A DNA stretch of 64,000 nt, from NCBI RefSeq assembly GCF_036321535.1, contig NC_087436.1, positions 83,640,001 to 83,704,000 of the forward strand. The letters run 5' to 3'. This stretch comes from Camelus dromedarius (taxonomy: Eukaryota). The notes under the pieces are model-generated. The model saw nothing but the letters and a program-made list of their open reading frames with translations, was not told where the DNA came from and did not search any database. A program made the position numbers and the translations under genes. Below, one piece after another: positions 1-64,000 of this stretch (its first letter is position 1; every line of letters starts with the position of its first letter).

Positions 1-62
1 GGAAGGGATAAAATGAGAGTTTGAGATTTGCAGATACTAACAACTATATATAAAATAAACAG
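1..62 (+). mobile_element. Older L1 3'UTR, left part (interrupted by the L1 at 63-3100)
   Basis: Similar to the L1 3'UTR at about 47350-47420; sequence resumes at about 3114. Confidence 0.8.
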
Positions 63-3000
63 GGAGAAGCAAGATGGCAGAGTAGAAGGACACTTGTAGC
101 TCACCCTCTCCCACAAAGACACCAAAACTCACATCTACGGACCCACTCAGCCAACCAGAGCACCTGCCGAACTCTGACAGAACATTGCCTTCTTCGAAAG
201 ACAAAGATGCCAAAAATCTGGTAGGAAAAAAGAAAGAAGAAAAAGCAAAACAGTGCAGGACCGATCCTGCAGGGAGGGAGCAGCAAAGGAGGACTGGTGC
301 TCGTTTGCTGGGTCTCCCCTCCCCAACGGAGAGGCCAGTGGGACAGAGGGGGGATTTCCCAGGCTCAGATCTGCCCTGAGCACCCCTTGACTGATAGAAC
401 TGAGTTAAATGGGCACAAAGGGTCCCCATGACACCCAGCCCGAGACGCGAGCCGATAGCTGGCGCCGGGGCAGGCGGCCCGAGCAGGGCAGAGGACTGGG
501 GCAGCTGCCCTCAGGCAGCCCCAGGGGACTTCAGGGGGCTGCGTGCCGTGGCTGGGAGGGGATACAGAGCAGAACCACCTCAGTTCCCCATAAATTGCGA
601 AAAAAGCAAAGCAACATGGCTGGTGTGCCCCAGGGGGAGGGGCGCAATAGCATTTGTCTCCTGAGACCTGCACCACCATTACTGGCACTTCTCGCGAAAA
701 GAGAGGCGGGGCGCAGCCACAGCCGCCATGTTCTCCTGTGTGCAGTGCCCGGGTGGGGGTGGGGCTGAGACCTGAATCCGCACCCAGGGGCTCCACAACC
801 TCCTAGGCAGGACTGAGACTTATTTACAGCTAGAGGCAGATAGGATGTTTCTGCCCTGGCACCTCAGAGAACTTCTGCCGCCAAGACAAACAAGGAGCTG
901 AGATTTGGCACAGAGCAGAGGCGGGGCCATTCCACGGTCTTCCCCAAGCCTGTCTTCAGAGCGCTGACTGGAGGCGGAGCTGGCAGCTGCACAGAGCAGC
1001 AGAGCGACCGGCGCCGGGCAAGAGCGGGCGGCAACCCACTTTCCTAGCAGGAACGCAGCACCTGACCACGGTGCTGGGAGGGGATGTGATCTGCCCACCT
1101 GCCTCCCCTGAGCACAGCATCTGACTGCGGCATCAGGAGCGGAAGTGACCCGCCCACCCACCAGATAAGAGCTCAACCCCTGACCCAGTGTTGGGAGGGG
1201 GCACAATCTGCTAGCCAACAGCCACTGGGAGCAGCACAGAAGAGGGTGCCAACAGAGGGCCTCTGGAAACAGCAAGCTGAGTTTGCAAAACAGGGCGAAG
1301 ACACAAAGACCTCGCGATAAAATCATTAAGAGTACAGCGTCTCCAGGAGAACTAGATAACTAATACTCCTTAAGCCACAGTGCCAAAGTGATATGAGCAA
1401 TATGAAAAAGCAGAAGAACCACTCCCAATTAAAAGATCAAGAGAAATCCCCTGAAAGCACGATCAAGGAAATAGACATCGATGGCCTACTAGATCAAGAT
1501 TTCAAAAAAGGAGTGATCAAAGTACTGAAGGAACTGAAAGAAATAGTGTTTAGAGATATAAAATATGTCAAAAATGAAACAGAAGTTATAAAGAACCAAG
1601 TAGAATTAGTAAACTCATTTGCTGAGATGAGAGCCAACCTAAAGGCTGTACAAAGCAGGCTAGACAATGCAGAGGAACGAGTAAGTGACCCAGAAGACAG
1701 GACAACAGAAAGCGCCCAATCAGAACAGCTGAAAGAAAAACAAATAAAAAACAATGAAAACAATATAAGGGACCTATGGGATAATATAAAGCATGCCAAT
1801 CTATGCATAATAGCGATTCCAGAAGGGGAAGAAAGAACAAAGGGAATTGAAAAGGTATTTGAAGAAATGACTGAAAACTTCCTAAACCTAAAGGAATCAG
1901 ATATCCAAGTACAGGAGGCTCAGAGGGTCCCAAACAGGAACAACCCAAACAGACCCACACCAAGACATATTATAATCAAGATGGCCAGAGTCAAGGATAA
2001 AGAAATGATCCTAAAGGCCGAAAGAGAAAATCAAAGAGTTACAAGGGAACCCCCATAAGGCTCTCAGCTGATTTCTCTACACAAACACTACAGGCCAGAA
2101 GGGAGTGGCAAGATATATTCAAAGTCCTGAATGAAAAAAAGATGCAGCCTAGGATACTCTATCCAGCAAGGCTATCCTTTAGAATAGGAGAGATAAAGAA
2201 CTTCACAGACAAGCAAAAACTAAGAGTTTAGCAACACTAAACCCATGCTAAAAGAAATACTGACAGGTCTACTCTAAATAGAAAAGAAGCAGGATGCTAC
2301 AAAAATGAGAAACTCATAACTGGAAAGGAGATAACTGCCATGAATTACAAAAAGAATAAACACAAAATTGTAAAAGACATCTAAATCATTAAGAATGGGA
2401 GAGGGAAGCAAGGAAAGCCATTGTGGAAAACAGTATGGAAATTCCTCAAAAGACTAGGAATAGACTTACCATATGACCCAGGAATCCCGCTCCTGGGCAT
2501 AAATCCAGAAGGAATCCTACTTCAAAATGACACCTGCACCCCAATGTTCATAGCAGCACTATTTACAATAGCCAAGACATGGAAACAGCTTAAATGTCCA
2601 TCAGCAGAGGACTGAGTGAAGAAGATGTGGTATATTTATATGATGGAATACTATTCAGCCATAAAAACCGACAACATAACGCCATTTGCAGCAACATGGA
2701 TGTTCCTGGAGAATGTCATTCTAAGTGCAGTAAGCCAGAAAGAGAAAGAAAAATACCATATGAGATCACTCATATGAGGAATCTAAAAACAAAACAAAAC
2801 ATAAATACAAAACAGAAACAGACTCATAGACATAGAATACAAACTTGTGGTTGCCAAGGGGGTGGGGATTGGGATGGGACAGAGTGGGATTTTAAAATGC
2901 AGAATAGATAAACAAGATTATACTGTATAGCACAGGGAAATACACACAAGATCTTGTGGTAGCCCATAGTGAAAAAAAAAATGTGACAATGAATATGTGC

Positions 3001-3100
3001 TCATATATAACTGAGAAATTGTGCTCTACACTAGAATTTGACAATGTTGTAAAGTGACTATTACTCAATAAAAAATGTTAAAATAAAAATAAATAAATAA
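63..3100 (+). mobile_element. L1 with GC-rich 5'UTR, ORF1, inter-ORF spacer, then only the 3' tip of ORF2, 3'UTR and A-rich tail
   Basis: 5' end ggagaagcaagatggc (YY1-type core). ORF1 homology from 1393. Jump at about 2417 into ORF2 end (WKTVWKFLKRL..DLPYDP). 13-bp TSD ataaaataaacag at 50-62 and 3101-3113. Confidence 0.93.
1393..2277 (+). pseudogene. L1 ORF1p remnant; open for 221 aa, frameshifted near 2040 and in the C-terminal domain
   Basis: Motifs LWDNIKHANL.II.IPEGEE and RPTPRHIIIKM; after the shift YKGTPIRLSADFS..LQARREW; stop at 2275-2277. Confidence 0.92.
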
Positions 3101-3113
3101 ATAAAATAAACAG

Positions 3114-3280
3114 CAAATTTATACTATATAGCACAGGTGACGATATTCAATATCTTGTGGTAATCTATAATGAAAATGAATATGAAAAGAAATATATGTG
3201 TGTATATGTATGACTGAAACATTATGCTGTACACCAGAAATTGACACAACATTGTAAACTGACTATATTCAATTAAAAAA
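3114..3280 (+). mobile_element. Older L1 3'UTR, right part, with A tail
   Basis: tatagcacagg...tgctgtacaccagaaattgacac...caattaaaaaaa; same family as 47420-47570 and 60430-60615. Confidence 0.85.
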
Positions 3281-5049
3281 GTTAATCAATGTTTTTGATA
3301 AATTGGAAAATTTTACATGACTTGTTTAGATATTTTAAAATATCCAGATGTTTGACATCGAGTTACCAATCATATGGGTGGATAAATAAGTTTTCAAAAT
3401 TTATACTGGATAACTAGACATGTTTCAAACTATTTTAGATACATAGTTTCAAACAAAATAGTGAAAAAGTAGTAACTGATTGTTAATCTTTAAGGATAGT
3501 TATCTTTAAACTTCCAATGATAAAACTCAGATAAAAGTTGATATACTTAAGATTAGGAAATTATTATTGTCATTTTCAAGAGCTCTCAAAAAATTTCCGT
3601 GTCATATTACAACAAAATATCTCCTCAAGTATCTTAGAGAAAAGCTGTCCATAGTGTACAGGCAAGAAGAATACTGAGGTAAAGGTAAAGGGGTAAATGG
3701 GATTTTTCCAAACCACAACCAGAATTGAAAGATTTAAGGGTCGCTGTCTCAAAGATATATACTGTCTGTCTGAGAAGGTCACAGCGAGAAAGGATCTAAC
3801 AGATCTTGGGTGAAGAAGAGGGCCCCAATTTAAAATCGGAGATAAATTTTCCAGGACTCCCATTCTTATACAAGGGTGTGGCTGGTGTCAAAGCAGCAGA
3901 TTAACAGTGATGGGTTAAGAACTCTATTCAGCTCTTGCTAAACTGTAAGATCCAGAAGCAGTCAGAGTGTATCTACGGCATTTCAGACAACCTGCATTAC
4001 ACAGAACAGCTACAGCATGACAAGAAAAGACACACAGAGAGGGGTGGGGCTCACATACAGAGGTTCATCTGCTGGTGCAGGCCGGCAGGAGCCCCCGGCT
4101 CAGAGCTGGAGCAACCGTGCTCCCATGCAGCTTCTGCCTTTACACTTGTCACCCAGGCACTGAACCTCTCTGGAAACCTCATTTTCAAAATCTGAGTTTT
4201 GTCCTGAACAGTATTCTTGGATCTCTCCCATTTCTGTAATTTTAGTTTTCTGAAGAAATACACTGATGAGGTGTGGTGAGTGTAGATTCTTGATGACTTT
4301 AAGGTGACTGAATACAAGGGAGGTGACTGCATGTACAATGAGTTCTACCAACATTAACATAGGGATTTTCTAGAAACTCAACTTTAGGACAACTTCTCAT
4401 TTTAAATATCTAATGTTTCATTTAAAGGATTAATTTCAAGGCCTTACCTAGAGAAACTTCTCAGTCATTGTTAGAAGGGAATATCACCCTCAGTTCTGAG
4501 CTTGGTGATAAATTTTATACCCACCAAAAGTGATTAGGATCAGATTATTACCAGTTTGAATGCCTCAAGTCACTTTTTCCCCACCATTTTCTCCCCTGCA
4601 CTTCAGGGTCTGGTGACGTAACAACAGATTTGCAACCTCAGAGCTTCTACTCCTGATGCACGTTGTTTCCTGGAAAGTCTTCCCTCTCCTTCATCACTTG
4701 GTAAAATCTATTTATCTTCCGAGGTTCGACTAAGTTGTGCCCCATCCCAACCTCCAACATATTAACTGCTTCTTCCTTATTCTCACAGAGTGCATTTAAT
4801 CTCGTATGATAGTATTTCTAAGTGTCTGTTTTGTGTCATAATTTACTGTGAAGGTATTTCTTTCCGTATCACTCTAAATATCTTAAGGGCAAGGAGTCTA
4901 TCTAAATTATCTCAAATCTCCAACAGAGCCTATTCCTACATATACTAAGAACCAAAAATGTACATACTCTTAGAAGCAGAAATTATCTTTATAGTTCCTT
5001 TTAAATTTAATTAAAAATTTACTTTCCACTTTCAGTTATAAGAGGAATA

Positions 5050-5300
5050 CATTCCGGGGATGTGTTGTACAGCATGGTGATTATAGTTCAAAATACTGTA
5101 TTATATACTTGAAAGTCACTAAGAAAGCAGATCTTAAATTTTTTTCACCACAAAAATGAAATGGTAATTATGTGACATGATGGAGGTGTTAACTAACGCT
5201 ATGGTGGTGATCATTTTACAACACATCAAATCAACACATTGTATACCTCAAGTTTACAAATTCTATATGCCAACTATATCCCAATAAAGCTGGGAAAAAA
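5050..5300 (+). mobile_element. L1MA-type 3' end fragment
   Basis: gtacagcatggtgattatagtt...tatacttgaaag...caactatatcccaataaagctggg. Confidence 0.75.
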
Positions 5301-6007
5301 TAAGGTTAATGATACAAAAAAGAAGTGAATTTCCTCTTTGTACATCAATGTATCATATGCTTGTAGTGTATAGTATAAAATATAAAGAATATACCCAATG
5401 TTCTTATGTCAGAATCAGAATAGCATTTATGACACATTTCATCTCCAAAAGGAAGAAATACTCCCCAAATCAGCAAGTTATAGGCAAAACTAGTCATCTT
5501 TGATCTAAATAATGCTTGAGATGGAACAATGGAATGCTTCCAAACAGGTTAAAGAAACACTGACAAGGCCTTCAGGGTAATAAATACCAAGAAACACAAG
5601 GTCTTTACCAAGAGCTCATTCTGTACTGTTACCAAAAGTAAAAGGAAAACATGAATCCTTCATTGCTGTAGTATCAATCCATTTTCAGGTCCTAGGAGGA
5701 GTGCCTAACAGAGGTTATCAAAACTAGAAAGCATCTCAGTCTGAAAATCTGAAAGAAACTGTTTTGACACCATGCCCAGCTTCATCGTATCTGGCAGCGG
5801 TCTAGCCATAAAGTGGCATGAGTCTCATGAATCTTAGTTAAAACATGGTGAAGGTGTAAAGGAAAAGATAATCATACTCGTGCTTTATTTCATGCTGTGA
5901 ATAGATACCTGTGTTTAATTCTAAATCTCAGCCCATGGAATACTTCAGAAAAGTTTCTTCATTCAAGTAGCAAACTTGACTAACTCAGATTTCAGCTCCT
6001 CACTTCT

Positions 6008-6442
6008 CTTTTTTTTTATTGTGGTAAACACACATAACCTAAGATTTACTATCTTAACCATTTTTAAGTGTGGAGGTTCAGTGTAAGTATATGCACATTA
6101 TTGTCAAACAGGTCTCCAAAACGTTTTCACCATGCAAAACTCTACAGCCACTAAACATCAACTCCCCTTTTTTGTTCCCTCCAGCCCCTGGCAACCAACA
6201 TTCTACTTTCTATCTCTATGAACAGAAATTTGACTATTTGAAATGCCTCATATAAGGGTAATGTCTTTTTGTGGGCTTGTTTCACTTAGTATAATGACCT
6301 TCAGCTTCACCCATGTTGTCAAAATTGACATAACAGCCTTCTTTTCTAAGGCTGAATAACCCTTGTATGGATATGCCATATTTTATTTATCCATTCATCC
6401 ATCAATGGATATCTGGGTGGTTTCCACCTCTTGGCTACTGTG
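6008..6442 (-). mobile_element. L1MA/MB-type 3' end fragment
   Basis: T-tract start, then ccagcccctggcaacca, ccattcatccatcaatgga, ttccacctcttggcta. Confidence 0.75.
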
Positions 6443-7759
6443 CCTTGCCTCTTTTTATACAGAAGTGTTAAACAGCAACTAAGCATTTAAAGGGCAGGAC
6501 AAGAAAGAATAAGAACAACACACAGATTCTGAAGTCCGCCTTTAACCAAATAAAATGAGACAAAATGCTCGGACATGACACATTTAGCGAGGCTGTCTAC
6601 TTCTTTAAAAAATTAAAGAAAAAAGTTAGACTTCTTGAGTTTAGTTGGTCTAGCTACAGCTAAGCCAACGTGGATCTTGAGAGAATCCAAAGTAAGGCAA
6701 CTTAATTTGTACAACACACAAAACCTTATGAGGTACCATGTATTTCTGTATTCTTCAGCCAAAGGGCATTTTATAAATTTTTAGAAAAGCTAAACACTTT
6801 ATCAGTAGCAAAAATGAAAACTGATTCAGTATAATGAACTCCCTTTACCTGTTTCTTTAGGGCAGACCATAGGCGCACTGGAAAATGCTGTTGTCTGAGA
6901 AGCATTAAAGCATTTTTCTAAGCACTGAACTATCAGCTATTCACCCATAAATCCAACCATTCATCCATCCACCAACCAAAGTATCAGCTAGGCATGTCAC
7001 TGACACTTCTAAGATGGATAAATCAGATTCCTGCCCTAAAGAAGTTTACAAGTGGGGTCAAGGGGAGGAGTCAGGAAAAAGGAAATGTCAATAGGCTTAA
7101 CAACTATGCAAAAGATGACAGGGTTGCAAAACAGAAGTACGTTCAAAGTCCTATGACAACTCCAAGAATAATAGTTGTTATTTGTTCTTCCAACCACTAC
7201 CATTTTCTTCTTCTCTGGCTCTTACTTTCTTGATTCTAACATGAGGATATCACTGCCAGTCAAAATTAAAGAAACTCCAAAGTGCGTCTTTCAATACCCC
7301 CTCAGAGACCAGTAACTTTCACAAAGATTTTCTTATGATTGGATGCTGCTTACCCTTTCTATTCCCTGTCAGTTTGGGTGGTAGCAGAGCACCAGGTAAA
7401 AGATCTCCCAATTTCCAAGTAAGTTCAGAATGCAAATATAATCAATCAGAATACAGGCAGTACCCAAGTAGTAAACAACTGTGCCCTAAAAATTTGTGTT
7501 TTAAGTCAGTCACCTAGAATACAGAACATATTCTCTCATAAGGAAAAAAATGTAAGCAAGATGTTTAGGTTCTTATGCCACTCCCTTAAGATCAATTTAA
7601 ATCAATTAAAATCAATCAAGTAAAGATTTACTTTACTCACGACAAAAATATGACTAGAAGAGTGACACAACAGTAGCACTGTGTGTTAAAACTGTGTGTT
7701 AAAATATATTTTTGTGAACTTGTTCAGGAACCTGAATAAAGTAACAAAAAGAATAAGTA

Positions 7760-8165
7760 ATAGTAGTACTAGAGAAAGAACATTTACTGAACCCTTACTA
7801 TGTGTTGGACACTATGCAAAACACTTTGAATTCACTGATTTAACCCTCACAACAATCCTAGAAGGAGGGTATTGCGAGAACCTCTTTTAGACATAAAGGA
7901 ACACTATGCAAAATGAAAAAAGGTTAGTGGCTGCCTGGAGACTGGGTTAACTGTAAAGTGGGCATGGGAGCTGTAACCGGGAAGAGTTAAAAGAAAATGT
8001 TCCAAAACTGATTTGGTGGCAGCTATACCACTCAGCAAAGTTACTAAGAATCATTCAATTGTACACTGAAATCGAATTTTGTGACATAAAAATATACCTC
8101 AATAAAGCTGTTTAAAAAAAAAGATGAAGAAACACAGGTTTAAAGTTTAAGTAACTTACCTAAGG
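7760..8165. mobile_element. MIR fragment interrupted by an L1M 3' end (about 7905-8120)
   Basis: catttactga...cctcacaacaatcct (MIR); aggttagtggctgcc...tatacctcaataaagctgtt (L1M); gtaacttacctaaggt (MIR resumes). Confidence 0.6.
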
Positions 8166-8168
8166 TAA

Positions 8169-8629
8169 GTATATTAGTTTCCTGTTGCTACTAACAAATT
8201 ATCACAAACTTAGTGGTTTAAAACAACACAAATTCACTATCTTCCAGTTCTGGAGGCCATAAGTCCAAAATGGGTCTCACTGGGCTAAAATCAAGTTGTT
8301 GCCAGGGCTGCATTCCTTACAGGGTGGAAGCAGTTTCCTCTCCTGTCTAGCTTTCAGAGGCCACCCGCATCCCTCAGTTGATGGCTCTTGCACTCCTTTG
8401 ACCTCGCCTTCCGTCAGGACATCTCCTTCTCTGACCGTCAACCTCCCTCTTCTAAGGGCCTCTGTGGCAGAACTGGGCCCACTCGGACAACCCAGGCAAG
8501 TCTTCGCATTTTAAGGTCTTTTTCTTAATCACCTCTGCAAAGTCTCTTTCCCCATATGAAGTGACATATTCACAGGTTCCAGGATTAGCATATGGACATC
8601 TTTGGGGGCCAGTTCTTTTGCCCACTGCA
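8169..8629 (-). mobile_element. MaLR solo LTR (MLT1-like)
   Basis: tattagtttcct..gct..taacaaattatcacaaacttagtggtttaaaacaacac...cacaggttccaggattag. Confidence 0.85.
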
Positions 8630-9183
8630 GTCACTCCTCTAGGCAGGTTTAAAACCAAATCCCAGCCCTGGCAGTCTGAGTACCTTCTTGCTTGAGCATC
8701 ACGTTTTTACCCCTACTGTGTACAGGTGAAGCGGCCAGGCCCACAGCAAGAAGGCCCTGGGACAGCTCTGAAAACGTCTTCTCAAAATACACTGGACACT
8801 CAGAAAGAAAGGATTTTGGGGTTTTAGAAACACATCTCACTCCCCAGAGTTCCAGGGGCAGCCAGTTCAAATTCAAAGTGATTGGCAATTCACGTGCATG
8901 GAAATACACTAAGACAAGAGCAATCTCCCATCTCTCTGCAATACATAAATGAAAATGCTGTAGGAAATCCTGCAGGAAAATAAGCTGTCAGTTATTGCCT
9001 CCCTGCCTCTCTCTTGTTCGCTTGTTTACATTTTTTTTAAATAAACAATGCAATCTTCAACATCCCAAGGCCTATTTGATTTTTCAGTGAAAAAGACAGT
9101 TTAATAATTTTTATCCTAATTCTGAAAAGTGTAACTGAAGAGATTAAAAAAAAAAAAGATGATTATGTTCAACTATGAAACAA

Positions 9184-9232
9184 CAGAGAAAACCAAACGG
9201 ATATAAGACAGAGCAAACCAAACGGATATAAG
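9184..9232. repeat. Short tandem duplication, about 25-bp unit
   Basis: cagag(a/c)aaaccaaacggatataag occurs twice. Confidence 0.8.
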
Positions 9233-9465
9233 CCAGCCTGCCCAAATAATCAGAAACAATCCCTTGGGTCTGCTCCCTCAATATCATCTGCTTCAAACGA
9301 CAAGCAAATACACAAATACACAAAATAAAACGATAAACTGAATTTTTTTTCCCTACAACAGAAGTATTAGAATGACTCATTGAGCACTCTCATGAAGAGA
9401 AGAGAAAGGAAGGAAGGAAACAGCAGGTACGAAGAAACCTATAGCGGTGTCCCCAATACCCTTTT

Positions 9466-9655
9466 TATTTTTATTTATTTACTTATTTAATAAATATCTT
9501 TTTTATTTTATTTATTATTGTATTATTTAATTATTTAATTTTGGTGGGGGAGGGGAGGTAATTAGGTTTATTTATTTTTAGAGGTACTGGGGATTGAACC
9601 CAGGACCTCATGTATACTAAGCATGCACTCTACCACTTAAGCTATACCCTCCCCA
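9466..9655 (-). mobile_element. tRNA-derived SINE (camelid vic-1-like)
   Basis: Reverse strand reads ggggagggtatagcttaagtggtagag...gggttcaatcccc (A/B boxes) with an AT-rich tail. TSD cccaataccctttt at 9452-9465 and 9658-9671. Confidence 0.88.
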
Positions 9656-12169
9656 CTCCCAATACCCTTTTAAATTTTATTTTCTTTAACAGTAACTTCT
9701 TTATCATGATTATTAGAATATTAAACTTTAAAACCAGAATACTCATCTTGATATATCATCTTATTCTTTAATCAGTTGCCTAGCCAGACCTTTCTATAAT
9801 ACTATCAGTTGATTTTCTGAAATTTTTTTCAACATGGCTTTCCCAATTCCCTTTTTAGACTACAACCCAAATGCAGAGTTTCTTTCTATGTGTAGGCATT
9901 GCCTCTTGCAAACTGTTTCCTGAAAAAATTTACAGGATTATTGCTGAACACACACATTAACAATTTATATTTGCAAAGCAGAAGTTTTGTGGAAGTTGTA
10001 GCACAAGGAATGGTTACTAATTAAAAAAACACAAATGCTAGTGAGAGGAAAATTCAACAACACTGTACTTCTTACAGAAATTGATGAACTGCCTCATTCA
10101 GTAGCAGAAAAATTACATCTGTACTAATTATTAACACTTCTTTAAGAAGGCCCCCCTCCCTTACAGCTGGATTCCAAAGTTCATTTTAAGTCAGGTTTAG
10201 AACTCAGAATACACTTTCTGATTAAGACAATGATTAAATGATTTAACTCCAAGTTTGCCCTGAGCAACCAAAATAACCCCAAAAAGTTTTGAAGCACCAT
10301 ACATTTGAAATGGAAAAAATCCCCCCAAAAGAAAACTATATCTGGAATGAAAACTTTAAAACAAAACACCCATTTTAAAAACGACAGAGTAATAAGTTAT
10401 GTTTTACCTAAAATTCACTCATTCATTTAACGAGTAGTACCTACATCAGCCAAGAATGGGGAAACATCAAAATAAGTTACTGCCTTTGTGGAACTTACTT
10501 TTAGTGTATGGGGTGGGCAGTGTAGGACATATGAATAAGTGACTATATGATAAATCAAGTATTGAATGTATCTCAAATATGGGTCCTTGAAGGACTAATT
10601 CAAATGGATTCGGTCCATTTGAAGGGCTATAAAAATAGCTTTTTATTTTGATGCTGCTTAATTCTACTGAAGAATTTACGGAATCTTTTTCTCTTACACA
10701 TAGTAGATGTTTTATCAAATCATGGAAAGTAGCGGGCAGGGTGGGAAGAGGATGTTAAAGAAAGGGGGGGATAGAGGAGGGAGACAGAAGTCAGAGAGGC
10801 AGGCAAAGGAGGTGGCTAGTAAGAGTCAGCAGAGGGGAGGAAGCGATGAGAGATACTAAGATTCTGAACAAGCATTTGTATGACAAAGGGTTTTCTAAAG
10901 GAGAACAAATCAATTCTTGTTCTGTGAAAATGGATGAGTCAGAGGAAGAATTCAGCATTTGCACAATTTTCCAGAACGAAAAGAAAAGAGGTGGGAGAAA
11001 CAGGGAATCAGTTTCCAAGATAAGGGAGTTTAAACACAATCTGAGTAAGGAGTCAGCTGCTGCAGGGAGGCTCCAGAGTGGTGGGAACAAGGGGTTACTA
11101 GGTTGTATCAACAAGGAATTGTTACTGTTTCAGTGTATATAGGCGTGTGTGTATGTACATTTATATATATATGTCTATATATGTGTCAATCATGAAACAG
11201 TCATTTAAAAACTATGTAGATTTTAATATTATGACCTAACTAGAAGTCAGTGAAATATTTATGGGATGTGCACCATTCACTTGGAGTAACCGACCTTTCT
11301 GGCCACTGAAATAGTGAGGGGACACTATTCTAAAACTGACAACCATCTAAATATTCATCAAGAGAGAATAAAGCAAATTATAAAGCATAGAGGAATACTA
11401 TAAAAACTCTTACAACTGGCATAAACTAATGTTTGCTGACACAGAAAAATGTTCATGGCATGTTATTTAGATGATAAACCTGGTAATAGGATAGCAAGTA
11501 TGAAGAGTCTTTCATGTAAAATGCATTTAAATTTCTGAGTAGAGATTTCTAAAAGGATGTTCAGGAAAATGTGAGGAGCAATGGGTCACTGGGTAACTTT
11601 TACTTTTTCATTTTACACTTTTTGGTATTATTTTAGTTACTTAACAAGGAGGGAGTATCATTTTAATGGAATAATGTTACTTAAAAACATTTAAAAGTGA
11701 TGAGAGTATATGCTTCTGTGAAGCTTAGCCGTCTGATAACAGTATCATGACCTCACCCAGACCAAACAAACCACATTTAATAAGATGTTCCCTTATTCCA
11801 CAGCAACAGGTTGGCCACCCAGAGAGAGGTTACTAACACTCCAGCAGTTTCATCTGAAAACTTCTTCAGGGTGAGATCATTTCACCTCAGTGTTACCTCT
11901 AGAAAAACAATTTTCATTAGTAAAAAGGCATTACGAATCATCAAACTATATACTTTACATAAATAATTACTATGAAAAGGTAAACCCAAGACATACTATA
12001 TGAAGAAAGCCTCTTCTACCTGGGAATAACACGTGGCATTCCTGGAGGTGACTCTTTGGGAAGATATTTAACCAGTATACTCCTAGGTCAACTAAATTAA
12101 AATCAGTTCCCTGATAGTCCTGAGAATTAATTTTATACCAAAGTTTCACTGTACATTATATTTAATCTT

Positions 12170-12310
12170 TTTTAAAATTTTATTTATTTATTTTGGAGGG
12201 GACATAATTTTTATTTAATTTATTAATTTTTAAATGGAGTTTCTGGGGATTGAACCCAGGACCTTGTGCATGCTAAGTACACACTGTACCACTGAGCTGT
12301 ACCCTCCACA
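12170..12310 (-). mobile_element. tRNA-derived SINE (vic-1-like)
   Basis: A/B boxes agctcagtgg / ggttcaatccc on the - strand; imperfect TSD tat(a/g)tttaatctt. Confidence 0.85.
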
Positions 12311-12613
12311 ATATGTTTAATCTTAAACAAATATGCCTCTACTGAATAAGTAATGTTGACAGGTGAATGTATTCTTTCTACCTCCATAGGATGATAGCAA
12401 ATTTCCATAGAAAAGTAAGACGACCAGAGTTTCTTTTCAAAAGTTTTTATAAAAACATAATTATATTTCATAGGTCCTTGTTTATATGTTCGAGGGACCA
12501 GACAGCCTCGTTAGTTGGTGCTAAAACTTATAAATAATATGTCAGGCTACCAGTATCATTTGAAACACGCCGTCCTGGCATTAATGAGCTTGCAGGCATC
12601 CACATTTACTTAC

Positions 12614-12715
12614 TAGGTACGAGCGGTAGATGAGTTGCCTGATGGCGAGCCAATTAATAAAGGAATGTTCAGTGTAAACTGTTTGCTGTACGGTACACTC
12701 CTCAGGCAGGTCCCA
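12614..12715 (-). CDS. Candidate alternative cassette exon of FAM13A, (H)GTCLRSVPYSKQFTLNIPLLIGSPSGNSSTART(Y)
   Basis: Pyrimidine-rich acceptor ...ctcttctgcatcggttctgttgttcag|T, donor CCTA|gtaagt. 102 nt, phase 2-2, no stop in the FAM13A frame. No transcript evidence. Confidence 0.35.
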
Positions 12716-13409
12716 CTGAACAACAGAACCGATGCAGAAGAGAGGCTGTAAACAACTTCCCGTTCGCCAAAAAACTCAATAGGTTTGACTCCCATTCAAC
12801 ACAAACAAAAACTTCCTGAACAGTCAACAAGGAATGAAAGTAGCTGGAATCTCCCTACCTAGGTTAGGCAACAGGATGCAGTGATAGACGGGGCTCGCAT
12901 ATCTTTCCTATGACTGAGAATGACCAGAACAGTTAATTGAATGAATGTGTAAACAGTCAGCTCAGTTCAAGCCAACAAATATTTACTAAGCACTTACTGT
13001 TTTCTTTGTTGGTGGGAAGTACTTCAGACAACACCAAGATTAACAGCAAGATAGCCCCTGCCCTAAAGGAGCTTATATAGTGAGGTGAAGGGAAGAAAAG
13101 TACGTAAGTATCATAATTAATGGAACATTCCCATAAGAAAGGTACAAACTAGTGCAGGATAGTCACAAGAATTAAGAACAATGTGTTTTTAGGCGGTGGT
13201 TTGTTTGTTTAGGGGTTAAAAAGAATTAGTATCAGGAAAGGTCTCCTAGGGGAGGTAGCATTTGACATACGACTTCAAGACTGGGTCACATACTTAATAC
13301 AACTCCATTCACCTGGAATCTCTTTCACAGAGAGCGCCAACTGGTAAGCACCGTAGATCACAAAAGTAACATATACATCCCAAAGATGTATTTGCATGCT
13401 GGTATCAGT

Positions 13410-13535
13410 ATTTTAAAAATGTTTTTGCAGTATAGTTGATTTACAATGCTGTGTTAGTTTCTGATGTACAGCATAGTGATTCAGTTATGTGTATATTATA
13501 TGTATATAATATAGATCTTTTTCATTATAGGTTAC
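13410..13535 (-). mobile_element. Short L1 3'UTR fragment
   Basis: gtatagttgatttacaatgctgtgttagtttctgatgtacagcatagtgattcagtt. Confidence 0.75.
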
Positions 13536-14124
13536 TGTTACTGGTTTTCGTACTGCCTCCTCTAACATGAAGGGAGAACATGCACATAGGACAACTCAGC
13601 ATCTTCTACATCTCCCTTCCTTTTGTAATTAAGCTGACAATACTAGGGGTGCATGAGACCTGGCCTTACATCATAAATGCTGTCATCTGAGCAGCTGCAG
13701 CATTTCTGTTCATCCATGGGATAAGCAATCGGTCACTGTTCACCTTCAGTGGGAAAAACAGTGCCTTTCACTAAGGGAGAATCATAAAAAGGAGAGACAT
13801 CTTGGATTATCCATGAATCACAAGGTGATCCAAAGTAGACTCTGAGTTGGCTCTGTGTGCACCCTCCCCACCCCCAGACACACCCCACACACACAGTGCT
13901 TCTAACCCTAGAACATCCCTCTATCAACAACAGACAGTAGATTTCTCTCTCAAACAGAATGTCCTTCTCTGTACTACAAAGGTCAGCTATCGGGGCAGAA
14001 TGGAAAGTAAACAGCAATCCACTTAGAACACTATGAAAGAAGAAAAAAATGTTCAAATGTTGTGGCTACCTAAAACACCCAAAAGGAAGCTGAATACAGG
14101 CAAAACTAACCTATGTAAAGACCT

Positions 14125-14667
14125 TTAAAAAATTGTGGTAAAAAACCCACATCACATAAAATTTACCATCTTAACACTACACTTAAAAATGGTTTGGGTG
14201 TGTTAAGTGTATTTCCATCCTTGCGAAGCAGTTCTCCAGAACACTCATCCTGTGCAACTTCACATTAAACAGTAACACTCCTCCTCCTCCCCACCCAGCC
14301 CCTGGCCGCCACCATTCCACCTGTTGCTTCCATGAATTTAAATAGACACCTCATAATAGCAGAATCATACAGCACTTGTCTTTCTGTGATTAGCCTATTT
14401 CTCTTAGCATGATGTCCTCCAAGTTCATGTTGAAGCTTGTGACAGGATTCCCTTCCTTTATAAGGCTGAACCATACATACTCCCTTTATATATATACCGC
14501 ATACCATGGACAGACACGTGTTGTTTCCCTCTTGGCTATTGTGAATAATGCTCTAGACATGGGTGTGCAAATCTTTCTCTGATACTCTGCTTTCAGTTCT
14601 GTTAGATAAATACCCAGGAAATAGGATTGCTGGATCATATGACAGCTCTATTTTTAATTTTTTTGAA
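14125..14667 (-). mobile_element. L1MA/MB 3' fragment
   Basis: aaatttaccatcttaac...ggctattgtgaataatgct...ggattgctggatcatatg. Confidence 0.8.
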
Positions 14668-15489
14668 ATTAAATTTTAAAATTTCTGTACACTTTTGGAC
14701 AAATAATGTGGTTTCCATACTGTACTCCTATTTATTAAATTTGAATGACCTAGAGTATTAGTATAGTTTAGGTTAATTCTGGGTAATTGCTTTTCTCGAA
14801 ATAATTAAACGTTAAAATGTGGGCTCCATCCCCTCCCTCCTTTACCCTGAGTACTAGAAACAAATTTATCCTTCATATTCATTCATTCAACAAATACACA
14901 CTGAAGGCCTACTATGAGTTGGGCATTTTGTGTTAGGCATTGGCACCAAACAAAACAAAAGTGAAGTTTTTCACCTGTTCCTCTCACATCTGGCCTTTTC
15001 CCTGCTATAATCGAAGGATTACAGCATTAGGGGGACTATGATTAATCCTTCTGCTTAGATGCTGGGCTGTATCTTAATATGCCCAACAAAAAGCTATTTA
15101 TTTCATTTTTCTAATTTATTATCAACTTTATTATTAATTATAGGACATAGGTTCAACTAAAGTTGAATCCCTGATATTGTTACAATATTCGTTATTCGTA
15201 GTCTATCCTGACTTCTGGTATTCTATGTTAAAAGGAATCACATTAGTGCTTCTTCCAATGGACTACAAAGAAAAAAAATGCTTATAAAGTTACTCAGAAA
15301 TGTTACATTGAATTAAGCACCACTGGCCTGCCTGCATCTAATACATGCAAAACAAAATAATGCAGTCACAGAAATAGAATCCAAACTTTTAACCTACTAG
15401 AAAATTATCATCCAGAATTTCTCTTTCGTATTCTCTAACTCAGCACCTTGTTTTTCAATTGAGGGCCCTTGTTATGTTTTGTAATTATA

Positions 15490-15890
15490 GCACAGAAGTT
15501 GAGAATTCAGACTCTGAGCCTTGTATCCAGGTTTAAATCTTGGCTCTTTTTATCACTAGCTGCAGGTTACTGTGTAAGTTACTTAACTTGAATGTGTCTA
15601 TTTCTTCATTTGTAAATTTGGGATAACATTATCTAATTTATGGGGTTGTTAGGATTAAATGGATACATTTAATTTGGTTAGAACAGTGCCTAACATCTAA
15701 TAAACACTGTGTTACCTGTGATTGTTACTGTAATTATTGTTATTTGTATAGTGTTTTTGTTTGTCTCCTTCCACAAAAACATAAGCTCCCTGTGGGTAGG
15801 CAGCATGTCTCTCTGGTTCATCCACTGTGTATCTGATGCACAGTACGGTACCCATGACAGAGGATGTGCCCAATAAAACTCACTGAATAA
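15490..15890. mobile_element. MIR (about 15490-15710) followed by an L2 3' fragment (about 15750-15890)
   Basis: aagttacttaac...ttcttcatttgtaaa...ggttgttaggattaaatg; taagctccctgtgggtagg...caataaa..ctgaata. Confidence 0.65.
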
Positions 15891-17899
15891 TCTCATTCTC
15901 TTCCAAAATCTACTCTTTAGTGATTTCTTATGGTCACTTTCTCCAGCACCACCAGTATTTCATATACAACCATCTCCAGCTTAGACAGGATGTACCAAAT
16001 TCCTTTATTAGAGCTTTTATTACTAAATTCTATGTTCAACATTTTAATTATTCTAGACTGTCAGGGATCAATAATAGCGCAAGACCCCTGTGAGACAATG
16101 CCTACTTGGTATGTCTTGTCTCTGTGCATTACAGAAACGAGACATTTCCATCTGACTTACAAAGTGGGAAAGAAAAACCAGTGGGACAAGCATTGTGCCA
16201 ATGTCATTTTAGGAAAAGCAAACCAAACCTCAGTCACCAATCAGTTATTCCCACCATGGGCAGGAGGTGCGTGATGGTGGGGTGGGGAGGAACACTCTTT
16301 TGGAGACTGTCAATCAGTTGATACTCGGTTGTTATCAGTTTATGTGCCACATGGAAGGGGCTGGCTGAGTGACAAGAGTCCGTGGTGGTGGATGTGTTTG
16401 CACACCACAATTAAGTCCACTGCATGTTGACTCTTCCTGTTTATTCCTTTCCACAAAGGACCTGCCATTATGCCTGTACTTCTTGACTAAAGGTTTGTTG
16501 ATCCAAGGTGGGAGGCTGTCTGGGTCCAATGGCCAAGAAGGGCAGATAATAAGAACTATCTCTATTATCTCTGATACAATACACATACAGGACACACCTT
16601 TCCAACGTTTCAACTTCATACCACTTCTGCTCTAAACAATCGGGAAGTAGGGAGCAGGCAACCACATAATAAGTATAAAAATACTAGGATCAGTAGCAAT
16701 GTAAAATTGATGCAGTGAAAAGGCTTTCACATTTTCTCTTGGCCCTGACCTAGAATCAAGCTGTGATGAAGTGAGGACACAGCAATTACTTATCCCACAA
16801 TGAGACATTTTGTTGTGAGTTTAGAATACTTGGCAGTTCTCAATCTTTTCTGCCCTACATGTGTGAAAGGAAATACACTGTTCTTTCTTAATAGCAGGTG
16901 AATCACTGACTTAATTTGCAAAAGTATTTTGGAGGTTTTTATCCTGTCCCCATCTTTTCCTAATTTCCTTTTTTTCATATTTCTTGCTTCACGTCCCTGC
17001 CCTTCTCACCTTACCCAGCACAAAGGGCATTTAAGTTCCAAGATATCGGAGCTAAATAACTGCCTTAATATTTTCAAAGAATCAAGTGGCATTTATTTCA
17101 CCTCTGCATCTTCTGATCACTATTCAACAGAAATTCCTGTAACACTGTTAGAAGCTTTAGGGATACATAAAGAAGTACAACCAAGCCTCCTCCATCAAAG
17201 AAGCATACATTGTAACTAAGAGGACATGAAATATTTGTGAGGAAGTTAAATAATAATGTCATCAATATAAAAGATGTTCCAAGGAGGTCACATAATTGAA
17301 TGTTCTCAGTTATTAGTGACAGCAGTAACATTTAAAGACCCATCATTTCCACATTAGCTCATTAGATTTTATCCTAATGACAAGTCTGTGTGATAATTTT
17401 CAACATTTCTATGTTGAGTACAGGAAACTGCAGGTTAGAAAAGTTATATGACTTACCCAGATGGCATGGTTTTTAAGTTAAAGATGGGTCTCCACCCCAG
17501 GCTTAATTCCAGGCTTCAGATTGCTTTCTGACACAGGATGGAGAGCTCGTGGGTAGGCATGGCCAGGAGACACTTCCTGGATGAAGCTGGGGAACAACTT
17601 GGCTACCCGGTAAACTCATGGGAAGGTTCAGGTAGAAGGTTGGGATGGGAAAATAAGGGGGACCCTGATTTAAAGGAAGGTGTAAACAATATATATAAGT
17701 AGGAACATAACAGGACAGTTTACACTGAGCTGAGGTTTCAAGTCAGGAACAGAGGGACACATACTGGTAGAAGCCAAGCCTGATGGAGAAAAGCCTTACC
17801 CACCAGAGTTGTATTTTTTCTTAGGCAGTATCAGGCTTTGACTAAAAGAAGTGATAAGACAAAATTTGCATTCTAAGCAGATGAAGAAGCCTCCTATTC

Positions 17900-18262
17900 C
17901 TATAAGGTAAATACTAATAATTAAGCCCATTTTACAGATGGGGAAACCGAGACTCAGAAAAGTTAAGGAAACTGTATGAGGGCCTACAGTTAGTAAACGG
18001 CAGAGCTTAGACCTGAATCCAGCCAGTCTGGTACTGGAGTTTAGGCTTTGAAGTACTTTCTAACTGCTCAGGCTTCTTTTCTTCACTGGGCTGACTTCTA
18101 CTTTAGATCTCCATGTAAATGTCACCTCTACAGAATGGCCATCTCTGACTTTCCAATCCAAAGCAGTCATCCAGTCCCTTGCTATTCTATCACCCTCTCC
18201 TCAGCCATAAAACAGTTCATATCTCAGAGCAGGCATTCAACAAATGTTCGGTGAATGAATGA
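17900..18262. mobile_element. MIR plus L2 tail
   Basis: cccattttacagatggggaaaccgagactcaga; ggcattcaacaaatgttcggtgaatgaatga. Confidence 0.7.
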
Positions 18263-19849
18263 GGATTAAGAAAAGTTTTTTTTTATAATGACTAGAATTC
18301 TGGAGCTATAAGACACCTTGGAAATAATATATTGCAACATCCTTTTTTATATCTAAGGAGAGCTGCTAAAGACATATAGTGAATTGCCTAAAGAAATTAG
18401 CCATGCAGTGGGAAAGCAAGGACTTGAATGTAGTGTTCCTAACAAGCAGTTCTCCATTTGTTAATCTTACTATGTTGCTTCCAAATTTAAGGGACTTTTG
18501 ATAGTATATCTACAATCAAATTTTGATGATCAAAGCTGTATTTTATGCTTAATTAAGGAAGCAACTTAAGAAACTAAACCCCATGAATACAGAAAAACTG
18601 CCCATTTTATGTGCAGGTTTATGTTTTGGAGGGAAACTGATAACATAAATGACTGAATGACTAAAATGGCTAAGAGACTGACTAGTATTTTACTCTTCTT
18701 TGAAGTCATTTTCAAAAGAGAAAAGTTGCTATGTTGCAAAAATAGTAACTCTTTGTTCCTCTATTTTAATATTTACTTCACTTAACTTAAATGTCAGTCT
18801 TTAAACGACCAGTCGGCCTGATGTTCCCGTTGTCCAGATTGTACAGCTAAGCAAAACTCAAGCTAAACCTTGCAGACCAAGCCTCACGCCTCCAAGATTA
18901 TCAGTATATTTCTCTAATTTAATCTGCCCCCCACCCCGCCATGTCTCAGGGTGCATGTGAACTCTCCTAATAACGAAAGCACTATTGCTGCCTTTACTTT
19001 CTTTCGGCACTGTTTTTATAGAGCGAGAACTCGAATGTCGAGAACCCGACCGACTACACAGCATACAGAAGGGTGAAGTCAGGGCAGAGCTGAACATGAA
19101 CTACGATTTAACTGAGCCATCTTGGTTTCTTATAAAATTTGAAACAGGGCCATTGTTTCCATTAAATGGATAAAAATAAGTAGCCTAGGGCTGATGAGAT
19201 TTCAGCAAACAACAAAAATGTTTGCGATCTCATGATTCCAAACTCCAAACAAAACAAAACAAAGCAAACACCCAAACAAAATGTATTAATTATTCAATTA
19301 CAGCTCAACAAAAATCAATTTTTAAAATAAATTATAATGGTACAGGTTGTGGTTATATTTCAATATGTTTGATGTGATATGGTGCGGGGCTGTCAATAGT
19401 AGAGAGTTTAAAAGGCCTAGGAAAGTCTTTGGAAAATTGAAAACAAAAAAAGGTCTAGAAAAGCAATACACTGAAGTAAATGCAAGGACTATCTGCCGTG
19501 TAGATTTAAAAGCACACCCACAAGCAAGATTAATTCCCTAAATTAATCCATGCACATGGAAATTATATTGGTTTATATAAAAAAATAAGTATCATAAGAA
19601 ATGAATATCATAATTGTATCTAGGGAATAACAGTGCCTAACCTTTTACATGTCCCTAGACATCTCTATTCTAAGACATATGCTTGTTTCCTCTTTCAAGG
19701 ACAAATTTGCTGTTACAACACTCTCAACTGACTTGAAGCCTTGTGATGGGGAAATTTACAAACTGAAAAGAATCTGCTTTTCTAGAAAATCACTCAACTG
19801 TCAGTACATATGATATTAGTAAGTTCCAGGAGCTATTCTAAGCTTCGTA

Positions 19850-20055
19850 GATACTATTTAAAGGTCTGTACTAATATATATTTATATATATACATCCATA
19901 CATATATACTCATAACTACTGACAACCACTATGTAAGATAGCTAATATTATTATCCCTGCTCTGTAAGTGAAGAAATGAGAGGTTAAATAACTTGTCCAA
20001 AATCCTACTTTTAGAAAATAATGAAGCCAAGTTTAAACCCAGACAGTCTGGCTAT
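19850..20055 (-). mobile_element. MIR fragment
   Basis: ctcataactac...attattatccc...gaagaaatgagaggttaaataacttgtccaa. Confidence 0.6.
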
Positions 20056-20789
20056 ATTGCCTTTTTATATAAAATTATACAAAACATGTGACATGTCTTA
20101 TTATATCTTGATTTATCACAAAATAATTCCCACGACCCATCAAGGGAATTCTCTAGGTTCATTAGGGGGACAAATTTTTGCTTGTTAGCCACATCAAGGA
20201 GAACAAGATATCATATGGCCAGTCTGCCTTTAAATAGTCTATTAGTCTTTAATTATGGAGTTTCTATTATTTCTAATTGTAATAGTTAAATCTTTAAAAA
20301 CCAAAGTGATTTAGCTTTCTTCCTGAGCCCAATCTAACACAAAAATATTCCAATCAACTCTGTGTGTGTATGTATGTGTATATATATATCTAACATGTTC
20401 TTCAATCACAGATTCTAAAGAATTCACCAAAAATTAAGTTCTCCATCATTTACATTCTACTTTGAGAGCATAAACCAGAAAACAAACCTACTTGCATTTT
20501 CTCCCTTTAGTTCTCCAACAGAAAATTTAGAGGCATGACAAATTTAACAAAGACTGTATGTGATGGTAAAAAGTTGAGAACTTCAAGTTTAAAAATTGAG
20601 TCAGCCACAATTTATATTAATACCTCTTAAAGTGAATACTCATTCTAGAAACAGAGAGTTTTCTCCTAATCCCAGAGGTAGAGTTAATTTTTCCCATGTA
20701 ACATTATGCTTCTCATAATATTCTCTTAATAAGTGTTATTCAGAAGAATGTTCTTTTGGAAACAGTATAAAGTGTCATTATGTGTCTGC

Positions 20790-21655
20790 AATTAATGATT
20801 CAAATAATCTCTATATCTCCAAATCCAGGATACTTTTCTCAGTTATCTTCTCCTTCATCCCTCTCTGCAGTTCATTCTTCCTTCAAATTCCATTTTCTTT
20901 GGCTTTGGTGATGCTACACTAGCTTATATTCCTCTGATCTCTCCAACTGGTTCTTCTCATCACTTATCTATAGACATTTCCCAGGATGCCACCATTCTTG
21001 GAGAGTTCGTTCATTTTGTCTTGATGCAATAAACTGGAAAGAATTGACTCCTAAACTCTAGCTCATCCAGATATTCCTCTCATCTAATTACAGTTGTCTA
21101 TCTCTCGGTACCTTATGGATAGCTCTTGGGAAGTAGTAGAAGAAGTGAGGCTACACAAGAAATTACGGACCAAGTCAATAAAAGACTCTGAATGTCATGA
21201 TGGAGAAGAGAAATATCCTTGATTAAAAGTCTTGGAAGGAAGTGAGAGATGATCTCATTTATATTTTAAATAGGCAATCTAGGGACAGTGCGGATTTGGA
21301 CTGAAATGGGTGAGAGCAAAAAAGGAAAACTAGTTAATAAGTTATCAAAATCAGCCAAAGAAGAGATGAAGTGAACTTGTGGGATGCCAAGTACATTCAT
21401 TAAAAGGGAGGTGGAACTCTGAGTCAGCTAAGTTTGAATGAATCACAAGCCATTTCTCTGGCATACACACTAATATATTCACATGATCAGGATCTCTATT
21501 ATAAACCCCACTGCAACATGTACAACCGTAATTCAGTAATTACTTAAGGAGTCTCCCTCTTCCCCCAGAGAGTATGAGCTCCCTGAGGGTACGGACCATG
21601 TTGTCTGGCCAATGGCTGGCACACCTCTCTTCTGGCACATAGTACGTACTCAAAA
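20790..21655. mobile_element. Degenerate L2 fragments
   Basis: caaatccaggatacttttctcag..cttggcttt; gagctccctgagggtacggaccatg..tggcacatagta. Confidence 0.5.
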
Positions 21656-23899
21656 AATAAAATAAAAACTACAGAAAAGTAAAATTTCACAACAAAATCT
21701 TAATGCTGAAAAGAAATTCATATACCATCTAGTTTCTTAAAGTCACAAAGCCTGTTAGTAAATTCTACTCCTCCAAGACTAGAAGAAAATAAAAGAAACC
21801 ACCTATGTGGAAGGCAGATAGGACGGTGTATAAGATACTAACTCTGAAGATTATTACCTGAGTGTATGTACATCTGCCCACATACAATGCTGAGAATATA
21901 AATCTGTCACTGGATTTTGTCAAAAGCTAGGAAACATGCCTCAATATATATATTTATATATTTTTTCATGTATACCTAAATTTACCTCTTGTCATTACTG
22001 GATCTTGATGCTGAAAGTTGAAAAGTCATTCTCAAAATTACTCATGAACAAGACACATGGCACTAGCTTTCACCTGAAGTCTTACAGACAGCAGCCATTG
22101 CGTTAGTCAACTGATCTTGCTTTCACTTGAATTTTCTTTTAGAGGTATGAAAAATGAGAAAGCAAAATTATCAGATTTTGCATTTGCTTTTTCTTCCTCA
22201 AAAGAAAGAATATTTATTTTAAATGCTTTCTTCAATTTTAAAGTTACATTTAAAAACTGACTGACTATACACATATGGGTCACATCAAGGCAAACGATCC
22301 AATGAAGGTTATTAAAAAATCTCACAAATAACCCATGACTGGTGAGATGAAATACAGTGCAGTTACTAACGGCATCTATAGCTGAGACAACATGTGATGT
22401 AGTGGAAAACACAGCAGGCCAGGAGTGGGAAGGACATCCTCTTCTTTGTCTTCCTGCCTACAAGTTACATAACTTGAAGCCAATCATTGACACCTAGCCA
22501 CCAACCACCCAATGGAGCCTCATTAACTCTTGTGAAACAAAATCAACTGGCCTTCTCTCTTCTTAAGACCCAGATAAGGAATAAACAAGGTCATGAATGT
22601 AGAAGTCCTTTGAAAGTACGGTTGAAGGGAAACATGCAATTTCATTTTTTAAAGCAGTATTTAGCAGAGTAGCGTTGATTACTTCTGGCTGGACATTTCT
22701 CTTCAATAAATAACCAGCTGACTTTAAGGACCGTGGATTTACCCTGGACCATATATTTTCCCAGCTGATCATTAACAGTCAGGCAGATATTACTGCTTAA
22801 TCATTGCATTTCCACCGAGACCGAAGCACTCAAGGGATTGTTTTTAAAAGGATGAGAAATTTTTTACTCTGGCCACAATCAGTAATGTTCAACTCCTAAG
22901 GCTGGTTATTCTCCAAAGAAGTATAGTCCAGAGAAGGGGTCACACATTTTAAAAACATTGCATCACACTGATGGGGTAAAAAACCCTGCAAACCATCTCC
23001 TTCATCCTTTCTCACATCAGCACTGACCTAAAATGTACCTACCTAAGAGTACTACAGAAAAAAAATCTCTGCCCCTTGCAATGTAAAAGTAAATCCTTAT
23101 TTCACATAAGAAAAAAATGTTTATTATCCTGAACGTTTTTCAATACTATCAGTTGCTTACCTCAAATACTACAAATAAGCAATCTATTTCTATTTTTGCA
23201 ACCACTTGCAGGTTTCAGGTTAGTCTATTACCATCTCTTGAGTGAGACCAAGGTCTAATTATTTTTGTTTTAAAAAATATCAAGGCTTACCACACATCAT
23301 TATTACCACTAACCAGAGTTATAAACTTTACTTTCACACAAAATATCGAGAGGAACACTATGTATGGGTCATATAAAATTATGAACCATCATGAGTCCGG
23401 GAAAAAAATAAGTGAACGTCTAGTGTAGAATTTGTAGTATCACTTTCAATATGTGTATCTGTTTTCCTATGTGTTTCAAACTCGTGTTTTCAGCTGACAA
23501 TAAAAGGAATAGTAATAAACTAAAGCTTGATATTAGAGTACATGTAATTGCAATATTTGGCCATTTTGAACTAGAAAACTGGAAGTTTTATATGGTTCAA
23601 CCTGTATTTCTATTCATGTGATCAAGGGACAATGACAATGTACAAATCTCTCTGCGCCAATGTTGATTTTTTTTCCTTTCTGAAAATCAATTGATTATTC
23701 TCCTGCCTAGTTTAGAGTTTCAATTGGAAAAGACCAAAATAAATGCTATCAGTTCTATTTTAGCTCTGTAATCCTAAAAATTGACACCTTGTACACTTCA
23801 GCTTTTTATCCATAAAAGTATAAGAGTACCAATTATGCTTACAGATTCACCATGAAAAAAGATGACTGAAGAATATACTTTTTGTATACACACAGAATC

Positions 23900-26050
23900 C
23901 AATATATACAAGTCTGTCATCTTCTGTGTAAAAGATCTTTGCTATAAGCAAATAAAAAACAAACTATTTAAATGACATGGGAAACATTTATAACTTAATG
24001 TTTTGTAACAAAAAAAGTGGGATTAAAAAGGTATGTAAAATATCAAACTGATAAAATTTTATAAAGGAATATACACATGGAAAAAAGCTAGAAGAAAATA
24101 GCTAAAACATTTAAAGTTAGTATTTCTGAGTATTATCTAGGATTAGTACATGATTTTTACTGTATATTTTACAACTTTTTTTTCAAGCTTCTACAATTTT
24201 AGAAAAAATACATAAGTAAAAGCTGAACTAAACGAATGACTCAACATTAAATATTTCAACTAATCTGATTAAACCTGAAATTCAACGGGAATTTTTAAAT
24301 CTATAAAAATATTCTGAACTTCTTTCAGAATATATGCTCATAGTTATTCAGAAAAATCCTGAAAAAGAAGAATTAAGTGAAGAATATCACTCATGACGTT
24401 AAAATACAGAGGGCATGACACTAGTACCCGAGAAGCAGATTCATTAGCACAGAAGAAAGCTCGGAGAAGGCCAAAGGTGCTTAAAACTTTGAACTAGAAA
24501 TAACAAAAGTGACATTTTGAATCACTTGGCAAAGCGTGAATTACTCTCTAGATGTTGTTTGGTTAGCAGGCTAATTATTTCAGTGAAAAATTACATTCTT
24601 AAATTGTACCTTACTGCAAGTAAATTTCACAAGAATTCAGTAATATTTAAAAAATTACAAGTATCCTACAAAATGTAAATCCCATATCAGGTCTTTTCTA
24701 ATATCCACGTATATTCAAGATTTAAATATAAAAATATGAAACTGCAAAAACATTGAAGACAATGTAAGTAAATATTCTGCTAACCTTGAGGTAGGCCTTT
24801 TATGGATAACATGAAACCCAAAATAACACAAACTAAAACGTGGGATTAATAAAAATCTTAAACTTCTTTGTGGTGAAAAGAATTATGAGGTTCAAATTTG
24901 AATTACAAGCTGCAGGGAGTATTTCTAATATATAAAAATAGATTAATAGTTGTACTACAAAAAGGAAGTTTTTCAAACCAATTACCAAAAAAAAAAAAAA
25001 AAAAAATTCCCACCAGTTTAGAAAAACTGAAAAAGCAAAAAGGTCATTTACAAAAGAAAAACTACATGGGAAAATAAGCTTTTAAATATGTTAAATCTCA
25101 CAAAACCCAAAATTTTCTGAAAGAAATAATATTCACTTATATTGGCAAATATGAAAAAGAGTAATAACATCAGTACCGGAGAAGGTGTGGGAGAGAGGAC
25201 ACGTTCAGAGATTGCTGCTTACAGTATGAACTGGTCCAACCTTTCAATGAACAAAAATTTTGATAATACAAATAGTCTTTGACTAGGCAGGCCTACTTCT
25301 AAAAGTACAGCCAAAGAAAATAATTAGTGAAGTGTGAAAAATGTACGTTCAAGAATAGTCTCTGTGATGCTGTTTATAGGGAAACAGTTACAGAGTGGTG
25401 ACTAAGAGCTTGGAGCCGAGGAGCCAGGCTGTCTGGATGCAGACTCCTGATGCTAACTTCTCCCAAGCCATGTGACCTTCAGCAAGTTAAATCTTCCGTG
25501 CTTCAGTTTCTTCATGGGTAAAGGAGAGATAATAATAGTATTTGCCTCATAGGGTTTTAAGGATAAAATAAGCAAATAGATGAAGAGCACCTAGAACATT
25601 ACCAGGAACTTAGTAAGCACTCAATAAATATTATCTATTACTATTACCGCTGAGAAAAAAAATTGTAGAATGCCATTTATAGGGATTGCTTAAGTAAAGG
25701 ATATTGATCAGAAGATCGGAACACTATGCGGTCATTAGAAATGAAGATGCAGAATTATATTTATAAGCATGGGAAAAATGCCATGGTAGATGACATTAAG
25801 TTTTTAAATAAAAGTTATAAAGTGGTATTATTTTACTACCCCATCTTTACTCAAACAAATAGAAATATACATGTGAGCATGCAGAGAAAAGAACATGGAA
25901 GCACATAAACCAAAGTATGAACAATGACTGAATCTGGCTGTAGAATTATGGATAAGTCTCATTTTCATCCTTATACTTGCGGTTTTTTGGTATAAAAAAA
26001 TTTTTTTTTTTACAATTAACATGTTATTTTTATAATTAAAAAAACCTTAT
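23900..26050 (+). mobile_element. Highly diverged L1M(E)-type pieces, with a MIR inserted at about 25390-25645
   Basis: A-rich, ORF2/3'UTR-like tracts; MIR core tgtgaccttcagcaagtt..cttcagtttcttcat. Confidence 0.55.
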
Positions 26051-28353
26051 ACCTATTTTGAAAACAATAAAAAACGCAACTGGAAAGTCAATTACCATAA
26101 TTAGAAGTGATGGGGGATTGATAACATAGGAGTACAGGCAATGAAGTAACCACAGGAAAGGGCTCGTACAGGTTTCAGCAGAGAAAAAGACCAAACTTTC
26201 TAATCACCCATTCTTTAATTACCAAAGACGTGTTTATAGAGGATGATGATAATATATACAAGTGTGCTAAAAATTAAATGAACAACTTGCATTTTATAAA
26301 CAGATGCTCACAGGTTATAAACACATGAATATGTGAGACTAGGGCTTGGCCTTAATCTTTAAAAAGATCAACCATCTACGTTTTTCAATCCAAATGACTA
26401 ATTTTCCAAAAGTAACATTTGGGCTGCAAACCAAACAAAGCTGCTTAGCAGCAGTTAGCAGATAAGATGATGGCAACATTGTAGGCTTATCTGGTTACAC
26501 ATCCTGTTTATGACTACAAATTTAGCTGATCTCATCTAATATTAACTGATGATGTCCAAATACCTAATTACACACACATACATCACAGAACCACAGGTTA
26601 TGACTTAGTGACTTGGTACCATTAACTTAGTGTGTTATTTTTCTGCAAGATTTGAAGGACACCAATAGCAGCTTTAAAACGGCTTTTATACTGTCACTAA
26701 GCAAAAATGTAACATCTCAGAAAGAAGCACACGTGGCAGGCCTTATCATTCAAAATGTAAAACTGATTTATCTCTTTAAGCTTCAGAAATATCTATAATA
26801 TTACTGATTGCCTTATTAACAATGAAACATTTGTTTCAAGGGATAGGATTAATTTATAGATCTATAGACCAAAGGCAAAGGAAGCGGAGATGAAACAGAA
26901 TTTGATCAAAATGGCTTACTCATCAGTAGTAACTGGCAGATTTGTTTTAATTACTGGAGATTAAATTCTCATATTATTGATGTTATTAAATGATGGAAAC
27001 TAAGTGTATACAATGGGTTTAATGCAAAGTGTAAAGAATACTAATAAACAACCAAAAAACAAATCTCAGCTAAAGAATCATTAGGGGGTCTTTAGTCTCT
27101 TCACCAATGTCTAGTTAACAAATTGTTTAAAAATTAACTAACAGAAATGCAAATGTTTAGGTTTTCCTAATATTATTCCCAGCTTCAAATACCTTTTCTC
27201 AAAGGAAATATCACATTCAAAGGAGTCATATAATAATATTGGGGAAGTAAAACATTTACAGTGGAGTTGCTGTTTATGAGGAACCTAGGTTCTCCATGGG
27301 AGGGTGAAAGAAGGGCTCTACCTCGTTTCCTGCTAGCTCCTGTTTCCCATTGCTACGGTTCACTCAGAGGGACAGAACTGTGCTGGGCTTCCAGGTTACC
27401 TTATCTGGCCCCTCTGGCAGCCCGTCAGGAATTCAGATTCTAGTCCATGGCCCAAAAGTGATGGGGGAAGCGCTGGGCAGGTGGCTGGTTGGCCCAGCTG
27501 CAAGGCAGCAGCCAAGGAGAAGGATCCAGCACTCCCCAAGGCAGGTGAAAGGTTAATCCCTGGTGGCAGATTACCTAGGAGGTGGGCAGTGCCAAGGCAA
27601 TCTGAGGTCATAAGATGCGTGTCTGATACAAGTACTAAGATGAATAAGTTGATTTGTATTTAGAAGTTTTATTGGATAAGAAAAAACATTTTCTTTAAAT
27701 ATTAAAAATCATGCTCAACACTGTAAGATGATCATAATATATCTAAGAAGAAAGTGAAAACTAGATAACTTAGGTAAGAAGAATCATGGTTCCCATTTCA
27801 TGTTTCTAAGGAACTCACTTCAGTAAGTGGTATAATGGGAAAAAAGTACGAAACCTGATCTTTCCCTTAACACAACTGTAAGTGCGTTCAGTTAAACGTC
27901 TATGTGTTCCAACACCACTTTACCAGCTGTCTACTATGCACCAGGACTTCTCTAATGGTCTTGCTTAATTAAGCATCAGAGCAAACTCTGTAGGTCCCAT
28001 TTTACAGAAAACTTAACAGAAAAATAATGCAGAGGGTCAAACCTACCAAATAGCAGACATGGACTAAAATAACTTTCTTTTATTATCCCATGTTATCCAA
28101 GCCACTGAAAATCCAGTACCCATTTTAATGATAATCAAAACTTGGGGAAAGCAATTCTTGCTAATCTCTAAGAATAATATTCTTGTACTTTTATCACTTT
28201 GTCTTAGAAACTGCAATATTAGTGGTTTCTTTAAAAAATCATATTTTATATATATAGATAACTTACAGTCTAAATTTTGCCAAATTTTTCATAGAAAAAT
28301 ATTACTGTACCACAGTATATTATAAAAACATTATTATAACATTATTATACAAA

Positions 28354-28750
28354 TGTAGTGGCCTCTGTGGGGTGCTACTCTCATATGCCCCTTCACACTA
28401 GAAGCAGTCATTACTCAGGTGCTCAGAGTGTTGCCTACTTATGGCTCATAGCTGAGTCCCTCCCCTAAGATTACATCACCTCCCTGAATGATGCAGGCAC
28501 AGCTCCCCTCCAATGACTGATGGAGATGAGGTAAATGGACCAACCTCCTTGACTCAATTTAGGATATCCCTCACAGGCCATTCCAACTTCTAAGTAACCC
28601 AGGGACTGAGTGAGGCCTTTGTTACAACTGTATAGCAGTTCAGCTTCTGCCTAATTCTACTTCCCTCAACTCCTTACAGGTGTGGTTCTAAAAAGCACTA
28701 CCCAATAAAACTCTGCCTGAACCCTCAGCTTCAGGGTTTAGAACCTGAAC
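28354..28750 (+). mobile_element. ERVL-type solo LTR (LTR16-like)
   Basis: TG start tgtagtgg..ctgtgg..cccctt; internal cccaataaa polyA signal; GC-richer than flanks. Confidence 0.6.
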
Positions 28751-29029
28751 AATCCAGCCCTATGACAAGAAGAGATACAATAATATTCAAAGTGATATGA
28801 CAAAATGATAGAGAGGAAATTAGAGTTTTAACTGTGTTTATACTAGGGGAAAAAAAGAGACCATAAATAAATAAATACCCAACAAGAGGGGAAAAAACAA
28901 CCCTGAGGGCCTGACAGGAAAATGAACAAAAGACACAAACACATAGAGAGAAAGATACACAAATGGCCCTTAAACGTAAGTAAAGATGCTCAACTTCATT
29001 TATAATAAAATAAATGCAAATTAAAACTA

Positions 29030-30060
29030 TGTTAGCAACAGTCATGAGCAATCTGAAAATAAAATTAAGAAAACAGATTCAGAATGCCATCCAAAAGAAT
29101 ATACACTTAAGAATAGATTTAACAAAAGAAATATGAAACTTGTACTTGGAATATTATAAAACAGTTTTGAAAGAAATTAAAGAAGATGTAAGTAAACAGA
29201 AAGACATCCCATGTTCATAGATTGGAAGACTGAATACTGTTAAGCTGGCAGTACTCTTCAAACTGATCTACAGATTCAACAGAATTCCTGTCAAAATACC
29301 AACTGGCTCTTTTTGCAGAAATTTACAAGATGATCTGACATCTTGAAAAAGAAGAGCAAAGTTGAAAGACAGACACTTTGATTTCAAAATTTACTAAAAA
29401 GCCACAGGAATCATGACAGTGTGGTAATGCCAAAAGGACACACATACAATAGATCAAAGCAATGAAACTGAGAGTCCAGAAATAAACCCTAAAAATACAG
29501 TTAACTGATTTTTGACAGGAGTGCTAAGACAATTCAATGGGGAAAAATAGTATTTTCAACAAACGGTACTAGAACAATTGGACATCCACACGCAAAGGAG
29601 CAGAGCTGGACTCTTTCCTTACACCACACAAAAATTAACTCCAGAGACTTAAATGTAAGAGTTAAAATAATAAAGCTCTTTTTAAAAAAATCTTCATGGG
29701 TTATGCAAAACCTTCTTAGATACAACACCAACATAGTAACTGACAAAAGAAAAAATATACTGGATTTTATCAAAATTAAAAATTTTGTGCTTGAAAGGAC
29801 ACAATCAAGAAAATGAAAAAGTAACTCACAGAATAGGAAAAAATATATGGAAATCCTAAACCTGATCCTAAATATTTAAAGCACTCTTAAAACTCAATAA
29901 CAAAGACAAATAATTCAATTAAAAATGGGCAGAGGATCTGAATAGACATTTTTTCCAAAGATATACAAATGGCCAATAAGCACAGGAAAAGACACTCAAT
30001 GTCTTTAGTCACCAGGGAAGTGCAACAAAGCCACAATGAGGTACCTACTGACCACAGAGA
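29030..30060 (+). mobile_element. L1M ORF2 3'-half fragment within older L1M sequence (about 28850-31000)
   Basis: aaagacatcccatgttcatagattggaagact...aaaatgggcagaggatctgaatagacattt; many stops. Confidence 0.8.
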
Positions 30061-32983
30061 CTCCAAAATTCCTCTGAAAGAGAAAATGTAACAGAAAAAC
30101 CAAAGAGAACAGGAAGGAGGCATACAAACACCAGAAACAAATTCATGTACATGTGGGAGTTAATATGTGGTAAGAGTTGGCATGGTAAACTAGAAGGAAG
30201 ATGTAGTATGCAATGAGTGATTTGGTAACAATTAGATATCTGCTTGAAGAAAAACCAAACTGCATCCATATGTGACATATACAAAAACAAACTCTAGATA
30301 AAGTAAAAAGCTAATCATAAAAAAGCTATAAATACGACAAAAGAAAAAATATGTGTAATAATACCTTTATGGTATTATTGCTAAGGAAGACAACATTATT
30401 AAGAAATATTAGTAAGACCTAAATCTCCATAAACAGAAAGAGGAAGAATTGACACATTAAGTAAATTAAAATTAACAAAATTTAATAAAGCACCATAAAT
30501 AAAGCTAAAAGGTAAACAACAGGAGAAAATGTTTGTAATCTTTATAACAGAAAAAACATTATTTTCGAGAAGACCTAAGGAACCCCCATAAAGCAGTAAG
30601 ACAGATGTACATCAAGAGTCAGGAAGTTCACTGCACCTTTGTGTTAATATCAAAAAATTGACAGCAACCTCAGTGCTCATCAATTGAGGGGTACTTAAGT
30701 TAGAGCAAATCCACACTATTTAATAGTTAAAAGAAAAAGATAAATATTTTGACATTAAAAGTTCTAATAAAACAAAACCATAAAAACAATCAAGCTTCAC
30801 TTGCATCTTGATCCCATTTATATTTAAAATAGATTTATGCCTGTGTTCAAAAAGAAGGACACATACCTACTGGTTACTGATTTTTATCTCTAGGGAGGAG
30901 AGGTTAGAATGGGGGGAACTAATGGTGGGTATTTTTAGTCTATATACCTCTGTATTGTTTGAATATTTTATAACAATAATATAACCCAATCATCTAAATT
31001 TAATAACCCCTAACTGGAAGTACATGTTGAAAACCCGTTAATTAAGAGTCACCTGGAACACCAATCATATATTACTGGTGTATTTCCTTCTATTTCTATG
31101 ATTGGATATTTCATAGCCAATATCATTTTGTATATAAAACTTACAGCCTTTAAAAAATTAATATTATTTCATGAGGATTTCCCCTTATTAGGAAAAAATC
31201 TTCCTCATCTACTGACCATACAGTGTATTCACCTAAGTTATGGAGGAAAGTATTTCCTTTGTCTTTCAGCGGTTCGTGGTAAGAGAATTGTCCTTAAATG
31301 GCAGGCTTTCTACTGATGGTCTTTACAACATTTATGGACTAACTGTGGTCACTGACCTAGCTGTGGTCACAGGAATGGATTATCTAATTTTTTCTTGACT
31401 AAATAGGGGAACTTCAAGTTCAAAATAAACCACCCCTGCCTCTTTGAAATCAATCAGATAAATGAGTATGTAGTAAGTGCTCAATCAACACCACCTATTA
31501 TAAGTACTATTCTATTTCAGTGAGAAAAGTACCTAGCAGTGACTTCTACATCCCTAAGTTTAGAAATACACATCAATTAGTAGATCGCAACAATGTGAAG
31601 GTACTTAATGCCATTGAACTGCATACTAAAAATGGTAAACTTTATTTTATCACAATAAAATTTTTTGAAAAGCTAAACTAATTAATAGAGCATATAATAA
31701 AAACCCATTTCTTATTTGATATCTTAATGGACTAATTGAAGCAGGTTACCAGAAATTCTAGACCAAGCCCAACCCAACAAAAGTCAGCAATGAGGTATGG
31801 ATCCTTATGTTATTACGTAAGTTTCTATTTGCAAACTCATTTTCACCTCTTCTAGAATCTAGGGTTTCAAAATTACTGAATTGTCTTCTACTTACCTTTA
31901 TTTCTTACATGTAGGTAACTCAAGGCTTACTTGGCAGACAGGGGTAAAAAGAACAATTACAGTCTTTTTACTACCAGAGAGCTGGGGAATAAGGTGTCAG
32001 TGGAGCCTGTATTTGAGACCCAAGACCCCAGCATAGCCTATGCAATGACATTATTTAAAATGTAAATCTCTAAGGTTACCAGGGCGAGAGTTACTCGGGG
32101 TAGAACTTCTCTCTACCGCGGGCTGCGCGTGTGTCCCGGAACGCTGCAGTCACTACAGTCTAAGCCAGGGTGTATATTTAGAGTCGTTCTGAGGACTGTA
32201 ACATTATTAGTTCCAGGCAGCTGAATGAGTCTGTAGATTAATGGAGTGGATAAGCAGATATACAATTAAAAAAAAAATTGCTGAGAATTTCTGAGAGCTT
32301 TTAATGTATGAGTGTTCTTTCTTTCTCTCTCCTTATAAGCAGAAGGAACACATTTGATATCAGAGGTGTTAACAGGAGACTTAAAAGCAAAGTCTCTGGT
32401 TTGCAAGGTCATGTTCACATATCAACAATTAAATAGCTTTAAGGAATAGCAGAGAAAATATAAAGCTTTACAAAAGTGACTGTGATACAGCCCCACATAG
32501 GAGACTAGTTTATTTCTAGTCTAGTTATTCCTAGAAAATAAATCAAGTGTAGTTGAGTTTACATTTTTCTCTCACTGATATATTCTGCTTATCATTTTCT
32601 ATTTATTAGCAATGATCTAAACTTTATTGCTATTAAAAAATTACACACTACATCAGACTCCTTTCCCTTTTTGCTCATCAGTGTTTAAGATTAAATTTTT
32701 TAAATATCCTTTTTAGTGGAAGCAAAACTCATTTCCAGAATTTTAAATAAGGTTGTTTGAAACATTACAAATTATGGTTTCACAAAAAGGCTCATCTCCT
32801 GTCCTCAAAATTAGGATGAAAAAAAGGCTAAAATGCCCAAAACCAAGATGGAACTTCTCTGACATAACCTGGTTGATTTTTCAGTCTGAAATATATATCA
32901 GCTTCTATGTCCCAGTGATTTCAGGCAGCTGTAAAGGAAAAGGGGTATGTGATTATAGAAACAGCAAAACGTCACTAACTTAC

Positions 32984-33161
32984 TGAAAGCAATTTGGCCC
33001 AAATACAGTGGCGAGATTGTGAACATTCATGCGGTTCTGCACATGGTGCTTGGCTACTTTTGTCAAGAATTGGCAAAGGTACTTGAGGAGGCAGTAGTGG
33101 GTGTCTGGCAGCTCTTTTATTAAGTCTCTTAAGCTACTCTCCTGAGCATCGTTTCTGTCAT
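32984..33161 (-). CDS. FAM13A: FAM13A coding exon (equivalent to human exon 4): DRNDAQESSLRDLIKELP...NRMNVHNLATVFGPNCF
   Basis: RhoGAP C-terminal motif (NRM..NLA.VFGP). Acceptor ttctttttctttccag|AT, donor TTTCA|gtaagt. 178 nt, phase 1 to 2. Confidence 0.97.
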
Positions 33162-34129
33162 CTGGAAAGAAAAAGAACAAAAAATGTTCTCAGGCACATT
33201 TTACAGCAACCATAACAAAGGCACACGGGTACAACACATTCTAACACTGAACTCAGAAAATTATTCCCACAAACTGAGATGTGCCTTAAAAAGAGGCATT
33301 TGTGCTTTTCATTGATCTCTTATGTTTGACTTCTTTAACGTTGAAGAATTACTCATGTATTCAAGGCATTTGAAAATCACAAGCTTTTTATTTGGTGCAT
33401 AAAATAGGTCTGTATTTCAATTTTGTGTTTTCTTGTCACAAATTAAGATAATGGTTGGGTATTTGTCCATAGTGGAATCGTCCATTTGATTTTTCTCTTC
33501 AAGTTTGTTAAAAACAAGAATCTCTTGGTTGAATAAAATTTGATACACGAGACCTTCCTGGGTCATGATGATCGACACCAAACTTAGTCATCAGCAATCT
33601 GTGCACAAAGGAGATCGAAGGAAAACTAAATTTTTACATCGCTTTTTTAATCTCCCACGTCACAGAGTTAAGATTTGATATGTGCCTTGTACAAAAGCCT
33701 AGTAATCTTGTATAAAATCAAAAATATCCAACAATGTGCCAAAATTTACAGGCAGATGTCTAAAAAGTTTCCTTCAATTCTCAAAGATTTGTTCTGTCAA
33801 TATTTAAATACAGTAAAGTTGCTATCTTAAGTAAATTTGTATACTACTTTCTATCAGGGGAAAATATAAACCTTTTATACCAAATACTTTAGGGGAGTAA
33901 TGACAACTCATCCTTTAAGAGAATGAAAATTTAATCCAGTCATATGTCACACACACTGGATTCTTCAATTAAAAAAGGGCCAGCTACTCTAGCCAGTCAA
34001 GAGTATAAGAAAAGGAAAAGTGAGGCAAAAAATGATGCAAAGGAAGAGGATTCAACAGAGTTACAGGATACATGGGTAGTACGCCACTGCAGGAAGTGAA
34101 AACACAGAACACACACAGAAAGTCACACC

Positions 34130-34380
34130 AAGTGCCACTGAGTGGCTGCAGGGCACTAGGTAAGAATGCAGGGTCGGGAGTCACTTCCTGGGTCAGAATC
34201 TTGGTTCAGCCGCCTATTACCCATGGGACCTTGGACTCCTCACTAAATTCTTTCCTTACTTGTGAATGGTAATGTTCACTGTCCCATAGGGTTGTGATGA
34301 GGATTAAATGAAGTGACAGCTGTAAAGTACTTAAAACAGACTGGCTGACACATACTACGTGCTACATTAGGTATTTGTTA
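34130..34380 (+). mobile_element. MIR
   Basis: cctgggtcagaatcttggttc..gaccttgg..catagggttgtgatgaggattaaatga. Confidence 0.7.
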
Positions 34381-36029
34381 GAAAAACAGAATAACTTCTT
34401 TTGCTTTACCTTCGTTAATTTGGTTTTATAGTCACACTGAGGTTTTAATGAAATGTCTTTTAACATGAACCAATTTCACCTCTACGAACGTTAGACTAAG
34501 TGATGCTGTCAAAAATAGCAATGCCAAAAATGTGCAGATTTCAATCTTTGGTAGAATGGTACTGAAGAACATTCTATTTAAGATTAGAATGATTAATTCT
34601 TACTGATCACAAAAATCTGATACAATAGACTATAATTTTTAGGGCAAAATAGATTTCTTGATTCTAGAAGCTTTTCATATTAGTTTATGTTTAAAAAAGA
34701 AAGAAACCCTATTCAAACACTTTGATAATACACAAAAACATGTGGCATATTGTTTATGGCAGCATAAGTTTCCACTGTACTATGATCTTGCCTAACAAGA
34801 ATACATGAGAAATGGAAATAATTAAGTTTGGCATGATTAAGAATGAACTGAAGACTACCCATTTCTCATAACTTTATAAAGATAGATAAATCTGAACTAA
34901 GAGAAAGTGGACTTCTATTCACATTGTTCTTTTTTTATGGTGACTGGATTTTCATGGGTGTGTGCTCTCTTTTTAAATTGTAGTTTAATTCCCAGCATTT
35001 CAAGATACAAGCAACAGCATTCCAACAGCCCTGCCAACAGACCTCTGGCCTTCTGGCTCTGAAATGAAACCTCAAACCCTATGGCAGGCAATGTGTGATG
35101 ACACCAGATCAAATAAAACAAATATTCAAAACAGTTCTGAATTTTTAACATCTTTAGAAAAGAAGCAGTACTTTGGTCACTTACTTTCAATACTTTGAAA
35201 TACAATGAATAATTTTCCCAGGAAATAAAACCGACAGAAAATGGGAGGGGAGACACATTCAGAGAATCTCTAACTTAAAATAACAGGAGATCCTTAATGG
35301 CATGAATGAAAGAATCACTAAATATGTTCTCAAAAAGCAAAAGTAAATATGAGGGGAAAATATATGTATCTCCTTATACCCAAAAGCATTTCTGCTTCCT
35401 CCAATGGAAGACAGTCATTGGTTCCCTCACTGCCTGAAGGCAGGAGTGTTCTCCACCCCAGTGGCTATGACAGAAGCATATCACATCTGAACCTTAAACA
35501 ATCATAACTTAGACCCTGAATCTTTGTTTCAGCATTTTGACAGTGCAGTAAAGACCTTCCTTTATTAGCATGACATGTCTTCTCACCCTGATTAATTACA
35601 TGCTACCGTCATACTGAGAATCTGCAATCTGCACTGTATTTCCAGAGATACCTGGTAAATATCACCATTATTGCCTGCCTGCAGCCATCCTGCATGTAAG
35701 ATTAATAACTGCTCCACACCCTTTGAGGGGGCCTGGGGAAGAATGCCCTGTGTAGCACTGAGTGGGGGAGTGTGAGTGCCCATGTGCCTAAGATGCCCTT
35801 TTGATGTTTTCTAGAAACAAAGTTCATAATTATTTTATTATTGCTTACGTATTTTTAGATTTCCTGATACCTAAATATGTTAAACACCGCCATCTTCATT
35901 CATGTTCTTGCATTTGTATTGGTTATGACAATGTCTCCCTCAAGGTCTCACATCATAAATAAGAGCCAGCGGTGCTTCTATCTCAGGCGCATTTATTCAT
36001 AATGTATACTTACCACACAGTATGTGTGA

Positions 36030-36985
36030 TACTTATCACCTGCTTTCTTTGTGCTGGACACTAAACTAGGGATATAGCACTGAACCGAACTAACCTCATG
36101 CTTTTATTAAGCGTTCTCTTTGGGAGGAGACAGAAAATAATAAATTCCTAAGACATATGTGAAGTGGTAGCATCAGCGCTGTGAGGAAACACAAAGCAGG
36201 AGAAGAGGGATGTCGGAGAAAGCCTCTTAATAAGGTACTTATCGTGTCGACCTTGTGAAGGTCAGGAAGGCCTCTCTGCTGAGGGACAACTGAGCAGAGC
36301 TGAAGGAAAGCGGGAAGTGCATGCTGGGCAGTGGAAACAGCAGGTGCTAGGGTCCTAAGTAAGTCTGGGGCCAAGTGGTGGTGGGGGAGAGTGGCCGGAA
36401 ATGAAATCAGGAGACAGTGGGGCGGGGGGAACAGGGCAGATCATTACAGTCTTACAAGCCTTGGTTTCCCACACTCTCCAACCAATTAAGGGTTTTGAGC
36501 GGTGGGGAGACTTGAAAGGACCACTCTGGCTGTTGCACTGAATCCAGACTATGGGAGGCACGGTTGAAAGCAGGGAGATTATAGGTGGGGGACCACTGAA
36601 ACAGTCCCAGAAGAGACAGGTCAGTTGACCTAGACCAAGTTGACAGCAGTGAGATGGTGACACATGGGCAGATTCTGGATAGAATTTGAATGTATCTTGT
36701 TTGTTTTACATATGAAGAATTTGTGCGTGGAATATTCATTCAATCATTCCACGCGTAGTTACTGAGTGACTACTCTATGCCAGGCACAGCTCTAAGCACT
36801 AAGGATACATCACTAAACAGAACAGAAATCCCTGCCTTAGTGGAGCTTGTATTTTAGTGGGTGAGACATTAAACAATAAATACAGTAACAGAGGTAGAGG
36901 AAATTGGGAGCACTAGCCAGGGTGAGGGGTGGTGATTGCAATTATAAGTAAGACTTGTCAAGAAGGCCTCATTGAAAATGCATTT
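36030..36985 (-). mobile_element. L2 fragments
   Basis: attcattcaatcattc..actgagtgactactctatgccaggcac..ccctgccttagtggagctt; aaggaccactctggctg. Confidence 0.7.
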
Positions 36986-37133
36986 GGGGGAGGGAATAGC
37001 TCAGTGGTAGAGCACATGCTTGGCATTCACGAGGTCCTGGGTTCAATCCCCAGAACCTCCATCAAAAAATTAATAAGTAAACCTAATTAACATCCTCCCA
37101 CACCAAAAAAATTTAAAAAAAAGGAAATAAAAA
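36986..37133 (+). mobile_element. tRNA-derived SINE (vic-1-like)
   Basis: gggggagggaatagctcagtggtagagc...ctgggttcaatcccca, then aaacctaatta and an A-rich tail. Confidence 0.88.
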
Positions 37134-38324
37134 GAGAAGGCATTGGATGTTTGGAGGCAGTTAAAGTTTAAAAACAAAATCCGCAAACTGGCCAATGTAA
37201 GCTCTTTCAGAGTTAGAGGTTGAGTTTTAAACATCTTTTAAATCCCCTCAATGCCTTGCATATAAAAAATGATCAAGGAATAGTTTTAACAGTTTGATAC
37301 ACAATTAAGACACTTTTAAGACACCAAGATAGACATAAGAGTATAGGAATAAAGAGACATCTGTATCTCAAATACATCTGAAAGTACTGTGGAATAATTT
37401 ATTCCATTTACAGAACTAGCTGGGTCAGAGTGTTATGTAGGAACTGGATTACAGAGAGCATTTAAATAAGAAAATGGATATTTAGTGATCAGAGAGGAAG
37501 GATACTCAGAATAAAATTCCACAGAAAGGCCTCAGAACCAGAAGCGAAATGCACCTCTCCAGATGTACTGAAATATTTTAACTGTTACAAACTTGCAGTT
37601 ATTTCTAGAATTAAACTAGAATAAAAATTAGAATATGTATAATTCATCAGTCCAAAAGGCTTAAGCAAACTTTGAGGATGAACAATGGTTAATAATTGAG
37701 ATAGTCATCATTTTCTTTAACATCAATCTTTTCCTAGGACAAGAATGAACTTTCTCCATTACTGAAAAGCGCCACTTCAAATTATTCAAGTTTCTTGAAA
37801 GATTTCATTCATTGTTAGCTAAATTCGACCCATTTTTCAAGCTAAAATGCAAACCAACAACTAGCACACACTATGCGTGGTCTACAGGTAAACCTGTTCA
37901 GCAGTTGGAGAAGATTATACCATAAAAACGTTTGTTCCAGATGAGGTAACAAATACTGAACCATGCAACAAGTATTTGCCCTCATTAAAAAGAGATTGTG
38001 ATTGTAATCAGCCCGGCTGGCCCTGTATCACAGGATGGCACCTAATTCTAACCTGGACATTTATCCCAGTGCTTTGACTTTTCAGTGCCATAAAGTTATA
38101 CTGTACGACTACATACAATCTTAGCCTCAGGGAGAAAAAAAATAAAGCAACTGGCCAAATGCTAATCTCTACGACTATCTCTCTCAGGGCCACGAGAAGG
38201 TCAGTCATTAAAAGAACCAAAATATTTAGCTTCATGGCGCCAGATTTATTGAAGTCATTTTTTATTTCCTCATGAAGCCTCACACAAGGGTTTATGAAAA
38301 TTTGCTAATCTATCCGATGGAACT

Positions 38325-38646
38325 GTGAGCTGCTGCTGACTCTGAAAATGGAGAGAGGTCACAAGCCTGAGAACGTGGACAGCCTCCAGAAGCTGATAAG
38401 CCAACAGGGAGACAAAGGACCATGGCCCCACAACCACATGGAACTGAAACCAATGACCTGAATGAGACTAGAGGCAGCAAAAACCCAGGCGAATGGACAC
38501 CGGGGTTTTGACCTTGTAAGACCTGAAGGAGACAAAACAGCCGAGCTACACACCTCTCCCAGAGCAACGAAATAGTGTGTGTATGTGATGTTTTAAGCCA
38601 CTAAATTTGTGGTCATCTGTCATAGCAGCAATAGGAATCTAATGCA
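38325..38646 (+). mobile_element. MaLR LTR fragment (MLT1-like)
   Basis: cagcctccagaagctg...ttttaagccactaaatttgtggtcatctgtcatagcagcaataggaatctaatgca. Confidence 0.8.
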
Positions 38647-40584
38647 TCCCCAGTTAGAGATGACTAGGCTGAAACAGACTAATTAACTAACTTGTCCATG
38701 TTCACACAGCCTCCAAGGAGCCGAACTGCAACACAAATGTGGGCAGTCTGACCTCAGAGCAGGTGATTTTGATCAGTGTTCTCCAACAAAGTTAGCTGTT
38801 ATTAATATCATTATTACACAGCACCTAGCACACTGCCTCAGACATGTAAATACTTAAGAAACGTTGCCTGAATCAACAAATAAACCAGCAAAATCAGTGA
38901 ATAGTAGGGGGTGGGAACCTTCATTCATTTATAATAAGGTCCTGGGGTGTATGTGGGGAACAACATTTTAATAAAAGCCTACAAGAATGTTTGGGCACAA
39001 AAAGGTTTTATCAAATATGTAGTAATAATCAAAATATGAGTTATAATTCTTTCTAAATTTACATTAGCAGAAGAATGGAAAAAGTAATCATAAAATGCCA
39101 GCTACCCTAGGTTACACTAGGATTTACCCTCTGCATTTCATTCCCCAGGAGGGGAACCACTTTAGAGTGACGAGCAGCTCACGTACATAATTACATCTTA
39201 TGATTCATAGAATTGGCAGTTTTCCATGTAAAAGGAAAGCTTCTGTTTTTACAGCTCTCACAACCCTTGCCCATGACAAAGTTCTCAAAGGCCTCGAACA
39301 AATTTCTCAAAGGGCAGGATGATAAAGTGACTAATAAAATTTAATAAATGACAGTCTATTCTAAAATGTTATTGGTAAAACTACAAATCTTATCATTGTG
39401 ATTAGCTTCTTCAAGATGCAGGAATGTGTTTACTGCTAAATTAGCCAGTATCTACACAGACACTCCCGCTCCCAGAATGAACCTGCACGTTAGAGAAAAA
39501 GCAAAGGCAAAGGCCACCAGGAGAACAAAGACTTAGGTCATACTTTACACATTTCAGTCCTATAGCAAAAAGCTAACTCCAGATGATACCTAAATACGAG
39601 GTCAGCAAATCTCTTCTGTGGGCATTCACTGAGTGCTAAGTGCTCATCAGTGGGGACAAAGACACAGATAAACATATAAAAAAACACACAAAATAGTCTA
39701 TCTAAATATCAAAACTGGGAGCTCACAGCTAGGATAATACTAGACACAGGCATGTAACAGGTGAAGAACCTGTTTATAATCTGGCAATGTCCGTACACAG
39801 GAGAATGGGGAAAACCATCACAGCATAAAGGAGAGGGAACCTCCCACAACGATGTTAATTTTCAACGATATTGGCAATAGCTCAGCTAATAAAACTTGTC
39901 TTTCTCCACAAATCTAGTGCTCTATTAAGTGGGCAAAGTACATAGGTATGTTGTCTCCATGGAAATTATATTACTAATAGTCTACCTGCCCCCCACTACT
40001 GGTTCAGCTGACACTACTGTTCAGCTCTGAGGTGACTGGACTGAGTCGGTGTCCTATGACTTAAACTATTAAGCCCAGAGTTAAAGACTGTTTGGGGTGT
40101 CTCTTCTTATGCCTTAAGTCTTCAGATTATTTATGGACTCAGTGTAAAAGCTGATTATGTCCATGGGCTCAGCAAAGCAGGTGTTCAGAACACAGCTTCA
40201 GAGTTCAGGTAGAGCTGCAGGTGGCTAGCAAACTCATCATTTGGCATCCCTTCAAACGGATATTCTTTAAACAAATTTTCAAAATTTATTTTATGTGAGT
40301 TGATTCTATTGATATAAGTTGTTTTACTTTTTTTTAAAATAACTCATTTGTTGGCTGTTCTCTCTTTTCCTCTTTCAGCTTAATCTAAACAAGACTCTCC
40401 TCACATAAAAGCATTAGTGAAAAATAGGGAATTTACTGAGGATTTCACTCAGTTCACAACAATTAATTCCCCCAAATCCCCAACAGATATTATCTTCTTT
40501 GCCTTTGAGCTGCTGGGTCTCTCTTTTTCCTCTTCAAGCCTATAATCTTCCTTCTATTACAAACCTCTATTGCCTGTACCATGA

Positions 40585-41292
40585 GGATAATGAAAATAAA
40601 AAACACAGACAATAACGGGTATTGGCAAAAATGCAGAGAAATAAAAATTTCCATTCATTGCTGATGAGAACATAAAATAGTACAGTTACTTTTAAAAACT
40701 GTTCCTTAAAAATGTTAAAGTCACCATTTGACCCAGCAATTCCACTCCTAAGTAGATACCCAAGAGAAATTAACACATATGTCCATAAAAGAACTTGTAC
40801 ATAAATGTTCACAGCAGCATTATTCACAACAGCCAACAAGTGAAAACAACCCAGATGTCCATCAATGGATGAGTGGATAAATACAATGTAGTCCAGTCAT
40901 ACAATAAAATATTAACCAGCCATAAAAGGGGGATGAAGTACTGATACATGTCCCAACATGGATGAACCTTGAAACTTAAGCTAAGTAAAAGAAGTCACAG
41001 AAGTGACATGCTGTGTGATTCCATTTATAAGAAATGTCACTAACAGGCAAATCTATAGACAGGAAGTAGGTTAGTGTTTGCCTAGGGCTGGGAGGAGTGA
41101 AGACGGAGGTGGGGGAGAAAAGGGGAGTGTATGCTAATGGGCTTGGAATTTCTTTTTGGAGCGATAAAAATGTTCTAAAACCGGATAGTGGGTATGGTTG
41201 CCCTCTGGGAATATACTAAAAACCATTGAATTGTGCACTTGAAAAGGGTCAATTTTATGATGTGTAAATTACATCTCAATAAAACTGTTACA
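40585..41292 (+). mobile_element. L1MB-type ORF2 end and 3'UTR
   Basis: gacccagcaattccactcctaag..atgttcacagcagcattattcac..catctcaataaaactgtt. Confidence 0.85.
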
Positions 41293-41474
41293 AGGAAATT
41301 CGGTTGGCTTTCAAATCAAGTATGGGAAAAAGCCAGAAGAGAACTTTCAGTTAAAGATGAGTTTATCTACTTTTCCTCTTAATATCGCACTAAATGAGAG
41401 GAATTTTTGAAAGGTAAGGGATAAAGAGAACACAGCTGAAAAGACAACAGCAGATGAAGGATTTCAGCCAATTT

Positions 41475-41497
41475 ACACACACACACACACACACACA
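41475..41497. repeat. (AC)n microsatellite
   Basis: Read directly. Confidence 0.95.
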
Positions 41498-42559
41498 CCT
41501 CAAGACTAGCTGTTCTAATGCAGAATAACTTGCTCAGCCATGGCGTCTCTTTCAAATTTGTCATCCCACTCACTACTTAATATTGTCTCACAGTGTCAAA
41601 GGCCAGTGTGAGGAAAATATTTTTATGGGTACTCAGCAAACAAAAGATCACCTAGTTATCAGGATCTACAATGTTAGAGATCATGGGGAATTTTAAACAC
41701 AAATGGGGTTTTCTCCTGCCACGTGGATCTGGATGGACACAGAATCGACTGGAATATCATCAAAATGTATCAAGTTTTGTGTAGACGCCTTGGTTTCCTG
41801 GCACCACATTTCCAGTGTATTCCAGGGAGGTTTCACACATCTGAGTGACTGGCAGCTTGGGCAGATATGCAGATGGCAATCCTTTAATTATATATATTAA
41901 TATAATTATAATTAATTGTTTAATTCTTTTAATTCTGAATAATTCATATATTTGGCCTTGCTTATAGAAACCCTAAAAGGCACATACTGAAAACAGAAAG
42001 GGCTAAAACTTGGAGTTTAATGTAATGATTCTGTTTCTCATAGAAATCTGCGAGGGTTGAATACTTGCAAAAGTAAAGGAACTTCTCAGTAAGGAAATAT
42101 ATCATCCGCTTCCTATGGAGCTCATCCTATCCAGGGAGTGATGACTTATAATAACCAGTATTATAACCAGCCAGCATCTGCACTGTACTTTAAAATGTGC
42201 AAGGCAAGACCACTTAGCTAACGTCAAACAATGCAGGTGGTTAAAAAACAGCCTTAACTCAAACTTACCTGGTGAACTCCTCACATAATGAAGAAAAATA
42301 GCACAAGGCTCAAGCCCAAGTCAGTATATTAAATTAGATTTCTTTACAAGTAGGCATTGTACTGATTAAAATGGTCCCATTATTAGGCTGGTTTCTTAAG
42401 AAAAACAGTTGCTGTCTAAATTATCAAATGCTCATAAGGTGAAATTCACAGGCACTTAACTCGCATAGTGTTTGCACAGCTGCTATCATAAATTTCTGTT
42501 CCATTTAAAATCAAGTATGGGGTGGGGGGTGGGGCAGAAGACAAAGGAAAATGTCCATT

Positions 42560-44140
42560 TAAAGAGTCAGACTGATCACATATTCTTCCCCAGATCCCAG
42601 TAAAATGGCAGTAAAATCATGTTTAAAAAGTATCAGCACCTCAGGGCAAAAAAAAAAAAGAACAGCAGAGAAGACAGAAGGAGATGGAATTTCAAAGTCA
42701 TTTGGAAGTGGATGGAAGTGACTGAAAACAGACTGTTTGAAAGCCGGTCCGCTCCAGGGCGCACCAGGCGAGAGCGCAGGCAGGTGGGCAGGCAGGCAAG
42801 CGTATGGAGCAGCCGTCTCTGAGTAGCATCAGTGGATGCTTGCAATCTGACCTAGCTAAGGGCCAGAGTAAGGAACACAGTTGAAAATGTGAAGATTAGC
42901 GAAAATGTGCTAAGAAATAACGGGGCCATTAGCATACTTCCCACCTCCCTCCCACTCCTGTCTTGAGGGACTCCACAGCTGGAGAGAAAAATATTGACAT
43001 TTTGTGTACCCAAATGAAACAGCTAGATTCTCCTCTATCCCCACTACCTCATTCTCCTAAAGTGAAGTACAGTAGACAAGCCCTCTGGTCCACATACAAA
43101 ATGTCATTCTTAAATAACAGCAGCCAAAGATCCTCATGTGTTTAAGTAAAGAGAGACAAAAAGATCCCACGAACAGGAATATAGGGAGAAGAAAACAAAA
43201 CAAAAAAAAACCATGCTCAAAAGCCTTATTTGTCTCTCAGAAAGATAAGAGTAAGACTGGAATGCTATAAAACAAAACAACATACTTTGAAAAAGGAAGA
43301 GCATGAATATACTGGATATTAAACTTGGAAAGCTACCATTTTAAACACAAACAAGGTTGGAAAATAAAGTTGATTAAATTTCACACCCAAAAAAATAGAA
43401 TTAAAAGACAACGATCAAACATCTCAAGGAACAACAAAAGAAAGATAACACAGGTACATTTCCAAGACCAAAAGACAATATTTTCCAGGTTGAAGGGACC
43501 TGCTGAGTATCCAACACAATAGATGAAAAGAGATGGCAGGAAACGGCGGGTCCAGGAAGACTGGAGGAGGAGGCTTGAGTGACGTCTACTACCGCGGCTC
43601 AGGTGGGAAAAGAAGTGAAAGGGCCAACAGGAATCCCCGCAGAAATAAAGAATTAATAAATTATTTGATATTTTTGGGAAAAAAAGGTACACGTGGATTT
43701 GTTGGAGCAATTTGGAAAAACAAAACAAACTGCAGACAGGCTTATAGAAAATTATGTGAGCGACAACCTAAGACACATATTAACTCCAGACAACAGATCT
43801 CACACACGTCACACCCCCACACAGTCGTAACAAGGCAAACAGCTATGAATTCAGCTAAAACTGTGACGTGACAATACTGGAATAAGTAGCAATGTAAAGA
43901 GCTAATTCTGCATATTTCATAAGCAGAAGCAATGAGAGACTGTTTGCAAGTGAGAAATCAAGCTTAACATTACATTATCAAATGGAAGCCAATATCAAAA
44001 GAACAGTGAAACTAATCTCCTCTGGGAAAGAAAATAAGGGCTGCCAGAGGGTGAGTATGGGTTTTCCATGTAAATCGTTCAATTTTATTTGATTTTTTAA
44101 ATAAAACCATATGGATGTATTAGTCTGACAAAAATATTTC
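42560..44140 (+). mobile_element. Ancient, degenerate HAL1/L1ME-like element
   Basis: ORF1-like ttccaggttgaagggacc..gagtatccaacacaatagatgaaaaga; 3' end tttgattttttaa..atggatgtattagtctgacaaaaata. Confidence 0.5.
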
Positions 44141-45891
44141 TTTAAACAAAGGAAAATACATCAAAGGCAAGATGATGAATTTTACTGTGGGTAATAAAAT
44201 TACTTAAGAACAAGCACTTAAATCCTGATGAATGGTATATAAAATTCGCTTGTTGTCATCTGTTTACAGCTACAATATTGTCCAAACATAAGGATGCTCA
44301 CTCAGGATGCTATGTAAGAACACTGATAAGTCTACAAAGACGACTATGAAGTTCACATCTTCAACCTTGATACCCCTCTCCTAAGCACTGATGGTCATTT
44401 TATTCATTTAAAATGAGCTCCTCATCTTGGCCCCACAATCTTCCCCTCTTGACTTCCATGATTTTTATTAATGGATCCATAATCAAGATGCCACATCAGG
44501 GTCTCTCTTCTTTCTTCAGTAAATAGTTAGATCTCTGAGATAGACAATTAATAAAGCCCCCACAAGGAGATCATCAGATCCTACCAAGCTAAGAGCATCT
44601 GAGCATTTGGGCTAAGTCCCAAATTCACCTGGAGGTAAAGAAGGAGCATTAGTCAGTCACAGAAGGTTCCTAGAAAGTTGAAGATTGTGCTTCTTCATTT
44701 CAGGACAAAAGATCAAGTATGACAGGCTGAAGTGTTTTATAAAATATCAAGACCCACCCTAGGTACAGACAGAAGAGATCTGAATTACTGAAGACAAAAG
44801 AACATTAGTTGCATCAAGCCTTGACAAAGCACAGGAGTTGGCAGGGAGCTCTCCCTGGTGCTACTTCAACCTTGCCTAAAGTTATTACCTTTAAAAATGA
44901 AGATTCATTTAAAATCACTTCATAATACAATCAATGTGATATACCACATTAACAAACTGAATAAAAATTGTATGATCAACACAGTAGATGCAGAAAAAGC
45001 TTCTGATGAAATTCAAACATCCATTTATGATAAAACTCTCCACAAAGTCGTCCCAGGAGAAACGAATCTCAGCATAACAAAGACTATACAGGATAAGCCC
45101 AACTAACATCACACTCAGCAGGGAAAGCTGAAAGCATCTCCTCCGAGATCAGGAACAAGATAAGGATGCCCACTTTCACGACTTTCACTCAATGTAGTAT
45201 TAGAAGTCCTAGCCACAGCAACCAGTCCATCAGTCAAGAAAAAGAAATAAAAGGAATCCAAACTGGAAAGGAGGAAGTAAAGCTGTCACTATGTGCAGAT
45301 GACTTGATGCTATACATAGAAAATCCTAAAGACATCACCAAAAATTTTACAAGAGCTCATCAATGGATCTCGTAAAGTTGCAGAATACAAAATTAATATA
45401 CAGAAATCTGTTATATTTTATATCCTCCAATTGATTAAAGATCTAAATGTAAAACTCCTAGAATAAAACATAGGCAAAACACTGACATAAACTGCAGGTT
45501 ATTTTTTGAATGTCTCTTAAGGCAAAAGAAACAAAAGCAAAAATAAACAAATGAGACCTAATTAAACTTAAAAGCTTTTTGCACATTAAAGAAAACCACT
45601 GACAAAATGAAATGACAGCCTACTAAATGGGAGAAAATACTTGCAAATAACTGATAAGGGCTTAATATCCCAAATATATAAACAGCTCATATAACTCAGA
45701 GTCAAACAAATGAACAAACTGATTAAAAAATGGGCAAAAGATCTGAGAAGACATTTTTCCAAAGAAGACATATGGATGGCCTACAGACATCACTCAACAT
45801 TACTAATCATTAGAGAAATGCAAATGAAAACCACAATCAGATACTGCCTAACACCTGTCAGAATGGCTATTTGTCAAAAAGAACACAAATA

Positions 45892-45948
45892 GGGACATTG
45901 TGCTGTACACCAGAGACTGACACGTTATAACTGACTGTACGTCAATGA
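45892..45948 (+). mobile_element. 57-bp, extremely 5'-truncated L1 3' tip
   Basis: gggacattgtgctgtacaccaga...actgactgtac; 16-bp TSD aaaaagaacacaaata at 45876-45891 and 45949-45964. Confidence 0.85.
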
Positions 45949-45968
45949 AAAAAGAACACAAATAACAA

Positions 45969-47598
45969 TAATCCTAAAATTTGTATAGAATCACAAAAGA
46001 CCATGCAATTCTGAAGAAAAAGAATGAAGCTGGAGGAATAATGTTCCCAGACTTCAGACAATACTACCTAGATACAGTAATCAAAACAGCATGGTACTGG
46101 CATAAAAATAGGCATACGGATCAATGGAACAGAATAGAGAGCCCAGAAATAAACAGATCTATGGTCAATTAATCTTTGCCAAAGGAGGAAAGAATATACT
46201 AATGGAGAAAAAATAGTCCCTTTAGCAACTGGTGTTGGGAAAACTGGACAACCACATGTAAGTCAATGAAGTTAGAACACTCCCTTCACATCATATCCCA
46301 AAATAAACTCAAAATGGCTTAAAGACTTAAATATAAGACAAGACATGATAAACTTCTTAGACGAAAACATAGGCAAAACATTCTCTGACATAAATCCTAG
46401 CAATGTTCTCCTAGGGCAGTCTACCCAGGCAATAGAAATAAGAGCAAAAATAAACAAACGGGACTTAATTCAACTTATAAGCTTTTTGTACAGCAAAGGA
46501 AATCATAAGCAAAACAAAATGACAATCTAAAGAATGGGAGAAAATATTTGCAACTGATGCAACTGACAAAGGTTTAATTTCCAGGATATGTAAACAGCTC
46601 GTACAACTTAATTAAAAAAAAAAAAAACCCAATCCAAAAATGTGCAGAAGACCTAAACAAGCAATTCTCCAATGAAGACATGCAAATGGCCAACAGGCAC
46701 ATGAAAAATGTTCAATATTGCTAATTATCAGAGAAATGCAAATCAAAACTATGATGAGGTATTATCTCACACCAGTCAAAACGGCCATCATTAAAAACTC
46801 CACAAATGATAAGTGCTGGAGAGGCTGTGGAGAAAAGGGAACCCTCCTACACTGCTGGTGGGAATGCAGTTTGGTGCAGCCATTATGGAAAACAGTATGG
46901 AGATTCTTCAAAAAACTAAAGATAGACTTACCATATGATCCAGCAATCCCACTCCTTGGCATATATACGGAGGGAACTCTAATTCAAAAAGATACATGCA
47001 CCCCAATGTTCACAGCAGCACTATATATGATAGCCAAGATATGGAAGCAACTTAAAAGTCCATTGACAAATGAATGGATTAAAGAAGTTGTGGTATATTT
47101 ATACAATGGAATACTACTCAGCCATTAAAAAGAATAAAATAATGCCATTCACAGCAACATGATGGACCTGGAGATCATCATCCTAAGTGAAGTAAGCCAG
47201 AAAGAGAATGAAAACTATCATATGGTATCATTCATATGTGGAATCTTAAAAAAAGAAAAAAAAGGAGACACTAATGAACTCATCTACAAAATAAACAGAC
47301 TCACAGACACAGTAAACAATCTTATGCTTATGGAGGGGATAGGGATAGGAAGGGATAAATTTGGGAGTTTGAGATTTATAAGTGGTAGCCACTATATATA
47401 AAAATGGATTAAAAAAACAAATTTCTTCTGTATAGCACAGGGAACTATATTCAGTATCTTGCAATAACCTTTAATGAAAAAGAATATGAAAACAAGTATG
47501 TACATATATGCATGACTGGAACATTGTGCTGTACACCAGAAATTGACACATTGTAACTGACTATTCTTCAATAATAACAACAACAACAAAAAAAAACC
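45969..47598 (+). mobile_element. 5'-truncated younger L1 (ORF2 C-terminal third, 3'UTR, A/CAA tail)
   Basis: [42 protein letters not shown] core cacaaataacaa at 45957-45968 and 47599-47610. Confidence 0.9.
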
Positions 47599-47892
47599 CA
47601 CAAATAACAAATGTTGGTGAAGATGTGGAGAAAAGGAAACCCTTCTACAATGTTGATGGGAATGCAAATTGATGCAGCCACTATGGAAAACAGTATGAAA
47701 GTTTCTCAAAAAATTAAAACTTAGAACTACCATATGATCTAGCAATTCCACTCTTGGATATATATCTGAAGAAGATGAAAACATTAATTCAAAAAGATAC
47801 ATACACTCCAATGTTCACAGTGGCATTATTTACAATTGCCAAGACATGGAAGTAACCTAAGTGTCCACCAAAAGATGAATGGATAAAGAAGA

Positions 47893-47893
47893 T

Positions 47894-47966
<73 letters not shown>

Positions 47967-47988
47967 AGAGAGAGAGAGAGAGAAAGAG
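47893..47988. repeat. Compound (TG)n(AG)n microsatellite inside an L1 3' region
   Basis: Read directly. Confidence 0.95.
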
Positions 47989-48884
47989 ATGGAATATTAC
48001 TCAGCCACAAAAAAGAATGAAAATTTGCCATTTGCAACAGTGTGGACAGACCTGGAGGGTATTATGCTTAATGAAATATGTCAGAGGATGTGTCTTGTCG
48101 CCTATATGTGGAATCTAAAAAAAAAAATAAAACAAATGAGTATCTACAATAAAAAAAAAACAGACTCAGATTTAGAGAACATACTAGTGGTTATCAGTGA
48201 GGATAAGGGAGAGAAGGGGTAAGAGAGGTAAGGGTAGGGGGTTAAGAAGTACAAACTATTATGTATAAAATAAATAAACTACAAGGATATATTGTACAGC
48301 ACAGAGAACACAGCCAATATTTTGATACCTTTAAATGGCATATACTACATAAACATTCTGAATCACTATGGTTTACACCTGAAACTAATATAATGTTGCA
48401 ATCAACTATACCTCAATGGAAAAAAGATGTTTAAGGACCTTTAAAAATCAGCTTTTAACTTTAATTATGTAAAACGAGTACTATTTTAGGACTCAGTCTT
48501 GCTTATAAGAAAAGGAAAGCACACCAGTGACTTTTCAGTCTCAAAGGTCACTAACCAAACACAATTCAGTTAATTAATATTTCCTACATAGAATGTAATG
48601 CCTTATTGTTAGTACTTCTATGGTAGCCAGAAAAGATTTTCTCTGGCCCAAAAGCATCAGGGCTTTTCAATATTAGTTATGTACACATTCATATACCAAC
48701 AGTCTAAGAAATTACATTTAATAATGGTATTTCATAATAGTTTAGTATTATTTTAGGGTAGAAGATGAGGACCTGGAGTAAAACAGCAAGATGGTGGTTA
48801 TGCAGAAACCGCAAATATTTCAAAGCTTGGTTTTAGTTGAGGAGTAAAACTGCTTTGATTCCTGGCAGGAGCCACTGCACTCAC

Positions 48885-49094
48885 CCTGAAAGAGCTGGAT
48901 GAGCCGATGCTGGAGCGCGGCGGGGATCACGCTCTCGGGCAGCTCCCTCAGGAAGAGCTTCAGCAGGCTGGCGGCAGAGCACACGTCGCCGTCCGTCCCC
49001 AGCTGCACCGGCACTCCGCTCTCAAACTTCCCTCGGAGCTGCTCCACCACCTTCACGTTGCCGTTCACCCTGAACAGGCCTTCCTGGGTGAGCC
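48885..49094 (-). CDS. FAM13A: FAM13A coding exon (equivalent to human exon 3), RhoGAP core with arginine finger GLTQEGLFRVNG...SLLKLFLRELPE
   Basis: RhoGAP motifs. Acceptor ttcgctgttccag|GG, donor CAGG|gtgagt. 210 nt, phase 1-1, joins both neighbouring exons in frame. Confidence 0.97.
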
Positions 49095-49665
49095 CTGGAA
49101 CAGCGAAGAAGGCGCACCGAAAATAACCCAGGTCTCTCACAGACAGATCCAAACTCTAAAGGACAGTCACCAAAATCCATAAATCTCAGGACAGGATTCT
49201 CCGAATAATTATCAAGCACTGGAGGACTTTCACAATTTATGAAGAGTGTTTTCTTAGAATAATAAATTTTCACATCTACTATGTATCCACTAAAAAGACT
49301 GTATGATTGTTATAAAAGCTGACCTCTAAAAATAAGGTTAGGACACATATCAACGTAGAACAGACATTACAGAAACTTACTCTGGGCTCCAAGAGCAGTT
49401 TAGCATTTTGAGAACAACTATTTAAAAAAAATAACATATATATAAGAAACTCCTTAATTACATGTGATTACCTTTGTAATAATTTGATAAAGAAGTAACA
49501 GTTCTTTAGTAATCGATAAATTCAAAGTATAAGACTCAGAGACTATAAAGTAGTGTAAGATAAAATCCTTGTCTTTAGCCAACAGATTTATGAATATTCA
49601 TGTTGGCTGGGGTCAGCAGAGATGGCTGCATCATCCTTGGCTAAAGCGTAGGCAAGACCGAAAGG

Positions 49666-49822
49666 CTGGGGCTGATGTACTGTGAAGCTAATGCAGTGTA
49701 AACTTCAGGGCCCCTTCCAGTGCTCTGTCCCTAATTCTGTATTCTTCACTTTGTGTTCTTTTTCTCAAAGAGGGCCCCCAAAGGATTAAGCATCAGGACT
49801 CACAAAACCTTGATCTACCCCT
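49666..49822. mobile_element. Non-autonomous hAT-type DNA transposon (MER53-like)
   Basis: gtgaagctaatg..cttcagggcccc..aaagagggccccc..cacaaaaccttgatctacccct; imperfect terminal inverted repeats. Confidence 0.7.
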
Positions 49823-50950
49823 TACAAAGAGAAACAAATACATGAATTGAGAAGCAGAGACTGGACGGCACAAAAATATGAAGGCAGATGAAAATATGGA
49901 GTGTTGAAGGTCAAAGAGTGATCTTTGGAAGAAATGGTAAGTAAAGGGCCATGCATGTCAAGGCAAAGAGTGAAAACTTTATCATTATTTATCACTGGAG
50001 CATTAAGTGTATGTGTGTGGGGTGGGGGTGGTGGGGAGACACAATATAATTGAGGTTTAAGGAAGACCTAGCTAGCTAAGAAGTCAAGAAAGGAGAGGGC
50101 AGAGAGCTTGCCTTAGGGGGACTGCAATCTACTATAAGGCAATTAGACAGGTTACGGTGGGAAGTGAAAAGGAGAGAATCAAGATGAGTTGGTAACTTAG
50201 TACCAAAGGGAAATAAGGGAAGAAGGGTTGAAAGGTAACTCTGATGCCTAGAAAACTAGGAACCCAAGAAAAAGCACTGTAAGTGACAAGGCAAAGGAGG
50301 CACGGGGCAGGCGGAAGGGGGACTGGTTTAGGGTAGAGATGATTTCCAGCCCACTGTGCTGGGTTTGAGGAGACAGAGCATCACGTGAGGGGAGGAACCT
50401 TGACAGTGTGAGAAACAATCTAAGGGAATAGTAACCCAAGCACTCGACCCGCCCCTCCCCTGTTGAGATCCTAATGGTGAACTTGAGGGTGACGGAAGTA
50501 TTGAAGCCTATTAGACTTATTTAGACGGGATGTGTCTGTTCGTATCAGCCTTTGCTCCTTTCTCTTTCCTCCTAATTGTATTGCTCTTTCTAAAGAAAAA
50601 AGGGAGCTGATTCATTTTACTTTGTAATTTGATAAAACATTTTATGAACCCTTTAATTCAACAAATATTTAGTGAGTACCTAGTATTATGTTAGGTCCTA
50701 AAACAAAAAAATCAACCATGAGAAAAAACTTCAAACACTAGGATCCTCACAGAGTTTGTAGTCTGGTAAGATGTTCATGTTCTTCTACATACACATATTA
50801 GTTGGTTATGAAGAATACGAGTAACAAAAATTGACATGAATTTTAGCTCCAATTTTGACAACATTTTGTGAAACCAGAGATGATATTAAAAAATATTTAA
50901 CAACCAGTATGGCCACGGCATCATGTAACCAGAGGAGACACCAGTCAGTA

Positions 50951-51514
50951 TGTGTGCTAGGCAGCTTCTCAACTGGCCCCAATGATCCACATCCCTCTGT
51001 ATCCACACCCATGTGTAATCCCCTCCCCCTTTGAGTGTGAGCTGGACCTAGTGACTTGCTTCCAAGCAAGAGAATATGGTGAAATGATGTGATTAGGTTC
51101 TAATCTCACTTTTGGATTAGGTTATAAAAGACTGTGACATCCACTCTGCTCGCTTCTGTGTTCTCTTTCTCACTCTCGCTCTTCTTGCTTGCTCACTCTG
51201 ATGAATCAGCTGTTTTGTCAGCTACCTGATAAAAAGGTCCACGTGGCAAGGAACTGAGAGTGGGATCTGGACAACAGCCAGTGAATAACTGAGACCTTCA
51301 GGTCAACAGCCCACAAGGAACTGAATGCTGCAGACAACCAGGGGCATGAGCCAGTCAAGTGCTGCTACGACTGCAGCCTTAAAAAGAGACCTTATAACAG
51401 AAGACGTAACTAAGCTGTGCCCAGATTCTTGACCCACAGAAGCTGTGAGATAGTAAGCTGTCTTAATCTACTGTGTTTTGGGGTCATCTGTTATCCAGCA
51501 ACAGATAACTAACA
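50951..51514 (+). mobile_element. MaLR solo LTR (MLT1F/G-like)
   Basis: tggcccccaatgatcc..gtgtaatcccctcccc..ttgagtgtgagctggacctagtgacttgcttc..cagcaacagataactaaca. Confidence 0.85.
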
Positions 51515-52571
51515 CGATAAGCCATTCCCTTTAATACTGCAGAGTATCACCTACTACTGGGAGGCTTCAGCTTAGTCATTTTTAAAGCTTTCAAGGTGTC
51601 TCCTCTACTCTACAAAGCTTCATCTGTAACTTCAGAAACACATACTGGCATCAAGCGGAGAGCGCCCAATAAAAGAGAATCCCATTCCTGGCCAAGGCCC
51701 AAATCCTGCAGATTTAGAATTTTACATCATAGCCTTGTATCTACCCAGCTCCCAAGTCTGCTTTTGGCCCAGCAAATGCCCCTGGATCTGGTTTCACTGT
51801 GTTTTTCTAGCTTTGACCTGAGGTTCCCTCTTCCAATAAGGTTTTTTGACCCTTCCCTCAAATAAATATACTTCCAGTTATTCAAAAATAACTCCCCAGC
51901 TCCAAGAGCTGGCTTTGGTCTTCAAGGCTCCTGATCCCCCTGGACTTTACTAGAGGAAGAGAAGCTATAAATATAAGTCACTGAAATCAGTGCTTCTCAA
52001 CCATGTTTTTCTGCTCCTGTTCCCATTTATTTGCACAACTCTCTTCCCTTAGGAGTATCTCTCGCCAAAGCAACATTTAGGATGCTTAGTAATTTTAAAT
52101 CAGGAGAACTTAACCCCCGGACATGGCTCTATTACCCTCTGGGAAAAAGAATCCGTACAGTTTTTAAAAGCTCATTATGAACTTATAATAGTACAATACC
52201 CACATGAGGCTTACCAGAGTATATGACCTCTAAATTTTTAGGGAATGATTATAACAGAAATGTTCAGAGGGGTGAGATATTTAAAAGGCTTTATGGAGTT
52301 ACTCTCATACATTTCTGAGATTCTGTTATATTTCTCTTCAGGAGATACAGGTTAATTGTCATGAACAGCAACTTAATACTGGTTCAGCAATGACAAAAAT
52401 AACATCTACATTGACAGCTACGTTTTTGTACAGTTGAAATATTTATTTCAAAATTTGATGAATACGTGTATAAGTGTGTGAATATATCAATAGAAACTAA
52501 ACATGCCAGAAGTCAGAATTTTTCTTATTGGCACACTGGCCCAAAAAGGAGTGACAATGTGTAAGCATATT

Positions 52572-52585
52572 CTGCCATCTGGTGG
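52572..52585 (-). promoter_or_regulatory. CTCF-like motif CCACCAGATGGCAG
   Basis: Exact fit to CCASYAGRKGGCRS in apparently unique intronic sequence. Motif only. Confidence 0.55.
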
Positions 52586-53149
52586 TGAGTGGAGAATCCT
52601 ACACTATGTAAAGATCCCACAGGATCTTCATGCTAAGCTAGAAGGAACCCAGTAACACTGTCAGCAGACTGTTTTAAAATAACTAGTAACTTAGAAGATT
52701 ATTCTTTGAATAGAAAAAATATACACACATATTGGTTTTCAAAGAAAAAAGTCCGAAATCCATTTAAAAGGCATTAATATAGGCCTTTATAAACCCTTTC
52801 TGTCTTACAATTCCTTTATAATAAAAGGTTTCCCTCACATCAAGTTGTTATCTACATATACATTAAATAGCCAAGTGTGACCACAATACCTACCTGCAGT
52901 TAATTATATAACCAATCATCCCTATATTCCATACCTGGCAGAGTGCCTCCTGCATTGTAGGTACACAATACACATTTGTCGTATGCATACTGTATCACAG
53001 GCACACGATAAATATTTGTGGACTTGAACTAAAAAACATATAAAACTAACTGAAGTATCTTGCTTTCAAACTTCATACCACTCTCCCAACTTACACAGGC
53101 CCTCTGGTTTATTACCATGATAGTTTCAAATACAGGAAGGGGCTGCTGG

Positions 53150-53320
53150 TTGTTCACAGGGTAATTAACCACATAGTCTTTTAAAATATAGGGCCGGTCC
53201 CCTACCCTAGACTGCCTTGTCAAGATTCTGATTCAGTGAATATGGGGCACCACCAACGTGCGGTATTCTGTAAGGATTCCACTAGTGTCTGTTTCACATC
53301 CCTGGTTAAGAATGGCTGAT
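53150..53320. mobile_element. MER5-like DNA transposon remnant
   Basis: agattctgattcagtg..tgggg..ggattcc..ctggttaagaa. Confidence 0.45.
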
Positions 53321-54759
53321 TTATTCCACTAAAACATTTAGTTTTACATTACCTGAATACATCCTATCAAAGCATAACTAAGGTGTGCTAAGGAGGGGTA
53401 GAAGAAAAGCATCCTCTAATTCAGATGTTAAAAGGGGGAAAAGAACATATCGGTGTATGCTTATATACTCATCAAATATCTTTGTAAGAACATACTAGAA
53501 ACTAGTGTAATAATATTATCCCCGGGAGGGGATGAATGGTCAGGGGACAGGGTTTCAAGGGAGAGACTTTTCACTGAACACCCCTCTGAATTTTGAACCA
53601 CATAAATATATTATTTAATAATTTTAAAATTAAAAATGAAAATGAAAATTATTTTATGTAAGAGTAACCTCAAGAGGCTACTATGCAATCATTGTTGGCT
53701 GAAGGGTCAGAATATTGATTAAGTCAAAACCAAAATGTTATTTTAGGTGGTCACACTTTGGCATCCAAATGAATAATTCTTAACAACCCTATTTAAGCTA
53801 TTAAAGGAATTACCTACAGATCTGTGTGTATCTCAGTCTACAGGATCCAGTTTTCCTCCATACTGAGTGTGTAAATGAGTCCTGTCAAAGCTCTAACTCA
53901 GTAACATCTGGCCTCAGGATCCTGTAGGCCAAGGGCCCATCCTCCTGCCATGAGACATATAACACCTTCGTGTTTAGACTGTTTCTTCAAGTATTTGAAC
54001 AAATCCAGAGCTGTCCTCTGGAACCTCACCCTCCCGCTGCTGTCTTCCTCCAAAAACAAGAGTGCACCTACAAGATGAGGTAAGAATGCAAACCTGGCTC
54101 TTCAGTTTTCACAACAAAGCATCATTTTGCCATCTACATACCTAATAACCTGAGCGAGAGCTGTTTTTCAGTGAAAACACCTGACGGGCTTCTGTGGTCT
54201 GAAGTGTCTGCCATACAGTCCCTGTCACAAGCAGCCACGCCCCTGCAGGGAACAGAGGTGCTATGCTTGGGGGCACGACCGACACCGCGTTCCTCCCAGT
54301 GCAGGGAACAGACGTGGAATCGTGGGAAGATTTGGGGCTGGAAGCCAACTGCACAAAGCACAGAATTTCTTCCAAGTCACAAGTTTTACATTTAAGAATG
54401 CCCCCAAATTTTATATTCTACTCTGCGATGAGTCTTGTTTTAGTAGAGAAATGTTTCAGTATAGAAAATGTAAATTCCAAGCTCTTCTCTCTGAATATTT
54501 CCTTCCCAAATCTCTTAAAATTTATTGATATTTATTATATAGTTTGCAGTTCTCCCATCATACCACCCTAGTTAAAAACCTGGATAATTTGAGAATGATG
54601 CTTTTAAGTCCTATTTTAAATAAAATCATAAAAAAGCTGTAAAACATAGTTCTCAGTAACTAAGAGATAATTTATCTTTTTATCATGCAATGTACTGTGG
54701 TACACTACAATTGTTTTACACAATTAATTTTATCATTCCAAAAGTAAATGACTTTCCTC

Positions 54760-54788
54760 CGTGTGCGCGCGCACACACACACACACAC
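54760..54788. repeat. (GT)(GC)(AC)n alternating purine-pyrimidine tract
   Basis: gtgtgcgcgcgcacacacacacacacac. Confidence 0.9.
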
Positions 54789-55015
54789 TGCCCACAGTAG
54801 GTTATAAATCATAGTTTTTGTGGTACCTCACTGACCCTGGAGTACATCAAGGTATTCAATAAGCTGATGACTGATCTCAAGCTAAAAGAGATACTCAAAA
54901 AGTATTCTAATACATTAAAAATTATTGATTATCAGTTGGAATTTAATGAATCAAGAGAACTCACTATTAATATTAGAACAGAGGATTTCAGCACTTAAAA
55001 TTAGGAATCATTCCA

Positions 55016-55943
55016 GATCATTAGGCACATGAAAAAATGTTCAATATCACTAATTATCAGAGAAATGCAAATCAAAACTACAATGAGGTATCACCTCACA
55101 CCAGTCAGAATGGCCATCATTCAAAAGTCCACAAATGACAAATGCTGGAGAGGCTGTGGAGAAAAGGGAACCCTCCTACACTGCTGCTGGGAATGCAGTT
55201 TGGTGCAGCCACTGTGGAAAACAGTATGGAGAGTCCTCAAAAGACTAGGAATAGATTTACCATATGACCCAGTCATCCTGCTCCTGGGCATATATCCAGA
55301 AGAAACCCTACTTCAAAAAGACACCTGCACCCCAATGTTCATAGCAGCACTATTTACAATAGTCAAGACATAGAAAGAGCCTAAATGCCCAACAACAGAT
55401 GGCTGGATAAAGAAGATGTGGTATATTTATACAATGGAATACTATTCAGCCATAAAAATGACAACATAACGCCATTTGCAGCAACATGGATGTCCCTGGA
55501 GAATGTCATTCTAAGTGAAGTAAGCCAGAAAGAGAAAGAAAAATACTATATGAGATCGTTCATATGTGGAATTAAAAAAAAAAAAAAGAACATAAATACA
55601 AAATAGAAACAGACTCATAGACATAGAATACAAACTTGTAGTTGCCAAGGGGGCTGGAGGTGGGAAGGGACAGGCTGGGATTTCAAAATTTGTAGATACT
55701 GACAGGCATATGCAGATTAGATAAACAAGATTATACTGTATAGCACAGGGAAATATATACAAGATCTTGTGGTAGCTCACAGCAAAAAAGAATGTGACAA
55801 TGAATATATGTATATTCATGTATAACTGAAAAATTGTGCTCTACACTAGAAATTAACACAACATTGTAAACTGACTATAACTCAATAAAAAAAAATGTTA
55901 AAAAAAATGGGCAGAAGAAAAAAACAAACAAAAAAAACCCCAA
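55016..55943 (+). mobile_element. 5'-truncated young L1 (ORF2 C-terminus and 3'UTR), about 260 bp into the intron from the exon at 56203
   Basis: [17 protein letters not shown]. 19-bp TSD aaaa(t/c)taggaatcattcca at 54997-55015 and 55944-55962, at a TT/AAAA site. Confidence 0.93.
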
Positions 55944-56202
55944 AAAACTAGGAATCATTCCAAACTAGAAACCTCAGTAATTAAAGTGATAGCTCCATGA
56001 CAAATTCATTTAATATTGTCAAAATAATGGTAAGCCGCCATAATGCTCTTAATGTCTTTTTATAAGGGCAAAATACATTACACCATAATTTGATGTTCTA
56101 ATTAAGGTGTTTTAGGGTATATGCTAGTAACATGTTATGACGTTATTCACACAAAAACCTTCTTCTGTAAAAACAATGGAATTAAAATACGACCGGACTC
56201 AC

Positions 56203-56392
56203 CGTGCTTGGTCAAGTACTCGACTATGCTCCCCACTATAGCTGGGATGCCATTCTCAGTGAGGCCCTGCTGATGAAGGTCTTGGAGACTGACGCCAAAT
56301 AACTTTTTGTAGGTGGAACTCTTCTGCTCGTTTTGTGGCACCGCTGCTATCTTTTTCATGTCTTCCTTCAGCCGAACTGCAGCTTTACTTTG
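56203..56392 (-). CDS. FAM13A: FAM13A coding exon (equivalent to human exon 2), start of RhoGAP domain: QSKAAVRLKEDMKK...LFGVSLQDL...GIPAIVGSIVEYLTKH
   Basis: Translation matches the FAM13A N-terminal region as recalled. Acceptor ttttaag|CAA (AG 56394-56393), donor CACG|gtgagt (56202-56197). 190 nt, phase 0 to 1. Confidence 0.96.
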
Positions 56393-58087
56393 CTTAAAAC
56401 AGCGTAAGCAGAAAGAGCAGTCAGTCATATTAACCACAGGAGGTTGCATGGTTACAACAGAATCACCTGAATTAAAGTATAAGCATTTGGAGACAGAGAG
56501 CAGTGGTCTTGACTTATTTTTACTTCAACTCAAATCAAAATCCCTCATCTCTCTCTCAGGTTGCTCAGTGCTGAGAATGGCACACGCTGATATACTGGTT
56601 AAAAGGAGTGAAAAATAATGAGAAACCTAAAGCCACACTTAACCACACTTAAGCGTAGCTAAGAGAGGGAGCAATACACTGCAGTATCTTAGATATATTA
56701 CTACAGTAACTGGGGGTGTGACTCACAACCTGGTTAACAGGAAAATAAAACATTTATAAGCACATTGAAACCCCATGCAGATCCTGAAAGAGTAAGATGT
56801 TACCCAACATAAAAAGTTATCTAGATGCCATTTTAAGGTAGCTTTAATTTGAAGGGTTAGAAAAAATATATATATGTAGGGTGAACATTTATTTCTGACT
56901 TGATTATATCTGAATATCTCAATAAGATTTTGGCACATAAAATCAACTTAATTCTCATTGTAGTTCAAAATGTTATCTGTGAAATAGCAATGTTTCAGGT
57001 AATCACAATTTTTAAAACTTCAACATATAATAAATAAAAAAATACAATTTACATTCAACTAATTCAAGTTATCACCACAGTGAAACCTCTATACAAATCT
57101 GTTTCTTCCGTTTAATAGAAAAATTTTCCCCAAGGAAGTATTTTAAAAGATAAATTTTAATATGGTTCAATATAACTAAATAGGGATTTCTTTTTTAAAA
57201 AAGTGTATGTCCTATATAAAAGTGTATATCTTTAAATACTAAAAAGATGGCAAAATGTGAACAACTTTATTTGGGGAGAGAGGAAGCAGACTGGGGGAAA
57301 TGTTCACTAATTAAAAAGTGTCAATATTATAAGTGCAGGCTCATGCAGCTGTTAAACAATCTAAAAGCAGGATCATTACCTTCATTGTATAGCTGAGGAA
57401 ACAAAGATCAAAGAGTTAAGAAGTAATCTGGTAAAAGTCATGGAACTGGTCAGAAGACAGTCTCATCTGACCCTAAGTCTGTATTTCTCTCCTTAATTTA
57501 GATTAAAGTGCAGTTTGTGTATAATTATAGTAACAAACTATGATAAATATTGTATGTGACACATGACAATTACACAAAGATAATTCTATAATCTTGATTT
57601 TTAGTAAGGTCCCCATAATTTCAATTTGACCTTGAATTTTATAATCTACATAATCAGACCAACTTTTATAGACATATTTGCAGATTTTAATAGGTCATAT
57701 TTGAAAGCCATATTTCCCTAGTGAGGATTCAGCAATGTAAAGTTAAAACATAGATTTAGTAACCCATTAATACTACTAATAAGGCACAGTGTTAGCTACT
57801 ACAGAGCAGTAGGGGCTAGAACTATCATCTCTGTCACCAAGGAAGTCAAGTCAAACTTGTAACAACTACTATTTTTGTGTGTGAGTTTAAAAATCTATCC
57901 ATCTCCTTCAAATGAACGAACATATGGGAAGTTTCAGTCAACCAGGTCTGTGGTGAGTAAGCAGCCAAAAAGCAACCTGTAATAATGAAACTGAAAATGG
58001 TCTCAAGTGTGGCATTAAAGCCAGCTGACAGTATGAGGTTAAATTATACAAATTGTATCTTTTATTTCACCTTCTTACAGACACAAT

Positions 58088-58340
58088 AGAGCACAGTGGT
58101 TTAGAGCATGGACTGTGGAACCAGACTCCCTGTTTCAAATCCCATTCTGATCTTATTAGCTGTGTAACCCTGGACAAGTCACTTACACTCCGTGTGCCTC
58201 TGTTCCCCCATCTACGAAATGGGGATACCAGAGGTTCCTATCTCATATGAATATATGAGGCTGAAATGAGCTCGTACACGTAACAAGAATGAGACGAGTG
58301 TCTGGAATACTCAGTAAGTACTGTTATCCTCATCACCATC
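58088..58340 (+). mobile_element. MIR
   Basis: cagtggtttagagcatggact..ttcaaatccc..ctgtgtaaccctggacaagtcactta. Confidence 0.8.
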
Positions 58341-59579
58341 CTTCTTCTAGGAAATTATTCTGATTTCTTCTCAAAAAATTGAGAGATACTCAACCACTCC
58401 TGTACTTAATGTCTGTGAGGACTAACCTGATGACTAATTATTCTCCATAGACCTCTAAATCTAAAATATTTAGGTATGACTTTTGAAAGATAAAGATAAA
58501 ATCATTTTGCACATTAGTATCAGAATTTCTCGAGTTTTTACTAGAAATTTTCAAGACTTTCTCAGAATTCTGTCTAAATGTCAGTTTAAAACCTAAATTA
58601 ACAATCTCTCTGCTGCTAGCCCTGTTCCTAATTTTGCCCTTCACTCGAGTACAGTCAATATGCTCTGTCTCCTGTTAACAGTGTAAATAAACACTCCTGG
58701 CATTATGGTTCAGTATTTTCAAGTCTGAGACATGTCATTAACCTCATACATCTTGAACTGATTGCAAATTAAACTACCTGTTTACTCAGCATAGAGCCAT
58801 ATTACATAGGCAAGTTTATATGTAATCATAGTAATAAAGGAACATCTGATTATTGCTTTTAATTGGTAATCTAATTTAGGTTTACACTTTTTAAAAAGTA
58901 AATACTGTTTTAAAACAACCACAATGAAACAGACAGCTTTATTTTCAGACATCCAAATCAATTCTTCAGTGATGGGCTTAGAACAAATATAAAATATCCT
59001 TTATGGTAAGTACTAAGAAATATTCAATAGTTCCTTACTCATGAAAAAATAAAACTAAGGACATGAAAAGCCATTTATGACAAATTCCATTTAAGCTGAA
59101 ATTACTTTCTACCTTTATTCAATGTTAGATCATTCTCTTTATAAACGTCAATGTCTGTAGAATTTCAGCTTCCCTTCAAACACACACTTAACTTTTCTTG
59201 ATCTAATATAAGCTGAAAAATAAGTTACTAATTGAGGTATTCTGAGTCAATCTTAACTTTGCATATATTCCCATTCATCACTTGAGTTTGAAAACTGGAC
59301 TCTGCATCTGTAAAAGCAATTTAGGTTCCCACATTAAAAGGCAGACAGGGAACCTTGGGAACAATCTGTAGGGGTCATTTAGTGCTTAAAGTATCACTTG
59401 AGGAAAGGAAACCAGGACCCAAAAAGTTGCGGTGAACTCAGTGAGAAAGGGCTCAGCCCATGTCGCCTAATTTTATACCAATATTCATTTTCATAATTAA
59501 TGGTGACCTTGTTTTTCTATGCTTTTATTTATGATCAAAAATACTTAACTAGCTCACAAAATGTGCACACCAGGACAGT

Positions 59580-60050
59580 AGTGGATATTTGTTGATTGGG
59601 GGCCACCTAGCCTCTATTTCTCCTTTTTCCTAGTGACAAATCCTGCCTGCCTTTGGGGGAATGACCGCACCCTCGGTGTGCACAGCTCTGATGAGGCGAC
59701 CACTCCAACCGCTGCCCTGCCTTTAGGAAGGGCTGGGCTAGGGCACCCTAGCCGATCAGACCCTTCCTCCTGCAGACCACTGAAGCCTGAGTGGACTGTC
59801 ACAAGGACAGAAACATGGTTGGAGCTAATTTATTCCAGCCGCAGTGCTCTCACTGGATGGTTAGATTAACTAACCAGTAGACTAACTCTTGCCAGCTGCA
59901 TCCCCAGAGCTGCTATGTGTGGTCCTTTGGCTGCCCTCTCTGACACTGGTCCTCCAGCTGTTCCTTCCACATGGTGAGCTACTCCATAGCTTTCCAGTAA
60001 AGTTTCTTTGGGCTTAAGTTAGCCAGAATCATCCATTTCTGTTTGGTAGC

Positions 60051-60083
<33 letters not shown>

Positions 60084-60091
60084 CAACTGAT
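59580..60091 (+). mobile_element. Old MaLR LTR (MLT1J/K-like) containing (AC)n at about 60050-60080
   Basis: ccagtaaaagtttctttgggcttaagttagccagaatc..tttctgtttggtagcaac..aactgata. Confidence 0.55.
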
Positions 60092-60425
60092 AAAAGTGCC
60101 CTGGAAAAAGAAAAAAGAAACAATAATCAAGAGCAGAGAGGAAACCAGGGTTTTAGAAAATAAGAGAAAATCAGAATGATAATGACAACTAACTTTTATG
60201 GAATGTTCACTGACTATATCAGTCACTTTAGATGGCTTCACTCATTAAATCCTAATAAAGACACACTGGGAAGGAAGATACGTTTGTGAACTCTGTTTCA
60301 CAGAGCAGCCAAGTAATGTGTTCCAGGTGCTGTCAAAGATGTGATGTGGCCAGCAGTGACACGGGCAATCTGAGTCCAGAGGACACATGCTTAATGCTGT
60401 CTCCAAAAAGAAAGTGTTGAGAATC

Positions 60426-60616
60426 AACCACTATATATACAAAGATAAAAAACAAATTCCTTTTGTATAGCACAGTGAACTATATTCAATATCTTGTAAT
60501 AACCTTTAATGAAAAAGAATATGAAAACAAACATACGTATATATGCATGACTGGGACATTACGCTGTACACCAGAAATCCATACATTGTAACTGACTATA
60601 TTTCAATTAAAAAAAG
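60426..60616 (+). mobile_element. L1 3'UTR fragment
   Basis: Close paralog of 47390-47570. Confidence 0.85.
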
Positions 60617-61369
60617 CATATACTGGGAAAGCTCACTTGCTAAAGATAAAACAAAATAATTATTCTTATAGTAGAGGAAAATAGGATTATTTATATGTTT
60701 CTTGGTCTCCTTAAGATATGCTCAGAAGCAACATCACTATTTTTGATATTAGAATCCGCACAGAGAAGGCTTTTATCAGTAGGACGCATTTCAGAAGTCT
60801 TGAGTTTTTATAATAGCCAACATTTACTGAGTGCTGATTTTGTGCCAGACTCTACTGTAAGTGCTTTAAAATTAAAACCTCAAAATTCCAAAACAAATTT
60901 ATCAGTAGGTACTTTTACTATTCCAATCTGGACAAGAAAATTAAGGTACGAAGAAAAAGAAACTTGTCTCATACAGTTGGAGAGCCAGAATATAATACCC
61001 CGCTGCTCTGGCTCTAACATGTGAGCTCAGAACCCTGAAAGACTTTAGTATTTGCAGAAACTTTAATGTAAGTGGTTCTGTGAAGCCCCGAGGGGGACAA
61101 TACTACATACAGCACAGAGCTTAATACAAAAATCGATTTTAGACTACTGAATTCAACTGCCTGTTTTTCCTTAAGGCAATCCTCCAAGAATTTAAGTACC
61201 ACAAGGTTAAGGCACTTTGAAGGACAATCAGGCTACACTGCTGGTTAAATTCAGACCTGTGCACTTGAAAACTCTTTGCAAATGGGGCTAGGACTAATAC
61301 AGCCAAGCAGGATGTGGAAGCAGAACAGATAATCCATACCAAATAAAAGGGGTGCAAGGAAAGTACAAG

Positions 61370-62270
61370 ATAAGCCCGAGACATCTTGCTCTAGAAGGCA
61401 AGGAAATGCTTAAGGACTAATGGGGTGTGTCAAAAAGACCTGTGGGCCAGCTGACACAGTTCCTATCGGCCAAGTTTAGGTCAGCTGGAGCACCACGAGT
61501 AAGAACTGTAAATGATTACCACATCCGGTATAAACACAAATCCCTGAATCAACAGTGATCCTAGGAAGAGTGAGGGAAATGGGTTAAAAAAGTAAAAGTC
61601 CTCTTTACAGAACATGCTGCAGCTAAATACAGAAGGAATAACAGAATTAGAAAATGAGCATTTTCAACTAATCATTTAACAAATAATTTTGCCAAGGATT
61701 GTCGGTGGATGCTAAAGCAGGTGAAAAGTTGTTGGAGAACAGGATTTTCAGAGTCTCAAAGATCACACAGTATTTGCAAAGGGAAAAAAAAAATTTACCT
61801 TTACACTTGATATCTCTGAGGACTCGGCTTAACTCAAAAGATTAAATTTATCATCACTCATCATGATGAGTTGACATTATGTGCTCCTGATGTGATGCAA
61901 CATGCAGAAAACATCATTTATAAAATATTCTTGCCAAAAATGTTTAAGCTGATGCTCATCTAGCCTCTAAATCTAACAGTTTACATGAAGTTCAGGAGCT
62001 AAAAGAACAAGTTAAATGACAGTGAGGAAACAGACAAATTAGGAATCAGGGCCATTCTAACAGACAGCTAGCCTGGAATTTTTGAAACATTAATGTTATG
62101 AGGAAAAGACTAATTCTAGATTTCAAAGAAAATACACAAGCTTCAAATGTAATATATGAATATTGACTGGTTCCTGGCTGAAAAATAGAAGAAAAAAGTA
62201 GCCAATTTTCCATGGGACAACTAAGGAAATTTGAATATGTGTTGTACATTAGATGGAATTACTATAAAGG
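61370..62270 (+). mobile_element. L1MC/MD-type 3' region
   Basis: ctaaatacagaaggaataacagaattagaaaat..ttcttgccaaaaatgtttaa..tttgaatatgtgttgtacattagat. Confidence 0.65.
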
Positions 62271-64000
62271 TGGATTCTGCAGCAGCAGAGTTTGTGGCTG
62301 GGCACTTATGGAGGAGAGGCTGACACCTAAGCCAATTGTTGGTGCTCCCACAGCAGGTGTAGCTTTGACGAGCTTTGAGGGCATGCACTTTGGGAGTACA
62401 CACGAGCCAGAGGTGGAACTGAGGCCGAGCAGTTTATTGGTGCTCCCACAGCAGAGGCGGGTCGGGTAACAGCTACAGCAGCAGTGATTTTCATGAGCCC
62501 CGCACACCAAGTGGTGTGTGGCATCACGGTCTCATGACCTGCTAACAGCTCCTAGGAAGAACACACAGCAACCCTTTTTCCAGAGAAGTCTTCCAGTCCT
62601 GCCCACCTCACGTTGCTGCTTAGAACCACATGATGACACCTACTACAACAACTGGAGGGCAGACGCTGCCCCCAACAGGACTGTGACAACCACATAGCAA
62701 AGAGAAGGCCCCATTCAACATCCAGCACAGGCTCTGGTCACCATTACACCAAACACACCCTATCAAGAGAACAACAGCCAGCACACTGAGGGAATATGTG
62801 GCAGGCATCCATAACAAAAACAGCCCTCACACCAAAAATATTGGACTCACACAGTGCACAGGGATGCTCCCACATAAAACCAGCCCTTCAAGACCAAAGT
62901 AGGTAATTGTTTCTCCTAAATTCATAGAGCCAGAGAAATATAGGAAAAATGAAAAAGCAGAGGAATTACTCCCAGTTAAAAGAATGAGAGAAATCCCCTG
63001 AAAGAACAATGAAACAGATCTCTCTGGTCTCCCAGGCCCCAACTTCAAAAAGGAGGTAATAAAAATGCTAAAGGAATTAAGAAAGATGATCTATAGAAAT
63101 GCAGATCACTGTAATAAGGAACTAGAAACTATAAAGAGAAACCAATTAATGCACAAGATGAAAAAGTGATCTGGAAGATGGAGTAATGGAAATAACCCAC
63201 TCAGAACAGCAGAGAAAATGACAAATGAAAAAAATGGAAAGAAAGCAACACATGAGACCTATGAGATAACATGCATAGATTGTCATGCTTTATAGGGATT
63301 CCAGAAGGAGAAGGGAAAAGAAGATCAAAAATGTATTTGAAGAAATTATGGCTGAAAACTTTCCAAACCTAAAGAAGGAAACAGATAACCAGGTACAGGA
63401 AGCACAAAGGGCCCAAACAAGATGAACCCAAACAGACCTATACCAAGGCGTATCATAATTAAAGTGGCAAAAGTTAAAGATAAAGAGAGGATTTTAAAGG
63501 CAGCAAGAGAAAAAGTCATTTACAAGGGAACCCCCATAAGGCTATCAGCTTGTATCTCTGCAGAATCTTTGCAGGACAGAAGGGAATGGCCATGATATAT
63601 TCAAATTCCTGAAAGGAAAAAACCTGCAACCTAGAATAATTTACCCAGCAAGATTATCATTTAGAATAGAAGGAGAGGTAAAGAATTTCTCACATGAGCA
63701 AAAACTAAAAGAATTAAGTAATACTAAATTTACCCTAAGAGAATACTGGAAGATCTTCTTTACAAAGAAAAGCAGCAAGAATCTATACAAAAGGGAAAGT
63801 CATAATAGGAAATGCAAACATATAAAAGGATTGAAATCACTTAAAAAGCCAGCATGCAGATTAAAAATAAAAAATGTAAAAGCAATTATAACCACAGTAA
63901 ATAAAAAGTGTAAGCATGAAGATGTAAAATAAGACATTAAAATGACAAAATGTGGAAGGAGGGGAGTATAAAAATGTAGATCTTTTAGAATGTATTTGAA
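62271..64000 (+). mobile_element. Older L1 5' portion: 5'UTR, disrupted ORF1 (about 62949-63763) and inter-ORF spacer, running off the window
   Basis: Collinear with 1393-2417 (aaaagcagaggaattactcccagttaaaaga; tacaagggaacccccataaggctatcagct); many frameshifts. Confidence 0.88.

What the first reader, a model, noticed from the sequence alone, without database searches (positions are those of the whole stretch)
63..3113. ORF1-only L1 whose ORF2 loss looks like a splice: possible non-autonomous half-L1 family
Seen: the element has its 5' end, ORF1, tail and a perfect 13-bp TSD, but at 2417/2418 the inter-ORF spacer (...gggaagcaaggaaag) joins directly to the last part of ORF2 (ccattgtggaaaacag). 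In the related copies at 55201 and 46871 that point is preceded by tttggtgcag, a YAG acceptor. The 5' side ends in AAG, the donor-exon consensus. In the older L1 at the window end, the roughly homologous spacer (ggggagtataaaaat, 63961-63975) is followed immediately by GT. Known: spliced L1 RNAs can retrotranspose, and ORF1-only HAL1 elements arose from L1 several times in mammals. Inference: an ORF2-excised mRNA was mobilised in trans, and may represent a lineage-specific half-L1 family.
Basis: partly seen in the sequence, partly recalled or inferred. Interest (0 to 1): 0.72.

Follow-up and report, generated by a model that had tools for sequence, protein, structure and literature searches.

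The report
Dead L1 copy missing ORF2
This is a real, decayed 3-kb LINE-1 jumping-gene copy that kept its first gene but lost almost all of its copying-enzyme gene, possibly by RNA splicing; whether it is one of many such copies could not be established, and enzyme-less "half-L1" elements are already known in mammals.

Summary
Window 63-3100 is an L1 with 5' end, 1.33-kb 5'UTR, a decayed ORF1, 140 nt of spacer joined to the last 369 nt of ORF2, 3'UTR and A-rich tail, inside an exact 13-bp duplication. About 3.7 kb is missing. It sits in an older L1 3'UTR.

Splicing is plausible but not shown. For: the join follows a CAG in ORF2-retaining copies, and the spacer ends exactly before a GT in the window's older L1. 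Against: the acceptor has a poor pyrimidine tract; 0 of 30 pig consensus spacers shown have GT at that point; all have T where the element has G, so the "donor AG" may simply be the acceptor's own letters, as in a deletion.

Family status is untested: no genome was held, read laying gave no result, and no second junction copy was found in the window or in the collections searched. The ORF2 remnant is 91% identical and colinear with an ORF2-retaining neighbour, so there was no long separate history.

Verdict: HAL1-like in build; splice origin about 55%; identical junction at other loci about 60%; self-propagating family about 35%. Known kind, modest interest.

The parts
50..62 (+). left target-site duplication (13 bp; 11 bp if the first two bases are tail-like)
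   Evidence: exact match to 3101-3113
63..1392 (+). L1 5' end and GC-rich 5'UTR
   Evidence: start resembles the first 30 nt of pig L1A1/HAL1_SSc consensuses (by eye); GC 0.57 in 1-1000; CpG o/e 0.4; no second copy in the window
1393..2277 (+). ORF1, decayed: open for 221 codons, then two frameshifts; four single-codon losses
   Evidence: Pfam Tnp_22_trimer and Transposase_22, Tnp_22_dsRBD in the shifted frame; 86/81/76% to P0001/P0002/P0003; frames; gaps
2278..2417 (+). first 140 nt of the inter-ORF spacer, ending at the junction
   Evidence: aligns to the spacer of the older window L1 and of pig-type loci
2418..2786 (+). last 123 codons of ORF2, colinear, two premature stops, no frameshift
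   Evidence: 90.8% (335/369) to 55209-55577, 82.4% to the 46.9-kb copy; branch changes
2787..3066 (+). L1 3'UTR
   Evidence: 89.2% (264/296) to the 55-kb copy
3067..3100 (+). AATAAA signal and A-rich (TAAA)n tail
   Evidence: sequence
3101..3113 (+). right target-site duplication
1..49 (+). older L1 3'UTR, left of the insertion
   Evidence: the empty site aligns as one piece to 47348-47572, 78% over 231 columns
3114..3285 (+). older L1 3'UTR, right of the insertion
55025..55944 (+). comparator: 5'-truncated L1 of the same or a close subfamily that keeps ORF2 across the acceptor point
62897..64000 (+). comparator: older L1 ORF1 (about 75% identical) and spacer, with GT at 63976-63977

Best explanation
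A dead HAL1-like insertion copied from a spliced L1 RNA. A full-length L1 of this lineage was transcribed from its 5'UTR promoter; about 3.7 kb was removed between a donor 140 nt behind the ORF1 stop and a CAG 369 nt before the end of ORF2. The RNA kept promoter, ORF1, 3'UTR and tail but could make no endonuclease or reverse transcriptase, so ORF2p from another L1 inserted it by target-primed reverse transcription at an A-rich site in an older L1 3'UTR. It then decayed. Shown: anatomy, duplication, tail, empty site, acceptor CAG, decay. Inferred: the donor GT in the parent, mobilisation in trans, and any further copies (same junction elsewhere about 60%; self-propagating family about 35%).
For: Exact 13-bp duplication, tail and rebuilt empty site. 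CAG precedes the join point in 3 of 3 window copies that span it; YAG occurs at about 3% of positions in these L1 strands. The spacer end falls directly before GT in the older window L1 in 6 of 6 alignment settings, and the score summed over three outgroup spacers peaks at that offset in 6 of 6; GT occurs at 2-4% of positions. Pig rows 1 and 3 confirm the register (last base before a [C]TAG word that matches the older L1's GTAG, by eye). A GTAAG word 10 nt further upstream in 7 of 30 pig rows reads GC in the element, which would push splicing to the next GT (by eye). Spliced L1 RNAs do retrotranspose (PMC5860796, passages), and L1 splicing is prominent in testis (PMC2896524, passages).
Against: The parent L1 was not seen. 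The last homologous spacer base is T in 30 of 30 pig rows shown and in the 4 outgroup spacers at their best ungapped 33-nt register, so splicing needs a T-to-G change in the parent, whereas a deletion needs none because the ORF2 side supplies G or AG. GT follows the point in 0 of 30 pig rows; the GT of young pig L1 (16 of 30 rows) lies 2 nt earlier and is absent from rows 1-14. L007 has no GT there and its alignment is not above shuffles (35 of 100). The acceptor tract is poor: 6 of 16 pyrimidines, matched or beaten by 33 of 39 YAGs in the 46-kb ORF2. 7 of the 8 fetched loci that span the point have AA, not AG. Another old L1 in this window also lacks about 0.7 kb internally. No second junction copy was found.
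Confidence: 0.5

Rival explanations
1. Internal deletion without splicing, made during reverse transcription (template jump at a 1-2 nt overlap) or in a source copy, and then inserted here as a 3-kb unit. The splice-like letters are chance. This copy could still be a member of a HAL1-type family founded by that deletion.
For: No substitution is needed: the spacer side can end in its A-run and the ORF2 side supply G or AG. Weak acceptor tract. Internal deletions at insertion are a named fate of L1s (PMC4982230, passage). Pig HAL1_SSc did not keep the ORF2 end, by eye, so HAL1 founders arise by other routes.
Against: Needs two coincidences: a break inside a YAG (about 6% over two placements) and a spacer end exactly before the older L1's GT (about 4%).
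Confidence: 0.32
2. A full-length L1 inserted here and later lost 3.7 kb by DNA deletion; unique to this locus.
For: The remnant is 91% identical and colinear with an ORF2-retaining neighbour, and its branch changes look neutral (1 synonymous, 11 non-synonymous, 2 stops). A nearby old L1 has an internal gap of about 0.7 kb. No second copy found.
Against: Same two coincidences as above. Near-full-length L1s number about 1,700-2,300 in three camelid draft genomes (PMC5203782 supplement, passage without its header), so a unique clean 3.7-kb loss would be rarer per window than a member of a family of some hundreds (inference).
Confidence: 0.15
3. Assembly error that collapsed a full-length L1.
For: The junction was not checked against reads (laid nothing).
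Against: The join has only a 2-nt overlap, too short to mislead an assembler (inference), and both sides carry the same degree of decay. 14 DNA or unlabelled contig runs from 6 studies hold 0.82-0.85 of the words of 1-9000, which shows the locus, not the junction.
Confidence: 0.03

Closest known systems
HAL1 (half-L1) non-autonomous L1 derivatives (definition read in PMC5753468, passage; Bao and Jurka 2010 seen only in reference lists, not read)
   Same: L1 5'UTR and ORF1, no usable ORF2, L1-type 3' end and tail; needs ORF2p from another element. HAL1s arose several times in mammals; guinea pig, marmoset and bat families are listed.
   Different: HAL1 names a multi-copy family; only one copy is shown here. 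ORF1 is dead in this copy.
Pig HAL1_SSc (L1A6 in the supplement of PMC6501411)
   Same: About 3.0 kb, 5'UTR plus ORF1 of about 900 nt, L1 3' end, in a related order-level lineage.
   Different: Different 5'UTR; by eye its ORF1 is followed by an AT-rich stretch and it does not keep the ORF2 end. Not the same family or junction.
SpIREs of human L1 (PMC5860796, passages)
   Same: L1 insertion with normal TPRT marks and a clean internal loss at splice-like letters.
   Different: SpIREs splice within the 5'UTR or into ORF1, lose promoter activity and are called dead ends. This element keeps promoter and ORF1 and loses ORF2, so a fresh copy could be transcribed again.
Pig L1B-L1D autonomous L1s (ORF1 55-57% identical; loci L001-L003)
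   Same: Homologous ORF1 and long spacer type.
   Different: They keep a spacer of about 510 nt and ORF2.

Membership tests
HAL1 | L1-derived ORF1 present | tested here: met
   three L1 ORF1 Pfam domains; frame broken in this copy
HAL1 | ORF2 absent | tested here: met
   about 3,450 nt of ORF2 missing, last 369 nt kept
HAL1 | inserted by L1 machinery (duplication, A-rich tail) | tested here: met
HAL1 | many copies with the same structure at independent sites | tested here: inconclusive
   none in the window or viral contigs; no close ORF1 relatives in three collections; no genome; no reads laid. These collections do not appear to hold this lineage's DNA, so the blanks say little
HAL1 | ORF1 kept by selection in the non-autonomous lineage | not testable with these tools
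   needs many junction-bearing copies; ORF1 tree leaves the element's group unresolved
SpIRE | lost segment bounded by GT and AG in the parent element | tested here: inconclusive
   AG shown in 3 of 3 window copies; GT only by homology in one older L1, not in pig rows
SpIRE | splice within the 5'UTR or 5'UTR-to-ORF1 with promoter loss | tested here: not met
   junction lies behind ORF1; an internal 5'UTR loss cannot be excluded without the parent
SpIRE | same junction recurs across copies | not testable with these tools
autonomous L1 | ORF2 with endonuclease and reverse transcriptase | tested here: not met

The most novel reading that the evidence does not exclude
A camelid half-L1 family born by one splice from the inter-ORF spacer to the ORF2 end. 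Unlike human SpIREs it kept promoter and ORF1, so it could go on copying itself with borrowed ORF2p. It would be a direct case of splicing founding a HAL1 lineage, and would link two classes now described separately.
Probability: 0.22. Interest if true: 0.6.

Novelty: new member of a known kind. Interest (0 to 1): 0.33.

Why it matters
Spliced L1 insertions in human are described as dead ends because the splice removes promoter sequence (PMC5860796). A splice that removes only ORF2 would leave a transcribable, ORF1-coding parasite of L1, and would give a simple, repeatable route for the several independent origins of HAL1. If the junction is unique or a plain deletion, this is an ordinary broken L1.

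Tried and rejected
No genome is held. Read laying returned nothing, so junction copy number, the parent's donor and expression stay open. Junction pattern in viral contigs: 0 matches. Close-ORF1 alignment: 0 relatives among 317, 235 and 230 candidate stretches in metagenome, viral and genome contigs. Only L001, L002 and L007 have a homologous spacer (L039 gave a 26-nt marginal hit and was dropped). I first read the pig GT as a conserved donor; the supplement rows show it is 2 nt earlier and confined to rows 15-30, so I dropped that support. Simple local and ungapped alignments of the spacer end to single outgroups are mostly not above shuffles. Earlier findings by sequence: none; by words: none. 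Papers: searches showed no camelid HAL1 or ORF2-excising L1 splice; the camelid TE survey PMC8605555 has 0 mentions of HAL1, ORF1 or ORF2 (section 15 read) and its supplements could not be read. Belancio 2006 is not held. Repbase and Dfam could not be searched, so an existing entry is not excluded.

Full report
Observation. The element runs from 63 to 3100 on the + strand, between exact 13-bp repeats at 50-62 and 3101-3113. With the element removed, the flanks align as one older L1 3'UTR to 47348-47572 (78% over 231 columns), so the repeat is a true target-site duplication. The cut site reads 5'-TTTT/AT on the bottom strand, close to the L1 endonuclease preference (recalled). The start resembles pig L1 consensus 5' ends (by eye). 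ORF1 (1393-2277) carries three L1 ORF1 Pfam domains but two frameshifts. After 140 nt of spacer the sequence joins the last 369 nt of ORF2. The missing piece is about 3,450 nt of ORF2 (6 loci, 3,434-3,450) plus about 290 nt of spacer if the pig length applies. A 3'UTR, AATAAA at 3067 and a (TAAA)n tail follow.

Lineage and age. The closest ORF1 proteins are unnamed (86, 81, 76%); the closest named ones are pig L1 at up to 55-57% over the whole query. Two earlier scan notes call this genome camelid; I did not confirm that. The ORF2 remnant is 90.8% and the 3'UTR 89.2% identical to the 5'-truncated copy at 55 kb, which keeps ORF2 across the join point. With the 46.9-kb copy as outgroup, the element's branch has 1 synonymous, 11 non-synonymous and 2 stop changes, the 55-kb branch 5, 10 and 1. 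This is neutral-looking decay of about 4%, with no frameshift in the remnant, so the element is dead and has not had a long history apart from ORF2-bearing L1s. At a recalled mammalian rate of 2-2.5 per billion sites per year that is roughly 15-25 million years. 13 contig runs of organism A and 1 of organism B hold 0.82-0.85 of the words of 1-9000. The element is 34% of that stretch and only 3-5% of 31-letter words survive at 9-11% divergence, so this insertion is probably present in those samples. That says nothing about the junction.

Acceptor. All 3 window copies that span the point have CAG directly before it; of 8 fetched loci, 1 has CAG and 7 have AA. YAG occurs at about 3% of positions. 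The tract is weak: 6 pyrimidines in positions -5 to -20, equalled or beaten by 33 of 39 YAGs in the 46-kb ORF2 and 17 of 18 in the 55-kb copy.

Donor. The parent L1 was not available, so I used outgroups. Gapped alignment places the element's spacer end directly before GT in the older window L1 in 6 of 6 settings (3 of 100 shuffles as high); in pig-type L001 the best end is 2 or 5 nt later (2 of 100); in L007 it is 1 or 9 nt earlier (35 of 100, and no GT). The summed score peaks at the GT offset in 6 of 6. The pig consensus set corrects part of this (PMC6501411 supplement 1, 30 of 33 places shown, read by eye). Row 13 matches the last 33 spacer bases at 25 of 33 without gaps, which fixes the register. 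In that register the last base is T in 30 of 30 rows, GT follows in 0 of 30 (CT in 3, AA in 27), and the GT of rows 15-30 lies under the element's last two bases. A GTAAG word 10 nt upstream in 7 of 30 pig rows reads GC in the element.

Weighing. A random deletion would break inside a YAG about 6% of the time and end just before the outgroup GT about 4% of the time. Splicing must pay for a T-to-G change and a weak tract. My rough likelihood ratio is 4-20 for splicing; with a prior near 20-25% this gives about 55%. These are estimates, not computed results. If the RNA was spliced it could not make ORF2p, so insertion was in trans (inference; trans-mobilisation of SINEs and mRNAs by L1 proteins is stated in PMC5860796). 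An old L1 at 44.9-45.9 kb lacks about 0.7 kb internally, so plain internal losses do occur here.

Family or single event. Not settled. There is no second copy in the window. No genome was held, read laying gave nothing, and the public contig collections held no close ORF1 relative. None of 58 more distant loci has the junction. The ORF1 tree groups the element loosely with P0001, P0129 and P0018, apart from the intact P0002, but that fork is drawn open (82/86) and carries no DNA context. An encounter argument leans to several copies: near-full-length L1s number about 2,000 per camelid draft genome (table passage without header), so a unique clean 3.7-kb loss should be met less often than a member of a family of hundreds. 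I put the same junction elsewhere at 60% and a self-propagating family at 35%.

Known kinds. In build it is a HAL1: ORF1 without ORF2, a kind that arose several times in mammals (PMC5753468, passage; family names in PMC3183009 and PMC3342881, passages; brief mentions in PMC13756887, PMC4161310, PMC4859970, passages). Membership needs copy number, which is untested. Pig HAL1_SSc is 3,016 nt and, by eye, does not keep the ORF2 end, so it is a separate case. Human SpIREs splice within the 5'UTR or into ORF1 and are dead ends (PMC5860796, passages). Human spliced transcripts that keep ORF2 and drop ORF1 are described (PMC2896524, passages); this would be the reverse. Bao and Jurka 2010 and Belancio 2006 were not read, and either may describe ORF2-excising events. 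PMC13558583 and PMC4982230 (passages) gave background only. Eight searches showed no camelid HAL1; PMC8605555 does not mention one, but its supplements, file 1 of PMC5203782's supplements, Repbase and Dfam were not seen. Earlier scan notes report HAL1-type and spliced mini-L1 families in other genomes (unchecked).

Verdict. Real feature, correctly described. A dead ORF1-only L1 insertion, more likely than not from a spliced RNA, with family status open. New member of a known kind; interest 0.33. The boldest reading, a splice-born self-propagating camelid HAL1, has about 22% probability and would deserve 0.6.

Noticed in passing
window 56150-56449 (- strand): Coding exon with RhoGAP-like features (Atlas score 0.92; no Pfam hit at 0.01). 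It looks like the start of FAM13A (recalled). The L1 would then lie antisense within that gene (inferred).
   Followed up: partly
window 9523-9654 (-), 12220-12315 (-), 36987-37120 (+): Three related tRNA-headed repeats, 78-82% alike, two called as tRNAs by ARAGORN; probably tRNA-derived SINE copies.
   Followed up: partly
window 44924-48200: Nested L1 mosaic: an old ORF2 piece with an internal gap of about 0.7 kb, interrupted by a younger 5'-truncated L1 (about 45967-47575) and resuming at about 47608.
   Followed up: partly
window 1393-2277: ORF1 has six small deletions (four of one codon, two frameshifting), by eye mostly loss of one unit of a short tandem repeat; many for about 4% substitution decay.
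   Followed up: no
PMC6501411 supplement 1, rows 15-30; loci L001, L002: Young pig L1 spacers gained a GT (often AG/GTAAAT) that older pig subfamilies lack; a possible new splice donor in active pig L1.
   Followed up: no
L011 and L019: Both hold an L1 ORF2 3' piece on the strand opposite to their ORF1 match; separate insertions or inversions.
   Followed up: no
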